Source of the DNA: Candidatus Poribacteria bacterium
GTDB lineage: Bacteria; Poribacteria; WGA-4E; WGA-3G
NCBI GenBank assembly: GCA_965198235.1
Contig: OZ240248.1
Span: 992,001 to 1,056,000, forward strand
Length of the DNA stretch: 64,000 nucleotides
Direction of reading: 5' to 3'
Below the pieces are notes generated by a model. It did not search any database. It saw nothing but the letters and a program-made list of their open reading frames with translations, and was not told the DNA's origin. Shown here piece by piece: positions 1-64,000 of the stretch. The stretch's first letter is position 1; each line of letters begins with the position of its first letter. Both the position numbers and the translations under genes were made by a program.

Positions 1-630
1 TTGGATAAACTCCCTGCCGCACAGCAGTTCTGTGACGACCCCGATTTCGTCAACGGCGATCTCGGCACAAAAAACATAGGTGTTATCGGACTCGGGCAAA
101 TTGGCGGAAAAATCGCAAAATGGTGCAGGGTCTTCGGGGCGACGGTGATGGGTTTCGATCCGTATGTTCCGGACGAACTTCTCCAAGAATGGAACGTGCA
201 ACGCGCTGACATGGACACGCTCGCTGATAGCTCGGATATCGTTTTTGTGGCGGTTCCACCGACACCTTCAGCCAAACATCTGTTGAATCGAGAACGTATC
301 TATCACTTACGGAAAGGTAGTTTGGTTGTCGTGATTACACGCGCCTTTGCCGTTGATATGGACGCATTACGAGAACGCATCGTGAAAGACGAACTCGCAG
401 GGGCATTCGATGTTTACGATAACGAACCGGTTCCCGTTGACGATGAATTACGCAATCGGGACAACGTTGTTCACACACCGCATATCGCAGGCAGAACGGA
501 AGATTCCAATTTACGCGTAGCAGATATGACAGTGGACGATTTTGTGCGGGTACTAAAGAGCGAGACACCCATCGGTGCTTTGACACCAAAAGCAGTTGAG
601 GTGAGAACTTCACCGACCCCAGATCTTTAA
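1..630 (+). CDS. D-isomer-specific 2-hydroxyacid dehydrogenase (SerA-like), 5'-partial
   Basis: Rossmann motif GVIGLGQIG, DVYDNEP and catalytic TPHIAG; runs off the window start. Confidence 0.85.
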   Translation: MDKLPAAQQFCDDPDFVNGDLGTKNIGVIGLGQIGGKIAKWCRVFGATVMGFDPYVPDELLQEWNVQRADMDTLADSSDIVFVAVPPTPSAKHLLNRERIYHLRKGSLVVVITRAFAVDMDALRERIVKDELAGAFDVYDNEPVPVDDELRNRDNVVHTPHIAGRTEDSNLRVADMTVDDFVRVLKSETPIGALTPKAVEVRTSPTPDL

Positions 631-958
631 TTATTAAGTTTCTGCTCTGCCCTCCACTTCGTTTCGGGCAGGTTTTTGGTCCAGTTCACGCGGGGTTGGT
701 CCTTTCTCGTCTTTAAGGCAGTTGGAATTAACCAGAAGCCGGGACCCCGCCTGTTACTGGAGAGGGGTGCGAAACGCTTTTCTAACGATGGGCCTCTGAG
801 TTGCCCTCCAAATGTAACGCATTCTCGCTACAAAGCAAAATTACGCCATTTAAGGCATAATTTCGTTTCGGGCAGGTTTTCGGTGCAATCCACACGGAGT
901 GGGTTCGCCGAAACCCGCTCGTACTTAACCAGACACCATCGTGAAACGAAGTGGAACG

Positions 959-2065
959 ATGACCAAATGTAACAGTTTAAAATATCAAAATCTCGTTCGT
1001 TCAGACATCGCGGATATGGCACCGTATACGCCGATTGTTCCTTTCGATGTCTTGAGTAAACGCCTTGGTATTCCTGTTGAAGACATCATAAAACTTGATG
1101 CGAACGAGAACCCCTACGGTCCCTCTCCCTCCGTCTATCGAGCACTTGCCAATGAAAAGGATTACCACATATATCCAGACCCGGATAGCACTGCGCTCCG
1201 CCAAGCACTGAGTCGGTACACAGGCATTGATGCAACGCATATCATCGCCGGACAGGGCGCAGATGAACTGATTGATCTTATAGTTCGACTGTTCGTCACC
1301 CCTGGAGACGCGGTTATCAATTGTCCTCCAACATTTGGAATGTACCGTTTCGACACGGAACTTAACGGGGGAAAAATTATTGATGTCGAACGAAAAGCAG
1401 ATTTTTCCTTAGACACTGAATCAATAGTTGAAATTGCCTCCAGTGGCAGAAACGCCAAAATCCTCTTTATCACAAGCCCGAACAATCCTGACGGTAGTGT
1501 CCTCAGTGATGCATGTCTTCGGCAACTGCTTCAATTACCACTAATTGTTGTATTAGATGAAGCCTATATCGAATTCGCCGGGGGCAGCCGTGCAGACTGG
1601 GTTTTAGAACATGAAAATCTGATTGTGCTTCGGACGTTTAGTAAGTGGGCAGGACTTGCAGGGTTGCGGGTAGGCTATGGTGTCTTTCCGCACTGGATAA
1701 TTTCGCACCTGTTGAAGATTAAGCAGCCATACAATGTAAACGTCGCCGGGTCAACCGCGGCATTAGCTTCGCTGTCAGACGTACGTCAACTCCAGGAAAA
1801 TATCAGGAAAATTGTGGAGGAGCGTGAACGACTCTATCCAGCCTTGCGAAATTTTGACTTCTTAGATCCTTATCCGAGTGAGGCGAATTTCATTCTGTCA
1901 AGGGTTGTTGGAAGAGACGCGGCGGGATTGAAAGCGGCGTTAGCTGAGCGAGGCATTCTCATCCGATATTTTAACACACCACGCTTACAAGACCACGTCC
2001 GGATCAGCGTTGGTAAGCCGTCGCAGACATCCGTCCTCCTGGACGCACTCGCAACGTTGGCGTAA
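959..2065 (+). CDS. hisC: Histidinol-phosphate aminotransferase
   Basis: KLDANENPYG, SPNNPDG, DEAYIEF and PLP-lysine motif RTFSKWAGLAGLRVGY; start uncertain (ATG 959 lies inside a repeat hairpin). Confidence 0.92.
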   Translation: MTKCNSLKYQNLVRSDIADMAPYTPIVPFDVLSKRLGIPVEDIIKLDANENPYGPSPSVYRALANEKDYHIYPDPDSTALRQALSRYTGIDATHIIAGQGADELIDLIVRLFVTPGDAVINCPPTFGMYRFDTELNGGKIIDVERKADFSLDTESIVEIASSGRNAKILFITSPNNPDGSVLSDACLRQLLQLPLIVVLDEAYIEFAGGSRADWVLEHENLIVLRTFSKWAGLAGLRVGYGVFPHWIISHLLKIKQPYNVNVAGSTAALASLSDVRQLQENIRKIVEERERLYPALRNFDFLDPYPSEANFILSRVVGRDAAGLKAALAERGILIRYFNTPRLQDHVRISVGKPSQTSVLLDALATLA

Positions 2066-2152
2066 TTGTGGGGGAATACTCGCCGTTTTTGGTTTGCCTC
2101 ACAAAGAGAGTAGGAAGACAACCTACTCCTGGCTAAAATTGAGTGCCACGGA

Positions 2153-3439
2153 CTACGCGTTGTAGGGTTCCAAGACTTCTTCTACAGAGCGGCTATTTGG
2201 AAACCATCCGACGATTTTCTGTAATACCTCGTCCAGCAACACATCAGGGCAAGAGGCACCAGCCGTCAACACAATGTCAGTCGGTAAAGAGGTCTCTGGT
2301 GAAGGGACACCGTCTTGCTGACCGCTGACCGCTGACTGCTGACTGCTTCTTGGAAAAAGCCAGTCCTTTGTGGTCTTCACCTGTTTTGTTTCCAACTCAA
2401 GGTGTCGAATCTCTTTAGGGTCCAGTAGTTCGTCTGCATCTCGGATGAAATATGTAGGGAGACGTTGTTGACAAAGCTCCACAAGATGGCTTGTATTGGA
2501 TGAATTATAGCCCCCGACGACCACTGCAATGTCACCACCATCAGCAATGAGTGCGAGCGTTGCGTCTTGGTTTTCCTTAGTGGCATAACAGAGCGTGTCT
2601 CTCGTATCCGCGAAATGTGCCGATATCTCAGTGTCCCCGTCCGTCGTCCTGATCGCTTCCCGTAGTAAATCGGCAATTGCCTGTGTTTCGGTAGCAAGCA
2701 TCGTTGTTTGGTTGACAACACCTATGCGCTTGAGGTGGACAGTGGGATCAAAACCGGGAGAGAATCGGTCTGCAAACTTTTCAAAGAAGAACGCGGTATC
2801 TTTTTCACCCGATATCACTTTTGCTAAAGCTTGTGCTTCCGAAAGGTCACGAACGACGACGACAGGCGCGCCTGCTTGTGCATGGGAAAACGTCGCCCGG
2901 GTTTCTTCATGATAGCGTTTTCCGTGAATTACGACCGTGTAATCCTGCTTTCCGATTTCCTCACTCCGCCGCCAAACTTTTTCAACGAACGGACACGTCG
3001 TGTTATAGGCTGTGAGGGTAACGCCGCGCGCTTTGAGAGCCTGTTCTACTTCAAGGGTTGTCCCAAAAGCAGGAACGATGACAACATCGTCAGGCATTAA
3101 AATATCGAAAGGGAGGAGTGGGGTCCCGGCGGTATCCATTAGGAACTCGACACCTCGGTGTTTCAGGTTTTCGTTGACTCGCGGGTTGTGAATAATTTCG
3201 GATAGTAGAAAGATACGCTTATCCGGATTTTCTGCTAACGCCTGATATGCAATTTCAATCGCATTTTCAACACCGTAGCAGAACCCAAAATGACGAGCGA
3301 TTTTAAAGCGGACAGGTCCGAAATCCAATAAGGTTGGCGAAAGATCTCGCTTTCGGGCATCAGTTTCGCGACGGGCATGCTTAACGACAGAGATAACCGG
3401 ACTATGATAGAAGTGAGGGAGTTTAAAAGTTCGGGGCAT
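2153..3439 (-). CDS. ispH: 4-hydroxy-3-methylbut-2-enyl diphosphate reductase
   Basis: FGFCYGVENA, TCPFVEKV, TLCYAT, VGGYNSSNT and TAGASCPD motifs; carries a repeat-derived in-frame insert near the C-terminus. Confidence 0.95.
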   Translation of the reverse strand: MPRTFKLPHFYHSPVISVVKHARRETDARKRDLSPTLLDFGPVRFKIARHFGFCYGVENAIEIAYQALAENPDKRIFLLSEIIHNPRVNENLKHRGVEFLMDTAGTPLLPFDILMPDDVVIVPAFGTTLEVEQALKARGVTLTAYNTTCPFVEKVWRRSEEIGKQDYTVVIHGKRYHEETRATFSHAQAGAPVVVVRDLSEAQALAKVISGEKDTAFFFEKFADRFSPGFDPTVHLKRIGVVNQTTMLATETQAIADLLREAIRTTDGDTEISAHFADTRDTLCYATKENQDATLALIADGGDIAVVVGGYNSSNTSHLVELCQQRLPTYFIRDADELLDPKEIRHLELETKQVKTTKDWLFPRSSQQSAVSGQQDGVPSPETSLPTDIVLTAGASCPDVLLDEVLQKIVGWFPNSRSVEEVLEPYNA

Positions 3440-3649
3440 TTTTTTAACTATGGGGCTTCTGGGCGTTTCTCCATTACATTCCGAAACGGTGGACGGTTAA
3501 GTCCGCGGTGTTTGGAGATCGGAACGGTTTTCAGAGAGAGATTCAAACGGCAACGGATACCATCGCAGATACGGATAATTGTCGTTACGGGCCACCGTCA
3601 CAACATCCGACCGCTCCCCTTAATGCGAAGCATGCCATAAAGTCCTTCT

Positions 3650-3784
3650 TTAGGCACTCAGGACTTTTCGTCCCTTCGCGCGGCGGCGCGCAATAGTTTG
3701 CCTTCCATGCCGCGTGGACATCCGTTTCCGGAAACCCATCTTATTTTTCCGTTTCCGACGATGCGGTTGATATGTGCGTTTCAT
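3650..3784 (-). CDS. rpmH: 50S ribosomal protein L34
   Basis: [44 protein letters not shown] from the ATG at 3784. Confidence 0.97.
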
Positions 3785-4202
3785 GTTTTTAATTTTCCTC
3801 GCGGTTCGGTCAGGACAGTAGGAGGTTTGAGGAACCTCGCCGTATATCTGAAGAAACACCCAAGCAAAAACCCTTCCACTTCGTTTCAGGCTTCGCACTT
3901 AGGGTTAATCGTTAAAGAAATGTTTTTGCCAGAATGATGTTACGCTTGGCTTTATAGTAAAGCCCGAAAATATGTAGGCAGTTGTTCAGCGAACGAACCC
4001 CCCACGGTCACCGCTGGTGAAGTGTTTTGCTCGGGGTTTTTGCTTGGGTGTTTCCCTGCGGATTTCCCCTAAGTATCCTTGCCTCCCCGCAATGTCCAAG
4101 TAATTGTAGATTTTACTAAACTATAAAATGATACCGATAGATTAAACATGTCCATTTCTGAACATATCTGTCGAAAACAGACTTTGGGCTACTAATATTT
4201 AT

Positions 4203-4231
4203 AGTATACCATAATTCCGAATAGAAGTCAA
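4203..4231 (-). promoter_or_regulatory. Sigma70-type promoter for rpmH-ispH
   Basis: Minus strand TTGACT-N17-TATACT with extended -10 TG. Confidence 0.6.
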
Positions 4232-4285
4232 GCCAATCTTGTGAGGTATTCTTGGAGTTGAAGGCGGGCGTTGCGGAGGTGTGTT

Positions 4286-4582
4286 TTAATCGTGCCTTCG
4301 GAGCGTCCTATTTGCTTTGCTATCACTTTGGCTGTAAAGGTTTAGGGTTTGCCCGTTATCTCTACCGAGGGGCATCCATCGGTGCATATCACGTTCTGGC
4401 AGTTTCCCTAGTTCCGAGATCTGTTGTGCCTGAAAATAGTAGGTGTAAGCATCAACGCCCGTGAAATGGCCTTCAGGGATAGCGGTTGTGCTCTGAATGC
4501 GAATCCAGAAAGCGACAAGCAGAATTGCAGACAGAAGTATTGATTTGAGTAGCGTTGAGATGTTGAACATTGTTGCGGACAT
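4286..4582 (-). pseudogene. N-terminal fragment of an STT3/AglB-like oligosaccharyltransferase-family membrane protein
   Basis: TM helix ending AFWIRI followed by DAYTYY...RWMPLGRD, resembling the STT3 first loop; only 98 aa, ending in unrelated sequence. Confidence 0.5.
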
Positions 4583-5085
4583 TAATCCGCCGTTTCATTG
4601 TCTGCTGGATCTTCATCACTGAAATCGGTTTTGATGTTGTACCCCATTACAGGTTCATCCGTTAAGATGCCCAGTCTTTCATATCGCTCTTTGTCCTTTT
4701 TCCACGCTTTTAACCTAGCCTTTGCTTCAAGAGACGGATAGAGATAGGCTTCCGCAGTATAGAGTTCTATTGCCTCATCAACGTTGAGTCCAATGCCAAA
4801 TAGAAATTTTCGCTGGAGCCGAATATAGGTACGGACTTCTGGAATATCCCCGAACTTCTTGATAAGCGGATTGTGCGGACTCGGATTGTCGGGGTCATCG
4901 CGAAACGGGTTAAATCCGATGATGAAATCTTCTTTTTTGGTATCCTGTTTTTTGGCATCCTGTCTTTCAAGTGTGGGGTCGGGAACCGATGCGTTTTGGG
5001 GCGTTTCGTTGACGTGCCTCACACTGCAACCGGAGAGGAGGGTGATGAAAATAAAACATCCGAGTAACGTCTTCAAAGTTTTCAC
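4582..5085 (-). CDS. Hypothetical lipoprotein
   Basis: Signal peptide with lipobox LSGC; shares FGDIPEV motif and YxLxP with the neighbouring ORF. Confidence 0.75.
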   Translation of the reverse strand: MKTLKTLLGCFIFITLLSGCSVRHVNETPQNASVPDPTLERQDAKKQDTKKEDFIIGFNPFRDDPDNPSPHNPLIKKFGDIPEVRTYIRLQRKFLFGIGLNVDEAIELYTAEAYLYPSLEAKARLKAWKKDKERYERLGILTDEPVMGYNIKTDFSDEDPADNETAD

Positions 5086-5089
5086 GGCT

Positions 5090-5452
5090 TTACCTCACGA
5101 TTCGAGTGCTGCTTGGATACTCAGTGGCTCTTTTCTCCAAGAAAATCTCAAGCGTTTTCTTGGTTCTTGGATCTGGCCACAAAGAGTACTGGGCTCTTGT
5201 AAATTCAATGTGCTCATCCAAGGAGAGCGGTTGATTCTTGAGTTTTTTCTCGTTTAACGCCAAAAATGTGTGAACCTCTGGAATGTCGCCAAAACGTCGA
5301 AGTAAACTGACACGCATCATATCTACCAATTCATCTGGATCCATATCCTCAATCCGCGTGATTTTCTTTGCAAACGGGGAACGGGCGGGTTGATGTTCGT
5401 CATCGTTTTGCCACGACCGTATCGTCAAACAGAAGGTATCCTTGTGAGTCAA
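5090..5452 (-). CDS. Hypothetical protein, paralog of 4582-5085, probably 5'-truncated
   Basis: RRFGDIPEVHTF matches KKFGDIPEVRTY; no signal peptide; abuts an IS remnant. Confidence 0.6.
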   Translation of the reverse strand: MTHKDTFCLTIRSWQNDDEHQPARSPFAKKITRIEDMDPDELVDMMRVSLLRRFGDIPEVHTFLALNEKKLKNQPLSLDEHIEFTRAQYSLWPDPRTKKTLEIFLEKRATEYPSSTRIVR

Positions 5453-5455
5453 ACT

Positions 5456-5780
5456 CTATTGCCTCGCAGTGAGAGTTCGCACCGATCGCCACAGATCCCC
5501 CGCAGAGATGCGTTCCTCACGAAGCAAACGATTGAGTTGGTCGTGACTCCATCGGTCTGTATGATCCGAAAAATACGTCTGCGTGAAGTTATCGAAACTT
5601 GCTAACAGAAACTACCAGTAATCGGAAAATAACGAGTGCTTCTTTTCAGAGAGGGTTACGGTTTTCATAAACTCAGAGTATAACACATTTCTAAACTATT
5701 GCGTAAGTTCTATATCTGTGTTTCTCAAAAGGGATATGGTTCGTAGTCGCGCAATTCATTGCGCATTGCGTAAGTCCTAA
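5456..5780 (-). mobile_element. IS701-family transposase remnant with terminal-repeat-like ends
   Basis: From the ATG at 5668: ...DYW*FLLASFDNFTQTYFSDHTDRWSHDQLNRLLREERISAGDLWRSV, resembling the IS701-family N-terminus with one in-frame TAG; TGCGTAAGT(T/C)CT motifs at ~5700 and ~5768. Confidence 0.65.
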
Positions 5781-6213
5781 AATAATTCCATTTTTCCGTG
5801 GTTTCATAACATAATAACGCGTATCAAGGATAGAAAGGTTGCATAAAATCCAGGACCATTGCGTTTTCAATTTTCTGGGGTCGTAGAGAAGACTAAAGTT
5901 TGAACAATTTTAAGAATTAAAAGCGTCTAAACGTGATCTCCTCTCTGTACTCTGAGAGACACAGTTTTGGGTGAAAAGGGTGCATAGTCTTATTAAGAAA
6001 GCCACAAGGCACCGCGTTTTTTCTCTGCATTAGATCCCTACGCGCAACTCTTAGCGTCATCACTAACACTTTGAAAACGTAATAGGAAGGTTACCAAAAA
6101 GTGCATTGGATTGTAATTGAACTTGATAAAATTTCGATTTCAGTTCAGAATATTTTGTCAGCGGAAGTTGCAACATAAATTATAAAATCAAAGAAAGTTC
6201 TCTACAAAAAATG

Positions 6214-6242
6214 TTGACTTTTCTGCAATATAATGATATGAT
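6214..6242 (+). promoter_or_regulatory. dnaA promoter
   Basis: TTGACT-N17-TATGAT with extended -10 TG, ~70 bp upstream of the ATG. Confidence 0.65.
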
Positions 6243-6311
6243 ATTTCTTATAAAATGATTTTTTTTCATAAAAATGGTATCATAATTTTATCATAGTTTC
6301 TTACAGGAAAT

Positions 6312-7709
6312 ATGCTCATGCGGCACACCCCAAATGAAATCTGGCTGGAAATATTAGAAAAACTCAGCGAGACAGCGAGGCAGGATGTCTATCTTCACCA
6401 AGCGGTTCCGCTTTCAATCACAGCGGAGGCGTTGAATATAGCCGTCCCTTCTGCGTACACGCGTGCAAGGATTGAGGAGCGTTTTCGTGCTGATATCCAA
6501 CGGGTTTTGGCGACACTCATCGGGGCACAATGTGCACTCATCCTTACCGTAGACGAACCCACGTCCGAAGGCAGTGAAGACTTTAGCGAAACGCAGAACG
6601 AAGAGAATTTTAACCAATTGCCTAATTCAAATCGGACATCGAACACTCAGGTACCTGTGCCATCAATACAGAATGAAACAGGGTTGAATCCGAACTATCG
6701 GTTTGATAGATTCATTGTTGGTTCCAGCAATATGATTTGTCACGCGACAGCCTTAGCTGTTTCAGAAAACCCCGGACGTGACTATAACCCGCTCTTTATC
6801 TATGGCGGTGTGGGATTGGGAAAAACCCATCTGCTACATGCAATTGGTAACCGACTTTTAGCATACCAACCAGATAAGAAAGTCCTCTACGTTACATCAG
6901 AAACCTTTATGAACGAGTACGTTGAGTCCATCGTCAACCGCGGATCAGCGCAAGGATTCCGGACAAAATACCGAACCGCAGATATGCTCTTGATTGATGA
7001 CATACAGTTCTTACAAGCCAAGGAGGGTACACAAGAGGAGTTCTTTAATACCTTTAATGCCCTTCATATGAACTCAAACCAGATAGTCATGAGCAGTGAC
7101 CGGACACCAGACAACCTCGAAAACCTTGAAGAACGCCTCCAATCTCGGTTTCAATCAGGCATGGTAGCTGAAATTAGCATGCCACAATACGAAATACGTA
7201 TCGCTATTCTGCGGCAGAAATGTCGAGACCAAGGGTTGGACAATCTCCCCGATGACGTACTCAGTTACATCGCAGAGATGGTCACAACCAACATCCGAGA
7301 ACTCGAAGGAACTCTTGTGCGGCTAATTGCTCAAGCAACAATATTCAAAGAAGACTTGACTTTGGACTTCGCGCGGCAGGTACTGAGTGATGTCGGGACA
7401 CCCTCACCGATTCGACATCGAAAAACTGCTACATCAAGAGCCATACAAACAGCTGTCGCCGATTACTTTGGAATCGAAACAGAGGATCTCGTATCTCAGA
7501 AACGGACAAAGGAATTGGTGCAACCGCGTCAGATCGCTATGTACATGTGCAGAGAACTGACGCCAATGTCATATTCAAATATTGCACAAGCGTTTAATAG
7601 GGAAAATCATACGACTGTCATCCATGCCTGCAGACAGATAGAAAAAATGATTGCGGAAAATGACGAAGAGCGACAAATGATTCTCCTATTACTCGATCAA
7701 TTCCGCTAA
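6312..7709 (+). CDS. dnaA: Chromosomal replication initiator protein
   Basis: YNPLFIYGGVGLGKTHL, LLIDDIQF, RLQSRF, NIRELEG and domain IV HTTVIHA. Confidence 0.98.
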   Translation: MLMRHTPNEIWLEILEKLSETARQDVYLHQAVPLSITAEALNIAVPSAYTRARIEERFRADIQRVLATLIGAQCALILTVDEPTSEGSEDFSETQNEENFNQLPNSNRTSNTQVPVPSIQNETGLNPNYRFDRFIVGSSNMICHATALAVSENPGRDYNPLFIYGGVGLGKTHLLHAIGNRLLAYQPDKKVLYVTSETFMNEYVESIVNRGSAQGFRTKYRTADMLLIDDIQFLQAKEGTQEEFFNTFNALHMNSNQIVMSSDRTPDNLENLEERLQSRFQSGMVAEISMPQYEIRIAILRQKCRDQGLDNLPDDVLSYIAEMVTTNIRELEGTLVRLIAQATIFKEDLTLDFARQVLSDVGTPSPIRHRKTATSRAIQTAVADYFGIETEDLVSQKRTKELVQPRQIAMYMCRELTPMSYSNIAQAFNRENHTTVIHACRQIEKMIAENDEERQMILLLLDQFR

Positions 7710-7794
7710 CGAAATCCGCCGGTGCTGCCGTCCCAAGTTTCCACTTTTCAGTTTCAAGTCGTCCCTTTTTCAGTTTTACGGTGCACCTCAAACT

Positions 7795-8062
7795 TGTGGA
7801 TAACTTGTGGATAACTTGTGGATAACTATGTAATTCTCTGTTGACAAATTGTGGATAACTTGTGGATAAGTCAAAAATTTTCCGTGTCTGTGGATAACTT
7901 GTGGATAAGTCAAAAAGTTATCCACAAGTTATCCACAGGTACTTGTCAATGGTGGTAAGGGTTCAGACGAGTTATCCACTTATCCACAGCCCCTACTACT
8001 GCTACTACAATTTAATATATATATATATCGTAATTAGTACAAGTATTAGGAATTGTGGATAA
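7795..8062. other. oriC: Replication origin oriC (DnaA-box cluster, DnaA-trios, AT-rich unwinding element)
   Basis: 11 perfect TTATCCACA/TGTGGATAA boxes (7795, 7806, 7817, 7850, 7861, 7889, 7900, 7918, 7929, 7980, 8054) plus a 1-mismatch box at 7972; box 7980 is followed by GCCC, CTACTACTGCTACTAC and an (AT)n tract. Confidence 0.95.
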
Positions 8063-8146
8063 CTCGGAAATTATCAAACAAGAAAAGTTGTCAAACAAAG
8101 AAATTTATCAAACAGGACTCAAGGAAATTTTCTGCATCTAAAACAA

Positions 8147-9499
8147 ATGCTACTCAATAAAATTGTTCTACGCAACTTCCGTAACTATGTCGATTGCGAA
8201 GTGAGTTTTTCCACGCCTGTCAATCTAATTATTGGCGGGAACGCGCAAGGGAAGACAAGTCTGCTTGAAGCAATTTATTTCCTTTGTACTGCTGAATCGC
8301 ACCGGGCGACTCGCGATGGTGAATTAATTCGGCACAACGAAGCAGGATTTTATCTGAAAGGAATGTTGGGAAACAGTCGTAACGATGTGATGTCGCTTGA
8401 GGCGATGAAGCGGGCGCGTGGGCAGTTTAAACTTAAAAAGAATGGGATGCTTCAAACGAAACGCTCTGAATGGATTGGGCAGTTTAATGCGGTGCTCTTC
8501 TCACCGGAGTCCCTTGTATTGGTGAAGGGCGGACCCGCAGAACGCCGAAGGTTTTTGGACTTGCTCATCTCACAAATCGACAGCACCTACCTAAAAAATT
8601 TGCAGAAATATAAACTGGTTCTCAGGCAACGGAACGAACTTCTTAAACAAATTCGCACGACGTTAGTGGATGCGGTACAGTTAGATGTCTGGGACAAACT
8701 TTTAATTGCCCACGGTACTGCAATTATTATAAAGCGATTGGAAATTTTTCATCAATTAAAAGCCTACGCCATGCAAAATCACCAAAAACTCACTGGTGGT
8801 CAAGAAAACCTCGCATTGACGTATTGTTCCGCGCTGATGCGGAACAATACGTCAATGCATAACACCCATAATACAGAAGATGAAGATACGGAAAATTCAA
8901 TAGGCGAATCAGAGATTGGGTTCCTTGAGACCAAAACCGAAACCGAGATATCAAAGCACTTCAATGCAGCTTTAAATGCATCGCGCGGTGCTGATTTACA
9001 GAGAGGCACAACCCTCGTCGGACCGCATCGCGACGACTTTCTCATCGAACTGGAGAACGCGTTTGGAACATCCAGCCTTGATTCCGACAGCGAAAATCGC
9101 TTGGAAGCCACGGACGCTGAGAAAGAGGAGGTGGACCACAAAGATTCCCAAATTCAAGATCCACTCCCAAAATCCGAAATTGGAACGTTCCGAGAGGGAG
9201 CGCGCGCTTACGGGTCCCAGGGTCAGCAACGGACGATAGCGTTAGCACTTAAACTGGCAGAGTTAGAATTAATCCGAGCTGTGACGGGGCAGGATCCGAT
9301 CGTCCTTCTGGACGACGTCACTTCAGAATTGGATTACAAGCGAACAGAGTATCTATTAAACGTTCTCCAAAATTTGAGTGCGCAAACCTTCATTACTGCG
9401 ACCCACGCTGAACCTCTCGTGCACCACCTCAACCAGCCAAACGTCTTAACAGTAGAAAATGCCCAGATAAACCACGCCCCCGAAACTAATTTTAAATGA
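8147..9499 (+). CDS. recF: DNA replication and repair protein RecF
   Basis: GGNAQGKTSLLEAI, GGPAERRRFLD, GPHRDD, GSQGQQR and LLDDVTSELD. Confidence 0.96.
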   Translation: MLLNKIVLRNFRNYVDCEVSFSTPVNLIIGGNAQGKTSLLEAIYFLCTAESHRATRDGELIRHNEAGFYLKGMLGNSRNDVMSLEAMKRARGQFKLKKNGMLQTKRSEWIGQFNAVLFSPESLVLVKGGPAERRRFLDLLISQIDSTYLKNLQKYKLVLRQRNELLKQIRTTLVDAVQLDVWDKLLIAHGTAIIIKRLEIFHQLKAYAMQNHQKLTGGQENLALTYCSALMRNNTSMHNTHNTEDEDTENSIGESEIGFLETKTETEISKHFNAALNASRGADLQRGTTLVGPHRDDFLIELENAFGTSSLDSDSENRLEATDAEKEEVDHKDSQIQDPLPKSEIGTFREGARAYGSQGQQRTIALALKLAELELIRAVTGQDPIVLLDDVTSELDYKRTEYLLNVLQNLSAQTFITATHAEPLVHHLNQPNVLTVENAQINHAPETNFK

Positions 9500-9700
9500 T
9501 TGGTCCCTGGGCACCGCTTCAAATGTAAAGCAAAGACAAATTATGCCATTTAAGGAAACATAATTTCATTGCGCGGTGGCATCCGGCTAAGTCAAGTGCC
9601 ACCCGAAACCTAAAGCAGGGCATGAATTCACCGAAAACCGTTGCAGAACGAAGTGGAGCAACCCTCAGAAGTCAATAATTTAAAAATTGAAAGACAGAAA

Positions 9701-10207
9701 ATGGACAAAACCCATAACCTACGCTATCTTCTCACTGAACTCATCCGAACACACGACCTTGAGCCTAAGATGCTTGAACAAAAAGTCTTCGCTCTCTGGC
9801 GGGAACACCTTCGGAAACACCTTAGCGTGCCTCTCAGCACAAAAACTGTGCCTGTATCGCTGTCGAATGGTATCCTGAAGATTTACACAGAATATCCTGC
9901 GTACAAAACAGCCTTGTCATTCCATAAACCGAAACTCTTAGCCGACATAAACGCTGAATTAGGGCAACCCATTCTCACCGACCTTCGGATAGAAATACAC
10001 CAAGTTAACACGACAGAACCTCATAAAACTGAAGACCAGCCCTTAAGCCCAGAAACGTCAGAAGAAGATTCCACCACTGGTAACACCTACCAAGTAACAC
10101 CCGAACAGTTAGAAAAAATTGAGCAATCTCTCACAAGCGTGTCTGACCCTCAACTAAAAGAATCTTTGTGGCAATTATTCACTGCGCAAAGCATAGACAA
10201 ACCTTGA
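9701..10207 (+). CDS. dciA: DUF721 / DciA-like helicase-loader protein
   Basis: Lies between recF and gyrB; W...T.PVSLSNGILKI...LL..IN..LG...I pattern of DUF721. Confidence 0.65.
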   Translation: MDKTHNLRYLLTELIRTHDLEPKMLEQKVFALWREHLRKHLSVPLSTKTVPVSLSNGILKIYTEYPAYKTALSFHKPKLLADINAELGQPILTDLRIEIHQVNTTEPHKTEDQPLSPETSEEDSTTGNTYQVTPEQLEKIEQSLTSVSDPQLKESLWQLFTAQSIDKP

Positions 10208-10272
10208 CAATTCCTAATGCTTTAGATTTGGGTTCACCCCACGTGTATTGTGCGAAAAAGTTCATTTTTCCC

Positions 10273-10302
10273 TTGACAAAAAGTGTCAAAAAATGATATA
10301 AT
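10273..10302 (+). promoter_or_regulatory. gyrB promoter with overlapping palindrome
   Basis: TTGACA-N18-TATAAT with extended -10 TG; TTGACA-N5-TGTCAA inverted repeat at 10273-10289. Confidence 0.75.
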
Positions 10303-10436
10303 ATCTTTACCACAAGTAACGTAATTGTAAGGAGGTACACAAGAAATTTTCCTGCGGATAGGTACCAACTCCACTAAAAATTCTCACTACAAAGCAAACC
10401 ATTCCCGTTAGGGTGATTTATAGCGAGGCATCATAA

Positions 10437-12938
<2,502 letters not shown>

Positions 12939-12983
12939 ATCTTTCATCTATTGCATTAGTTACCCGAGATCTGTAGAAAAGGA

Positions 12984-15536
12984 GTGATAAATAATACAAA
13001 AAGTAAAATGGAAAACATCCAAGAACGCAACATAGAAAACGAATTGACGACATCGTACCTCACTTACGCGATGAGCGTCAATACCAACCGTGCGATACCT
13101 GATGTCCGCGACGGTCTCAAACCGAGTACCCGTCGGATTATTTACGCGATGGGACAGATAAACCTCACTGCAAATCGGCCTTACGACAAATGCGCCGCTG
13201 TTGTTGGGGAGGTGATGAAGAACTATCATCCACACGGTGATGGGCCCATTTACGGTACTCTTGTTGGTTTAGCGCAACCGTTTAGCACGCGCTATCCATT
13301 AGTAGACGGACAGGGAAACTTCGGGAGTATTGATGACGACCCGCCGGGTGCGATGCGCTATACGGAATGCCGCCTTACTGTTATTGCCAGTGAGATGCTC
13401 ACTGACATTGAAAAGCAGGTAACTGATTTCCAGCCCAATTACAAGGATTCCCTCGAAGAACCGACAGTCCTTCCTGGGCTACTACCGAATTTGCTCGTCA
13501 ATGGCACAACAGGTATAGGTGTTGGTTACCTTACTCGCATACCGCCACACAACCTCAGTGAGGTTGTTGACGCGCTACTTCATCAGCTCACGGATCCAGA
13601 TGCCACTTCAGAAACTCTCATGGAACACATCCCTGGACCCGACTTCCCTACCGCAGGTATTATTGTCGGTACCAGTGGTATCGAACAGATGTATGCCACC
13701 GGTAGAGGGAGCATCACTATCCGAGCCAAAGCGGTCATAGAAAGAGTTTCCTTACGCGGGGCGGAACGAGAACAGATTATCATAACGGAAATTCCGTATC
13801 AGGTAAAGAAAAACCAATTGTTAGAGCGGATGTATCAATTGGTTGTCAGCAAAACTATTACTGGAATTGACGATATCCGGGATGAATCAGACCAAGAGAT
13901 TCGCATCGTCATACCCCTTAAACGCGGCGAAATTGCGCAAGTTATCCTGAATCAACTGTATAAGCACACACAAATGCAGGTAAACTTCAGTGCAAGTCTT
14001 CTCTGCCTCGTAGAGGGGCTCCCGAAGATTTTAACACTTGAGGAAATTGTTCGCCACTATCTTGAGCACCGGAGAGATGTGATTCGGCGGCGCACAGAGT
14101 TTGAACTCGCACGTGCCGAACGCAGGAATCACATCTTAGAAGGATATCTCTTAGCACTACAAAACCTCGAAGCAATTATCGAACTCGTTCAAACAGCAGA
14201 ATCGCCGCAAACAGCAGAAGAGGAGCTCCGCGAAACCTATCAACTCAGCGAGCAACAGGCGCGAGAAATCCTTACTATGACGCTCCGGCAGTTGACGGGG
14301 CTGGAACGCCAGCGAATTCACGATGAATACACAGAACTCCTGGATCACATCGCCGAATTTCGCGCAATTCTTGCCAACGAAACATTGGTAACGGATATTG
14401 TCCGAACGGAACTCGAAACCCTCAAAGAGAAATATGGGGATGAACGCCGTACCGAAATTACGGGTGAAGTCAAGGAATTTGAAGTCGAAGATCTCATCGC
14501 TGATGAGGAGATGGTGGTCACACTATCGCATGCCGGTTACATTAAACGGTTACCCATGGACACCTACCGGAAGCAGCATCGCGGCGGGGTCGGGATCAGG
14601 GGGGCTACGCGAAAAGATGGCGATTTTTTGGAACACATCTTTGTCGCCACTGCCCATCAGAACATTCTGTTTTTCACAGATTTGGGCAAATGTTATACGC
14701 TGAAAGTTCATCAGATTCCTGAAGCCAGTCGCCAATCAGCCGGACGCGCAGTGGTCAACCTACTCCGTTTATCACAGGGTGAGAATATCACAGCTTATGT
14801 TACGGTCCCTCCCAAAACCGTTAATCAAGAAAGTGAGGGAGCTGATGCCGGCGAGGTTACGGCGAGTGAATTTGTCTTCATGGCGACGCAGCAAGGCATT
14901 GTCAAAAAGACAAAACTTTCCAGTTTTGAAAACACGCTATCAAGCGGCATTATTGCTGTCAACCTTGACGATGGCGATAAGCTTGTCGGTGCACAAGTAA
15001 CGAGCGGTGATTCCCATGTTATCCTTGTCACCCACAACGGTGTTGCCATACGCTTTAGTGAGAAAGATGTTAGACCTCTCGGACGTAACACGCGCGGCGT
15101 GCGAGGGATAGAACTTGGTGCCGATGACTTCATCGCGCAAATGGTTATTGTTAACAATGAATCATCGGAAACAGATGAGACAAGTGCTTCAGAAGGAGAC
15201 GATACTCTGTTAATTGTTACAGAAAATGGATACGGTAAGCGGACGGCTGTCTCTGCTTATCGTTCGCAGAAACGCGGTGGAAAAGGTATTATCGCCATCG
15301 GGAAATCTACCCGAAACGGGGCTGTTGTCGCTGCAAAACGCGTCACAAATACTGATGAACTTGTTCTCATTAGTTCAAACGGATATGTCACCCGAACGGC
15401 GGTCGGTGACATTCGACGTATCGGGCGTAACACCCAAGGCGTACGGATAATGGCACTCCAAGCAGATGAAACACTTGTTGACGCAGCCAAGATCGAACTC
15501 TCATCCTCCCTACTTGAGGAAGAATCAGATTCCTAA
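12984..15536 (+). CDS. gyrA: DNA gyrase subunit A
   Basis: PDVRDGLKP, HPHGD, catalytic AMRYTE, GyrA-box QHRGGVG and beta-pinwheel repeats; alternative start ATG 13008. Confidence 0.98.
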   Translation: MINNTKSKMENIQERNIENELTTSYLTYAMSVNTNRAIPDVRDGLKPSTRRIIYAMGQINLTANRPYDKCAAVVGEVMKNYHPHGDGPIYGTLVGLAQPFSTRYPLVDGQGNFGSIDDDPPGAMRYTECRLTVIASEMLTDIEKQVTDFQPNYKDSLEEPTVLPGLLPNLLVNGTTGIGVGYLTRIPPHNLSEVVDALLHQLTDPDATSETLMEHIPGPDFPTAGIIVGTSGIEQMYATGRGSITIRAKAVIERVSLRGAEREQIIITEIPYQVKKNQLLERMYQLVVSKTITGIDDIRDESDQEIRIVIPLKRGEIAQVILNQLYKHTQMQVNFSASLLCLVEGLPKILTLEEIVRHYLEHRRDVIRRRTEFELARAERRNHILEGYLLALQNLEAIIELVQTAESPQTAEEELRETYQLSEQQAREILTMTLRQLTGLERQRIHDEYTELLDHIAEFRAILANETLVTDIVRTELETLKEKYGDERRTEITGEVKEFEVEDLIADEEMVVTLSHAGYIKRLPMDTYRKQHRGGVGIRGATRKDGDFLEHIFVATAHQNILFFTDLGKCYTLKVHQIPEASRQSAGRAVVNLLRLSQGENITAYVTVPPKTVNQESEGADAGEVTASEFVFMATQQGIVKKTKLSSFENTLSSGIIAVNLDDGDKLVGAQVTSGDSHVILVTHNGVAIRFSEKDVRPLGRNTRGVRGIELGADDFIAQMVIVNNESSETDETSASEGDDTLLIVTENGYGKRTAVSAYRSQKRGGKGIIAIGKSTRNGAVVAAKRVTNTDELVLISSNGYVTRTAVGDIRRIGRNTQGVRIMALQADETLVDAAKIELSSSLLEEESDS

Positions 15537-15653
15537 AAAAGAGGAGATAGTTGCCAGTTTTCAGTTAACAGTTTTCAGTTACAAGAGGTTTGTGGTTAAA
15601 CAAATCCCTCTTTAACTGAAGACTGAAGGCTGAAGGCTGATAACTCACAAACA

Positions 15654-17300
15654 ATGAAACATTTTAAAGTGCTCTCAATCCTTGTTTTAATCACAGTATG
15701 TCTCCTTTTGGGTTCTGACTTGCGAGCTCAAACCGGAGGTGAAACGCCTGAGTTAGTGGTACTCCCTGATGCTGATACAGGATTAAACGCTGATATGACC
15801 CGTGTAGCAAAACTCTATACCAACCTAATGTGGGCAGTATATTGCAGAACAAGCGAACGCAGCATCCCAAAAAGCAAAGCTCTCTACGATGCCTTAATCA
15901 AGGAAATTGATGACTCCCCCATGATTCTCGAAAATGGGCTTCTATCTGCACGCGAGATAAGTTTTATTTATGCCGAGCGTGCGTCACTTCGGTTTCCTAA
16001 ATTGCAAGATATCAAAGGTGCGGAAGAGGATGCCAGAACAGCCATTAAACTTAATCCTGAAAATGTAAAAGCAACGTGGGTAATTGCCCAAATAGTGACG
16101 AACCGATTCATTTATTATATGGAACGGAACAGAAACAGCAAAATACCTAATGTTTTACAAAAGGAGATGTTTGATGTTTTAAACCGCGTGGTTGAATTAG
16201 ATGCAGACCACAATACAGCACATTTCTACCGTGGCAGCATGGCGCGTGATCTCGGCAATATTGAACTTGCAATTACGTCCTTCAAGGCACTTACACGCAT
16301 TATGCCTTATGATGACCAATACCATAAGGAACTTGCTGAACTCTATGAAATTCAAAATCGGCTTGATGAAGCTTTGCAGTCCTATGAAAGAGTCATCACC
16401 ATCCGACCCGAACAGAAAAGTGCACGAAACCGTCTTGGACAACTTTACCTTCAAACTGGCGACTATCCTGCAGCTATAAAGACTTTTCTCTCTATTTTGT
16501 CACCCCTTGAAGGACAGCCGGAGACTAATAGTGTAAGGGAGCGCACTACGCGTAATGTCGGTGAAGTTGAAATTGAAGCACACCACGGTATTAGTCTCGC
16601 GTATCAGGCAGAAAATGATTTTGAGCGGTCTGAATTCCATATCACACGTGTAATCAATTTGCTGGAAGAGAAGGCAAAACGGACTCGCACCGGTTTGCGG
16701 ACCAGAAGTAGCGAACGCGTTGAATTAGCCAGACGTATTCAAGACGCACGTTACACCCTCGGACAAATTTACCTCAAATTTAATGCGCCCCGGAAAGCCG
16801 TCCAAACTTTCACGAAGATTCTCACTGTTGATGATAAATATGTCCCTGCGCTTTCTGGTATAGGGATGGCGTATCAAATGCAAGACGATGTGAAACGCGC
16901 AGAAACTTATCTTCGTAGGGCAATTGAGTTATCTGTGGAAGAAGAATTGCCGGATGCATACAACGCATTAGGATATCTCTATGCAGAGCAGGGCATTAAT
17001 TTAGATGAAGCCGCAATTTTGGTTCGCCGTGCGCTCAAAAGCGTACCGAAATCTGGAGCATATCTTGATAGTTTAGGGGTCATCTACTTTAAGCAAGGCA
17101 AACTTGATGCCGCTATAGAAAATTTGGAGCAGGCACTCCACTATCTGCCTGATACACCTGTAATCCTCTTGCATCTTGCTGATGCTTATCTTGGGAAAGG
17201 CTTGAAACAGAAGGCACTGCAAACTTTAGAACAAGCTGTCCTACTTGAACCAAATAACACTGAACTGCGCCAGAGACTTGATGCCGTTAAACTCCGCTAA
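15654..17300 (+). CDS. Secreted tetratricopeptide-repeat protein
   Basis: Signal peptide, multiple TPRs, C-terminal YNALGYLYAE...YLDSLG motif. Confidence 0.85.
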   Translation: MKHFKVLSILVLITVCLLLGSDLRAQTGGETPELVVLPDADTGLNADMTRVAKLYTNLMWAVYCRTSERSIPKSKALYDALIKEIDDSPMILENGLLSAREISFIYAERASLRFPKLQDIKGAEEDARTAIKLNPENVKATWVIAQIVTNRFIYYMERNRNSKIPNVLQKEMFDVLNRVVELDADHNTAHFYRGSMARDLGNIELAITSFKALTRIMPYDDQYHKELAELYEIQNRLDEALQSYERVITIRPEQKSARNRLGQLYLQTGDYPAAIKTFLSILSPLEGQPETNSVRERTTRNVGEVEIEAHHGISLAYQAENDFERSEFHITRVINLLEEKAKRTRTGLRTRSSERVELARRIQDARYTLGQIYLKFNAPRKAVQTFTKILTVDDKYVPALSGIGMAYQMQDDVKRAETYLRRAIELSVEEELPDAYNALGYLYAEQGINLDEAAILVRRALKSVPKSGAYLDSLGVIYFKQGKLDAAIENLEQALHYLPDTPVILLHLADAYLGKGLKQKALQTLEQAVLLEPNNTELRQRLDAVKLR

Positions 17301-17397
17301 TCTTTTTCGGGACCGGTACATCTGTTGTCCGAGATATTCTTAAAAGATATGTACTACACCTGTCGCTGGTGTTTTGTGCTGTTAGGTAATCTGAGTC

Positions 17398-19329
17398 ATG
17401 CTAATAACAGACTGGGTGGATAAGATGCACATCTCAACAATTCAAGGTGCTTTTAGCAGACAAGAAAATAGAAGAGGGCTGAGATTAAGAGACTTCGTTA
17501 GAATCTCATATCCACGGAACAGCCTTCAGTCTTCAACCTTCAGCCTTCAGAGGGTATGGTATGCACGCCTACTGTGTTTACCGCAAGGTTCTCTCTCTTT
17601 GCTGACTGCTGACTGCCGACTGCCGACTGCTACGTCGCTTGCGAGGTTTTTGCTTGTAGCATTACTGATTTTGGGGGTTCCCTACAGCAGCTCAGCATAT
17701 CTCTGTGGGACTCCGCATCTGTCAAACCCAAAGCGTGTAATTGATGCTATAAACGCTCCACAACAGTTTTTTCGACCCGGAAACCAGACTGCTCCTGCCT
17801 TGCCTGCTGCGCCTGCTTTGCCAATTGGCACAGAACGAACCTTCTTCGCTCCTGATTTTAGAAGCATGCAACAGTACACTGTCTCCGCCGTTCTACGTGG
17901 TGTAGGTAGTTTCTGTTATGTTTTCGTTGAGGAAGCTGAGTGGAACACACGGGTTACCGCCGGAACCGTGCAGGCGATGATCCGTGCTTTTGACGCTACC
18001 ACGCCAGCGAATCCACAGCAAGGAATTTATCTGACGTTGACGAAGTTCTTCGGAGCCCCACCCGATATTGATGGAAACGGCAGGATTATCTTACTTCTAC
18101 TTAATATTCAAGATGCCCGCGGCGCGGACCGTTACACAGCAGGTTTTTTTAATCCGGCGGACCAGCATCGGGGTTTACTTCGAAACCCGGGCTTCCGAGG
18201 GTTTCCGATTCGTAGTAACGAAGCGGAAATGCTATATATTGATACACAACCTCTCAATCCGAACAGTGAAAGAGCACACAATGTTATTGCACATGAATTT
18301 CAACACCTCCTCAATTGGCATCATGATACAAGAGAAGTAACCTGGGTTGATGAGGGATGTGCAGTGTATGCCTCATTTCTCTGCGGTTATTCTGTGCAGG
18401 AACATGTAGCTGCATTTGAAAAAATGCCGTCTATCTCGCTTGTAACGTGGTCGGAGGGAGATGCGGACTCGCTTCCACACTACGGTGCTGCCTTCTTGTG
18501 GATGCTCTATCTTCATGAGCAGTACGGAGGTATAGGAACACTCATCGAAATTGTCCAAAATCGCGGCACATCGCTCACCGGTATCTCAGATGCCCTCGCA
18601 TCTCGAGGGATTACCCAAACAATTTCTGACATCTTTATTGAATGGAAATTGGCTAACTACTTATCTGAGTATCGTGCTGTCAGACTTTCTCTCATGCCTC
18701 GCCGCTGGCATGATTCCTATCCAAGCGGTACGCAGCAGGGGCAGCTGCGCAATTTTTCGGCGGCGTATATCGGCTTTAGAGATGCCGAGGGGTTAACACT
18801 TGGATTCTCAAGTAGTTCTCCAACGAGTAGTGCTGTCCATGCAATTGAATTTCATAACACTGGCACCGTCGAGATCAAGGAGATAAAATTGTCAGCTGGT
18901 AATACCGGCTCCCTTGTGTTATCGAATACTGCCGCAGAGGTGCTTCTTGTTCCCAGTTTGCATATGGAATCAATCAACGTTGACGCGCACAGCTCGACAT
19001 ACCAGTATAGTGCAACCCGCGGTGCGCATATTACCTTTATCACCGCTGCACTTCCGAATCCGGTGCATCCGCGTTACTGGGACATCATCGCTGAATCGAC
19101 TGAACCCCTCGTCGGGCTAACGCCCACTGTAACGCTAATGCTCTCTGACAGCAAGACGGAACGGCTTTACCGGGAAGCACAAGCAATGTATCTAATAACA
19201 CAGGACCTACAAGATAACCGTCTGTACCGATTCTCGTTCCTTCTTGAACCGGAAATAGCACCGAAATCTGTGATATATCAGGTTTCGCTTGATTCGAGAC
19301 CTGTTGGTACGGGATCCTTAACCGAGTAA
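17398..19329 (+). CDS. Secreted zinc metallopeptidase (M30/M6-like)
   Basis: AHEFQH zincin motif with downstream WVDEG; PDIDGNGRI; CGT after a hydrophobic stretch; start uncertain because a repeat element occupies 17520-17632. Confidence 0.75.
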   Translation: MLITDWVDKMHISTIQGAFSRQENRRGLRLRDFVRISYPRNSLQSSTFSLQRVWYARLLCLPQGSLSLLTADCRLPTATSLARFLLVALLILGVPYSSSAYLCGTPHLSNPKRVIDAINAPQQFFRPGNQTAPALPAAPALPIGTERTFFAPDFRSMQQYTVSAVLRGVGSFCYVFVEEAEWNTRVTAGTVQAMIRAFDATTPANPQQGIYLTLTKFFGAPPDIDGNGRIILLLLNIQDARGADRYTAGFFNPADQHRGLLRNPGFRGFPIRSNEAEMLYIDTQPLNPNSERAHNVIAHEFQHLLNWHHDTREVTWVDEGCAVYASFLCGYSVQEHVAAFEKMPSISLVTWSEGDADSLPHYGAAFLWMLYLHEQYGGIGTLIEIVQNRGTSLTGISDALASRGITQTISDIFIEWKLANYLSEYRAVRLSLMPRRWHDSYPSGTQQGQLRNFSAAYIGFRDAEGLTLGFSSSSPTSSAVHAIEFHNTGTVEIKEIKLSAGNTGSLVLSNTAAEVLLVPSLHMESINVDAHSSTYQYSATRGAHITFITAALPNPVHPRYWDIIAESTEPLVGLTPTVTLMLSDSKTERLYREAQAMYLITQDLQDNRLYRFSFLLEPEIAPKSVIYQVSLDSRPVGTGSLTE

Positions 19330-19432
19330 CTGTAGACGCGCGGGAGGTAAACAATCTGATCGCGCGCAGACTTCTTTAAAAACGGCTCCTATTTTATATC
19401 TCCAATTAGGGGCTTCAAGAAAGGGGAAAAAG

Positions 19433-20395
19433 ATGCAACCTACACTCTATGCCGGAACTATTGGACAAAGCGTCTGGCGCAGTGCTGACAACGGAGACAC
19501 ATGGCGCAGGGCGAGTAATGAGCTCTTTCCAGAAGCCGACGTTCGCGCCATAGCGGTTAATCCAAGTAACTCAGACACCCTCTATGCCGGGACCGAAAAA
19601 GGTATCTTCCGATCAGACGATGCTGCTGAATCATGGCATCGTCTCTCAAGTCCTATGGATGAATTGGAAGTTTGGGCGATCGCTGTTGATCCAAGGACAC
19701 CGAACACACTCTACGCGGGTACGTGCCCCTCTGCGCTTTTCAAATCCGCTGATGGTGGTGATAACTGGAAGCAACTCAACGTTGACCTCGCACAAGAGTG
19801 CGAAGGTGTTCCGATTATCCCGCGCGTTACAACCTTCGTGATTGATCCTGAAGATTCGCAAACGCTCTATGCGGGGATTGAGATTGATGGAATGCGCCTC
19901 AGTACAGATGGCGGTGAAACATGGGTTGAGCGCAGTGAGGGACTCAGTAGCCTTGATATCCACGGGCTTTGTGTGGTTCCTGGTTCACCCAGAACTATCA
20001 TTGCTGCGACGAACAATGATGTTTGTGTAACTACAGACATGGGACAACAGTGGACACCCTTAAATGTCAAGGCGCACTATCCATGGCCCTACTGTCGTGC
20101 CGCGTTTTTCCTCAATGGCAACGCTGGTCGGGTCTTTATCGGGGCTGGAAACGGTCCCCCTGGCGATCAAGGCGGGATTTTCTCGACGCATGATGCTGGG
20201 AAGACGTGGAACCGAGCCGATATCGGTAGAACAGCAAATAGCACAATCTGGTGTTTTGCTCACAATCCACAGTTTAACGATCTTCTTATCGCTTGCAGCG
20301 TAAGTGGACAACTGTACCGTAGTCCAGATTCTGGCGATTCATGGACCAAACTCGATCACGAATTTGGAGAAGTTCGAGCATTGGCTATCGGATAA
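19433..20395 (+). CDS. BNR/Asp-box beta-propeller protein (sialidase/xyloglucanase-like fold)
   Basis: Repeated S.D.G.TW Asp-boxes. Confidence 0.8.
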   Translation: MQPTLYAGTIGQSVWRSADNGDTWRRASNELFPEADVRAIAVNPSNSDTLYAGTEKGIFRSDDAAESWHRLSSPMDELEVWAIAVDPRTPNTLYAGTCPSALFKSADGGDNWKQLNVDLAQECEGVPIIPRVTTFVIDPEDSQTLYAGIEIDGMRLSTDGGETWVERSEGLSSLDIHGLCVVPGSPRTIIAATNNDVCVTTDMGQQWTPLNVKAHYPWPYCRAAFFLNGNAGRVFIGAGNGPPGDQGGIFSTHDAGKTWNRADIGRTANSTIWCFAHNPQFNDLLIACSVSGQLYRSPDSGDSWTKLDHEFGEVRALAIG

Positions 20396-20399
20396 AGGC

Positions 20400-20429
20400 T
20401 TGACTTGTTTCTGTAATTTATGGTATGCT
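20400..20429 (+). promoter_or_regulatory. Putative sigma70 promoter upstream of the mini-element and lipoprotein gene
   Basis: TTGACT-N18-TATGCT with extended -10 TG. Confidence 0.5.
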
Positions 20430-20451
20430 GTTGATAAAATGTAGGGCAAGG

Positions 20452-20686
20452 GTCAGTAACCCACCCTTAAAAAGTTGGGCTTGTGCGAAGCGTCCGCCAA
20501 ACGTCCACTCCACGAGTTAAACCGTTGACTACAGGTCGCCCGAACCCGTGACGATATTAATAGCAGGTTACTGTAGACCTCGTCCGCAGGCGCGAGGTAA
20601 AATAACGCCTGCACTTCCCTAGCAAAAGAGGCGGGATTTCCTTCACGCGCTAAAGCGCGGAGTTTCTATACCGAATATGCTGACGA
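20452..20686 (-). mobile_element. Non-autonomous IS200/IS605 (tnpB-derived) mini-element with probable omegaRNA scaffold
   Basis: End hairpin CGCGCT-AA-AGCGCG (20646-20659); minus strand encodes AINIVTGSGDL* (TnpB C-terminus-like) then GTAGTCAAC...ACAAGCCCAACTTTTTAAGGGTGGGTTACTGAC, typical of tnpB right ends. Confidence 0.65.
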
Positions 20687-20817
20687 GGTTTTTAAGTGGA
20701 CGCAATCGCATCAGAAGTCTCGCAAGTTATAGGTTGGGATGGGAGACAGAATTTCTGACCCAGTCTACAAAAAATTGGCTTTCACGTTACGCCCAAAATT
20801 ATAGGAGGCACACTTCA

Positions 20818-21600
20818 GTGATACGTTTCTTTACACTTCTATTCATACCGCTTCTCTGCATTGCGATGGCGGGCTGTCTTGATGGTGATGGTGAAGTTAA
20901 TATTGATACCCCACCCCCGATTAGTGATGCAAAGCGTGTTGCAATTGTTCCATTCTTTGCTGAAATAGGAGCAACAGAAGACATTGACAAGTTAGCTGGA
21001 CGAATTAGCGTTAACCTCGCAACGCGTCTGGAGCTGATATTCAAAGAGGCAGAGTGGGTTTATGACATCTCAAACAAAATTAAACCGGTTGCAGACCAAC
21101 TCACAGAGTTGGGATTAACGCTGGAGCAAGTCTATGCAGATCCTGCTTTGGCAGCGAAGCTCGGACAGGCACTCGACTCTGATATGGTTATCATCGGAAG
21201 GGTGGAAAACCCGAAATTAACCGACCGGGACTACGACCAACTTCTTATGAAACAGGGCAGACAGGGCGGAATTTCGGGTACATCCACCTATATTCGTACT
21301 CGTCTTACTGCTCTTGGTCGTATCCGTGTCAAAGTCGTTGATGCAAACTCTTCGGAGATTATTTTCAACAACCGTATTCGATCTTATCTCAAGTATTGGT
21401 ACGCCTATCAGACCCAGCAGAGCGAACAGCAAATATTTAAGAGCGATATGGATAGACTTGCCGATTTAGGTAAGTATCTCCCGCTCAGAATTGCTTATAT
21501 TCTCCATCCAACCGGGTTAAAGTTGGAAACCGAAGAGCAGATTCTGCTTAAACCGGACATGGTGCTCAAAGGGACAGGCGGTATTGTCGAGTTTAACTAA
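20818..21600 (+). CDS. Hypothetical lipoprotein (CsgG/LpoB-like fold possible)
   Basis: GTG start with AGGAGG RBS; lipobox MAGC; KRVAIVPF and AAKLGQALDSDMVIIGRV pattern. Confidence 0.75.
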   Translation: MIRFFTLLFIPLLCIAMAGCLDGDGEVNIDTPPPISDAKRVAIVPFFAEIGATEDIDKLAGRISVNLATRLELIFKEAEWVYDISNKIKPVADQLTELGLTLEQVYADPALAAKLGQALDSDMVIIGRVENPKLTDRDYDQLLMKQGRQGGISGTSTYIRTRLTALGRIRVKVVDANSSEIIFNNRIRSYLKYWYAYQTQQSEQQIFKSDMDRLADLGKYLPLRIAYILHPTGLKLETEEQILLKPDMVLKGTGGIVEFN

Positions 21601-21637
21601 AGCGTCTTAAGCTTTGTAACCAATCATCTCAAGGAAG

Positions 21638-21663
21638 AGGCGCGGTTTATGCCGTGCCTTTTC
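21638..21663. terminator. Intrinsic terminator between convergent genes
   Basis: AGGCGCGG-N6-CCGTGCCT hairpin followed by a T-run. Confidence 0.6.
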
Positions 21664-21714
21664 TCGTTAAGGTGAGTGATTCGTTAAGGTGAATGATTCG
21701 TTAAGGTGAATGAT
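21664..21714. repeat. 17-bp tandem repeat x3
   Basis: TCGTTAAGGTGA(G/A)TGAT three times, overlapping the stop codon of the minus-strand gene. Confidence 0.9.
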
Positions 21715-22171
21715 TCACGAAGAAATTTTCGAGTTGGCGGGTATAGGCTTCACCGTACTTCAAAAGTTGGAGAGCGGCATCATAGAGTTCTGAAGGAGCG
21801 AGTTCTTGGTAGGGATTAGCGATTTTCTCGTAGCAATCTAAAGCCTTCATGAAAAAATCCATGGTTTCTCGATCGATAACGCTATTTTGATGTAAGGCAC
21901 GAAAACTGTGGTGCTTTTGCTGTGGCGGTGTCTGTCCACTAAATTCGATAATAACATTGTTGATATCCACAGCGCGTTGAATAATCATAAGGAAGCAGCT
22001 TTTCACATAAGAATGTGTAATCCTGTCCCCTTCAATATATTCTTCTTGCTTTGCCGGTAGCCCATGCCGTAATTGGTCAAAACATTCATTTATAGATTCC
22101 AACTTCGCTTTTACCGGGTTGAATCGGCGATTCGCGGTTTTCTTTGGACTTCTGACATTTCTTTTTCCCAT
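21701..22171 (-). CDS. DUF86/HepT-like (HEPN-fold) protein with degenerate active site
   Basis: IIQRAVDINNVII, SFRALHQNSVID and M.....KIANPY aligning with the DUF86 pattern; ATG 22171 has an RBS-like GGAGAGG. Confidence 0.55.
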   Translation of the reverse strand: MGKRNVRSPKKTANRRFNPVKAKLESINECFDQLRHGLPAKQEEYIEGDRITHSYVKSCFLMIIQRAVDINNVIIEFSGQTPPQQKHHSFRALHQNSVIDRETMDFFMKALDCYEKIANPYQELAPSELYDAALQLLKYGEAYTRQLENFFVNHSP

Positions 22172-22404
22172 TTCCTCTCCCTCTTCTTGTATAGTTTTTT
22201 GTTCTTCCCAGTATTCAATTCTTTTAGACGTTGACAAACGTAAAAAGTTGTAACCTTCTTATTTTTCTGTTATATATTTTATGCCGCTCTTCTTCTCTCC
22301 ATATCCTGACTAATTGAAAATCTGAAACCTGCCTTTAAACTTGGTATAACCTTTCTAAATGTGTTAAAATTAGATAAATATTAAAAGAGAAATGGAGTAG
22401 AACA

Positions 22405-23385
22405 GTGAAAGCTATTATTAGGACTGGCGATGGCGGACCGGAAGTCCTGCAATTAGGCGAAGCCCCATCACCGAATCCAACAGAAACACAACTCTTGGTG
22501 GATGTCCGTGCCACTGCTTTAAATCGAGCCGACATGATTCAAAGACGGGGTGGATATCCGCCACCGCCAGGTGAATCTGAGGTCCTTGGTTTAGAGATCG
22601 CTGGCACCGTTTCAGCGATGGGCAACGCTGTAAAAGGAATGACGAAAGGGGATCGCGTTTTTGGACTCGTTGGTGGTGGCGGTTATGCGGAACAAGCCGT
22701 CATAGATTACCGCATGGCAATGCCGATGCCTGACGAATGGACTTTTGAACAAGCCGCCGCGGTACCTGAAGTATTTTTTACAGCGAGTGACAACATTTTC
22801 ACCCAGGGCGGATTATCAGCTGGTGAGGCGATTCTGATTCATGCAGGAGGGAGTGGCGTTGGCACTGCTGGTGTCCAAATCTCGCATCATGCCGGTGCCA
22901 AAGTTTTTGTCACTGCGGGGACTTCGGAGAAAATTGAAAATTGCAAGGCACTCGGTGCGACAGAGGGCATCAACTACAAAGAAAGCGACTTCGTTGCCGA
23001 GATTCTACGTTTGACAGATGGACAAGGTGTGGATGTTGTTGTCGACTTTATCGGAGCACCCTATCTTGAACGGAACCTTTCCGTGCTTAAAACAAAGGGT
23101 AGACTTTTACAACTCGGATTAATCAGCGGGTCAGTCACAGAAATTAACCTCAACACAGTAATGCGCAACAGGCTTCAACTGATAGGCTCTGTCCTGCGGA
23201 CTCGATCTATTGACGAAAAAATCGGTGTCACGCAACGCTTTATGGATCGTTGGTTACCCGAGTTGAAGCGCGGCAGAATCCGACCCGTTATTGACACTGT
23301 TTTCCCATTAGCGCAAGCACGGCAAGCGCACGAGTATATGGAAGCAAATCGCAATTTCGGAAAAATTATTTTGAAGGTCTTTTAA
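22405..23385 (+). CDS. NAD(P)H-quinone oxidoreductase, PIG3 family
   Basis: LNRADMIQRRGGYPPPPG, LIHAGGSGVGTA and GKIIL. Confidence 0.92.
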   Translation: MKAIIRTGDGGPEVLQLGEAPSPNPTETQLLVDVRATALNRADMIQRRGGYPPPPGESEVLGLEIAGTVSAMGNAVKGMTKGDRVFGLVGGGGYAEQAVIDYRMAMPMPDEWTFEQAAAVPEVFFTASDNIFTQGGLSAGEAILIHAGGSGVGTAGVQISHHAGAKVFVTAGTSEKIENCKALGATEGINYKESDFVAEILRLTDGQGVDVVVDFIGAPYLERNLSVLKTKGRLLQLGLISGSVTEINLNTVMRNRLQLIGSVLRTRSIDEKIGVTQRFMDRWLPELKRGRIRPVIDTVFPLAQARQAHEYMEANRNFGKIILKVF

Positions 23386-23767
23386 ACTATCGGTCCTCGC
23401 GCTGTGCTCCAAATGTAAAGCAAAGACAAATTATGCCATTTAAGGAAACCTAATTTCATTCCGCATAGGTTTCCGATGAAGGCAGCTGAATAAATTAGAA
23501 ATCTGTCTGAAAGAAATCGGGGTGTTTTTGCTTGGGCGTTTCCCCTCTCACGGTGGAAGGCAGCGCGAAGGCCAAAGAATTAAAAAATATTTTAAAAAGT
23601 GAAGGATATGTCCTTTACATAACACTTATAATACAAGATTTCTTATTCAAAGTATCGGAGAATAGCCATCAGCCATCGGCAATCGGCTTTCAGCGGAATA
23701 GCCATCAGCATTCCCTGACCGCTGACTGCGATCCTCACTGACCGCTGACTGCTGAAAACTATCACAA

Positions 23768-26700
23768 ATGCAATTATACTTAAAACAGATCGGAACGGAG
23801 CACAAACCTGTGTATGCTCTATTCAGGTTTGGTATTATACTGGGTATCCACGTTCTCACCTTTGTAGGAGGGGTTTGTAACCCCGATTCCTTCGCAGAAA
23901 TTACCCAAACTACATCGACAGACGGAATCACCCTCCAATTCACCTTGCCGGAACTGACTATATCTGAGGTAATCCGCGATAATATCCGCTACCAAGGGGT
24001 GCGTTACGCCGACTGTCACTTCACCGGCGAACCGGGAAACCCCAAAGTTCCAGTCACGCGCCTCATGTTAGGTATACCGGCGGCAGCTACAATTGAAGCA
24101 GTCGATGTTTCTGCTGCGTCTGTCGAGACGCGCACCGGTGTACGCCTCGTTCCAGTTCCGATTTTCGATATTCATGAACTCAATTCACAGCACTCGGCTT
24201 CGCAGCACTGGTCGGAAAGCGGGAGCGCATATCAGTTAAAGGGAAATGGCTCGTTTTCTGGAAACCGCTCATACCCTGGACATCCTCTTGCCCGGATTGT
24301 ACGTGAAGGCTATATTCGTAGTCAACGTGTTATTGCATTAGCACTCTATCCTGTGCAATATCTGCCGAACACTCGCCAACTGCGTTTGTATTCACGCTTC
24401 ACAGTGAACATTCGTTTCTCCTATACAAAACAGGGAGGGCCGCTAACAGCGCGAGGGAGCAGCTCACAAATTTTTCCTGACCAAGGAATAACTGTGCCAG
24501 AATCAGAAGTTTTTGAGCGTGCATTCTCACATCAACTCTTCAATGCTGAACAAGCCGCTCGCTTCCGCGCGCCCCGTCCACTGGTACCTACGGCACCAAC
24601 ACTCATTCCCAACGGAGGTCATGGAACACGCTATAAGTTGTTTATTCAAGAGACAGGTATCTACGCAGTGACAGCGGCATCTCTACAGAACGACTGGGGT
24701 GTAGATCTCATTGGTACGCATCCTGCGAGATTTCGACTCACGCAAGGAAATAGAGATGTTCCTGTTTACATCAGTGGTGCGGCAGATGGAAGTTTTGACC
24801 CGAACGATGCTATCTTTTTTCTGGGTCATAAGCCTAAAAATCGATATAGCCGTTGGAATGTCTATTGGCTCTCGATTGACAACAGGGGTCGCATTCCGAC
24901 GCGGGTGCCGCAGATTACCGTCAGTCCCACAGACCAAACAGCGACACAGGTTCCCACCTTCCGCTCTAAAGTGAATTTTGAAGAGGATTACCTGACGAGT
25001 AACCTCGAATTTGTCCATACGGAGACCGTTTCGCCCGGTGACAAGCACGGTTGGTTTGATGCCTTAGATTTCTGGTACTGGGACGGTATCAAAAATGGGG
25101 GCGATTCCGCCGAGATGCGTCTCGAATTTCCGCTTTATGATGTCGCAAAAAGTTTCGACCCGCCACGTATCTCCGTTGATTTGCAGGGCGGCACACCGGT
25201 ATCACATGAGATTTTAGTCGCTATTAATGGGGTCCGGATTGACTTTGCTAAGTGGGAACAGCAAGACACACTCACTATTGGACGTACCTTGCGCACTTGG
25301 GATACGCTCAAAGACAACGTCAAGGGACAGCAGAACGTGTTGTCTTTAGCCAGAGTTGACAGCAACGTTGATGAGGATACCACCCGATACCCATATCATG
25401 TCTACCTCAACCGTTTTTCTGTCGAGTATACTCGCCTCTTCCGAGCTGTTGCTGACGAGTTATGGTTCAGGTCGCCGACCGCCGATACGACCTCCCGGGA
25501 GCGGCTTCCCGGAGGGCGTAAACTCCAGTATAAAATTGAGGCGTTCCGTGAACCAGAGATACATATCTTTGAGACGGATGGCACCTATCTTACTGCCCAG
25601 ATGCAGGGTGTGAATGTCGAATTAGACGCAGCACGTTCTAATTCGTATAATGCACTTTTCCAAGTGCTTGATACCCGAAGCACACAATTTATCGCCGTTT
25701 CCAATGCGGCATTGCGTCAACCCGATCGCATTGATGTCGTTGCGCCCACAGACTTAGCGACTGCGGTGCACAGTGCTGATTATCTAATTGTGACACACCC
25801 TAACTTCCTATCTGCAGCACAAAGATTAGCAGCGTGGCGCACGACTCCTGGCGGTGGTGGATACCGCACGAAAGTTGTTACAACCGATGATATTTACAAC
25901 ACCTTTGGTGATGGTGGTGTTAGTCCGAAGGCTGTTAAGGCGTTTCTGAAGCACGCGTATCAGTCTTGGACGCCGCCAGCACTGACGTATGTCGTCCTGT
26001 TTGGCGATGGCACCTTCGATTTTCGCGGCATTGACACAGACATTTATGCTGAACCGCCTGAACTGACTGGGTACATTCCGACGCATTATATTCGAACTGA
26101 TTCCTTCGGACGGACCGCATCAGATCATTGGTATGCGACCGTCTCTGGACACGATGAATTCACCGATTTCTATATCGGTAGGCTCAGTGTTGAGACCGTA
26201 AACCAAGCTGATGCGGTTGCTGACAAGATCATCGCTTACGAACAGACACCACCCAACGGGGACTGGCGGAGAAGGATTATTGCTGTTGCTGACGACGAGG
26301 TTAGCAACTCTGGAGATTTTATCTTCAAGAAAAGCCTTGATGAAATAGCGAAAGATCACACCCGTCTTGGCTATGAAACGGTTGAGGTGTTCCTTGAAGA
26401 CGTTATCGACCAAGTGGAAGCACATCCGGCGGATTACCCAGGACTCTTGCCACAACGTGTTGCAAAAAATAAAATCATTGAGGCACTTGGAGAGGGTGCT
26501 GTACTCGCACAATATGCCGGACACGGGGGCAGGATCGTTTGGGCGCACGAAGCAATCTTTGATAATGCTTCCGTCGATCAAGTTGAGGAAACCACAAAGA
26601 TTCCTTTCATGTTAGTTCTCAGTTGTTACAACGGTTATTTCGACAAGCCAGGTGAACCGAGCATGGCAGAGAAGTTGTTACGCAAAGAGAGAGGCGGGAT

Positions 26701-29700
26701 CATCGGTATGTTAAGCGCGACTCGCCTCACCTATGGCAGCGGAAACGATGCTCTCAACCGTATCATCTTCGACATGCTCTTTAAACGGAACATCCGACAA
26801 CTTGGTCCCTTGAGTTTTGATTCAAAGGTTGAGCTGCTGATGACAGAGGGTACGGGTCAGATTGATATCATGATGGAATATACCCTTTTCGGAGATCCTG
26901 CCTTACAAATTGCGATCGCTAATGGTGAAATTCAACCTACTATCGAGACGAAAACAGTTGCGCCTGGGGATACCCTCCGAATTGCATCGGGGCATGTCCA
27001 GACTGCTACTTACGACGCGGCGAGCCGAACAAAACGTTTTGTTACCAATACCACTTTTAACGGCACACTCAGCGTCAAAGCTCTGTTTCCTGGGAAAACA
27101 GCCACTGCTCAGGGTGTTGCGGGTCCAGTTAAATACTACACTGGAGACGTAATTTTGACAAAGACACTCGCTGTTAACCGCGGTGCCTATCCTGCGGTGA
27201 CTTTCTCCGTCCCAAAAAATATTGCCAGCGGTGATGCCCATGTCGAGTACTATGCACAAAGTAATGCAACTGTCGCTGTCGGTGGCGACGGGTTTACTGT
27301 CAATATCCCAAAAATCCTTGATATTAAACCCGAATTAGTCGGTGAGGGCAAATTCCGTATCTCTGTTCAGGTTTCCGATGAAAAAGAGCAACTCTTCCTT
27401 GTCCTCTTGGACTGGCGCAACCCAGAAAGCCGGGAATGGGAGAAAGTGCGTTTTGTTCCTGCAGAGCCTCCGTTATCGGAAGATGGATGGTGGACGGTGC
27501 CTGAGCCTCTAAACGCGCCTATAGACGGTTCCCCTATCCGGTACAACCTTCAGGTCACGGATATAGATAACAATACGGTTACAAGTGAGAGGCTTCAGTA
27601 TTATCCTTACGTATACCCTAATCTTTCGATTGTGGAGGTCGACAGAACCAACAGGATTGGGTACGGCTACAACACCAAAACGGAGCAGTGGTACCTCTCG
27701 GCGGATGTGCAAATAGAAGGCGAAAGCATAAAGATGCCTATTGAAGTTGCTTTTTTCAGCGGCAATCCGGATGTTGACGATGACACGCTTGTTGACGACG
27801 ATGTAAATCTCCTCGGTACGACCCGCATCCAACCCAAAGACTGGGTGCCACGCACGCCGTTAGCGGACTCCAGTACAGGGAAAGATGTTTATGAACCGGA
27901 TCCGCTGAATACACTACCGATTGCAACCGCTACTTTAAATCTGCCTTCTGAATATAATGGAGGCCAGCTGCCTCTCGGCACACACGACATATTTGTCTAT
28001 ATTGATGTGACAGAGACTGAGGCGGATCAGCCGGGTAATGTCCTTGAAAACGATGAGGAAGATAATATCTCTTACCGACGACTCTTTGTCGATATGGGTG
28101 TTGTGGGAACGGTTGACCGAAGAACCAGAATTGCCAGTTTGGACCGGAACTGCGTTATTACTGTTCCCCCTGGTGGCTTCCGAGAAACAACAGTACTGGC
28201 AATCCGTTCCTTGGATGAACGCAAGTTTGCGGCTATAGAGACGGGTTCCCTTGATACTTCTACGAGATCTTCACCTAAGAGAATGTCCAAGCAGGCACCG
28301 CTTCCTGGGGTTGTCACCCACGGCTATGAAATCGTTATCGGCGATCAGTTATCAGCTGTCAGTGACAAGAACCTCTTAACTGAAAACCGAGAACCGAGAA
28401 CTGATAACTCCATTAAACTGACATCTCCGGTAGCGATCGATTTAAGTTTCGACATCGGTGCGCTTAGAACACAACTCACGCGAGAATTATTGGGCGGTAT
28501 GGAATCCGAGGAGACACCTTTAGAAGAGGAACCCAATGAATTGGGGGTTGCAGATACAATTAACACTGCTGTTGCATCCCGCGCACGTGAGTTGGGTATC
28601 TATATGTTTAACTCGACACTCGGAAATTGGACAAGGCTACCTTCCCAACAACTCACCGACGCTACAGGCGCGTTACAGCAACACACACATGTAACAAATG
28701 TGAGTCAAGAAAATGTTGGGGAAAGTGCTCTCCGCGATGTCGGTATCCAACCCGAAGGCGCACGGCCCGGCAAATACGTCCTCTTTTTCACAGGTCCTCA
28801 AACCTATCGGCTTTTCCTTGCCCCTTCGGTAGATGATACGCGAGCAGGAAACACCCAAGCCAAAACACCATTGGAAGTTATTGCATCTGCGGAGCAGCTT
28901 GCAAACTTTAGTACAGACATCCCGAACTTTAGACACGGCTTCTCACTTAATGTAGAACTCAATTTTGAAAAACCTTTGACATTCGGAGATGTCTTGACAT
29001 TCAACATAACTTCCCTTATACAGTCTGTGGATGTTGAAACCGATCTCGATACGCCTCAACAAGAGCAGCGTTGGTATGCCTCTGGATTCAGGGACACCAA
29101 CCAAGGCACGGGTACCGTCAGCTACATTGAACTTCTGCCGGACACCGCCATGCCCGAAGATAAGTGGATTATCTTCTTTCTTACAGACAGTCTTTTCCAG
29201 GTTGAAGGCGAGAGAACCGGTATTTTACGTTCCCAAACTGATGGAAACCAACCACTGCGTGGAACAGTCGAAGAACCTTTCTCATATAAGCCTTACGGCT
29301 TACGTCTTCAACTCACACAAGGTGAACGCTCCTTTGCTCCTGGGGATAGGTTCCGGTTTCAAACCCGATCCGTCGGTACCATTCGGGCTACGACGGATCG
29401 ACTTGGACCGATTACGCTGCTGTATACTGACGATACTGTGCCACCAGATATACAACTCACCATTGGCAATCAACAGCACTTTGTTCCGGGGGATGCAACA
29501 GATGCAGAACCCCTCATCGGAGCAACATTAACTGACCCGAGTGGGCTTGATTATCTCACCCGTCCGCTGTTGTTGGAAATTGGAGACGCATTCGGCGAAT
29601 ATGAACGTATCGATCCAGAGGCGTATCAGGTGACATATTATCCCGGCTCAAATCAACTCGTGTTGACATATCCGTCTCCTGAGCTTGAACCGCGGGAATA

Positions 29701-30070
29701 TGAGGTTCGCCTAACTGTGAGCGATGTCCATGGGAATACGGATACAAAAGACATCACATTTCGGGTCCATGACACCTTGCAGTTGCTATCGTTTCTCAAC
29801 TATCCGAATCCTTTTCCGCGTAAAACAACGCTCACCTGCGAATTAACAGCACCTGCTGACTCACTCGTTGTGAAAATCTATACGCTGAGTGGACGACTCA
29901 TCCGAGAATTCTCCATCCCAGCAACTCCTGGGTTTCTTATGGTGGAATGGGATGGCAGAGATGCTGATGGAGTTGAGGTTGCAAATGGCGTTTACTATGC
30001 TAAACTCCGAGTCCAGCGCGAGGGTGAAAAGGACGTAACCGAAATACTTAAAATGATGAAACTCCGTTAA
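23768..30070 (+). CDS. Large C25-family (gingipain/PorU-like) cysteine peptidase with propeptide and C-terminal FlgD-Ig sorting domain
   Basis: ADYLIVTH, YVVLFGDG, IGRL, catalytic YAGHG and LSCYNGYFD, LFGDP; C-terminal NYPNPF...WDGRD..G..VANGVYY. Confidence 0.9.
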   Translation: MQLYLKQIGTEHKPVYALFRFGIILGIHVLTFVGGVCNPDSFAEITQTTSTDGITLQFTLPELTISEVIRDNIRYQGVRYADCHFTGEPGNPKVPVTRLMLGIPAAATIEAVDVSAASVETRTGVRLVPVPIFDIHELNSQHSASQHWSESGSAYQLKGNGSFSGNRSYPGHPLARIVREGYIRSQRVIALALYPVQYLPNTRQLRLYSRFTVNIRFSYTKQGGPLTARGSSSQIFPDQGITVPESEVFERAFSHQLFNAEQAARFRAPRPLVPTAPTLIPNGGHGTRYKLFIQETGIYAVTAASLQNDWGVDLIGTHPARFRLTQGNRDVPVYISGAADGSFDPNDAIFFLGHKPKNRYSRWNVYWLSIDNRGRIPTRVPQITVSPTDQTATQVPTFRSKVNFEEDYLTSNLEFVHTETVSPGDKHGWFDALDFWYWDGIKNGGDSAEMRLEFPLYDVAKSFDPPRISVDLQGGTPVSHEILVAINGVRIDFAKWEQQDTLTIGRTLRTWDTLKDNVKGQQNVLSLARVDSNVDEDTTRYPYHVYLNRFSVEYTRLFRAVADELWFRSPTADTTSRERLPGGRKLQYKIEAFREPEIHIFETDGTYLTAQMQGVNVELDAARSNSYNALFQVLDTRSTQFIAVSNAALRQPDRIDVVAPTDLATAVHSADYLIVTHPNFLSAAQRLAAWRTTPGGGGYRTKVVTTDDIYNTFGDGGVSPKAVKAFLKHAYQSWTPPALTYVVLFGDGTFDFRGIDTDIYAEPPELTGYIPTHYIRTDSFGRTASDHWYATVSGHDEFTDFYIGRLSVETVNQADAVADKIIAYEQTPPNGDWRRRIIAVADDEVSNSGDFIFKKSLDEIAKDHTRLGYETVEVFLEDVIDQVEAHPADYPGLLPQRVAKNKIIEALGEGAVLAQYAGHGGRIVWAHEAIFDNASVDQVEETTKIPFMLVLSCYNGYFDKPGEPSMAEKLLRKERGGIIGMLSATRLTYGSGNDALNRIIFDMLFKRNIRQLGPLSFDSKVELLMTEGTGQIDIMMEYTLFGDPALQIAIANGEIQPTIETKTVAPGDTLRIASGHVQTATYDAASRTKRFVTNTTFNGTLSVKALFPGKTATAQGVAGPVKYYTGDVILTKTLAVNRGAYPAVTFSVPKNIASGDAHVEYYAQSNATVAVGGDGFTVNIPKILDIKPELVGEGKFRISVQVSDEKEQLFLVLLDWRNPESREWEKVRFVPAEPPLSEDGWWTVPEPLNAPIDGSPIRYNLQVTDIDNNTVTSERLQYYPYVYPNLSIVEVDRTNRIGYGYNTKTEQWYLSADVQIEGESIKMPIEVAFFSGNPDVDDDTLVDDDVNLLGTTRIQPKDWVPRTPLADSSTGKDVYEPDPLNTLPIATATLNLPSEYNGGQLPLGTHDIFVYIDVTETEADQPGNVLENDEEDNISYRRLFVDMGVVGTVDRRTRIASLDRNCVITVPPGGFRETTVLAIRSLDERKFAAIETGSLDTSTRSSPKRMSKQAPLPGVVTHGYEIVIGDQLSAVSDKNLLTENREPRTDNSIKLTSPVAIDLSFDIGALRTQLTRELLGGMESEETPLEEEPNELGVADTINTAVASRARELGIYMFNSTLGNWTRLPSQQLTDATGALQQHTHVTNVSQENVGESALRDVGIQPEGARPGKYVLFFTGPQTYRLFLAPSVDDTRAGNTQAKTPLEVIASAEQLANFSTDIPNFRHGFSLNVELNFEKPLTFGDVLTFNITSLIQSVDVETDLDTPQQEQRWYASGFRDTNQGTGTVSYIELLPDTAMPEDKWIIFFLTDSLFQVEGERTGILRSQTDGNQPLRGTVEEPFSYKPYGLRLQLTQGERSFAPGDRFRFQTRSVGTIRATTDRLGPITLLYTDDTVPPDIQLTIGNQQHFVPGDATDAEPLIGATLTDPSGLDYLTRPLLLEIGDAFGEYERIDPEAYQVTYYPGSNQLVLTYPSPELEPREYEVRLTVSDVHGNTDTKDITFRVHDTLQLLSFLNYPNPFPRKTTLTCELTAPADSLVVKIYTLSGRLIREFSIPATPGFLMVEWDGRDADGVEVANGVYYAKLRVQREGEKDVTEILKMMKLR

Positions 30071-30230
30071 TAGTTTTTAAATGATCAGCCCTCGCGCATC
30101 GTTCCACTACGTTTCACGATGGTTTTTGGTCAGTTCCAGCTGGGTTAGAAGCATGGGAAAGGGTCTGAACACATCGGAAACCACCGTGTAATGAAATGGA
30201 GCGGTGCCTAGGTGTTAATCATTAAAAAAA

Positions 30231-31337
30231 ATGAAACATCTTAAAAAAAATATCTTCTATTTTACTGTGTGTATAATTACATTTTGTGTGGTAACTCTCC
30301 AATCTGTTGATGCGAGATACACTGCTGATTTCCTAACACTTGGGGTTGGAGCCCGCGCACTTGCTATGGGAGGTGCAGGGACTGCTCTAAGTGACAATGC
30401 TTACGCACCCTATTGGAATCCTGCTGGATTGGGACAACTCACTCGGTATGAAGTCAGCTTCATGCACTCCACACTCAATGGAGAGGATGCCTACGATTTT
30501 GTTAGTTTTGTCGTGCCGCTTGCAAACGACAACTTGCCAGACAAAAAACATCCACTAAAAAAGCGAGGGGCAATCGGGATCAGCTGGCTCCGTGTCGGTG
30601 TTGACGATATACCTATTACCAGTCTACCCGTGGTCAGCCGCCCTGTCGGACCCACAAACCGTCCGGAGGTAGTCGGGTCTTTTAACAATACGGATAACGC
30701 CTTTCTCTTTGCTCACGGCTGGAGACTACCAGCTTTTCGTGGTATTAATTTACGACTTGGTGGAACGCTCAAACTTCTCTACATGAGCGGATATCGAAGT
30801 ACAAACGCCATCGGCGGCGGTGCCGATATGGGTCTCGTCGCAATGACAAACCCAGAAAAGCCTCATCAACTCATGCTCGGACTACAGGCGAGCGATGTCT
30901 TCACGACGAAACTCTATTGGAATACACCACCTCCATCGGCGGAGCAGACATCGCACACCGAAACGATACTGCCACAGCTCAAAATTGGGGTTGCTACGAT
31001 ACACACGCTCCCTATCTTCCGAAGCACACTCATCCTCGCACTGGATACCTACATCCAAAATCGGGGTGGTTCACGGGCTAAATCTGATGTCGAGGCACCA
31101 CAAGGGAGTCCTGTTGAGTTGCATGCGGGTGCCGAATGGACGCTCTTCGACCTGCTTGCCTTACGGGTTGGAATGGCGGAGCGTAGTGGGAGCCTTGAGA
31201 GTGTTCGCCAATTAACAGCGGGGGTTGGATTGAACCTCCGATTCGTCACAGGAGCAGGTGCGGGGTTAGACTATGCATTTGCAAACCATCCAGCATTAGG
31301 TGGCAGCCATCGCATATCCCTCAGAATTAGGTTCTAA
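30231..31337 (+). CDS. PorV/PorQ-family outer-membrane beta-barrel protein
   Basis: Signal peptide, FLTLGVGARALAMGGA, YWNPAGL and C-terminal DYAF...LGGSHRISLRIRF. Confidence 0.85.
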   Translation: MKHLKKNIFYFTVCIITFCVVTLQSVDARYTADFLTLGVGARALAMGGAGTALSDNAYAPYWNPAGLGQLTRYEVSFMHSTLNGEDAYDFVSFVVPLANDNLPDKKHPLKKRGAIGISWLRVGVDDIPITSLPVVSRPVGPTNRPEVVGSFNNTDNAFLFAHGWRLPAFRGINLRLGGTLKLLYMSGYRSTNAIGGGADMGLVAMTNPEKPHQLMLGLQASDVFTTKLYWNTPPPSAEQTSHTETILPQLKIGVATIHTLPIFRSTLILALDTYIQNRGGSRAKSDVEAPQGSPVELHAGAEWTLFDLLALRVGMAERSGSLESVRQLTAGVGLNLRFVTGAGAGLDYAFANHPALGGSHRISLRIRF

Positions 31338-31413
31338 ATGGTAGTCGGTTTCCATCAGCCATCGGCAGTCAGAAAGAGGTTTTGTTTCGTTGAAATCTGA
31401 TTTTCCTGACAAC

Positions 31414-31447
31414 CAGTACATGAGTTTTGTCAGTACATGAGTTTTGT
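31414..31447. repeat. 17-bp perfect tandem duplication
   Basis: CAGTACATGAGTTTTGT x2. Confidence 0.9.
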
Positions 31448-31640
31448 ATAAGAATCTATACGTAGGTTGGGTTGAACGGTAAAAATCAAAAATCTATCAA
31501 CCCAAAGATGCCCAGTTTTCCTGTGCAGTCCCTCGTGAAAAGGGACCATAGTGAAACCCAACATCCTCATCATACGCGCTAAAGCCTGTTGATGACTATT
31601 CCTTCTGACAGCCGGTTGCTGACCGTCGACAGCCATTCTA

Positions 31641-34094
31641 TTATTTATCTGTTCCAGTTGAGTCCTTAATGATTTCATCCCAATCCCACAGGAGAATTGT
31701 GCCGTCCTGTCCTGCACTGACGAGTGTATTGCCGGCGGGTGAAAAACGCAACGTCTCCACTCCTCCCGTATGTCCATTGAGAATAATGATTTCGTTTCCC
31801 GTTGTTGTGTCCCATAACTGGATTCTGCCGTTTCTATCCCCGTTAACAAGCACGGTACTATCTGGGGAAAACACCACGGCTTTGGAACCTTGAAAGGCTT
31901 CCGTGCCGTCTTTACGATTGTTAATTGAAGAAGTCCCTTTTCCCCAATTCCCAGTTTCCATGTTCCAGAGACGAATCTGCTTCTGGCTTCCCGCGGCGAG
32001 TCGTTTGCCATTTGGAGAGAATGCCAACGTGAAGATAGGATCTTTATATGAGGTTCTCACCGTCATACCTCCATCTTTCACCTCATGTGTTGCACCGTCC
32101 GGATCCTGCTCTAAGAGAGAAGTGAGTTCGATCCCCATCTCCGCATCCCACATCTGAATCTGTCCTTCCATCGTTGCGCTGACAAGTCTTGTTCCATCTG
32201 GCGAGAACGCTAAGGCACTGATTTGTGGCATAGGGCGGAACCTCCTACCTGGTGGATTGCGAGGGAGGTTGGGACTATCGTTCTGATGTGAGCGTTGGAT
32301 ATCAAGATGACTATCTGTTTCTATATTCCATAAACGAATTTTATCGTGATTGCTAAAAGCTACCGTTTTTCCATCGGGTGAGAAAGTCAGATTTGAAGGA
32401 TTCATGCGATCCGTGAGCGTCATTATCTCGTTTCCCGTGCTCGCTTCTGTCAAACGAATTAACGGATCTGGTCGCCAAGAAGCAGTAACTCTAAAGATTA
32501 CGTTACCTTCTGCTCCAACGCCGGCAAGCTTTGTGCCGTCAGGCGAGAAGGCTAAAGTTGTGAACCAATCTCGGAGTCCCGCAACCTGACTATTGGATCT
32601 TTTTGATGTCTTCAGATCCCAGAATGTAATTATGCCGTTAAACGCCACACTGGCAAGCATAGAACCACCGTTAGAGAAAGCGACTGCTTTCATGCTCTCA
32701 GTGTGTCCAGTGATAGGCGTAGATAGCAGATCTCCATTTTCTGTGCTCCAAAATCGGACCTCGCCGTCTGCGCTCCCACTTGCGAGTATGGTGCCATCGG
32801 GCGAAAACGCCAAAGTAGTAATGCCGTTGAGATGCCCCGTAAGCGTGGCAATCGGATCCCCCATAGCGGTGTTCCATAACTGCACTGTCTTATCGGTACT
32901 TCCGCTGGCAAGTATTTCCCCGTCAGGAGAGAATGCTAACACGTTTGTCCAGCCTGTATGTTTTTGGAGAGTAGTCCATTCGTCTTCGTTTGTGGTATCC
33001 CAGAGTCGGACTGTTTTATCCTGACTTCCGCTGGCAAGATGTGTGCCATCGGGTGAAAATGCCAACGCTAAGACTTGATTTTTACGCCTGTGTGGTGGTG
33101 GAAATGCAGGTCTATCCGGGGCGGAATCTAACGGCTGAAGGGATAAATCTATATGTCCTCTGAGCGTCGATAACATTTTACCTGCTGATGTTTCATACAA
33201 CTGAATCTTCCCATCTCTATTTCCGACCGCAAATTTATCATGCGTGAGCGCGTAGACTTCAAGACCGCGGCTCCCAGCAACTTGTCGTTCTTGGAGATGT
33301 TTTATATTTCCTTGCCCGGTCTCAATATCCAACTGACTGATTGTGTCTCCCCAATTATTCAAACTGACAAGTGTTTTGCTGTCTGCTGAAAACCAAAGTG
33401 TTGAGGCAGGAGAGAGTCCATCAACGAGTGGTACCTTGCGACCAGTGGCTGTCTCCCACACCTGGGCTTTGGTTCCTCTATACCTTCCACCACCGTTGGC
33501 AAGGTAACGTCCATCGGGTGAGAATGCGAGAGATTGACACATTCCTGCGAACAGCGACAATTCTTTACCTGTCTCCACATCATAGATCCACACCCCGATA
33601 TTACTGCCTACTGCGAGTTGCGTTCCATCCGGCGAGAATTGAAGTGCATTGATTCCGCCCTTTCCCAGACGCGCTATCGCCTCTTTTGGTAGTTCCCATT
33701 TTGCATAATCTTCGACGGTTGCATCTGTTTGTGCCTCTACAAGATGGTTTCCAATACTTAGCATTAGCAAGATCGCTGCTATTGTGAAGGTAGCAATTGC
33801 CCATGGCATGATTGGTTGGTTTCCATTAGCAGATGCAATGGGTTTGATACGCGCGATCTCTCGCATGACGTTCTTCGCGAGATTCGATGTGATTTTGAAG
33901 TTATCTAAAGCCTCTCTTATCATCGGTTCCTCCTTCTTTAAACGCTGTTGTGCTCGGCGAAGTCGATTTTTGATTGTATTTGCTAGTAAAACGTTCTTGT
34001 CGGAGGTGGCGCTTATAGGAAATAGTTCATCATCCGACTGGACTTCTATTTCTTTTAGTCTTTTCGCAGAAGTGTAGGAGACGTGAGGTCCCAT
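31641..34094 (-). CDS. Membrane-anchored WD40-repeat protein with residual ECF sigma region-4 fragment
   Basis: Many LAFSPDG..LASGS.D..V.LW repeats; N-terminal NTIKNRLRRAQQRLKKEE and a TM helix; true start may be ATG 33923. Confidence 0.85.
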   Translation of the reverse strand: MGPHVSYTSAKRLKEIEVQSDDELFPISATSDKNVLLANTIKNRLRRAQQRLKKEEPMIREALDNFKITSNLAKNVMREIARIKPIASANGNQPIMPWAIATFTIAAILLMLSIGNHLVEAQTDATVEDYAKWELPKEAIARLGKGGINALQFSPDGTQLAVGSNIGVWIYDVETGKELSLFAGMCQSLAFSPDGRYLANGGGRYRGTKAQVWETATGRKVPLVDGLSPASTLWFSADSKTLVSLNNWGDTISQLDIETGQGNIKHLQERQVAGSRGLEVYALTHDKFAVGNRDGKIQLYETSAGKMLSTLRGHIDLSLQPLDSAPDRPAFPPPHRRKNQVLALAFSPDGTHLASGSQDKTVRLWDTTNEDEWTTLQKHTGWTNVLAFSPDGEILASGSTDKTVQLWNTAMGDPIATLTGHLNGITTLAFSPDGTILASGSADGEVRFWSTENGDLLSTPITGHTESMKAVAFSNGGSMLASVAFNGIITFWDLKTSKRSNSQVAGLRDWFTTLAFSPDGTKLAGVGAEGNVIFRVTASWRPDPLIRLTEASTGNEIMTLTDRMNPSNLTFSPDGKTVAFSNHDKIRLWNIETDSHLDIQRSHQNDSPNLPRNPPGRRFRPMPQISALAFSPDGTRLVSATMEGQIQMWDAEMGIELTSLLEQDPDGATHEVKDGGMTVRTSYKDPIFTLAFSPNGKRLAAGSQKQIRLWNMETGNWGKGTSSINNRKDGTEAFQGSKAVVFSPDSTVLVNGDRNGRIQLWDTTTGNEIIILNGHTGGVETLRFSPAGNTLVSAGQDGTILLWDWDEIIKDSTGTDK

Positions 34095-35293
34095 AAACGG
34101 ATTGTGCTATCTTCACTGCCACTTGCAAGTGTTATCCCATCTGGACTGAAGGCAACGCTCTTGACGGGTGCTGTGTGCCCTGTAAGGATCGCACGTTGTT
34201 CACCTGTTGCAGCATTCCAGAGACGGATTGTCTTGTCCGCGCTCCCACTTGCGAGTGTTAATCCATCCGGACTGAAAGCGACACTCCAAACTACAGACGT
34301 ATGTCCAATAAGAATTTTCAGTTGCTGTCCTGTGGTAATATCCCAGAGGCGAACAGTTTTGTCCCAACTTCCGCTTGCGAGCGTTACACCATCCGGACTG
34401 AAAGCGACGCTGAAGACCCAATTCGTATGCCCCGTGAGAGTCTTCTGTTTCTCACCGGTGGTAATATCCCACAAGCAGATGGTGTTGCCGCTATTCCCAC
34501 TTGCTAATGTTTTTCTGTCACTACTGAAAGCAACACTAAAGATATTCTCCGTATCCTCTGTAAGTGTCCTTAGTTTCCTACCCGACTCTACGTCCCGCAG
34601 GTAGAGATTGCCGTCTTCACTTCCACTTGCGATTATCTTGCTATCAACACTGAAAGCGACAGTATTGACCCAATGCAAAGGGTTAGCCGCATCTTCTCTT
34701 ATTGATCTAAGTTTCTTACCGGTGGCAGCATCCCAAAGGCAGATGGTCCCTCGCTCGTGAATCCCGCCGGCGATCATCCGACCATCGGGACTGAACGCGA
34801 TGCTGTTAATATCCGCCGTGAAATGCCCAGCAATATCTACCCAGAATAGTTTCTTCGTTTCTATTTCCTGTCCTGTGGTAGCATCCCAAAGTTGGATGGT
34901 GTTATCCCTGTCACTTGCGAGTGTTGAACCGTCGGGACTGCACGCGACACTGTAGACTCCCCTCCTGTTAGGAACTTCAATGGTGATGTGGGACAAATCT
35001 TGAGCGGAAGTTGTTTTCACAGTAGACTTCTCCTGTTGGGGTGAATTTTCAGGTTTCTCGGATTTCAGAACTCTTTTCGAGTTATCGGGTGTGTTGGGGG
35101 TTCCGAGTTGCGTCCGCACATCCGGCTTTGACGCAAGGTTCAACATAATAGGGGCACCAATGAGTTCAATCGTCATTTCCGAAGTCGCATCGAAACTGTA
35201 AGGCTTCTGAACACGGGTTAGGTATTGCTGGTTACCGATGCCTAACATCAAAAACGCTATAGTCACCGTAGAAACGACGATTATCCACGGCAC
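34055..35293 (-). CDS. WD40-repeat protein with N-terminal TM anchor (probably a headless sigma fusion)
   Basis: GHT..V.SVAFSPDG.TLASGS.D.T..LWD repeats; begins at a PW-TM-GIGN segment similar to that of the adjacent gene. Confidence 0.85.
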   Translation of the reverse strand: MPWIIVVSTVTIAFLMLGIGNQQYLTRVQKPYSFDATSEMTIELIGAPIMLNLASKPDVRTQLGTPNTPDNSKRVLKSEKPENSPQQEKSTVKTTSAQDLSHITIEVPNRRGVYSVACSPDGSTLASDRDNTIQLWDATTGQEIETKKLFWVDIAGHFTADINSIAFSPDGRMIAGGIHERGTICLWDAATGKKLRSIREDAANPLHWVNTVAFSVDSKIIASGSEDGNLYLRDVESGRKLRTLTEDTENIFSVAFSSDRKTLASGNSGNTICLWDITTGEKQKTLTGHTNWVFSVAFSPDGVTLASGSWDKTVRLWDITTGQQLKILIGHTSVVWSVAFSPDGLTLASGSADKTIRLWNAATGEQRAILTGHTAPVKSVAFSPDGITLASGSEDSTIRLWDLTSPTLLRKD

Positions 35294-35328
35294 TGATGGC
35301 TGATCGCTGACAGCTGAAGGCTATTAGA

Positions 35329-36534
35329 TCATGGACACACGAACTTCCCCAGAACTTTCCGAATGGATGCCCCTGTTGCGGAAGGCAGATTCCCACCCTG
35401 TCCGTGAAGGGACTCATTTGCGAGAATAGCAAATGCTATCGCCTCTTTGGCATCCGCCGAGATACCAGAGTTATCCACAGGTTCAACGGTTGTACGTGCT
35501 AACACTTCGCTGAGTCGTCGCATGACAGTCTGGTTGTGTACCCCACCACCGCTCACATAGAGTGTGTCTATCGGGCTCAGTTCTGACACAAATTGTGAGA
35601 TGTAAAGGGCAACCGTCTGGACTGTCAATTCGGTCAGAGTTGCAATAGAGTCATTATCCGAGAGACTGTGTTCTCGGCATGCCGCCAAACATTCCATTGC
35701 AAAGGTGTGTCCGAATATCTCGCGCCCAGTCGTCTTCGGTGGTGTCAGTTGAAAAAAAGGGTGCTTTAACCATTCGTCAATGAGAGGTTGGTACGGAGTA
35801 CCCTGCGTGGCACGCTGCCCCGCTTTGTCATACCGCTCTCTTCCATCTGTTATCTCGCTCATGACTGCATCAATACACATATTTCCCGGTCCTGTGTCTG
35901 CTGCGGAAACCGAATCGAACGATCCGTTTGCGGGGAGCACTGTAAGGTTCGCGATCCCTCCGATGTTCAGAAGTCCCACTGTTTTAACACTGTCCTGGAA
36001 CAGCAAATAGTCTGGATATGCTACCAACGGTGCCCCTTGCCCGCCTGCTGCCATATCTGCTACCCGAAAGTCAGCGATAGTGGGGATACCGGTTTCGTGT
36101 GCGATGACCGCAGGTTCGCCAATTTGAAGTGTTGACGGCTTTTTAATTGTGTTTGCGTTACAATCGGTGCTTGGGTCTCTGGGTAAGTGGTGAATCGTTT
36201 GACCGTGTGAACCGATGAGGTCAATGTCGCTGGTAGACATTCCACTTTTTTGTAGAATATGTTTAACAGCGTCCGCGAAGAGATGTCCGATATAAAAATT
36301 CATTTCACAAATGTCGTCAACGCGGCTCGTATCGGGTTGGCAGAGAGCGAGGATGCGTTGTGGCACATCGGGTGGAAAGGGAAAGGTCTCAAAGGCGATC
36401 AGGTCTACTGTCGTTTCCAAACTGTGTCCCGTAATTTCAACGACGGCTGCATCAATACCATCGACAGAGGTGCCAGACATCAAACCGATAACATACTTCT
36501 TCTTTTTTTTGAGGATCTCAAAAAATTCTATCAT
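35329..36534 (-). CDS. anmK: Anhydro-N-acetylmuramic acid kinase
   Basis: IGLMSGTSVDGID, IGSHGQT, GGQGAPL, NIGGIAN, DTGPGN and KEAIAFA. Confidence 0.96.
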   Translation of the reverse strand: MIEFFEILKKKKKYVIGLMSGTSVDGIDAAVVEITGHSLETTVDLIAFETFPFPPDVPQRILALCQPDTSRVDDICEMNFYIGHLFADAVKHILQKSGMSTSDIDLIGSHGQTIHHLPRDPSTDCNANTIKKPSTLQIGEPAVIAHETGIPTIADFRVADMAAGGQGAPLVAYPDYLLFQDSVKTVGLLNIGGIANLTVLPANGSFDSVSAADTGPGNMCIDAVMSEITDGRERYDKAGQRATQGTPYQPLIDEWLKHPFFQLTPPKTTGREIFGHTFAMECLAACREHSLSDNDSIATLTELTVQTVALYISQFVSELSPIDTLYVSGGGVHNQTVMRRLSEVLARTTVEPVDNSGISADAKEAIAFAILANESLHGQGGNLPSATGASIRKVLGKFVCP

Positions 36535-36581
36535 CTTTAGTATCTTTCAATTGTCCATTTTTACGACTGAATATCGATATT

Positions 36582-37832
36582 CTAATCGTAGGCGTGATAC
36601 TGTGTTGTATTTTCACACCATATCTGAAGTTCATCAGTCCACCGTGCCTGAATCTTGTCCAATGACTCTCTATCCGACAGCGCGTCTCGGAGCCAGTTGT
36701 TTCCTGCTAACCGATCAAAGTGCGCGGGTCGGAACTCAAAATGGTCGCTGTATTCGGTGGTTAAAGTGGATAACATGTGGATAACCGTTTCTACCGGAAG
36801 GAACCGTTCTCTATCGGTAATGTGAATTGCAACACCACCACATGTCTGTTTCGCGTGCTTTGTGTTTTCAGCGGCTGGAGCAGGCGTAAAAACGACTGGA
36901 CGGAACAGAACACCGGGTAGACACAATGCGTTTAGTGTCTCAGCCCACTTTTCACCATTGCACCAAGGCGCGCCGATGTATTCAAAAGGCTTCGTCGTTC
37001 CTCTGCCCTCACTCATATTTGTTCCTTCGAACAAACATAAGCCCGGATAGAGGACTGCCGTTGTGAGCGTCGGCATATTGGGCGATGGTGGCACCCACTG
37101 CAAGCCGGTGTCATCGTACCACATTCTACGTTCGTATCCGTGCATCCATGCAACCTTTAGACGGCACGATGGCACACGTTCCGCCTTCAACAGTGTTGCC
37201 AATTCACCGATTGTCAATCCGTAACGGATGGGCACCGTATGTATACCGACGAACGATTCGCACCCACGCGCTAATATCGGTCCCTCCACGACATTGCACG
37301 TAATCGGATTCGGACGGTCTGCGACGACGAACTCGATGCCATGGTCGCTGGCTGCTTCCATTGCATGCAGCAACGTCGAAATATAGGTATAGTAACGCGC
37401 ACCGACATCCTGCATATCGTAGACGAGCAGATCAATACCTTCAAGTTGATTCACAGTTGGACGGATTGATTGTCCGTATAGACTATAGACTGGGACACCT
37501 GCGAGGTGGGGCTGCGATAGGTTTTCATCCGATTGACTATCAACGCGACTCCAAACACTTCTCGGAAGGCACGCGTTGATAGTCAAATCAAGGTTGTTGA
37601 CAACGATACCATCTTGAACCGCTCCCCAGAATCCATGCTCTGGAGAAAAGATTGCAGAAAGTCGACACTCTGACATCTCCGCGAAAAGTCGGTAATTACT
37701 CCGTAAGGTGGCATCAACTCCCGTGTGGTTTGTAATCAGACCAATTGACTTCCCTCGAATCCAGTCGCTTTTCTCTGTGAGGAGAACATTCAACCCTAAT
37801 TCAATTTTTTGCTGTTGTGCTGTGGAAAACAT
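36582..37832 (-). CDS. namZ: Exo-beta-N-acetylmuramidase (DUF1343)
   Basis: GLITNHTG, SPEHG, YSLYG, DMQDVGARYYTY, DRPNP, PSPNMP and SEGRGTTKPFE. Confidence 0.92.
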   Translation of the reverse strand: MFSTAQQQKIELGLNVLLTEKSDWIRGKSIGLITNHTGVDATLRSNYRLFAEMSECRLSAIFSPEHGFWGAVQDGIVVNNLDLTINACLPRSVWSRVDSQSDENLSQPHLAGVPVYSLYGQSIRPTVNQLEGIDLLVYDMQDVGARYYTYISTLLHAMEAASDHGIEFVVADRPNPITCNVVEGPILARGCESFVGIHTVPIRYGLTIGELATLLKAERVPSCRLKVAWMHGYERRMWYDDTGLQWVPPSPNMPTLTTAVLYPGLCLFEGTNMSEGRGTTKPFEYIGAPWCNGEKWAETLNALCLPGVLFRPVVFTPAPAAENTKHAKQTCGGVAIHITDRERFLPVETVIHMLSTLTTEYSDHFEFRPAHFDRLAGNNWLRDALSDRESLDKIQARWTDELQIWCENTTQYHAYD

Positions 37833-38041
37833 TTTTTAAATTTTTTAACTATGGGCTCTTGAGCTGTGCTCCATTACATTCCGCACAGGTTTTCGGTTAA
37901 CTCGAGAGCCTGCTTTAGGTGCGGAGAGGTTCCTGACTTTACCAGAAATCATCGTGGAATGAAATTAGGTTTCCTTAAATGGCATAATTTGTCTTTGCTT
38001 TACATTTGGAACGATGCCCAAGAGCAAATAGTTAAAAATTC

Positions 38042-39091
38042 TCACTGCGAATTAATCTCTGTAGAGAACAAAACATTGTGAAAGATTTTTCGGAATTCGA
38101 TAATGCCACGCCGATCGGCATCGGGATGCACCCGATTTGTCAATAGGATTGCTGCAAGTTTCCTTTTTAAACAGATTCGTATTGAAGTGCCAGTGAACCC
38201 TGTGTGGTAGAGACAGCCGTCGTCTGTCACAGCCCAACCGATGCCCCGGCGTTCTCCTTCCGCTGAAGCGACTTGTTGCATCGTACAGAGACTCTCCGGA
38301 CGTAACAGCTCCCCACCATTGTCCATTAGCGTTTTGCAGAACTTACCGAGATCCGTTGCTGTAGAGAAAAGTCCGGCATTGCCGGAAACGCCGCCGAGGA
38401 AATGCGCGTTCTCATCGTGGACCTGCCCGATGATTACACCTTCTCGCCAATCGTAGCGTTCGTAGTTCACCATTCGGCGTTCAAAACTGTTGGAATCCTC
38501 GGTGGCTGCACAGTGCTCATGCCATGCTTGTGGCGGGTTGAACCGCGTCCATTCCATACCGAGAGGCATGAAAATCCGATCTTGTGCCAATTTTCCCAAC
38601 GGTTGTCCCGTTACTCTTTCGAGGAGTGCTCCTAACACGATATACCCTAAACAACTATACACTGCTTTCTTCCCCGGTTGAGATTCCAGTGGCACCCCTC
38701 CGAGATAGGAGATTACATCTTCACGTGATGGTGCACGCAGATAGACAGGTAACCATGCGGGGAGTCCGGAGGTATGTGTCAGCAGGTGTTTAAGCGTCAC
38801 CCCTGTCTGTCTGAACTCCGGTAGGTATTTCTCTGCTGGGGTGTCCAAAGAGAGTTTGCCTCTCTCAATGAACTGCATGCATAACGTTCCTATGACAATC
38901 GGTTTCGTCAGTGATGCTAAATCGAATAACGTCGTGCGAAGCATAGGTAGCTTTTTCGGTTTCACACATCGATAACCAAATGCTTCATGGTAAAGCACCT
39001 TTTTATCAGTAAGGATATAGGCGACGGCACCGGGAAACACCTTTTCGGGGATGCTGTTCTCAATAAGGGTTGAAATTGTATTTTTTAACAA
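38042..39091 (-). CDS. Serine hydrolase, beta-lactamase family (AmiE/YbbE-like)
   Basis: FDLASLTK (SxxK), LLTHTSGL, YSC, VHDENA and HTGFTG; clustered with namZ and anmK. Confidence 0.88.
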   Translation of the reverse strand: MLKNTISTLIENSIPEKVFPGAVAYILTDKKVLYHEAFGYRCVKPKKLPMLRTTLFDLASLTKPIVIGTLCMQFIERGKLSLDTPAEKYLPEFRQTGVTLKHLLTHTSGLPAWLPVYLRAPSREDVISYLGGVPLESQPGKKAVYSCLGYIVLGALLERVTGQPLGKLAQDRIFMPLGMEWTRFNPPQAWHEHCAATEDSNSFERRMVNYERYDWREGVIIGQVHDENAHFLGGVSGNAGLFSTATDLGKFCKTLMDNGGELLRPESLCTMQQVASAEGERRGIGWAVTDDGCLYHTGFTGTSIRICLKRKLAAILLTNRVHPDADRRGIIEFRKIFHNVLFSTEINSQ

Positions 39092-39214
39092 TTAGGTTTC
39101 CTAACAGGTTGACCTTAAGTCCAATCCGGTTTTCCGTTAAGGTCAAGGATTTGGTCTTGGCGGATAAATCTGATAAGCGATTAAAATCAGGGGAACGTAT
39201 GTGCCTCTTTTGAG

Positions 39215-39243
39215 TTGACTATAGACTAACTATATGATACACT
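39215..39243 (+). promoter_or_regulatory. Sigma70 promoter for the cupin-pgi region
   Basis: TTGACT-N17-TACACT with extended -10 TG. Confidence 0.55.
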
Positions 39244-39370
39244 ATCTATCGTGTTTTTGTAAGCATTTTTTGACCTGCAGGTAGGTTTTTAAACGATTGG
39301 CAACCTGGGCATCGTTCCACTTCGTTTCACGATGGTTCTTGATCTGTCCCGCAATTCGGAGAGTTGAGTC

Positions 39371-39736
39371 ATGCCTTTATGTCCGAAAGAACTTCAAGAA
39401 ATAATGACAACTGAAAAACCTTGGGGTCGTTTCATACAATACGTCCTCAATCAACCTGTTACCGTCAAAATTTTAGAGATTCGGGCAGGCGAGCAGGTGA
39501 GTTATCAGTATCACCACCACCGAAGTGAGTTGTGGATTCCACTTGATGAGGGTGCCTGTATAAATCTTGATGGCACGATTCAACGTCCCGCACCCATGGA
39601 ACCTGTATTTATTCCACAAGGTGCTAAACATCAGCTCATCGGGGAATCTAAAGACTATCGAATACTCGAAATTGCGTTTGGTCATTTTGACGAAGAAGAT
39701 ATCGTTCGTCTTTCTGACAAGTATGGCAGGATTTAG
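39371..39736 (+). CDS. Mannose-6-phosphate isomerase type II C-terminal cupin protein
   Basis: KPWG, SYQYHHHRSELW and EEDIVRLSDKYGR. Confidence 0.88.
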   Translation: MPLCPKELQEIMTTEKPWGRFIQYVLNQPVTVKILEIRAGEQVSYQYHHHRSELWIPLDEGACINLDGTIQRPAPMEPVFIPQGAKHQLIGESKDYRILEIAFGHFDEEDIVRLSDKYGRI

Positions 39737-41183
39737 TGAAGAGGAAATCTTGTTGGACAGTAAGTTACGTTTTTTAATTGACGATGGGGCAGCGGGTTCG
39801 TTCCCACAGGCAGTGCAACAGAAAATTGATACCGCTTTGCCAAGGATTCACCTTCTATTTCAGGATGAAACAGAAGCACCGCTTGCCAAGTTGGAGAGTG
39901 GGCTTCGTGCGTGGACCCGCAGCCATCTCCAGACCGAGGATATTGCCCAAGTCGCGGCGTTAGCCACACGCGCACGTGAAGCGTTTTCGGTGTTGGTCAC
40001 CATTGGTGTAGGTGGTTCCGATCTGAGTGCCCGCGTCTTTCACGATTTCTTCAACCATCCCTATCATAACTTGCTGTCGGTTGAAGAACGCGGCGGTGCT
40101 CCCGAAGTCTATTTCACAGGCGATACCTTCGATCCACGCAAGCTTACCGGCTTACTTGAAATGCTCAAAGCGAGGAACCTCCTTGATAAGACGCTTTTCA
40201 ACGTTATTAGTAAATCCGGAACAACAACCGAAACTATGGCGACGTTGATGATTATCCGTGATGCGCTTGATGATGTAAACTGGCGGCAACAGGTCCTCGC
40301 CACTACCGGCTTAACCCCCGACAGTGTGCTCTTCCGAATGCATGAGCAATCACCTTTCTACGGGAATACACTGCTTCCTGTTCCTGATGGGGTTGGTGGA
40401 CGATTTTCAGCTTTCTCTCCAGTCGGGTTGTTCTTTCTTGCTATGACAGCAGGAAAGGACGAAACGCCCGATACCCGAATTCGTGCCGCTGTCGAGGGTG
40501 TGAATCAGGCTCACGAAGGCTTTAATCTCGCTTATAATCATCAGGATAACATTGCCTATCGATTGGCGCGATGGATTCATCTCTCTGAAGAAGTTAACGG
40601 AACCAAACACCCAAGTAGAAACACTATTGTTTTTTATAACTACGCTGACAGTAGTTGCCTCGGTGAATGGTTCGTCCAACTTTATACAGAATCTATTCAG
40701 GAGCGCGGCGGTGGTGCTAATGTCATAAATGCGAAGGGACCCACGAGCAATCATTCTATTCTCAACGGTATTATCGCCGGTCCCAGAGATAAAGTCGTTT
40801 TATTTATTCATTGGGAGGGACTTGGTCCCGATTTAGTACTGCCGAAAAAGACTGGAATGGATAGCAAATTAACCGAGTTTGAAGGTTTATCCATGACGCA
40901 CATGCAGACTGCTTCGTATCGTGGGACTGCTTTAGATTTTAGTGAGAACGGTGTCCCCAATGCAACGCTAACCCTTCCGAAGCGGGATATTCAGTCTGTT
41001 TGCCAGTTGATGCGTCTCTTAATGGACACTATTGCCGTAAAAGGCAGGCTCCAGGGGTTACATCTTGACAATAATGGCGGGAGTGAGTTAACATACCTGC
41101 AAGATGGTGTTGAAGGCTATAAACGGAATTTTAAACGGTTGGCCTCTGCTCCTTGCTCCACTACGTTTCGCAAGGGCACTTGA
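39723..41183 (+). CDS. pgi: Glucose-6-phosphate isomerase
   Basis: IGVGGSDL, VISKSGTTTET, VGGRFS and Q.GVEGYK; last codons come from a repeat element; start approximate. Confidence 0.85.
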   Translation: MAGFSEEEILLDSKLRFLIDDGAAGSFPQAVQQKIDTALPRIHLLFQDETEAPLAKLESGLRAWTRSHLQTEDIAQVAALATRAREAFSVLVTIGVGGSDLSARVFHDFFNHPYHNLLSVEERGGAPEVYFTGDTFDPRKLTGLLEMLKARNLLDKTLFNVISKSGTTTETMATLMIIRDALDDVNWRQQVLATTGLTPDSVLFRMHEQSPFYGNTLLPVPDGVGGRFSAFSPVGLFFLAMTAGKDETPDTRIRAAVEGVNQAHEGFNLAYNHQDNIAYRLARWIHLSEEVNGTKHPSRNTIVFYNYADSSCLGEWFVQLYTESIQERGGGANVINAKGPTSNHSILNGIIAGPRDKVVLFIHWEGLGPDLVLPKKTGMDSKLTEFEGLSMTHMQTASYRGTALDFSENGVPNATLTLPKRDIQSVCQLMRLLMDTIAVKGRLQGLHLDNNGGSELTYLQDGVEGYKRNFKRLASAPCSTTFRKGT

Positions 41184-41264
41184 CGCGCATCAGAAACCCT
41201 CGTGAAACGAAGTGGAACGAGGCGCGAAGGTTGAACATTAGAAATTTTGCAAGTTGTGCGAAAA

Positions 41265-43349
41265 ATGAGGAACAAACTCTCCACTTTACGATTCCATGAT
41301 AAAATATTTATTGCTTACGGCTTCGTCTTCCTTGTCATGTTTGGTGTTGTCTTTGGGAGTACCAGTTTCCTGATTCGGCTCGCTTTTAAAAGGGACATTG
41401 ACAGGTACGTTGAGAAGATTCAAGCCCAGATTTCAAACAACTATCAGGCTTTTCTCAACAAGGTTCAAAAAGAAGTTCACGCTACAGCCACTGACGTAAG
41501 GTTGCACCGCGTCATAGAAAGGGAGTCGTCGTTCCCTGATCTACCAGCACCGGAGTTTGATCTCTTAGAGTATGGTACCCCGGATGGAAGACTGCTATAT
41601 CCCGACACAAGGGTAGGAAGAAGAAACCGAACATATAATCCGCTGGACAACCAGGAGGGGCATATACAACTCAGAAGTATTCCCCAACAGAGTGATCTGG
41701 GGTTACAATATGTGGTTCAGGTAACGGAAGCCAGCGAATGGGGATTTGTGACAGGAGGCTACCGGTTACAGACGTGGCTGGAGACGACCCAAACGAGCAT
41801 CCAATCAGATGAACATCCGATCTTCCTTGTAGGAAAGTCCCAACTGTCGGACACAGCATCCTTCGACACCGAATCGAAGATGACAGCGGCGGAGGACTGG
41901 CTGCCCTTAAATTATGCCTCTCAAACAGCGCAGGGGAGAGGATGGTTTAAATCACTTCCGAGTTGGCTTCCAGAGCGGAAAATCTTTTTACAGGGAACAG
42001 AAGGTACCGGGGGGCGCGCTTTTACCGCTTTTCGGATAACACCTTTCAACTCACCCTTCGCGACGACGCGCGAGACACCCGCTGTTGGCTTAATCGTTGC
42101 ATATTCGCATGAACGTCAGGTGAGATGGCAGCAGCAACTTACGATCACACTGCTTTTGAGTGGTATCGCTGGACTCGCGTTAGTTTATCTCATCAGTTAT
42201 ATCATTAGTCGGCGGATCACTCGTCCTATCGCGGTTCTACGCGAGGGGGTTAATCACATCGCGGCGGGTAATCTCGATCATCGCGTTAAAATCCAATCAC
42301 GTAACGAGGTGGGACAGCTTGCTGAGGGTTTCAATCAAATGGCGCAGGACCTGAAGCAGGGCTTGGAGGAACGTATGGCAGCAGAGCGTGCAGCGACTTG
42401 GAGAGATGCCGCACGGCAGGTGGCACATGAAATCAAAAACCCGCTCTTTCCGATTCGGCTCTCTGTTGAAAACCTGCAGCAGGCGAAATCTAACCCTGAA
42501 GTTTTTGAGCAAATATTCAGTGAATGTACGGACACAGTTATTGAAGAGGTGGATCGGATCGGTAAACTCATAGACGAGTTCCATCAATTCGCGCGAATGC
42601 CGAAGCCCCAGCGAAAATGGAACCAGTTGAATGACATCGTGAGATCTGTTCTGACACTGTACACCGGTAGACACATACCCGACCTTGAGCAGGAAAATGA
42701 AATTGCACCGATGAGTTCAGAGCAGGTAGACTCGGTACTACAAGATTCTACTGAGAAGTTTTGGCTTGAAAATATCTCCAAAATTAAAGTTAGGACTGAG
42801 TTAGCTCCGCTTCCTCGACTTTTAGTTGATCCGGAACAGATCGCACAAGCACTTGGCAACCTCCTGAAAAATGCAATTGAAGCTATGCCTGAAGGCGGAT
42901 TGCTTAAGGTTAAAACCTATTTCACGCCAGACACGCCGCAAATGAATACAAACGCGGCATCGGGAGAATCACACGACGAAAAACAGGGAACAAGGGACGA
43001 AAAAGATATGGACATCCATGGCACGGTTTCACTGGAAATCCAAGATACTGGTCACGGTATGTCCGAGGAGACTATGGCGAATCTCTTTGTGCCTTATTAC
43101 ACGACAAAGTCAGAGGCGAATGGTAGAGGACTCGGCGTGCCAATTGTGAGAAGGATTGTCACAGAGCACGGTGCTGAGATAGACTTTCAAAGCACCGAAG
43201 GCATAGGCACAACAGTCCGTATCCATTTTCCCTACAATCAAGGGACTCACTCCAAGGAATTTACATCGGCGGCTGAAGAATTAACACCACGCACGAGCTT
43301 GGTTACTGAACTGGAAACTGAAGATCAGGCGGTAGGCATTGAAGACTAA
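41265..43349 (+). CDS. NtrY-like sensor histidine kinase (2 TM, HAMP, HisKA, HATPase)
   Basis: WRDAARQVAHEIKNPL, NLLKNAIEA, DTGHG and GRGLG. Confidence 0.9.
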   Translation: MRNKLSTLRFHDKIFIAYGFVFLVMFGVVFGSTSFLIRLAFKRDIDRYVEKIQAQISNNYQAFLNKVQKEVHATATDVRLHRVIERESSFPDLPAPEFDLLEYGTPDGRLLYPDTRVGRRNRTYNPLDNQEGHIQLRSIPQQSDLGLQYVVQVTEASEWGFVTGGYRLQTWLETTQTSIQSDEHPIFLVGKSQLSDTASFDTESKMTAAEDWLPLNYASQTAQGRGWFKSLPSWLPERKIFLQGTEGTGGRAFTAFRITPFNSPFATTRETPAVGLIVAYSHERQVRWQQQLTITLLLSGIAGLALVYLISYIISRRITRPIAVLREGVNHIAAGNLDHRVKIQSRNEVGQLAEGFNQMAQDLKQGLEERMAAERAATWRDAARQVAHEIKNPLFPIRLSVENLQQAKSNPEVFEQIFSECTDTVIEEVDRIGKLIDEFHQFARMPKPQRKWNQLNDIVRSVLTLYTGRHIPDLEQENEIAPMSSEQVDSVLQDSTEKFWLENISKIKVRTELAPLPRLLVDPEQIAQALGNLLKNAIEAMPEGGLLKVKTYFTPDTPQMNTNAASGESHDEKQGTRDEKDMDIHGTVSLEIQDTGHGMSEETMANLFVPYYTTKSEANGRGLGVPIVRRIVTEHGAEIDFQSTEGIGTTVRIHFPYNQGTHSKEFTSAAEELTPRTSLVTELETEDQAVGIED

Positions 43350-43389
43350 ACCTATCCGTTCTTTAAATGCTCTGCATTAGGACAGAAAA

Positions 43390-44817
43390 ATGGAAACTAT
43401 TTTGATTGTAGATGACGAAAAAAATACGCTTAAGATGTTATCTCAGGGGCTCAAAATGCGCGGGTATCAAGCCCTAACAGCTGCAAGTGGTGAGGAAGCA
43501 TTGCAACAGTGCATCAAGTCCGATGTGGATCTTGTACTATTGGATATCCGCATGGAAAATGGGATGGATGGTGTTCGGACGCTTGTAAAACTTCGTGAAC
43601 GCTATCCCGAATTAAATGTGGTGATGATGTCTGCGCAACAAGATATCGAAATTGCTGTTACGACAATGGAACTCGGGGCAAAACGATATATCACAAAACC
43701 GATTAGTATTGATAAAATTCTCTCCAGTGTTCAGCCATTCTTAGATATATCGCGCTTATCGCAAGAAAATGAGATTCTGAAATCACAAATTACACCCACC
43801 GACGAAATGGTGGGTGAGAGTGCCGTTATTTCGCATCTCCGCTCGCAGATTGAGCGAGTCGCGGGAAGCAAACTCGGTGTCCTAATCTCTGGCGAAAATG
43901 GCACGGGTAAGCAGCTTGTTGCTAATGCGATCCATCGACAGAGCAGGCGTGCCGCGAAAACCTTTATTCCCCTCAACTGCGCCGCTTTGCCCGATGAACT
44001 TATTGAGAGTGAACTCTTTGGACATGAACGAGGCGCGTTCACTGGCGCAGATTCACGAAGACAGGGACGCTTTGAACTCGCTCACGGTGGAACTATCTTT
44101 CTTGATGAAATTGGCGATATGAGTTTAAAGGCGCAAGCAAAGGTCCTTCGCGTTATTGAAACAGGCGAAGTCGAACGTCTCGGGGGAAATCAGATTCGGA
44201 CGGTAGATGTCCGAATTATCGCTGCAACTAACAAACACCTCCCCGAGGAAATTGAAAAGGGGCGATTTCGACGCGATCTCTTCTATCGACTCAATGTCGT
44301 GCCTATTACCGTCCTACCCCTTCGAGAGCGAATAGAGGATATTCCGCTGTTAGTAAAATACTTTGCTGAGCGTTTGCAACTCAACATGGCATCTCCTCCA
44401 AAAGTCATTGACCCAGGGGCTTATGCTGTGTTTCAAAGTTACAATTGGCCCGGGAACATCCGGGAGTTAAAAAACATCGTTGAACGTCTCCTTATTATGG
44501 TAAATCGAGATGTTGTGATGGCACCCGATGTCGCCGAGGCTTTGTCATTGATTCCTCAATCCACTTCGTTATATCCACCGCCAAGCGCGACGCTGAATCA
44601 AGGTGTCTTACAGTCTTCTCTGGGGATACCGCTCTACAAACCTGGAACGGCTCTGAGTAAGATGATGGATACTGCCGAGGCGCAATGTATTCTTACGGCT
44701 TTGGAAGAAAATAAGTGGAACATCCGACGTACCGCAGAAGCATTAGAGGTGGAGCGGAGCAACTTGTACAAGAAAATGAACCGGTATGGTATTTCTCGGC
44801 CAAGTTCTGCAGCTTAA
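43390..44817 (+). CDS. Sigma54-type response regulator (NtrX/NtrC family)
   Basis: Receiver domain, GENGTGK, ESELFGHERGAFTGA, FLDEIGD, WPGNIREL and Fis-type HTH. Confidence 0.93.
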   Translation: METILIVDDEKNTLKMLSQGLKMRGYQALTAASGEEALQQCIKSDVDLVLLDIRMENGMDGVRTLVKLRERYPELNVVMMSAQQDIEIAVTTMELGAKRYITKPISIDKILSSVQPFLDISRLSQENEILKSQITPTDEMVGESAVISHLRSQIERVAGSKLGVLISGENGTGKQLVANAIHRQSRRAAKTFIPLNCAALPDELIESELFGHERGAFTGADSRRQGRFELAHGGTIFLDEIGDMSLKAQAKVLRVIETGEVERLGGNQIRTVDVRIIAATNKHLPEEIEKGRFRRDLFYRLNVVPITVLPLRERIEDIPLLVKYFAERLQLNMASPPKVIDPGAYAVFQSYNWPGNIRELKNIVERLLIMVNRDVVMAPDVAEALSLIPQSTSLYPPPSATLNQGVLQSSLGIPLYKPGTALSKMMDTAEAQCILTALEENKWNIRRTAEALEVERSNLYKKMNRYGISRPSSAA

Positions 44818-44841
44818 ACTGATGGAAGGTTTATCCTAATA

Positions 44842-45276
44842 ATGCTACAAAAAAACATCAACGAAAACGGCGGGATGACTCGACTTCAGTTGCTCATCCT
44901 TATTATTATAGCCGTTATTATTGTGGCACTTTCTTTTCCACCATGGCAGGAATATCGAAAAATGGGCGCGGCGGATATAGATGTCGAAACCATTGCCGTT
45001 GCTATCAAGAAGTACTTCAAGCACACCGGTGGGTATCCAATAAATTTAGATGCTTTGGTGACGGATCCTGGCGTTGAGGGATGGCGTGGGAACTATCTGG
45101 AATCTATTCCTAAGACACCTTGGGGTGGGCACTATGTCCTCCTTCAAGACACCTATAAGGTAGGGATTGCAAAAAATCACCCGCGCGTTCCCGAAAAATA
45201 TAAATTCGGTGGTGTCGCGGAGATCAGCAGAGTCTATCATGCGGATGCGCGCCTCGGTGAAAAGTATTGGTGGTAA
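44842..45276 (+). CDS. gspG: Type II secretion major pseudopilin-like protein
   Basis: G|MTRLQLL hydrophobic N-terminus; GGYP.NLDALV..P...GWRGNYL..IPKTPWG..Y. Confidence 0.7.
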   Translation: MLQKNINENGGMTRLQLLILIIIAVIIVALSFPPWQEYRKMGAADIDVETIAVAIKKYFKHTGGYPINLDALVTDPGVEGWRGNYLESIPKTPWGGHYVLLQDTYKVGIAKNHPRVPEKYKFGGVAEISRVYHADARLGEKYWW

Positions 45277-45279
45277 CCC

Positions 45280-46083
45280 GTGCTTGAAATCTGGATACCG
45301 TTACTCATCCTTCTTTTCGGTTTGGCAGTCGGTAGTTTTCTCAATGTATGTATCTATCGCATTCCGCTCCCAGACGTGTCGATTCATTCGCCACGTCGCT
45401 CTTTTTGCCCTGAGTGTAATGAGCCGATAAACATTCACGACAACATTCCCGTTTTAAGTTATCTGCTTTTGCGGGGAAGGTGTCGGTCTTGTAAGGCAAA
45501 AATTTCCGTTATATACCCATTGATTGAGCTGGCGACAGGGGTGCTGTTTCTGCTCATGTTCTATCACTTCGGGTTAACCCTCGAATTTCTACTCGCACTC
45601 GTTTTCATTGCTGTGTTGTTGCCGATCTCTGTAATTGATGTGAGGCACTATATTATTCCAAATGTTCTCATCGTTACAGGGTTGATTCTCGGATGCGTTA
45701 TCGTCTGCGCGATCGCGTATCAACGTACCGATGTTTGGTATCTGCTCGTCCGCCTCATCGGTGCCGTTACTGGGGGGATGGCGTTATGGTTAATTGCCAT
45801 GATTGGAAGCGCGATCTTACGCAAAAAAGCGATGGGGGGTGGGGACATCAAGCTAATGGCACTCAACGGATTGTTCCTCGGTGCGTGGCCCCAACTTGTG
45901 ATGGTAATAGCCTTCTCTGCCCTGAGTGGTGCGGTTGTCGGAAGTGCCTTGATTATCTCTGGACGGAAAAGCCGGCAGAGTCCTATCCCATACGGTCCTT
46001 TCCTTGCAGGTGCCGCTGTGCTTGTGCTTTTATGGGGAGATAGGCTATGGGATATATACTTGCGGTTCGTCGGCTGGAATTAA
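45280..46083 (+). CDS. pilD: Prepilin peptidase
   Basis: GSFLNVCIYRIP, two CxxC pairs, MGGGDIKL and IPYGPFL. Confidence 0.95.
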   Translation: MLEIWIPLLILLFGLAVGSFLNVCIYRIPLPDVSIHSPRRSFCPECNEPINIHDNIPVLSYLLLRGRCRSCKAKISVIYPLIELATGVLFLLMFYHFGLTLEFLLALVFIAVLLPISVIDVRHYIIPNVLIVTGLILGCVIVCAIAYQRTDVWYLLVRLIGAVTGGMALWLIAMIGSAILRKKAMGGGDIKLMALNGLFLGAWPQLVMVIAFSALSGAVVGSALIISGRKSRQSPIPYGPFLAGAAVLVLLWGDRLWDIYLRFVGWN

Positions 46084-46207
46084 ACAGTTTTCAGTAGTCA
46101 GTTTTCAGTTAAAGAAGATTTTGGATTCACCAACGTTTTTCGGAAAACCCAAAGTCTCTTTAACTACGTCGGTTTGATATAAAGCGGTTCCTGGATGCCA
46201 TAATGTA

Positions 46208-46330
46208 GGTGTTTTTGCTTGGGGTGTTTTTGCTTGGGTGTTTCTGCGTATTGATAAGGGTTTTTGCTTGGGGTTTTTAATAGGGGTCTTTGATAGGGTG
46301 TTTCTGCGGATTTCCCTGCGGATTTCCTCC
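46208..46330. repeat. Irregular tandem array of the GGTGTTTTTGCTTGGGTGTTTC repeat family
   Basis: Five to six partial copies head to tail; dispersed copies at 3853, 4021, 23519, 28844, 46473 and 60303. Confidence 0.85.
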
Positions 46331-46663
46331 AGGTTGAGCACTACATTAGATTCTGAAGATGTAGATGGGCTCGAGGTCCTGTTTCGTTTGGAATCTCAAT
46401 GTTGGTAATGAAACCCAACACGTTTCTTTCTTAAATTGACGCATATAGGGATAGTTGCTTCAGCCCCAGCGGGGGTTTTTGCTTGGGTGTTTCTTCAACA
46501 TGTGTGTAGAAATAGGAGTAAACATAACAGTCAAGCCCCAGCGGGGCGACATGTGTATAAGTGCCTGTAGATTTTTCTAAAAACTAAATGACCCTACGGA
46601 AACCCTAAAGGTTCCTTGACTGATAATTGAATAACTGTGTCTGTTTTAGGAAAGGCATCCTTT

Positions 46664-47596
46664 ATGAAAAATCGGAGAACCATTATATTTCTACTCGTGT
46701 TAGTTATTATATGGGACAGTCCTAAAATTGTTTCTGAAATTGAATCTCAACCTGCCATTTATTGGACAAGTTTCCGCAAGATAATGAAGATCCAACTTAC
46801 CAATGTGGGCAGCTCAAATAGCCAGTCTATCCTCACTACTGGATTGGAAGGTCCCTATGATATTGCGTTAGATATGCAACGAGATAAAATGTACTGGACA
46901 GTAGCCGGTAAAATTCAGTCTGCTGACTTGGATGGTTCAAACGCCAAGGATGTTATAACTGGATTAGATCACCCTCGCGATATTGCCTTGGATATGAAAG
47001 GGGGCAAAATATATTGGACGCAAGGATTTTTAATACATAAAATCTGTTGTGCCGATTTAGATGGCACAAACGTCCAAAACCTCGTCGGTGGATTAAACCA
47101 TCCAAGGGGTATTGCTTTGAACGTGCAAGAGGGAAAAATATACTGGACAGAAGGATCCCCGGAAACGCGTAAAACCCACTTCACCCTTCTGGACAGCAAA
47201 AAGTATTCGATAGAAGGCTCTCCTGATACGGCTAAAATCCGTTGTGCCGACTTGGATGGCACAAACATCCAAAGCCTTGTCACCACTGGATTAGACTATC
47301 CTGATGGGATCGCGTTAGACGTGGCAGGCGGCAGAATATATTGGACCCAATATCGGGCGGGCTCGAGGATGGGTAAAATCCGTTGTGCCGACTTGGATGG
47401 CACAAACGTCCAAGATCTCGTTACTGGATTAGGAAATCCAGAAGATATAGCCTTGGATGTTGCAGGCGGCAAAATGTACTGGATAGATTCTGGAACAAAT
47501 AAAATTCAGCACTCTAATCTGTACGGTATAGGTGTTCAAGACATTACCACTAAAGTAACCTGGTTAAAGAGTATCGCTGTAGTCCGCCCAAAATAG
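46664..47596 (+). CDS. Secreted LDL-receptor class B (YWTD-type) repeat beta-propeller protein
   Basis: Signal peptide; repeated GL..P..IALD...GKIYWT...KI.CADLDGTN. Confidence 0.88.
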   Translation: MKNRRTIIFLLVLVIIWDSPKIVSEIESQPAIYWTSFRKIMKIQLTNVGSSNSQSILTTGLEGPYDIALDMQRDKMYWTVAGKIQSADLDGSNAKDVITGLDHPRDIALDMKGGKIYWTQGFLIHKICCADLDGTNVQNLVGGLNHPRGIALNVQEGKIYWTEGSPETRKTHFTLLDSKKYSIEGSPDTAKIRCADLDGTNIQSLVTTGLDYPDGIALDVAGGRIYWTQYRAGSRMGKIRCADLDGTNVQDLVTGLGNPEDIALDVAGGKMYWIDSGTNKIQHSNLYGIGVQDITTKVTWLKSIAVVRPK

Positions 47597-47610
47597 TACA
47601 GAAACTATAG

Positions 47611-47800
47611 TTTTCTGATGCCAGGGTCTTTGAAGCACTCCAAGAACACTTTCACGGCGATGTTGAAATATCCACTGTCCTGACTGATAGCGCGATTGTT
47701 CGGGCACATGCTTGTGCTGCAGTGTGCCATAAAAAAAGCAGACGAGAGGCATAGGACTCGGAAACAGTCAGGATAGGTTTTCAACGAGGCTCAATCTATC
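47611..47800 (+). pseudogene. IS5-family (IS427-like) transposase remnant
   Basis: VFEALQEHF...VLTDSAIVRAHACAA, an A7G slippery run, then GLGNSQDRFSTRL resembling IDSTIVRAH...GRSRGGFSTK. Confidence 0.6.
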
Positions 47801-47875
47801 ACGGCGTAAGTTCTGTATAAAGAAACAATACTTTGGGCATGATGCTGTCATCCTATAAACATTGGAGGAATCATA

Positions 47876-50800
47876 ATGATAAAAGGCAAGTGCATTTACT
47901 GCAAGAAGGAAAAGGATTTAAATAGAGAACACGCTTTTCCTAAGTCTCTGCTCCAGAAAGGTACTCCAGAGTGGATAATCGACAAGCACTTATGCGAAGT
48001 TTGTAATAGCAACTTAGGGAAACTTGACGTGGTTTTGTCAAAGAGATCTCCGTTAGCGTATATATCGGAACGGCTTCAGGATGGACTGGAACCCAAAGAT
48101 AAAACGCTACATTCGTCTATCTACAATAAAAGAGCAGCTGGTGTTAATCCGGTGAGGCTATTTTTGCCGAATCCTGTCTACGATGATCATATAATTCTGC
48201 ATGAATTTAAAGTGGAGAGTGATAGTACAGGTCCCTCTGTTTATCCGATAAAGGCTCTACAGCCTCAGATAATCTTAACTCTCTATCCTAATGGACAGAC
48301 TAGCAGCAGAATCACTGCAGAAAATCTTGAGAAATTTAGCACTATTAGTTCAGATGAGGACTTCATTACAGACTATGACGAACATAAAGATATATATTGC
48401 ATTTTTGGAAATACCTACATTTTTCCACCAAAGGCTTCTGAGCGTTTCTTTGGTAGAGTGGCGGATTTTAAATCCATGTTCATGAAAGATTCTTCTAACA
48501 CTCGGTATGACTTATATGTTGTATTTCCTAAAGAAGGGACATATCAAGGGGCAGCAAATGTTTTTTACAACTCTTTTAAGGGCGATACAAAAGAGATTAT
48601 AGAAGCAAAGCAATTTCAAAATCCGGAGGTATTTACGCAGTTAATTCAAGCGGTATCTGATCCAAAATCTGTTCCAGAGTTTCTAAGGGCAATCGCAAAA
48701 ACAGCGTTTCATTGCTTTTTGTTCCATCATCCTGAATTTAGTGGACATGAACCTATATTTGCTGAAATCAGAGATTTTATCTATACCGGGACTTCCAATA
48801 AATTTGTCGCTCAATGTGGAAATCCTGAAACTGCAGATTTTGTTTATGATTCTACGGAGCATCTGCACGTTTTTTATTTTTTTATCCAAGGCAATGATAT
48901 TGGTTGCCAAATAGATTTTTTTACAGGACTGTTGCCTAATCAATTTTCTTATGAGGTAACCTTAGCAGGAAATCCCGAAAATTCACATCCAAGCTGCAGT
49001 CGTGTAGCATATATTCCGTTTTCTGTACATCCGAAAAGTCAGATAAAGAAAAGAATACATCAGGTAACCGAGCTTGGAATAGTACGGAAACCACGATGGG
49101 GCGAAGGGATGCTGTTGTTGCCTAGATCCACGCGAAAGAATGATGCTGTCTTCTATAATAATCGCGGCGAAGTTTACTTACGCGAAGGCAAGGTTGACGA
49201 AGCTATTGATGACTTTAACACCGCGGTAAAGTTACAACCTGAACTTGCAGCGGCTTATAACAATCGTGGGGTTGCTCACAGCAAAAAGGGTGAAATTGAC
49301 AAGGCCCTCAATAACTATAATGCAGCGGTACGACTCAACCCCGAGTTTGCTGAAGTCTATAACAATCTTGGCAATGTTTATGACGACAAAGACGATTTTG
49401 ACAAGGCTATTGTTAACTTTAACACGGCGATAAAATTCAAATCAGATTTCGTTGATGCCTATGTCAATCGCGGAGTTGCTTATGGCAAAAGGGACGAGTT
49501 TAACAAGGCGGTTAATGACTTCACCACGGCAATAAATCTGGATCCATATCATGCGGGGGCCTATTTCAACCGCGGCAATACTTACCTCCTCAAAGGTGAT
49601 TTTGAGACAGCTATTGAAAACTATAACACGTCAATAAAACTAAGTCCTGACGATGCTCAGTCCTACTGCCATCGCGGTCTTGCTTGGTTACACCTGAAAG
49701 AATGGGATAAAGCCAAGGTTGACCTGACCGCTGCGAAAGATAAAGGGGTTGATGTCATCGCTGTGTTTCATAACGGCTACAGAAACGTTGCAATGTTTGA
49801 GCGGAGAAACGGTTTTAAATTGCCGAAAGACATCGTCGAAATGTTGACGCAATATCCAGTCAACAGTTTCACCACGACGCAAAAAATTTTAACTTCCGAG
49901 GGTAAGTATCAAGAATCCTTTGCGGTGTTGGAACTACTGGAGAAATTTCGCAACGCTGGCAAACCGCTGAGCGAATATCTTCAGGAGCACCCTTCTCGTG
50001 GGATAACAACAGGGTGCAACGAGGTATTTATCGTAGAACGTGTCACGCGGGATGCACTCATTGCGGAACATCCATCGTCTGCTGATGTTTTAAAACCGTT
50101 TCTGATGGTGCGCGACATTAAACGTTGGCAGGTAAAACCACAGGACAAGTGGTTGATTTTTGCTCACCGAGGAATAGAGATTGACGCGTATCCTGCAATC
50201 AAGAAGCACTTAAAAAAATACAGTGATGCTCTGAAAAAAAGATCGGGTAAACAGGAATGGTATGAACTTTCAGTTGCCCCTGCAGATACCGATCGATTTG
50301 CGCAGCCGAAATGTCTCTATCCAGACATGGCGAGCGAAACTGCGTTTGCGTTTGACGATGAAGGCTACTATGTGGGAAGTCCTGCCTATTTATTATCAAC
50401 ACCGGAACTGTGGCTTCTCGGTGTGTTGAACACCAAAGCGGTTTCATGGTTCTACGCGCGGACGGCTCCACAGATTCGAGGCCCGTTTTTAAAATTCGTA
50501 CCTCGGTATGTCTCTCAAATTCCGATCCCTGATATGGAATCGGAGCAGCGGACGCTCATTCACAAATTCGTTGAATATATCCTTTATCTCAAGAAGCAGC
50601 CTACGGTAAACAGTAAGGATTTAAAATACGCCCACGACCGTGTGATGCTCGGATATTTTGAGCGGATAATTGATGGCATGGTTTATGAGTCGTATCTGCC
50701 AGACGAGCTTCATAAAGGCCGCAAACACTTTTTCCAACCGCTACTTGATGAGGAATTGCCGCGACTGGAAGAGATTGAAGAGCAGAATAGTGACAAAATG

Positions 50801-50914
50801 CCTGCTTTTCGGGAGATCTTTGAGCGATTATACGATAAGCATCATCCGGTTGCGAAAAATCTTTTCTTTTTGGATAGTGTCAAACCTATCCGCATCATTG
50901 AGAGTAAGGTATGA
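47876..50914 (+). CDS. Fusion protein: N-terminal HNH endonuclease, central TPR array, C-terminal TaqI-like (type IIG RM) specificity domain
   Basis: CIYC...EHAFPKSL...CEVCN; about 7 TPRs (YNNRG, ~49140-49740); RGITTGCNEVF, LKPFL..RDIKRW, QEWYEL, LLGVLN and YVSQIPIP; no MTase motifs seen. Confidence 0.8.
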   Translation: MIKGKCIYCKKEKDLNREHAFPKSLLQKGTPEWIIDKHLCEVCNSNLGKLDVVLSKRSPLAYISERLQDGLEPKDKTLHSSIYNKRAAGVNPVRLFLPNPVYDDHIILHEFKVESDSTGPSVYPIKALQPQIILTLYPNGQTSSRITAENLEKFSTISSDEDFITDYDEHKDIYCIFGNTYIFPPKASERFFGRVADFKSMFMKDSSNTRYDLYVVFPKEGTYQGAANVFYNSFKGDTKEIIEAKQFQNPEVFTQLIQAVSDPKSVPEFLRAIAKTAFHCFLFHHPEFSGHEPIFAEIRDFIYTGTSNKFVAQCGNPETADFVYDSTEHLHVFYFFIQGNDIGCQIDFFTGLLPNQFSYEVTLAGNPENSHPSCSRVAYIPFSVHPKSQIKKRIHQVTELGIVRKPRWGEGMLLLPRSTRKNDAVFYNNRGEVYLREGKVDEAIDDFNTAVKLQPELAAAYNNRGVAHSKKGEIDKALNNYNAAVRLNPEFAEVYNNLGNVYDDKDDFDKAIVNFNTAIKFKSDFVDAYVNRGVAYGKRDEFNKAVNDFTTAINLDPYHAGAYFNRGNTYLLKGDFETAIENYNTSIKLSPDDAQSYCHRGLAWLHLKEWDKAKVDLTAAKDKGVDVIAVFHNGYRNVAMFERRNGFKLPKDIVEMLTQYPVNSFTTTQKILTSEGKYQESFAVLELLEKFRNAGKPLSEYLQEHPSRGITTGCNEVFIVERVTRDALIAEHPSSADVLKPFLMVRDIKRWQVKPQDKWLIFAHRGIEIDAYPAIKKHLKKYSDALKKRSGKQEWYELSVAPADTDRFAQPKCLYPDMASETAFAFDDEGYYVGSPAYLLSTPELWLLGVLNTKAVSWFYARTAPQIRGPFLKFVPRYVSQIPIPDMESEQRTLIHKFVEYILYLKKQPTVNSKDLKYAHDRVMLGYFERIIDGMVYESYLPDELHKGRKHFFQPLLDEELPRLEEIEEQNSDKMPAFREIFERLYDKHHPVAKNLFFLDSVKPIRIIESKV

Positions 50915-50955
50915 GAATTACCAAATCATTGAGAGTAAGGTATGAGAATTACCAA
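50894..50955. repeat. Exact 31-bp tandem duplication of the stop/start junction
   Basis: ATCATTGAGAGTAAGGTATGAGAATTACCAA at 50894-50924 and 50925-50955. Confidence 0.95.
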
Positions 50956-52357
50956 AATAGAGATTAAAAACTTTAGAGCCTTTTATGGGGCATATCAGAT
51001 CGACTTGCACAAGGCGGGCAAGAGTTTGCTTGTTTACGGCGAAAACGGGAGTGGAAAAACTTCGTTGTATCAGGCGTTGAAAAGATTCCTGGAATCCAGC
51101 GAGGGTGGCCACCAATTTAAACCGCACCAAAACATCTTCAACTCGGATGATGGATATATCAAACTGCACCTCCGGGCTGATGCACAGTCGAAACAGGACA
51201 CTTATGAATGGTCTGAAACTGTTAAGGACGAGACAAATGATGAGCTTCTTGTTGAGGCATCAAGAGCAAAAGGCTTCCTAGACTATAAGGTACTTCTGGA
51301 AACGCACTACGTCCATCGGGAAAAAGAAAACGTGAATGTCTTCAAATTGCTAGTGGATAATCTTCTTGTCAATACCATCAACCGCTCAACAAATCAGACC
51401 CTTGGTGAAGAATGGGCGCGTCTTCAACAGGAACCATGGCCCCGTCGAAACGCAAAAACGAAAATTGCAGAACTGGCAGCACAGATCGAAACGTTTAACG
51501 ATGGGTTGGCCCAGAGATTGGACGAACTGCAAACGAAAGTCTCCGAAATTCTCCACAAATTTGGATACAATGTTGCGCTTGACTTAGATTTCCAAGGGAT
51601 TACGTATAACAGCAACGACAAGACGCTTGATAACCAAGAAATTCTCCTAACGGTTGCGTTCTTTGACAGAGACATCCCTGAGCATCACCACTTCCTGAAC
51701 GAAGCAAAGTTGTCAGCGATTGCGATTGCGATCTATTTTTCATCAATTCTGATTCAACCGGAGAGTGATCTGAAGTGCCTAGCACTAGATGATGTCCTAA
51801 TCGGTTTGGACATGTCAAACCGCCTCCCGGTCCTTGACATTCTGGACGAGTATTTCTCAGACTACCAAATCTTTTTGACGACTTACGATAAGGCATGGTA
51901 CGAGATTGTCAAACAACGGACATCTCATGGTGGGAAGTGGAAAGCCGTTGAATTCTATTTCCGGCAGACCGATGAATATGAAATCCCTGTCTATGCAGAA
52001 AATAAGGCATATTTGGATAAGGCGAGGGAATATCTTGAAGCGAATGACTATAAAGCCTGCGCTATTTACTTACGAACCGCTTTTGAGGTAATCGTCGAGG
52101 AATTTTGTGACGCGAAACGTCTTCCAGTTAGATACCACCGAAATTGGGATAAACTGGACAGTCAGGATTTCTGGGATCCAATAAAAGTTGAAAATAGTAA
52201 GTCTGGCTTTTTAGATCCACCGCTTATTAGAGATATTGAGCTGTATCGAAGCCGTATCCTAAATCCGCTCAGTCATACTACTATCACGAACATACCCAAG
52301 AAAGAAATTGAGGACGCTATTGAAGCGGTAGCACGTCTTAAAATTGCACTGCAGTAG
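50942..52357 (+). CDS. ABC/SMC-type ATPase with putative C-terminal HEPN domain (PrrC/RloC-like architecture)
   Basis: IKNFRAF, Walker A GENGSGKT, short coiled coil, LNEAKLS, Walker B LALDD..GLD; C-terminal YLRTAFE...RILNPLSH (Rx6H). Confidence 0.75.
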   Translation: MRITKIEIKNFRAFYGAYQIDLHKAGKSLLVYGENGSGKTSLYQALKRFLESSEGGHQFKPHQNIFNSDDGYIKLHLRADAQSKQDTYEWSETVKDETNDELLVEASRAKGFLDYKVLLETHYVHREKENVNVFKLLVDNLLVNTINRSTNQTLGEEWARLQQEPWPRRNAKTKIAELAAQIETFNDGLAQRLDELQTKVSEILHKFGYNVALDLDFQGITYNSNDKTLDNQEILLTVAFFDRDIPEHHHFLNEAKLSAIAIAIYFSSILIQPESDLKCLALDDVLIGLDMSNRLPVLDILDEYFSDYQIFLTTYDKAWYEIVKQRTSHGGKWKAVEFYFRQTDEYEIPVYAENKAYLDKAREYLEANDYKACAIYLRTAFEVIVEEFCDAKRLPVRYHRNWDKLDSQDFWDPIKVENSKSGFLDPPLIRDIELYRSRILNPLSHTTITNIPKKEIEDAIEAVARLKIALQ

Positions 52358-52372
52358 GACAGACACCGCACC

Positions 52373-52401
52373 TTGCAATTAACCACCCAATACGGTATAA
52401 T
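52373..52401 (+). promoter_or_regulatory. Sigma70 promoter for nitroreductase
   Basis: TTGCAA-N17-TATAAT, AGGAGG RBS downstream. Confidence 0.65.
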
Positions 52402-52428
52402 TGAATTCTATAAGGAGGATCTGACATA

Positions 52429-52998
52429 ATGGATGTTAAAGATGCGATTCTTTCACGACGCACCATTTTTAAGTTCAAGCCGGAACCGGTGCCGAACGAT
52501 GTCATTGAACAAGTTTTCAGTTACGGGATATGGGCACCCAATCACCATGTCACTGAACCGTGGCGGTTCACCGTCATCGGCGAGGAGACGAAGCTAATTC
52601 TCGCAGACCGCTACCGCGAAATTAAGATTGAGGATACACCCGACCACGTTGATGCCGAAAATCTTGCCAAAATTGGTGAGTTGGCTTACGCGAAGTTCAT
52701 GTCCAAGCCGACGATTATCGCCGTTTCGTGCATACAAGACGGTGATGAGCAACGTCAACGGGAAGATTATGCCGCTGCCTGCTGTGCAATGCAGAACGTC
52801 CAGCTCGCTGCATGGGATGCCGGAGTTGGAATGCAGTGGAGCACCGGTAGAATCACGATGGAAGAGCAGACCTATCAGTTGCTCGAAATTGATTCGTCAC
52901 AAGAGTATATCATCGGCTTCTTCTACACCGGTTATCCCGCCGACATCAGCGAACCGAAACGACAACCTGCAGGCGAGTTTATCCGCTGGGTGGCTTAG
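52429..52998 (+). CDS. Nitroreductase family protein (YdjA-like)
   Basis: SRRTI, WAPNHHVTEPWRF, MQNVQLAAW..GVG..WSTG. Confidence 0.9.
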   Translation: MDVKDAILSRRTIFKFKPEPVPNDVIEQVFSYGIWAPNHHVTEPWRFTVIGEETKLILADRYREIKIEDTPDHVDAENLAKIGELAYAKFMSKPTIIAVSCIQDGDEQRQREDYAAACCAMQNVQLAAWDAGVGMQWSTGRITMEEQTYQLLEIDSSQEYIIGFFYTGYPADISEPKRQPAGEFIRWVA

Positions 52999-53125
52999 TA
53001 GCCGTCGGCTATCAGCAAAGAGAGGTGTGTGGCAGTTATAGAGGTTTGCAACTGCCACAGGTTTCCCTATTCTCACTGCGAAGCATGCTGAAAGTGAGCG
53101 TAGCGAACGCCCTGACTGCTGACAA

Positions 53126-53959
53126 CTATTTAAGTTGATACGCTGCCTTGGCATTCTGCCAAAAGAACTTCGCCTTGACTGCATCGCCTTTCGCACTAAA
53201 GTAGTCGTTCACAATCTGTTGCACGACTTTATACGGAGCGAAGCGTTCAGATACGGGCCAATTGCTCCCGTAGATAAGTCTATCCTCACCAAATGCATCC
53301 CATAAAACATCTATCGTTGGGGTGTAATAGGCGACATCCGTCGGTGCGGGGATTTGTCCTGTGTGTTCTGCGAGTCCAGAAACCTTGCAATAGATGTTTG
53401 GGTAGCGAGCCACTTCACCGATAGCAGAAACCCAACCCGGGTCGGGTGGCTGTTCTGATATTCGCGCACCTGCGATGTGATTGATGACGATGTGCATCTC
53501 TGGTGTATGTTCAACCAAGGTTGGCAGGGTTAATAACATTTCAGGGCTAATCAGCAGATCCAAGGTGAGTGCTTTCGCTGCCAACTTTTCAATATTGGCT
53601 AAGAACATGTCGTCACCGATGGCGCGTAAGTGTCCTCCACCGAGGCGTATTCCGCGAAAGAGTGGATTCGCAGAGAATCTTGCCAAAGACGCTTCAAAGT
53701 CCGCGGCGTCGGGTTCTAAATGCCCAACAAACCCTACAATGAAAGGCTCATCTGCGGCGAGGTCCAAAATCCACTGATTATCTTCAAGCCATTTGCTTGC
53801 CTCGACGACAACAGTGCCAGTCGCACCTTCGGGGACTGCGAGTGCTTTGTAGTCTTCGGGCATAACCTTTCGGTAAAGCACGTCATCATCTGGATTCGGC
53901 CACGGTACACCTTCGGGGCGCGTTGGATCATAGAAATGTGTATGTGTGTCAATAATCAT
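53126..53959 (-). CDS. Amidohydrolase_2 family protein (L-fuconolactonase-like)
   Basis: IIDTHTHF, IVINHI, CKVSGL and RLIYGSNWPV. Confidence 0.88.
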   Translation of the reverse strand: MIIDTHTHFYDPTRPEGVPWPNPDDDVLYRKVMPEDYKALAVPEGATGTVVVEASKWLEDNQWILDLAADEPFIVGFVGHLEPDAADFEASLARFSANPLFRGIRLGGGHLRAIGDDMFLANIEKLAAKALTLDLLISPEMLLTLPTLVEHTPEMHIVINHIAGARISEQPPDPGWVSAIGEVARYPNIYCKVSGLAEHTGQIPAPTDVAYYTPTIDVLWDAFGEDRLIYGSNWPVSERFAPYKVVQQIVNDYFSAKGDAVKAKFFWQNAKAAYQLK

Positions 53960-54035
53960 TTTTTTAACTATGGCCTCCTGCTATGATCAGCACGTTGTGC
54001 TGATTATCGGTTTCTGATGAGGTTGGTACGTTTCT

Positions 54036-54872
54036 GTGCATAATTCTGTTTTTCTTTTTCCTTTTAATGTGAGGCATTTTATCGTAGTAGGGCTCTTAAC
54101 CTATTTGCTGTCCGGATGTAATCCTTTCGATCAGGGACAGCAACAGAAGCGGGAGCTTCAACGTGATGTGTTAAAGCTTAGAATGGGGCAGGCACTCAAT
54201 CCGACAGATGCGGAGGGGCATATTCAACTCGGCAAATCCTATCGTGAATTGGGTGAGTATGATAAAGCGATAGAATCTTTCCAAAACGCCATCGCGCTTG
54301 ATGACGAGCACCACCACGCCTATAACAACCTCGGTTTGGTTTACACCGATATCAGTATGTTCGCACTTGCGATTGATATGTTCCTCGCTGCGCTTGAGTT
54401 GGCACCGGGAAACCCCGCTTTCTACAACAATCTCGGTTATGCTTACGACATGACAGACCAGTTTGACGAGGCTCTCGCCGCCTTTCAAAACGCAATTGAA
54501 ACGGATCCAACCTTTGTTGATGCCTACTATAACCTCGCAAATGCCTACCTCCACAGCGGAATGTATCAGGATGCTATTCAAAATTACGAGGCTGCCCTTG
54601 AAATAGAAGAGGGGGACGCTGATACCTATTTTAACCTCGGTCTCGCTTACGAGGAAAACGGGGGATTTCTTCGCGCTATCCAATCCTATGAAAAAGGCTT
54701 ATCCCTTGATGACAGCGATGCAGAAGCTTACTATCGTCTCGCACAAGCGTATCAGAAAAATGGCGATCCGCTCATGATGCGTCGCTATCTGGAGATTTTC
54801 TTAAAACGTGCTGAGGGGCTTCCTTATCTTCAAGAGGAGATCCGCACCGCTGAGCAGATGTTTGATAGATAG
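54036..54872 (+). CDS. TPR lipoprotein
   Basis: Lipobox LSGC; repeated YNNLG/YFNLG TPRs. Confidence 0.85.
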   Translation: MHNSVFLFPFNVRHFIVVGLLTYLLSGCNPFDQGQQQKRELQRDVLKLRMGQALNPTDAEGHIQLGKSYRELGEYDKAIESFQNAIALDDEHHHAYNNLGLVYTDISMFALAIDMFLAALELAPGNPAFYNNLGYAYDMTDQFDEALAAFQNAIETDPTFVDAYYNLANAYLHSGMYQDAIQNYEAALEIEEGDADTYFNLGLAYEENGGFLRAIQSYEKGLSLDDSDAEAYYRLAQAYQKNGDPLMMRRYLEIFLKRAEGLPYLQEEIRTAEQMFDR

Positions 54873-54905
54873 CGTTCTTCCTCAAAATCAGCAGGAATTC
54901 CGACT

Positions 54906-55823
54906 TCATTCCATCTTTGTAGAGCGGATATATTCTTGCGCTTGTAGATAAGGCGGCGATGTGATTAACGCATCACATTCTCGCGGCACGGGGTCATAAG
55001 ACGAATCGACACCACCATGAAATTCGACTTCCCCCAGATGTTCAAAGTGGTGTTGTGTATGCATCATGAAGTCGTTGAGATTTCTTAACGTCTTCAAGGA
55101 GAGGCTGCGGGTCATCTCTTCCAACTGTTCTCTCCAATTTTCCTTAAGCATCTCTTCTATAGCCTTCAACTTACGCTTGGATCTGGCGAGCTTAGGTGTT
55201 CTATCTTCTGTGTAAGAAAACCGTTTGCTAACCTTTAACAACGCAGATTTGATAATAGTGGAATAAATTCCACCGTCTGTGTTGTTAGTGAAACCCCAGT
55301 ACTGCGATAGCATTTCTAAGATTTCCGGCGCGTACCAGTAGGCGACATTTGACCAGGTGGGTATGAACAGATGCTTGCTTTCTTTCATACCGTCTAACAG
55401 TTTACGCAAATGCCGTTCGTTCAATCGTTCTGCCCCGCGGTAAACCTTCAGCGGCATGATGTGATTCAAGAGCGGATTCAGATCGAGTAGAACAGCGTTG
55501 CGTTTACACAGATATGCTTCGACTCCTACAGTCCCCGAACCGGCGAACGGATCGACAATCCAATCCCCTTCCTTTGTGTAGGTGTTGATCGCGTATCGAA
55601 CGACTTGAGGGATGAATTTCGCAGGATATGCGAAAATAGCGTGTGTCAGGTAGCCGGTATCCTTAATTTCGGGAACTAATTCGCGGAAGGAAACCAACTC
55701 TACTCCATCAGATTCAGTGTCGTCTGTTGGGACCTCAGGTTCAGTATCTGTGGGGAAAGGAATACCTTCAATATGGGTTTGCAAATCGCTCTCGAATTGT
55801 GTTTTCGGACTACGGTTTTTCAT
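54906..55823 (-). pseudogene. Amino-(N4-C-type) DNA methyltransferase, apparently C-terminally truncated
   Basis: YPAKFIP, DPFAGSGT (motif I), ITSPPY (motif IV) only 13 aa before the stop. Confidence 0.65.
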
Positions 55824-55841
55824 AAACTGCTATGAAACACG

Positions 55842-57068
55842 CTATTGCAATTCTTCTTCCGTTAGTTGGAAATCAAAGACCTCTTCCCCTTCTTTCGTTC
55901 CTTCAATTTCTTCTTCCGTTAGTTGAAAATCAAAGATTTCTTCCCCTTCTACAACTTCTTCCGTCTCTGTATCGGGGGACGTAGTGCTTTGGGTCTGTTC
56001 TGCCGGTTGTGGTGTTTCCTGTGTTTCAAGTTTAGGAGAACTTGCACCGAGGAGAGTTAACCCCACAATCCCCACGACACAGACAGTCGTGACCGTCAAT
56101 GCAACGGGGCGTTTCCAGAGGACGGCACGCTCGCTTCTGTCTAAGAACGGGAGGAATAGCAAAAGCAATATGCCAACCGTCGGAATGACAAACGTTCCAA
56201 CGATTTCAAGGGGACCTTGAAAGTACTTCAGCAGTTGAAACAGGAATAGAAAATACCATTCAGGTCGGGGATCGTAACTCGCATTCGTTGGGTCAGCGAC
56301 ATCTTCAAGTGGGACAGGCACGAACAACGCAACGGCTGCCAATATTGCAAAGAGAATGAGCATACCGACAACATCTTCAAATACCTGATCCGGATAGAAC
56401 GGTTTCCCCATTTTCATTTCTTCTGACGTGTTCTGTGTTGTGCCGGAAGAACCGTAGTAGCGGACGAAGAAGAGATGCACACCGACCAAACCGAAAACTA
56501 ACCACGGCAACCAGATTGTATGGAGCGCGTAAAACCGTGCCAGTGTCACCGCGCCTATCTCGGTTCCACCGCGCATGACCTTCGCGACAAAATCGCCAAG
56601 AATGGGGGCAGTGCTGGCGATTTCAACGCCGACGACTGTCGCCCAATATGCTTTATCATCCCACGGAAGGAGGTAACCTGTGAATCCAAAGCCGAGTACG
56701 ACCAGCAGCAGGAGAACGCCGAATATCCATGTGAATTCACGCGGGGCTTTGTATGAACTGTAAATGACGACGCGGAGCAGGTGCAGAAAGACAATAATGA
56801 CCATCGCGCTCGCACCCCAATGGTGCAAACCGCGCACGAATGACCCAAATGGCACCTCTTTGCTGATATACGTTACCGCGTTATGGGCATGCTCTGGTGA
56901 AGGAGAATAATATAACGCCAGAAAGGCACCCGTAGCCGCCTGAAGCAAAAGCAGAAACATCGCCAAGCTGCCCAGTGAGAAAAGCAGATTGATGTGTTTC
57001 GGTAAAGGTTTGCGTAAGTGCGCGGAGAACTCCGTCAACGGGAGACGTTCGTTGAGAAATTCCCTCAT
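55842..57068 (-). CDS. petB: Cytochrome b subunit of a Rieske/cytochrome b complex (b6 and subunit IV in one chain)
   Basis: RGLHHWGAS, HLLRV, GFTGYLLPWD..AYW, RFYALH and PEWYFLF; ATG overlaps the Rieske stop (TAATG). Confidence 0.93.
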   Translation of the reverse strand: MREFLNERLPLTEFSAHLRKPLPKHINLLFSLGSLAMFLLLLQAATGAFLALYYSPSPEHAHNAVTYISKEVPFGSFVRGLHHWGASAMVIIVFLHLLRVVIYSSYKAPREFTWIFGVLLLLVVLGFGFTGYLLPWDDKAYWATVVGVEIASTAPILGDFVAKVMRGGTEIGAVTLARFYALHTIWLPWLVFGLVGVHLFFVRYYGSSGTTQNTSEEMKMGKPFYPDQVFEDVVGMLILFAILAAVALFVPVPLEDVADPTNASYDPRPEWYFLFLFQLLKYFQGPLEIVGTFVIPTVGILLLLFLPFLDRSERAVLWKRPVALTVTTVCVVGIVGLTLLGASSPKLETQETPQPAEQTQSTTSPDTETEEVVEGEEIFDFQLTEEEIEGTKEGEEVFDFQLTEEELQ

Positions 57069-57547
57069 TACGTCTCCTTCACGTATAAAATGCCGGCTTC
57101 GACTTTCGTTTGTAGTTTCTGCAACGGATGTGGCGGCGGTCCGGCAACAACACTTCCGTTCTTGTCGAACACCGCACCGTGACACGGACAGAGGAAAGAT
57201 TCCTTCTGTTCATCCCATCGGACGAGGCAACTGAGGTGTGAGCAGGTTCTCGAAAAAACAGTCCACTCCCCATTACCGTCATCCGTCAAATAGACAGAAC
57301 GTTTCTTCGTTGCTTTGACCCAACCGTCTTTTGCTGTGAAGGTATAGTCCACCTTTTTAAAGCGGCTATTTTTGAGTCGGTCAGCGAGACCCAAGTCGAC
57401 CCATTTCGACTCTCCTTTTTTGAAGGCAGGCGAAATCGCAAACCCGATGAGCGGGATACTGGCAGCGAGGCTCAACACTCCCCCGATAAACGCGGTTGCC
57501 CAATTTATAGAAAAGACTAAGAACGAGCGTCTGCCCTTTTTCTCCAT
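57068..57547 (-). CDS. Rieske iron-sulfur subunit
   Basis: Tat-like GRRSFL, TM helix, CSHLSC, CPCHG and GPPPHPL. Confidence 0.93.
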   Translation of the reverse strand: MEKKGRRSFLVFSINWATAFIGGVLSLAASIPLIGFAISPAFKKGESKWVDLGLADRLKNSRFKKVDYTFTAKDGWVKATKKRSVYLTDDGNGEWTVFSRTCSHLSCLVRWDEQKESFLCPCHGAVFDKNGSVVAGPPPHPLQKLQTKVEAGILYVKET

Positions 57548-57690
57548 CCATTTTCTCCTTTGCAGCAATCAAACCCATATAGAACCCAAGGGTGCTGTGA
57601 TCTTGGCAAAAACCCGATTTTGACAGCGGAAAAATCGGCGCGAAAACCCAATAATTAAAAAATTCGGCAGCATTGGGTCGTGCTGGCAGC

Positions 57691-58758
57691 TTATGGCTTT
57701 TCCCACGTTTGCCCTTCAAACGGTTTTCGCAAATCATATCGTCCTTCCACTAAGACAGGAAGCGTACCGTCGTTAATCATGAGTTCGAGCGGTAGTTCCT
57801 TGGTTTCCATCGGTATGTTGACGACATCCTTGATACGCAAAGACTCATAGATAGCCATCATGATTTCAAGTGTATAGCGTGCTTGAGCGCCACTGCCGCG
57901 ATGGTCGGAAATATCGCCTTCGATCCACTCGATGAATTCATCGTACTGATTTTTAGTTTGTGGGGGTGGTGTAAGGGTTTGCCATCCCTTCGCGTCCCCA
58001 TTTTGGAGCAGAAGTGTGCCGTCAGGTCCGTTACGAATTTGTCCTTCTGTTCCGGCGATTTTGGGCATTGAAACTGACGGTTCCGGTAGATCACCTTCGT
58101 AGATACCGCGTGCCCCGCCTTCAAAGCAGACTAAGCCCATACAGAGGTCCTCACAAATTGTGCGGCGTTCCCACCGATCGGTCGTGCGAGCGGTCTGTCC
58201 AATCACCCAGAGTGTTTCGGGATCCGACAGAATGAAGCGCCATCCATCAATTGCATGCGTCCCTGTATTCAGCAGTCCTGCGTGCCTTTTCGCGCTGTGG
58301 TGGACAGTTGTTGGTTCACCAATCGCTCCTGCAGCGACAAGCCTACGTGTCTCTATGTTTGCAGGGGCGTATCTACCTTGGTGTCCGATGATAAGTTTAA
58401 CATCGTTCTCTTCACAGGCAGCAAGCATAGCATCGGCTTGTCCAAGTGAAGCTGCCATCGGTTTCTCGCCGATAATGCCTTTCACGCCTGCTTTCGCCGC
58501 TGCGACAGTCGCTTCCGCCCGCGGTCCCTGCCATGTTGTGATGCTGACGATGTCCAAATCCTCTTTTGCCAACATTTCATCAACGTCGGTATAGATAGCG
58601 GGGACATCGTATTCGTCCGAAACGCGTTGCGCTGCTTCTTCATAGATGTCCATTGCGGCTACGACTTTTGCCTTCGGATATTGGGTCCATGCTCTTGAAT
58701 GGGATCTGCCCATTCCGCCGCAGCCAATGATTCCAACACGATATGTCTGATTTGCCAT
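57691..58758 (-). CDS. Gfo/Idh/MocA-family oxidoreductase
   Basis: VGIIGCGGMG, EKPMA and GTHAID. Confidence 0.9.
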   Translation of the reverse strand: MANQTYRVGIIGCGGMGRSHSRAWTQYPKAKVVAAMDIYEEAAQRVSDEYDVPAIYTDVDEMLAKEDLDIVSITTWQGPRAEATVAAAKAGVKGIIGEKPMAASLGQADAMLAACEENDVKLIIGHQGRYAPANIETRRLVAAGAIGEPTTVHHSAKRHAGLLNTGTHAIDGWRFILSDPETLWVIGQTARTTDRWERRTICEDLCMGLVCFEGGARGIYEGDLPEPSVSMPKIAGTEGQIRNGPDGTLLLQNGDAKGWQTLTPPPQTKNQYDEFIEWIEGDISDHRGSGAQARYTLEIMMAIYESLRIKDVVNIPMETKELPLELMINDGTLPVLVEGRYDLRKPFEGQTWEKP

Positions 58759-58819
58759 CTGTTTGGTCTCCTTATCTTGGCGTAGCTTGCAAGCCAACTG
58801 TTTAAAACCGTGTTGACTA

Positions 58820-58848
58820 TTCTAACACTCCTCACTGTTTTTGTCAAA
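58820..58848 (-). promoter_or_regulatory. Sigma70 promoter for the oxidoreductase and possibly the Rieske/cyt b genes
   Basis: Minus strand TTGACA-N17-TAGAAT. Confidence 0.6.
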
Positions 58849-59070
58849 TTTTTCGCTGTTTTCTCATCCTCTGTGCTGATTACTCTGTAGGCGTGCCGTG
58901 CGATAATCGACGGTGGAGTAAAACAAGTGTAATGGAACGCTGAAGACTAATGTTCCTATCGTTTTCCTTGACAAACCTTCGGAAACGTTGCAAACTATAG
59001 AAAGTAATATAAACTTGTAGATTACGCCTTATTTTTCAACAAATTTCGCCAAAAGAGAGGGTATTATTAG

Positions 59071-60168
59071 ATGGCAGATTATGAAGATAAAGGTTCACAG
59101 ATTCGAGTGACGAACCTTGAGGCTTTTCCGATGGGAGTGAAAGCCTACGTCAAGATTGAAACGAACATGGGTGTTACGGGTTGGGGTGAGATTAACAATA
59201 TGGAGACAACCGTCACCTGTGCATTGGCGCGTTCCTTGTCGGAACTGATTATCGGGGAAAACCCGACGCGTATTGAGCATCACTGGCAGCGATTGTTTCG
59301 GGCACATCGCAACATCCGGGGCGGTGGGTTGATGGTCCATACCATCTCCGCTATTGATATGGCGTTGTGGGATATAGCTGGGAAACTCTGGGGCGTACCC
59401 GTCTATCGCTTACTCGGTGGTCCGTGCCGCGATAAGATTTGGAAGTATCCGAGTCCGAAGGCGATTAAGACGGGACCTGGAGGCTCTAAGCCGTTTGCTG
59501 GCACTCCAGATGAGATTGCGGATCTGGTTCAACGCGTGCGAGACGCGCGGGAGAAGGTCGGTTCCGATGGTGCGGTGATGTTTGATGCGCATAGCTGCCT
59601 ACCGCCGCCTATTGTCAAACAATTCGCGAGTTACCTACAACCAGACGACCTACTCTTTTTAGAGGAAGCGTGGGTGCCGGGCAATATTGAAGTGATGCGC
59701 AAAATTCGGGAATCTGTCCCTGTACCGCTTGCCACTGGGGAGCGCGACCGCACAATATGGGAGGTTCGCGAAATCCTTGAAGCGCAAGTGATTGATATTC
59801 TTCAACCTGATTGTGGACACGGCGGCGGCATTACGCAAGTCAAAAAGGTCGCAGCCCTTGCAGAGGCGCACCATGTCCCAATCGCGCCACACTGCACGAT
59901 GTCCTACCTCGGTCTCACCGCAAGTTTTCACTTATCCGCGGCTGTGCCGTTTTTCCTCATCCACGAGGGCTATGAGAACGTCCTTCCAGACGGTGTTGCC
60001 CACAAAACGTGGGAGATGGACGAAGAGGGCTACGTGTCACTTCCCGAAGGACCCGGCTTAGGGGTTACCGTGGATGAAGCAAAGGTTATTGAAGTCGGGC
60101 AAGAAGCAGGAAGGCGTTTCACGTGGCCCGATAGTAGATTAGCGGATGGTTCCATCGCCGATTATTAG
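59071..60168 (+). CDS. Mandelate racemase/muconate lactonizing enzyme family (galactonate dehydratase-like)
   Basis: GWGE, SAIDMALWDIAGK, PVYRLLGG, DAH, LEE, ATGER, QPD and PEGPGLG. Confidence 0.9.
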   Translation: MADYEDKGSQIRVTNLEAFPMGVKAYVKIETNMGVTGWGEINNMETTVTCALARSLSELIIGENPTRIEHHWQRLFRAHRNIRGGGLMVHTISAIDMALWDIAGKLWGVPVYRLLGGPCRDKIWKYPSPKAIKTGPGGSKPFAGTPDEIADLVQRVRDAREKVGSDGAVMFDAHSCLPPPIVKQFASYLQPDDLLFLEEAWVPGNIEVMRKIRESVPVPLATGERDRTIWEVREILEAQVIDILQPDCGHGGGITQVKKVAALAEAHHVPIAPHCTMSYLGLTASFHLSAAVPFFLIHEGYENVLPDGVAHKTWEMDEEGYVSLPEGPGLGVTVDEAKVIEVGQEAGRRFTWPDSRLADGSIADY

Positions 60169-60545
60169 AAGTATAAGCACGCTCCTCTTTTGCTGGCGAG
60201 GTTTCCTTGGGGAAATCCGCAGAAATACCGGATTTGGTCTGGGAATAGACTAAATCCAGTCCTTGTATTACATTTCCATTCCTTGTATTACATTGCAAAG
60301 ATCCCAAGCAAAAACACCTCGCCAGTTCCGCTATATTCCTTTTGGCTATCAGCCGTCGGGATTCGGAGACCCTTCCTACACGAGAACTAAATATCCCTAC
60401 TATTTTCCCACAACAAAAAAATTTTAGATAAAATGCATTTTATGCAACCTTACCTCCGTTAAAATACGACATAACGTCACAAGGCATTTCGGCGAAGCTT
60501 GTAGGTCTCCGAAACTTGCTATCAGACTGACTTTGGAGGGTAATC

Positions 60546-62252
60546 GTGAAAAACGAAGATGTTGATCTGATCCAGCGCATCTTGTCGGGTGATGAAAGTG
60601 CGTTCACTGCACTGGTGGAAAGGCACCGGAAATGGGTTCATTCACTCGCGTGGCGTGAAATCGGTGATTTCCACGCCGCACAGGAGATTACGCAGGACAC
60701 CTTCATCCAGGCTTTTAAGTCGCTTCCAAGTTTGAGAGACCCCAATCGTTTTTCAGGGTGGTTACATGTAATAGCGAAGCGTCAGTGCATTGAGTGGCTG
60801 CGGCGGAAGCCGATGACGATGCAGTCGCTGGATGCAATGCCGAAAGCCGAATTAGAGAGGTTGTCCTATGTGCAATATCTTGAGGAAGAGCAGTCACAGG
60901 CGTCAACAGATGGATTGCGTGAAGTCGTGGAACGTCTCCTCCAAAAGCTGCCAGTCAATGAACGTTCTGTGATGGTATTGCACTATTACAAAGGTTTGAC
61001 GTGTGAAGAGGTGAGTGCGCTTTTGGATGTATCGCTGAACACGGTAAAGAGTCGGTTGTACCGCGCTCGGAAACGATTGGAGACGGAGGAATCAATGCTT
61101 CGAGAAACCTTAGGCACAAATATGTTAGAAAGCCAACCGCGCCGCGTTGACTTTCAAGCGACTGCAGCAACGGAAACCGGTAAACATTTAGCAGAAGGCG
61201 GTTTCGACTTCAACCATACCGATAAGATTTTCACATCTTCTGGCTTTCATACGAGAGGACGTGGTAATGGCGATCCATCACCGATGTACATGTTGCTGCA
61301 CTATCTTAACCACGGTTGGATTGACATCTTTAGGTTCCCTTTGGTTGTCGGCAGTTCTTGGGAACAAGAGGGTGCTTGGAAATCACATGCGAGGACGACC
61401 TTAGAGGGTTATGAAACGATAAGTGTATCCGCAGGTACTTTCTCGATGTGCCTAAAACATAAAACTGTTTTCACGGACGCTGACGTTGAAGATGCCGATG
61501 CTGAATTGCGAAACGCGCTTGTAAATGGGACGCGTTATCTGTGGTTCGCGAAGGGCGTTGGGCTCGTGAAGATGCGCTATGAGCACGCTAATGGTGTCGT
61601 CACGGAAGCCGAATTGATTAAGTATGAAATTCCGAGGCAGGACGAAGAATATCTCCCCGCGCAGATAGGCACGCGGTGGACATACAAATGGCATAACACC
61701 TATCGCGACGAAGCAGTTATTGAAGAATGGCACGTCATCAGAAATTTCCGTCGGTTAGAAAATCTTGAGAACCCGATGGAACTTGCGTCGGCAAGGTATG
61801 AAGTCAAGATTGATGCTGATAATCCGCGTCTGGCGACTGTCGAGTGTGTGCTAACGCCGAAAGCCAGCAGCGACACAAAAGAGGAGCGAAAACCGTTGCT
61901 GTTATCCATGAGTCGTTTTGGGACTGAATGGCTGGACGATGGATATGGTCATTATCTACGAGACTTGACTGTTACCGATGCGAATGGAAAGGCTCTTGTC
62001 ATCGAGGAAATTGACAAAACGCAGTGGGCGGTTGAAACACGCGATGAATCGCCTGTAACACTGCACTACAAGGCACTACTAAATCATGATGAGCGGGAGT
62101 GGCATTGGGGCAGGGATGAAGCCCCTTATGCCCAAAACGACTGTGTTTTCTGGCCCGGATATGCGCTGTTTATTGTCGGTGAAGTAGACGATGTTGAACT
62201 GTGTATTGATGTACCTTATACGTATAAGCCATCAACGCTGAGAGGATATTGA
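60546..62252 (+). CDS. ECF sigma factor with long C-terminal extension, truncated by IS982
   Basis: AFTALVERH, EITQDTFIQAF, FSGWL, region 4 NTVKSRLYRAR; last ~13 codons are IS-derived. Confidence 0.85.
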   Translation: MKNEDVDLIQRILSGDESAFTALVERHRKWVHSLAWREIGDFHAAQEITQDTFIQAFKSLPSLRDPNRFSGWLHVIAKRQCIEWLRRKPMTMQSLDAMPKAELERLSYVQYLEEEQSQASTDGLREVVERLLQKLPVNERSVMVLHYYKGLTCEEVSALLDVSLNTVKSRLYRARKRLETEESMLRETLGTNMLESQPRRVDFQATAATETGKHLAEGGFDFNHTDKIFTSSGFHTRGRGNGDPSPMYMLLHYLNHGWIDIFRFPLVVGSSWEQEGAWKSHARTTLEGYETISVSAGTFSMCLKHKTVFTDADVEDADAELRNALVNGTRYLWFAKGVGLVKMRYEHANGVVTEAELIKYEIPRQDEEYLPAQIGTRWTYKWHNTYRDEAVIEEWHVIRNFRRLENLENPMELASARYEVKIDADNPRLATVECVLTPKASSDTKEERKPLLLSMSRFGTEWLDDGYGHYLRDLTVTDANGKALVIEEIDKTQWAVETRDESPVTLHYKALLNHDEREWHWGRDEAPYAQNDCVFWPGYALFIVGEVDDVELCIDVPYTYKPSTLRGY

Positions 62253-63132
62253 CTTGAAAGTTTTCAAAACTCCGATGCCGAGTGTGTTGAAGTTGCGTCT
62301 GACTTTTCAGTTGACCTCTCACTGTCTCAATGAGCATCCGTTTTTTGAGCATCACCTCATCATAGGTGGATAAGGGTTGAGGTTTCATGTTCTTGCGAAC
62401 TTTGTAAATCAAGTCAACATCTTGGGTTTTCAAAGTTTGCCGCAACTCTTGGGAGATATAGCCCTTATCGGCATAAAGTTTGCCAAATACCGATTGCGTC
62501 AACTTTCCGACGGGCACCCGATCCTCTATATTCCCCGGGGTGAACTCAGCACCGAGGCGGTCGCCTTGCGTGTTGATGAGTAGATGAAGTTTGAACCCAT
62601 AGAAGCATCCGAGCGAGGTTTTGCCACGCTCTGCTTCTTCGGCAAAGACGCGATGCCTTGGAATACGCCGATTCTCGCAAACCGGGAGTCGGGTGGAATC
62701 CATGAAAGAAACACCCTCGCAGCTCCCGAATCGTGTGTAAAGATAAACAGACAACGCAAGCAGCACTTCCGGCATGAGTGCGACAAAGCGGTTGTAGCTC
62801 ACAAGGTTTGGAAACGCCCACCGCAAGTGGCGGCAAACCTCTTTGAGGTAAGAGTCCTTGAAAGTCCGATACCGACTTTGGTGAAAGTTTACGAGGATCG
62901 TCATCACCTCGCTGGGATGTAGCCTCCGGGGGCGTCCGCGTTTTTCAAGTGGCGATGTTCCCGGGAGTGGGTGTTCTGCCTGATATTTTTCAAATGCCAG
63001 AAAGAAGTCGTCTATTTCACAGAAAAGTGATACGATATGCATGGAGAACTCCTTTTGTGAGGGTTTAGCTTACCTCATTATACCAAAGGGGTTCTCTCTA
63101 AAAAACTCCTATTTTTTTATGGAACTCACGTT
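62170..63132 (-). mobile_element. IS982-family element (transposase ORF 62170-63042), right end lost
   Basis: LFCEIDDF, LVSYNRF, DSTRLPVC, YGFKLHL, ADKGYIS, KRMLIETV and HRS..NF; terminal ACGTGAGTTC at ~63122-63131; ORF runs into antisense sigma-gene sequence after AYTY. Confidence 0.88.
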
Positions 63133-63406
63133 ATTGTATCATAATCTTGGTTTAGACGGTGGCCTAAATTTCCGATGGCAGTACACCAGCTGGAAAAGCA
63201 GAGCAACGGGAAACCGGTCTGATAAAAGAGAAAGCCTGCTTGCTGGATATGTATACCGAAGAACGCGCAGAGCGTCGCGCACTCCAGCCACCGCCACCAG
63301 TTGATAACGGAACGCCGAGTTGGTGGGATAGGCTGACAGGCAGGAATTCAGGCTGAACAGGTTGGATAGCAATCACACCACCAGAGAATCAGGGAGGGAC
63401 ATTTTT

Positions 63407-63913
63407 ATGAGGAAAATCGCAGTATTTGTCGCCTGTATTTTATTTTATGCAAGCGTAGCACCAATTGTAGCGTCTACGAGTGAGATCGCAGAGGCACGGA
63501 TCGCGGGCGAAAATGACACGAAAGGTTTCTATTGGCAATGGTTTTCTGCCGGCTATCTTTCCACCCACGCCTCATCGATATTGTTACTGTCGGCTGTTTG
63601 GTTCATCGAAGAATTCAGTTTAGATGGGATACCTGATAATATTAGTCCAAGTCATTGTGCCGCGGCATACGGAATCTTAGCACTTACACCCACAGCGTTT
63701 GCCCTGATCCACTCACCAGTTCCTCCAGCAGACCGTCTTTTAGGGAAATCACCTGATTGGGTAAATGCTTATACCCAAGCGTATCAGAAAGGCATGAAGC
63801 GATACAGAGCGGAATCCAGCGTTGCTGGGTGTTTTGCGGGGACAGTAACCTTTGCAGCCACGGTTTATCTGATTTTTGCCGCCACCAGTGGAGGCACACC
63901 GGGAAGCAATTAA
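63407..63913 (+). CDS. Hypothetical exported/membrane protein
   Basis: RBS GGGAGG, signal peptide, hydrophobic segments, P...LLGKSP..V..Y..AY motif. Confidence 0.7.
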   Translation: MRKIAVFVACILFYASVAPIVASTSEIAEARIAGENDTKGFYWQWFSAGYLSTHASSILLLSAVWFIEEFSLDGIPDNISPSHCAAAYGILALTPTAFALIHSPVPPADRLLGKSPDWVNAYTQAYQKGMKRYRAESSVAGCFAGTVTFAATVYLIFAATSGGTPGSN

Positions 63914-64000
63914 TGCAAAAAAGGCTATACACAGCCAGCATAAGCACACTGCACCCTGCAGTAGGTTAAAGATCAGAGACTTCGCAGGTGTGCTGCGCCG

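What the first reader, a model, noticed from the sequence alone, without database searches (positions are those of the whole stretch)
9512..9578. A 42-bp cassette inserted at the same nucleotide of the conserved hairpin loop in independent copies
Seen: AATGTAAAGCAAAGACAAATTATGCCATTTAAGGAAAC(C/A)TAA sits between loop positions 4 and 5 (TCCA|TTTC) at 9522-9563, 23412-23453 and 37965-38006 (reverse). A related 50-bp variant is at 811-860. The four host hairpins have different stems (CACCGC, CTGTGC, CATCGT, TTGCCC) while three cassettes differ by at most one base. A fragment of the variant (ATTCTCACTACAAAGCAAA) also occurs at ~10380. Inference: the cassette is younger than the hairpins and was added repeatedly, site- and orientation-specifically, without obvious target duplication. 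This suggests a tiny homing element or the scar of an IS110/IS1111-like or retro-type element that targets the loop.
Basis: partly seen in the sequence, partly recalled or inferred. Interest (0 to 1): 0.75.

Follow-up and report, generated by a model that had tools for sequence, protein, structure and literature searches.

The report
Conserved mini-hairpin cassette inside repeat-element loops
A roughly 40-base, nearly invariant DNA module sits at the tip of hairpins in an abundant family of small intergenic repeats in a sponge-symbiont (Poribacteria) genome, and it comes and goes independently of the hairpins that carry it, which points to a tiny, separately spreading element.

Summary
The 42-mer occurs three times in the window (chance expectation 0), the 50-nt variant lies at 811-860, and the fragment lies at 10380-10398.

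Genome-wide there are 87 complete cassettes. Of these, 84 sit in one orientation at the apex of one hairpin loop (TCCA...TTTCRT). That loop belongs to a ~70-nt unit with about 400 copies. Many units form inverted pairs of ~170 nt that resemble MITEs or REPINs. 266 units have an empty 13-nt loop.

The cassette is a module in its own right: an invariant 16-nt tail followed by a hairpin whose stem covaries. Five lines of evidence separate it from its hosts:
- Cassettes are 94% identical to each other, while host flanks and stems are ~55% identical.
- It also occurs in unrelated host hairpins.
- Orthologous hairpins in sister species are empty, carry isoform A or B, or carry a different mini-hairpin.
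- Copy number among congeners ranges from 0 to 62.
- Different species carry different predominant variants.

The IS110/IS1111 or retro-scar idea is not supported. I found no DEDD transposase gene, no reverse transcriptase gene and no long cassette version.

The mechanism is inferred, not shown. The two candidates are single-strand copy-and-paste into hairpin apexes by a Y1/HUH-type enzyme, or replication template switching. This is a new variant of bacterial mosaic repeats and is of moderate interest.

The parts
9490..9585 (+). Left repeat unit of the element in the recF-dciA spacer. Outer end TTTTAAATGATTGG, stem CACCGC 9512-9517, loop start TTCA 9518-9521, cassette 9522-9563, loop end TTTCATTGC 9564-9572, stem GCGGTG 9573-9578.
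9522..9563 (+). Cassette, isoform A with A at position 39: a 16-nt tail AATGTAAAGCAAAGAC followed by the inner hairpin region.
   Evidence: exact match. (the inner helix covaries across copies).
9627..9686 (-). Right repeat unit of the same element, inverted and without a cassette. Stem GTTGC/GCAAC around a 13-nt loop at 9645-9657. Outer end TTTAAAAA.
23380..23480 (+). Repeat unit with cassette isoform A at 23412-23453. Stems CTGTGC 23402-23407 and GCATAG 23463-23468.
37946..38040 (-). Repeat unit with cassette isoform A at 37965-38006. Stems CATCGT 38011-38016 and ACGATG 37950-37955.
37834..37904 (+). Partner unit with an empty loop (TCCATTACATTCC), convergent with the unit at 37946-38040. 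Together they form a ~213-nt inverted pair.
   Evidence: G000 position 1029834.
780..880 (+). Repeat unit with the 50-nt cassette variant at 811-860 (isoform C type, carrying the extra TTCTCGCTACAAAGC segment). Stems TTGCCC 801-806 and GGGCAG 870-875.
925..990 (-). Partner unit with an empty loop (stem CATCGT/ACGATG around GAAACGAAGTGGA), inverted relative to the unit at 780-880.
10380..10398 (+). Free-standing copy of the short TTCTCAC...AAGCAAA motif that forms the extra segment of isoform C. It lies in the gyrB leader.
30067..30236 (.). A 170-nt inverted pair of units with both loops empty, for comparison.
   Evidence: G000 position 1022067.

Best explanation
What it is. The 42-mer is one isoform of a small REP-like DNA module. 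The module has an invariant 16-nt tail (AATGTAAAGCAAAGAC) followed by a hairpin of about 10 bp whose stem covaries. Isoforms are 39 nt (B), 42 nt (A), 53 nt (C) and about 79 nt (D); the longer ones carry further mini-hairpins nested inside.

Where it sits. In this poribacterial genome almost all copies lie, in one orientation, at the apex of the hairpin of a ~70-nt repeat unit. There are about 400 units. Many form inverted pairs of ~170 nt in gene spacers and resemble MITEs or REPINs.

How it behaves. The module propagates separately from its hosts. It is copied into exposed hairpin apexes, where it replaces the three apical bases. It can be lost, or exchanged for another isoform or another mini-hairpin, at the same site. 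This produces nested hairpin-in-loop repeats.

Shown: the anatomy; the conservation contrast between cassette and host; occurrence in several hosts; state differences at orthologous sites; and the variation in copy number and variants between species.

Inferred: the mechanism. I put about 0.65 on the reading that it is a separately spreading, secondary module. Within that reading, I put roughly 55% on a trans-acting protein that recognises tail plus hairpin on single-stranded DNA. The only candidates seen are the IS200/RAYT-like Y1 (HUH) transposases, which are present in all 41 genus genomes searched. I put roughly 45% on enzyme-free template switching between hairpin apexes during replication.
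For: Anatomy and specificity:
- 84 of 87 complete cassettes lie between T[CT]CA and TTTC[AG]T, all in one orientation.
- Loop-length classes are 13 nt (266 units), 52 (21), 55 (28), 66 (13) and 92 (8).

Module status:
- In 22 copies from three genomes the inner helix is 97.7% paired.
- Pair 22-40 shows UA 9, GC 5, AU 4 and CG 1.
- The covariation score is 0.170 against 0.045 in shuffles, and 0 of 500 shuffles reached it.
- Alignment columns 1-21 (the tail and the first helix bases) are invariant, but these rows were picked by that exact 21-mer.

Independence from the host:
- Cassettes are 94% identical, against 54-57% for flanks and stems in the same 48 units.
- Filled units share at least 15 stem classes with empty ones.
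- A second host hairpin is empty at G000 2835034 and filled at 3766291.
- In G017 and G053 the module sits in a different composite repeat, and in G017 also in the REPs beside a Y1 gene.

Turnover at orthologous sites:
- 6 sites at 5 G000 loci are filled in another species and empty in G000, with both flank alignments scoring at least 24 (alignments).
- 4 of 5 loci that are filled in both species carry different isoforms.
- One unit traced in 30 genomes reads: no unit 13, empty 11, isoform B 5, a different mini-hairpin 1. The sister pair G035 and G029 differs only in the loop.

Lineage dynamics:
- Copy number is 0-62 in 27 genus genomes. G077 has 0 cassettes and 91 empty loops. G017 has 41 cassettes and 7 empty loops.
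- The GCTAAG variant predominates in G010 (8 of 9) and G058 (7 of 15).

Candidate enzyme:
- Y1_Tnp genes are present in 41 of 41 genus genomes.
- Three copies in G000 and one in G017 are each flanked by inverted REPs built the same way, a variable hairpin plus a fixed tail.
Against: - No enzyme is linked to the cassette. In G000 no cassette lies within 1.5 kb of any of the six Y1 genes.
- Y1 classes do not track cassette number. G029 has 19 cassettes, but its best Y1 match is 63 bits and carries a stop.
- The bases 5' of the cassette differ between hosts (CA, GA, TC, AG and others). This does not fit the fixed target tetranucleotide of IS200/IS605.
- The cassette has one hairpin, not two ends.
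- Replacement of three loop bases is not typical of a transposase.
- At the locus traced in 30 genomes the states are scattered on the flank tree together with a wholly different spacer allele. Recombination between lineages could therefore account for part of the apparent recurrence.
- Folding of isoform A alone is not better than shuffles: z -0.06 and -1.22 as DNA for two of the three window copies, and +0.45 as RNA for the 23412 copy.
Confidence: 0.65

Rival explanations
1. The long form is ancestral. The cassette belonged to the founding repeat unit, and empty loops arose by repeated precise deletion of the apical hairpin through replication slippage across its base. The cassette stays uniform because it serves the cell, for example as a protein-binding site.
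For: Long and short isoforms that differ by an internal ~50-bp segment are known for Neisseria Correia elements (PMC2229807, passage read). Hairpin tips are deletion-prone (my own knowledge). 13 units have only a 3-nt loop, which shows that loop loss does occur. The first 7 bases of the cassette are the reverse complement of the TTACATT loop type, so the cassette probably arose inside such a loop.
Against: The cassette also lies in host hairpins that lack the TCCA/TTTCATT loop. Isoforms A and B replace each other at orthologous sites with identical flanks. Simple deletion cannot turn the filled loop into the commonest empty loops, because CTTCG and CTACG need an extra base change. The species-specific predominant variants look like concerted spread rather than static constraint. 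Cassette orientation shows no bias relative to neighbouring genes.
Confidence: 0.15
2. The cassette is a cis-acting expression signal (promoter, terminator or RNA motif) that selection keeps at each site. Its distribution would then reflect function rather than mobility.
For: A sigma-70-like match with an extended -10 (ATGAAA, 18 nt, CATAAT preceded by TG; 9 of 12) lies on the strand antisense to the cassette at two window copies. Contigs from a sponge RNA library run from the upstream gene into the cassette at 23434 (record 7), although such libraries can contain DNA. The inner hairpin covaries.
Against: There is no orientation rule. The unit's outer end faces a gene start in 46 of 84 filled units and in 133 of 262 empty units. 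No terminator-like site was found. There is no Rfam match at gathering scores in the window, nor at E up to 10 around 9400-9750. Orthologous genes do without the cassette in sister species.
Confidence: 0.1
3. The cassette is a scar or miniature of an IS110/IS1111-type or retro-type element that targets the loop.
For: Insertion is site- and orientation-specific, into a repeat hairpin, without target duplication. That resembles the way IS1111/IS110 elements target REP sequences (my own knowledge; an IS110 preprint on a conserved intergenic target appeared in the listing but I did not read it).
Against: G000 has no match to PF01548 or PF02371 and none to RVT_1. No cassette in G000 is interrupted by a longer insert. 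The 27 unit pairs spaced 600-5000 nt apart share no repeated inner segment. The single viral-contig match is a chance 21-mer inside a coding region.
Confidence: 0.03

Closest known systems
Correia/NEMIS elements of Neisseria (about 107-bp and 155-bp forms)
   Same: A small intergenic inverted-repeat element exists in two forms that differ by an internal segment of about 50 bp (PMC2229807, passage read).
   Different: Here the extra segment is a self-contained tail-plus-hairpin module. It sits at a hairpin apex, comes in nested isoforms, occurs in several unrelated host repeats, and differs in state between orthologous sites in sister species.
REP / REPIN - RAYT systems
   Same: Short palindromic repeats with a fixed short sequence next to a hairpin. 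Inverted doublets in gene spacers, hundreds of copies, and a Y1 (HUH) transposase gene flanked by its own repeats. That arrangement is seen here for other REPs beside three Y1 genes in G000 and one in G017. The REPIN papers were seen only as listing and abstracts.
   Different: The cassette is not found as inverted doublets. In G000 it is not next to a Y1 gene. The Y1 proteins score below the NCBIfam REP_Tyr_transpos cut-off (26-37 bits against 80) and above the IS200 TnpA cut-off. Host-unit stems are hypervariable and the loop is the conserved part, which is the reverse of classical REPs.
BIMEs (bacterial interspersed mosaic elements) of enterobacteria
   Same: Intergenic mosaics assembled from a small vocabulary of short motifs in fixed relative orientations (recalled from my own knowledge; not checked in a paper here).
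   Different: Here the modules are nested inside one another at hairpin apexes rather than laid side by side.
IS200/IS605-derived palindrome-associated elements (PATEs)
   Same: Single-strand hairpin ends, orientation-specific insertion and no target duplication (my own knowledge).
   Different: There is one hairpin, not two. The 5' flank differs between hosts, so there is no fixed target tetranucleotide. Three loop bases are replaced.
IS1111/IS110 insertions into REP hairpins
   Same: A repeat hairpin serves as a precise, oriented target.
   Different: No such transposase gene and no long form were found in this genome.

Membership tests
IS110/IS1111 element or its scar | A DEDD transposase (PF01548 plus PF02371) encoded in the genome or between the element's ends | tested here: not met
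   0 matches to either domain in G000, which is 96.3% complete. No cassette is split by a long insert.
Retro-type element | A reverse transcriptase gene | tested here: not met
   0 matches to RVT_1 in G000.
MITE (applies to the host element, not the cassette) | Terminal inverted repeats, small size, no coding capacity | tested here: met
   86 convergent unit pairs under 400 nt, with modes near 170 and 210 nt.
MITE (host element) | Target-site duplication | tested here: inconclusive
   The ends read TTTTTAA ... TTAAAAA, and a TTAA-type duplication is possible. The filled and empty sites compared were too diverged, or carried a different spacer allele.
MITE (host element) | A parent insertion sequence with the same ends | tested here: not met
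   The 27 unit pairs spaced 600-5000 nt apart share no repeated inner segment in G000. Other genomes were not examined.
REP/REPIN-RAYT | A repeat made of a fixed short sequence plus a hairpin | tested here: met
   An invariant 16-nt tail and a covarying helix.
REP/REPIN-RAYT | A cognate Y1 gene flanked by the repeat | tested here: inconclusive
   Not so in G000. In G017 four cassette copies lie just downstream of a Y1 gene, but they are inside that gene's own REPs and within a tandem duplication.
REP/REPIN-RAYT | The transposase matches the RAYT model | tested here: not met
   NF047646 scores 26-37 bits against a cut-off of 80. NF033573 (IS200 TnpA) scores 72-140 bits against a cut-off of 55.
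IS200/IS605-type miniature (PATE) | A fixed target tetra- or pentanucleotide 5' of the element, and a subterminal hairpin at both ends | tested here: not met
   The 5' flanks differ between hosts. There is a single hairpin.
Described RNA families (Rfam 15) | A match at the family's gathering score | tested here: not met
   0 matches in the 64-kb window. Only chance-level matches (E 1.3 and 9) in 9400-9750.

The most novel reading that the evidence does not exclude
The cassette is the first example of a hairpin-in-loop homing mini-element. It would be a ~40-nt single-stranded tail-plus-hairpin module, mobilised in trans by a domesticated Y1/HUH enzyme, that integrates specifically at the apex of other hairpin repeats. 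Successive insertions would build nested repeats and continually remodel gene spacers in Poribacteria.
Probability: 0.25. Interest if true: 0.8.

Novelty: new variant of a known kind. Interest (0 to 1): 0.55.

Why it matters
Small mosaic repeats such as REP, BIME and MITE are common in bacteria, but how their modules are assembled is largely unknown. This system offers many natural before-and-after pairs: the same hairpin empty, filled with one of two isoforms, or filled with a different mini-hairpin, in closely related genomes. That makes the assembly step directly testable. If a protein is responsible, it would define a very small substrate and an unusual target, a hairpin apex, for single-strand DNA transposition. 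If no protein is needed, it would be a clear case of template switching shaping repeat families. Either way the repeats sit against start and stop codons of housekeeping genes (recF, dciA, gyrB and others), so their turnover changes untranslated regions in an uncultivated sponge symbiont.

Tried and rejected
Replication-strand bias. Cumulative GC skew is weak and irregular, so replichores could not be assigned. Cassettes lie 31 on + and 53 on -, against 140 and 122 for empty loops. I draw no conclusion from this.

Gene-orientation rule. None was found.

Mini-ORF. The ATG...TAA frame inside isoform A (read by eye) is absent from isoform E, so I dropped it.

Sigma-54 and CRISPR-repeat readings. 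Considered by eye only and dropped: the spacing is wrong, and there are no arrays with spacers. The G017 cluster is a tandem duplication.

RNA evidence. One sponge RNA library holds the recF-dciA spacer (share 0.96). Its contigs break at the repeats, and depth there is inflated by multi-copy mapping. Contigs cannot show RNA ends, strand or level, and DNA carry-over is possible. Parts without cover are not evidence.

Search for a carrier. The viral-contig scan gave one chance match in a coding region.

Autonomous element between unit pairs. None found.

Y1 co-occurrence. It does not discriminate between genomes.

Both arms filled. This is seen in 0 of 86 pairs, but only about 3-4 would be expected, so it is not informative.

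Literature. Searches for Poribacteria + repeat + intergenic, Poribacteria-1 (0 papers) and Poribacteria/transposable/MITE found nothing on these repeats. These are the only searches behind the statement that I found no description in print. Supplementary files were not opened.

Rows left out. The alignment used 22 sequences: 19 of the 28 distinct cassette stretches listed, plus 2 window copies and 1 from L005. The 9 omitted were L177, L189:1501, L194 and L199 (extra inserts), and L180, L188, L190, L196 and L201 (near-duplicates of rows kept). The unit inventory contains about 100 entries of class 'other'. Many are mis-parsed or carry other modules, and they are not counted as empty or filled.

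Full report
**1. The observation**

The 42-mer is present at 9522-9563 (+), 23412-23453 (+) and 37965-38006 (-) with no mismatch. Shuffled sequence gives an expectation of 0.00. In each case it lies between a loop start (TCCA, or TTCA at 9518) and TTTCATT. This is enclosed by a 6-bp stem that differs between copies: CACCGC, CTGTGC and CATCGT. The 50-nt variant is at 811-860 inside a TTGCCC/GGGCAG stem. The 19-nt fragment is at 10380-10398, in the gyrB leader. The flanking genes are ordinary housekeeping genes, including recF, a DciA-family gene, gyrB, an aminotransferase and NamZ. None is a transposase.

**2. The organism and the genome-wide picture**

The 80 listed loci come from 28 assemblies, and 27 of those are titled Candidatus or uncultured Poribacteria. 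The window lies in a genome of 5.12 Mb plus a 44-kb contig, 48% G+C.

In this genome I found 87 complete cassette motifs:
- 84 lie between T[CT]CA and TTTC[AG]T.
- 78 of those have flanking 6-mers that pair at 5 or more of 6 positions.
- 3 lie elsewhere.
- All have the same orientation relative to the loop.

So in this genome the cassette is not found 'mostly outside this loop'.

**3. The host**

The hairpin belongs to a ~70-nt unit. Its outer end reads TTTTTAA, and the hairpin is followed by GGTTTCTGGT. A profile built from 78 seed copies found 386 hits, 312 of them full length.

After parsing, the stem-to-stem loop lengths fall into classes:

| Loop length | Units | Reading |
|---|---|---|
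| 13 nt | 266 | empty |
| 3 nt | 13 | minimal loop |
| 52 nt | 21 | isoform B, 39-nt cassette |
| 55 nt | 28 | isoform A, 42-nt cassette |
| 66 nt | 13 | isoform C, with an extra short segment |
| 92 nt | 8 | isoform D, with a further hairpin nested in that segment |

About 100 further entries are mis-parsed or carry other modules.

Of 411 units kept, 86 form convergent pairs under 400 nt, with modes near 170 nt (both empty) and 210 nt (one filled). None has both arms filled. The recF-dciA element in the window is such a pair. Its left arm is filled and its right arm (about 9627-9686) is empty. The two arms of a pair carry different stems. The elements abut stop codons and, on the other strand, start codons.

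I found no autonomous element with these ends in G000. The host is therefore a MITE- or REPIN-like family. I could not settle whether it makes a target duplication.

**4. The exact junction**

Empty loops read TCCA, then three variable bases, then C(A/G)TT, then two more bases. Positions 5 and 9 covary: C with G in 167, T with A in 90, other combinations in 9, out of 266. This suggests a small apical extension of the stem.

Filled loops always have TTT before C(A/G)TT, including the 25 of 84 with G at position 9. So the cassette replaces the three apical bases, or its own terminal TTT overlaps them. It is not a clean insertion between positions 4 and 5. The first seven bases of the cassette are the reverse complement of the TTACATT loop type, which hints that it first arose inside such a loop.

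**5. The cassette is a module in its own right**

I took copies found only by the 21-mer of the tail, from G017, G053 and G000, plus window copies. In these the inner helix is paired in 97.7% of cells. One pair shows four Watson-Crick types (UA 9, GC 5, AU 4, CG 1) and another shows two (GC 19, AU 2). The covariation score is 0.170 against 0.045 in shuffles, and 0 of 500 shuffles reached it. Sliding the partners destroys the pairing. The 16-nt tail is invariant in these rows, which were picked by the 21-mer that contains it.

Isoform A on its own does not fold better than shuffled sequence. Rfam has no match.

**6. Independence from the host**

- Among 48 A/B-type units, mean pairwise identity is 94% for the first 34 cassette bases and 54-57% for flanks and stems.
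- The filled units share at least 15 stem classes with empty ones and have diverse centre modules.
- The cassette also occurs in other hosts:
  - a different hairpin, empty at G000 2835034 and filled at 3766291;
  - a spacer at 988280;
  - in G017 and G053, a different composite repeat that carries most of their copies;
  - in G017, the REPs that flank a Y1 transposase gene.
- Further small inserts sit in the apical loop of the cassette's own hairpin (L177 and L189).
- Another mini-hairpin module occupies unit loops by itself (at 3656659 and 3657811).

Apex-in-apex nesting is therefore a general pattern here.

**7. Orthologous sites**

Of 83 cassette sites in other Poribacteria, 64 have both flanks syntenic in G000.
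- At 6 of them (5 G000 loci) both hairpin flanks align well (scores of 24 or more), and G000 has an empty loop where the other genome has isoform B (alignments).
- Of 5 loci filled in both genomes, 4 carry different isoforms. Examples are L076, where the aligned flanks beside the cassette are nearly identical, and L032, L065 and L073.
- In the recF-dciA spacer, G013 has the same element with the same left stem but no cassette. G029 and G021 keep truncated remnants. The other twelve genus genomes examined have a short spacer without the element.

One solo unit was traced in 30 genus genomes. 13 have no unit, 11 have an empty loop, 5 have isoform B, and 1 (G029) has the other mini-hairpin. G029's close sister G035 differs from it only in the loop.

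On a tree of the 1.8-kb flank these states are scattered, together with a wholly different spacer allele. Recombination between lineages is therefore involved, and the number of events cannot be counted.

**8. Distribution**

The tail 21-mer (one mismatch allowed) occurs in G000 and in 25 of 26 other genomes of the genus, at 0-62 copies. G000 has the most. It occurs in 2 of 34 genomes of the five other genera sampled, at 1-2 copies.

The empty-loop motif is far above its control in 25 of the 27 genus genomes and near background elsewhere. The ratio of filled to empty loops varies widely:

| Genome | Cassettes | Empty loops |
|---|---|---|
| G077 | 0 | 91 |
| G013 | 12 | 259 |
| G000 | 62 | 397 |
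| G017 | 41 | 7 |
| G053 | 25 | 9 |

A one-base variant predominates in some species, for example 8 of 9 copies in G010. Homogeneity within a genome combined with differences between genomes points to ongoing spread or conversion rather than static constraint.

**9. Mechanism**

There is no IS110 domain, no reverse transcriptase and no long form, and no viral carrier.

Y1 (HUH) transposase genes are present in all 41 genus genomes searched. Three in G000 and one in G017 are flanked by inverted REPs with the same design as the cassette: a variable hairpin plus a fixed tail. They score as IS200-type TnpA and fall below the RAYT model cut-off.

An invariant tail beside a covarying hairpin is what a sequence-and-structure-specific single-strand DNA protein would maintain, so I favour that route slightly. 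Several points count against it:
- No Y1 gene is linked to the cassette in G000.
- Y1 classes do not track copy number.
- The 5' flank is not fixed across hosts.
- Three bases are replaced at the target.

These features fit template switching between hairpin apexes at least as well. The mechanism therefore remains an inference.

**10. Function**

Cassette orientation shows no bias relative to neighbouring genes. A promoter-like match lies on the antisense strand. RNA-library contigs reach into the cassette. These are leads only.

**11. Comparison and novelty**

The closest described cases are:
- long and short Correia elements that differ by an internal ~50-bp segment (PMC2229807, passages read);
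- REP/REPIN-RAYT systems (listing and abstracts only);
- mosaic BIMEs (recalled from my own knowledge);
- IS1111/IS110 targeting of REP hairpins (recalled from my own knowledge).

None combines a self-contained tail-plus-hairpin module, apical nesting, several host repeats and turnover at orthologous sites. My three literature searches on Poribacteria repeats found no description. I rate it a new variant of a known kind, of moderate interest.

Noticed in passing
window 616-990, 9490-9686, 30067-30236, 37834-38040, 41121-41252, and about 400 places in G000: An abundant MITE/REPIN-like family of ~70-nt units. The loop (TCCA-NNN-CRTTNC) is conserved while the 6-bp stems are hypervariable and compensated. 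The units mostly occur as inverted pairs of ~170 nt placed against start and stop codons. The empty-loop motif stands far above its control only in this genus.
   Followed up: partly
G000 C1 1573488, 2213294, 1476461 and others: A second kind of small insert (AAAGAAAC.CCCAAGCAAAAAC) interrupts the 5' stem arm of some units. Further modules (a CCCC...GGGG mini-hairpin, a GCGCAAGCC...GGCTTGCG hairpin) also occupy loops.
   Followed up: partly
G000 C1 3152792, 971549, 1565034, 1918704: In these units the sequence breaks off within or just after the loop and is followed directly by the outer end of another unit. This suggests that whole units also insert into loops. I did not check the far side for the rest of the interrupted unit.
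   Followed up: no
L103, L104, L105 (G000 C1 3853757, 606918, 1898775) and L179 (G017): Single IS200-like Y1 transposase genes are each flanked by inverted REPs made of a variable 5-bp hairpin plus the tail TATGTCTATAGAAA, an arrangement like that of RAYT genes. L104 also has a 121-nt tandem array (spans of 242 nt at 121-nt steps, 1822-2547).
   Followed up: partly
L179 1240-2200 (G017): Tandem duplication of a segment that contains the 3' end of the Y1 gene, an intact REP, and a REP whose 5' arm is replaced by the cassette. This gives four cassette copies within 640 nt.
   Followed up: partly
window 10264-10305: A near-consensus sigma-70 promoter (TTGACA, 17 nt, TATAAT, read by eye) upstream of gyrB, followed by the free-standing TTCTCAC...AAGCAAA motif.
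   Followed up: no
L100 (G000 C1 118338-121691): An IS200/IS605 element with tnpA (139 aa) and a TnpB-family gene (370 aa). An intact empty hairpin of the same loop family lies about 250 nt beyond the end of tnpB.
   Followed up: no
recF-dciA spacer, G000 compared with G013 (L108 and L114): In orthologous copies of the right arm the stems differ by a compensated double change (GTTGC/GCAAC against GGTGC/GCACC). The stems are therefore either evolving in place with compensation or being converted.
   Followed up: no
G000 C1 3764728-3765932 (L107): An IS3-type two-ORF transposase, judged from the first residues only, lies about 300 nt from the free-standing cassette at 3766248. This is probably coincidental.
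   Followed up: no
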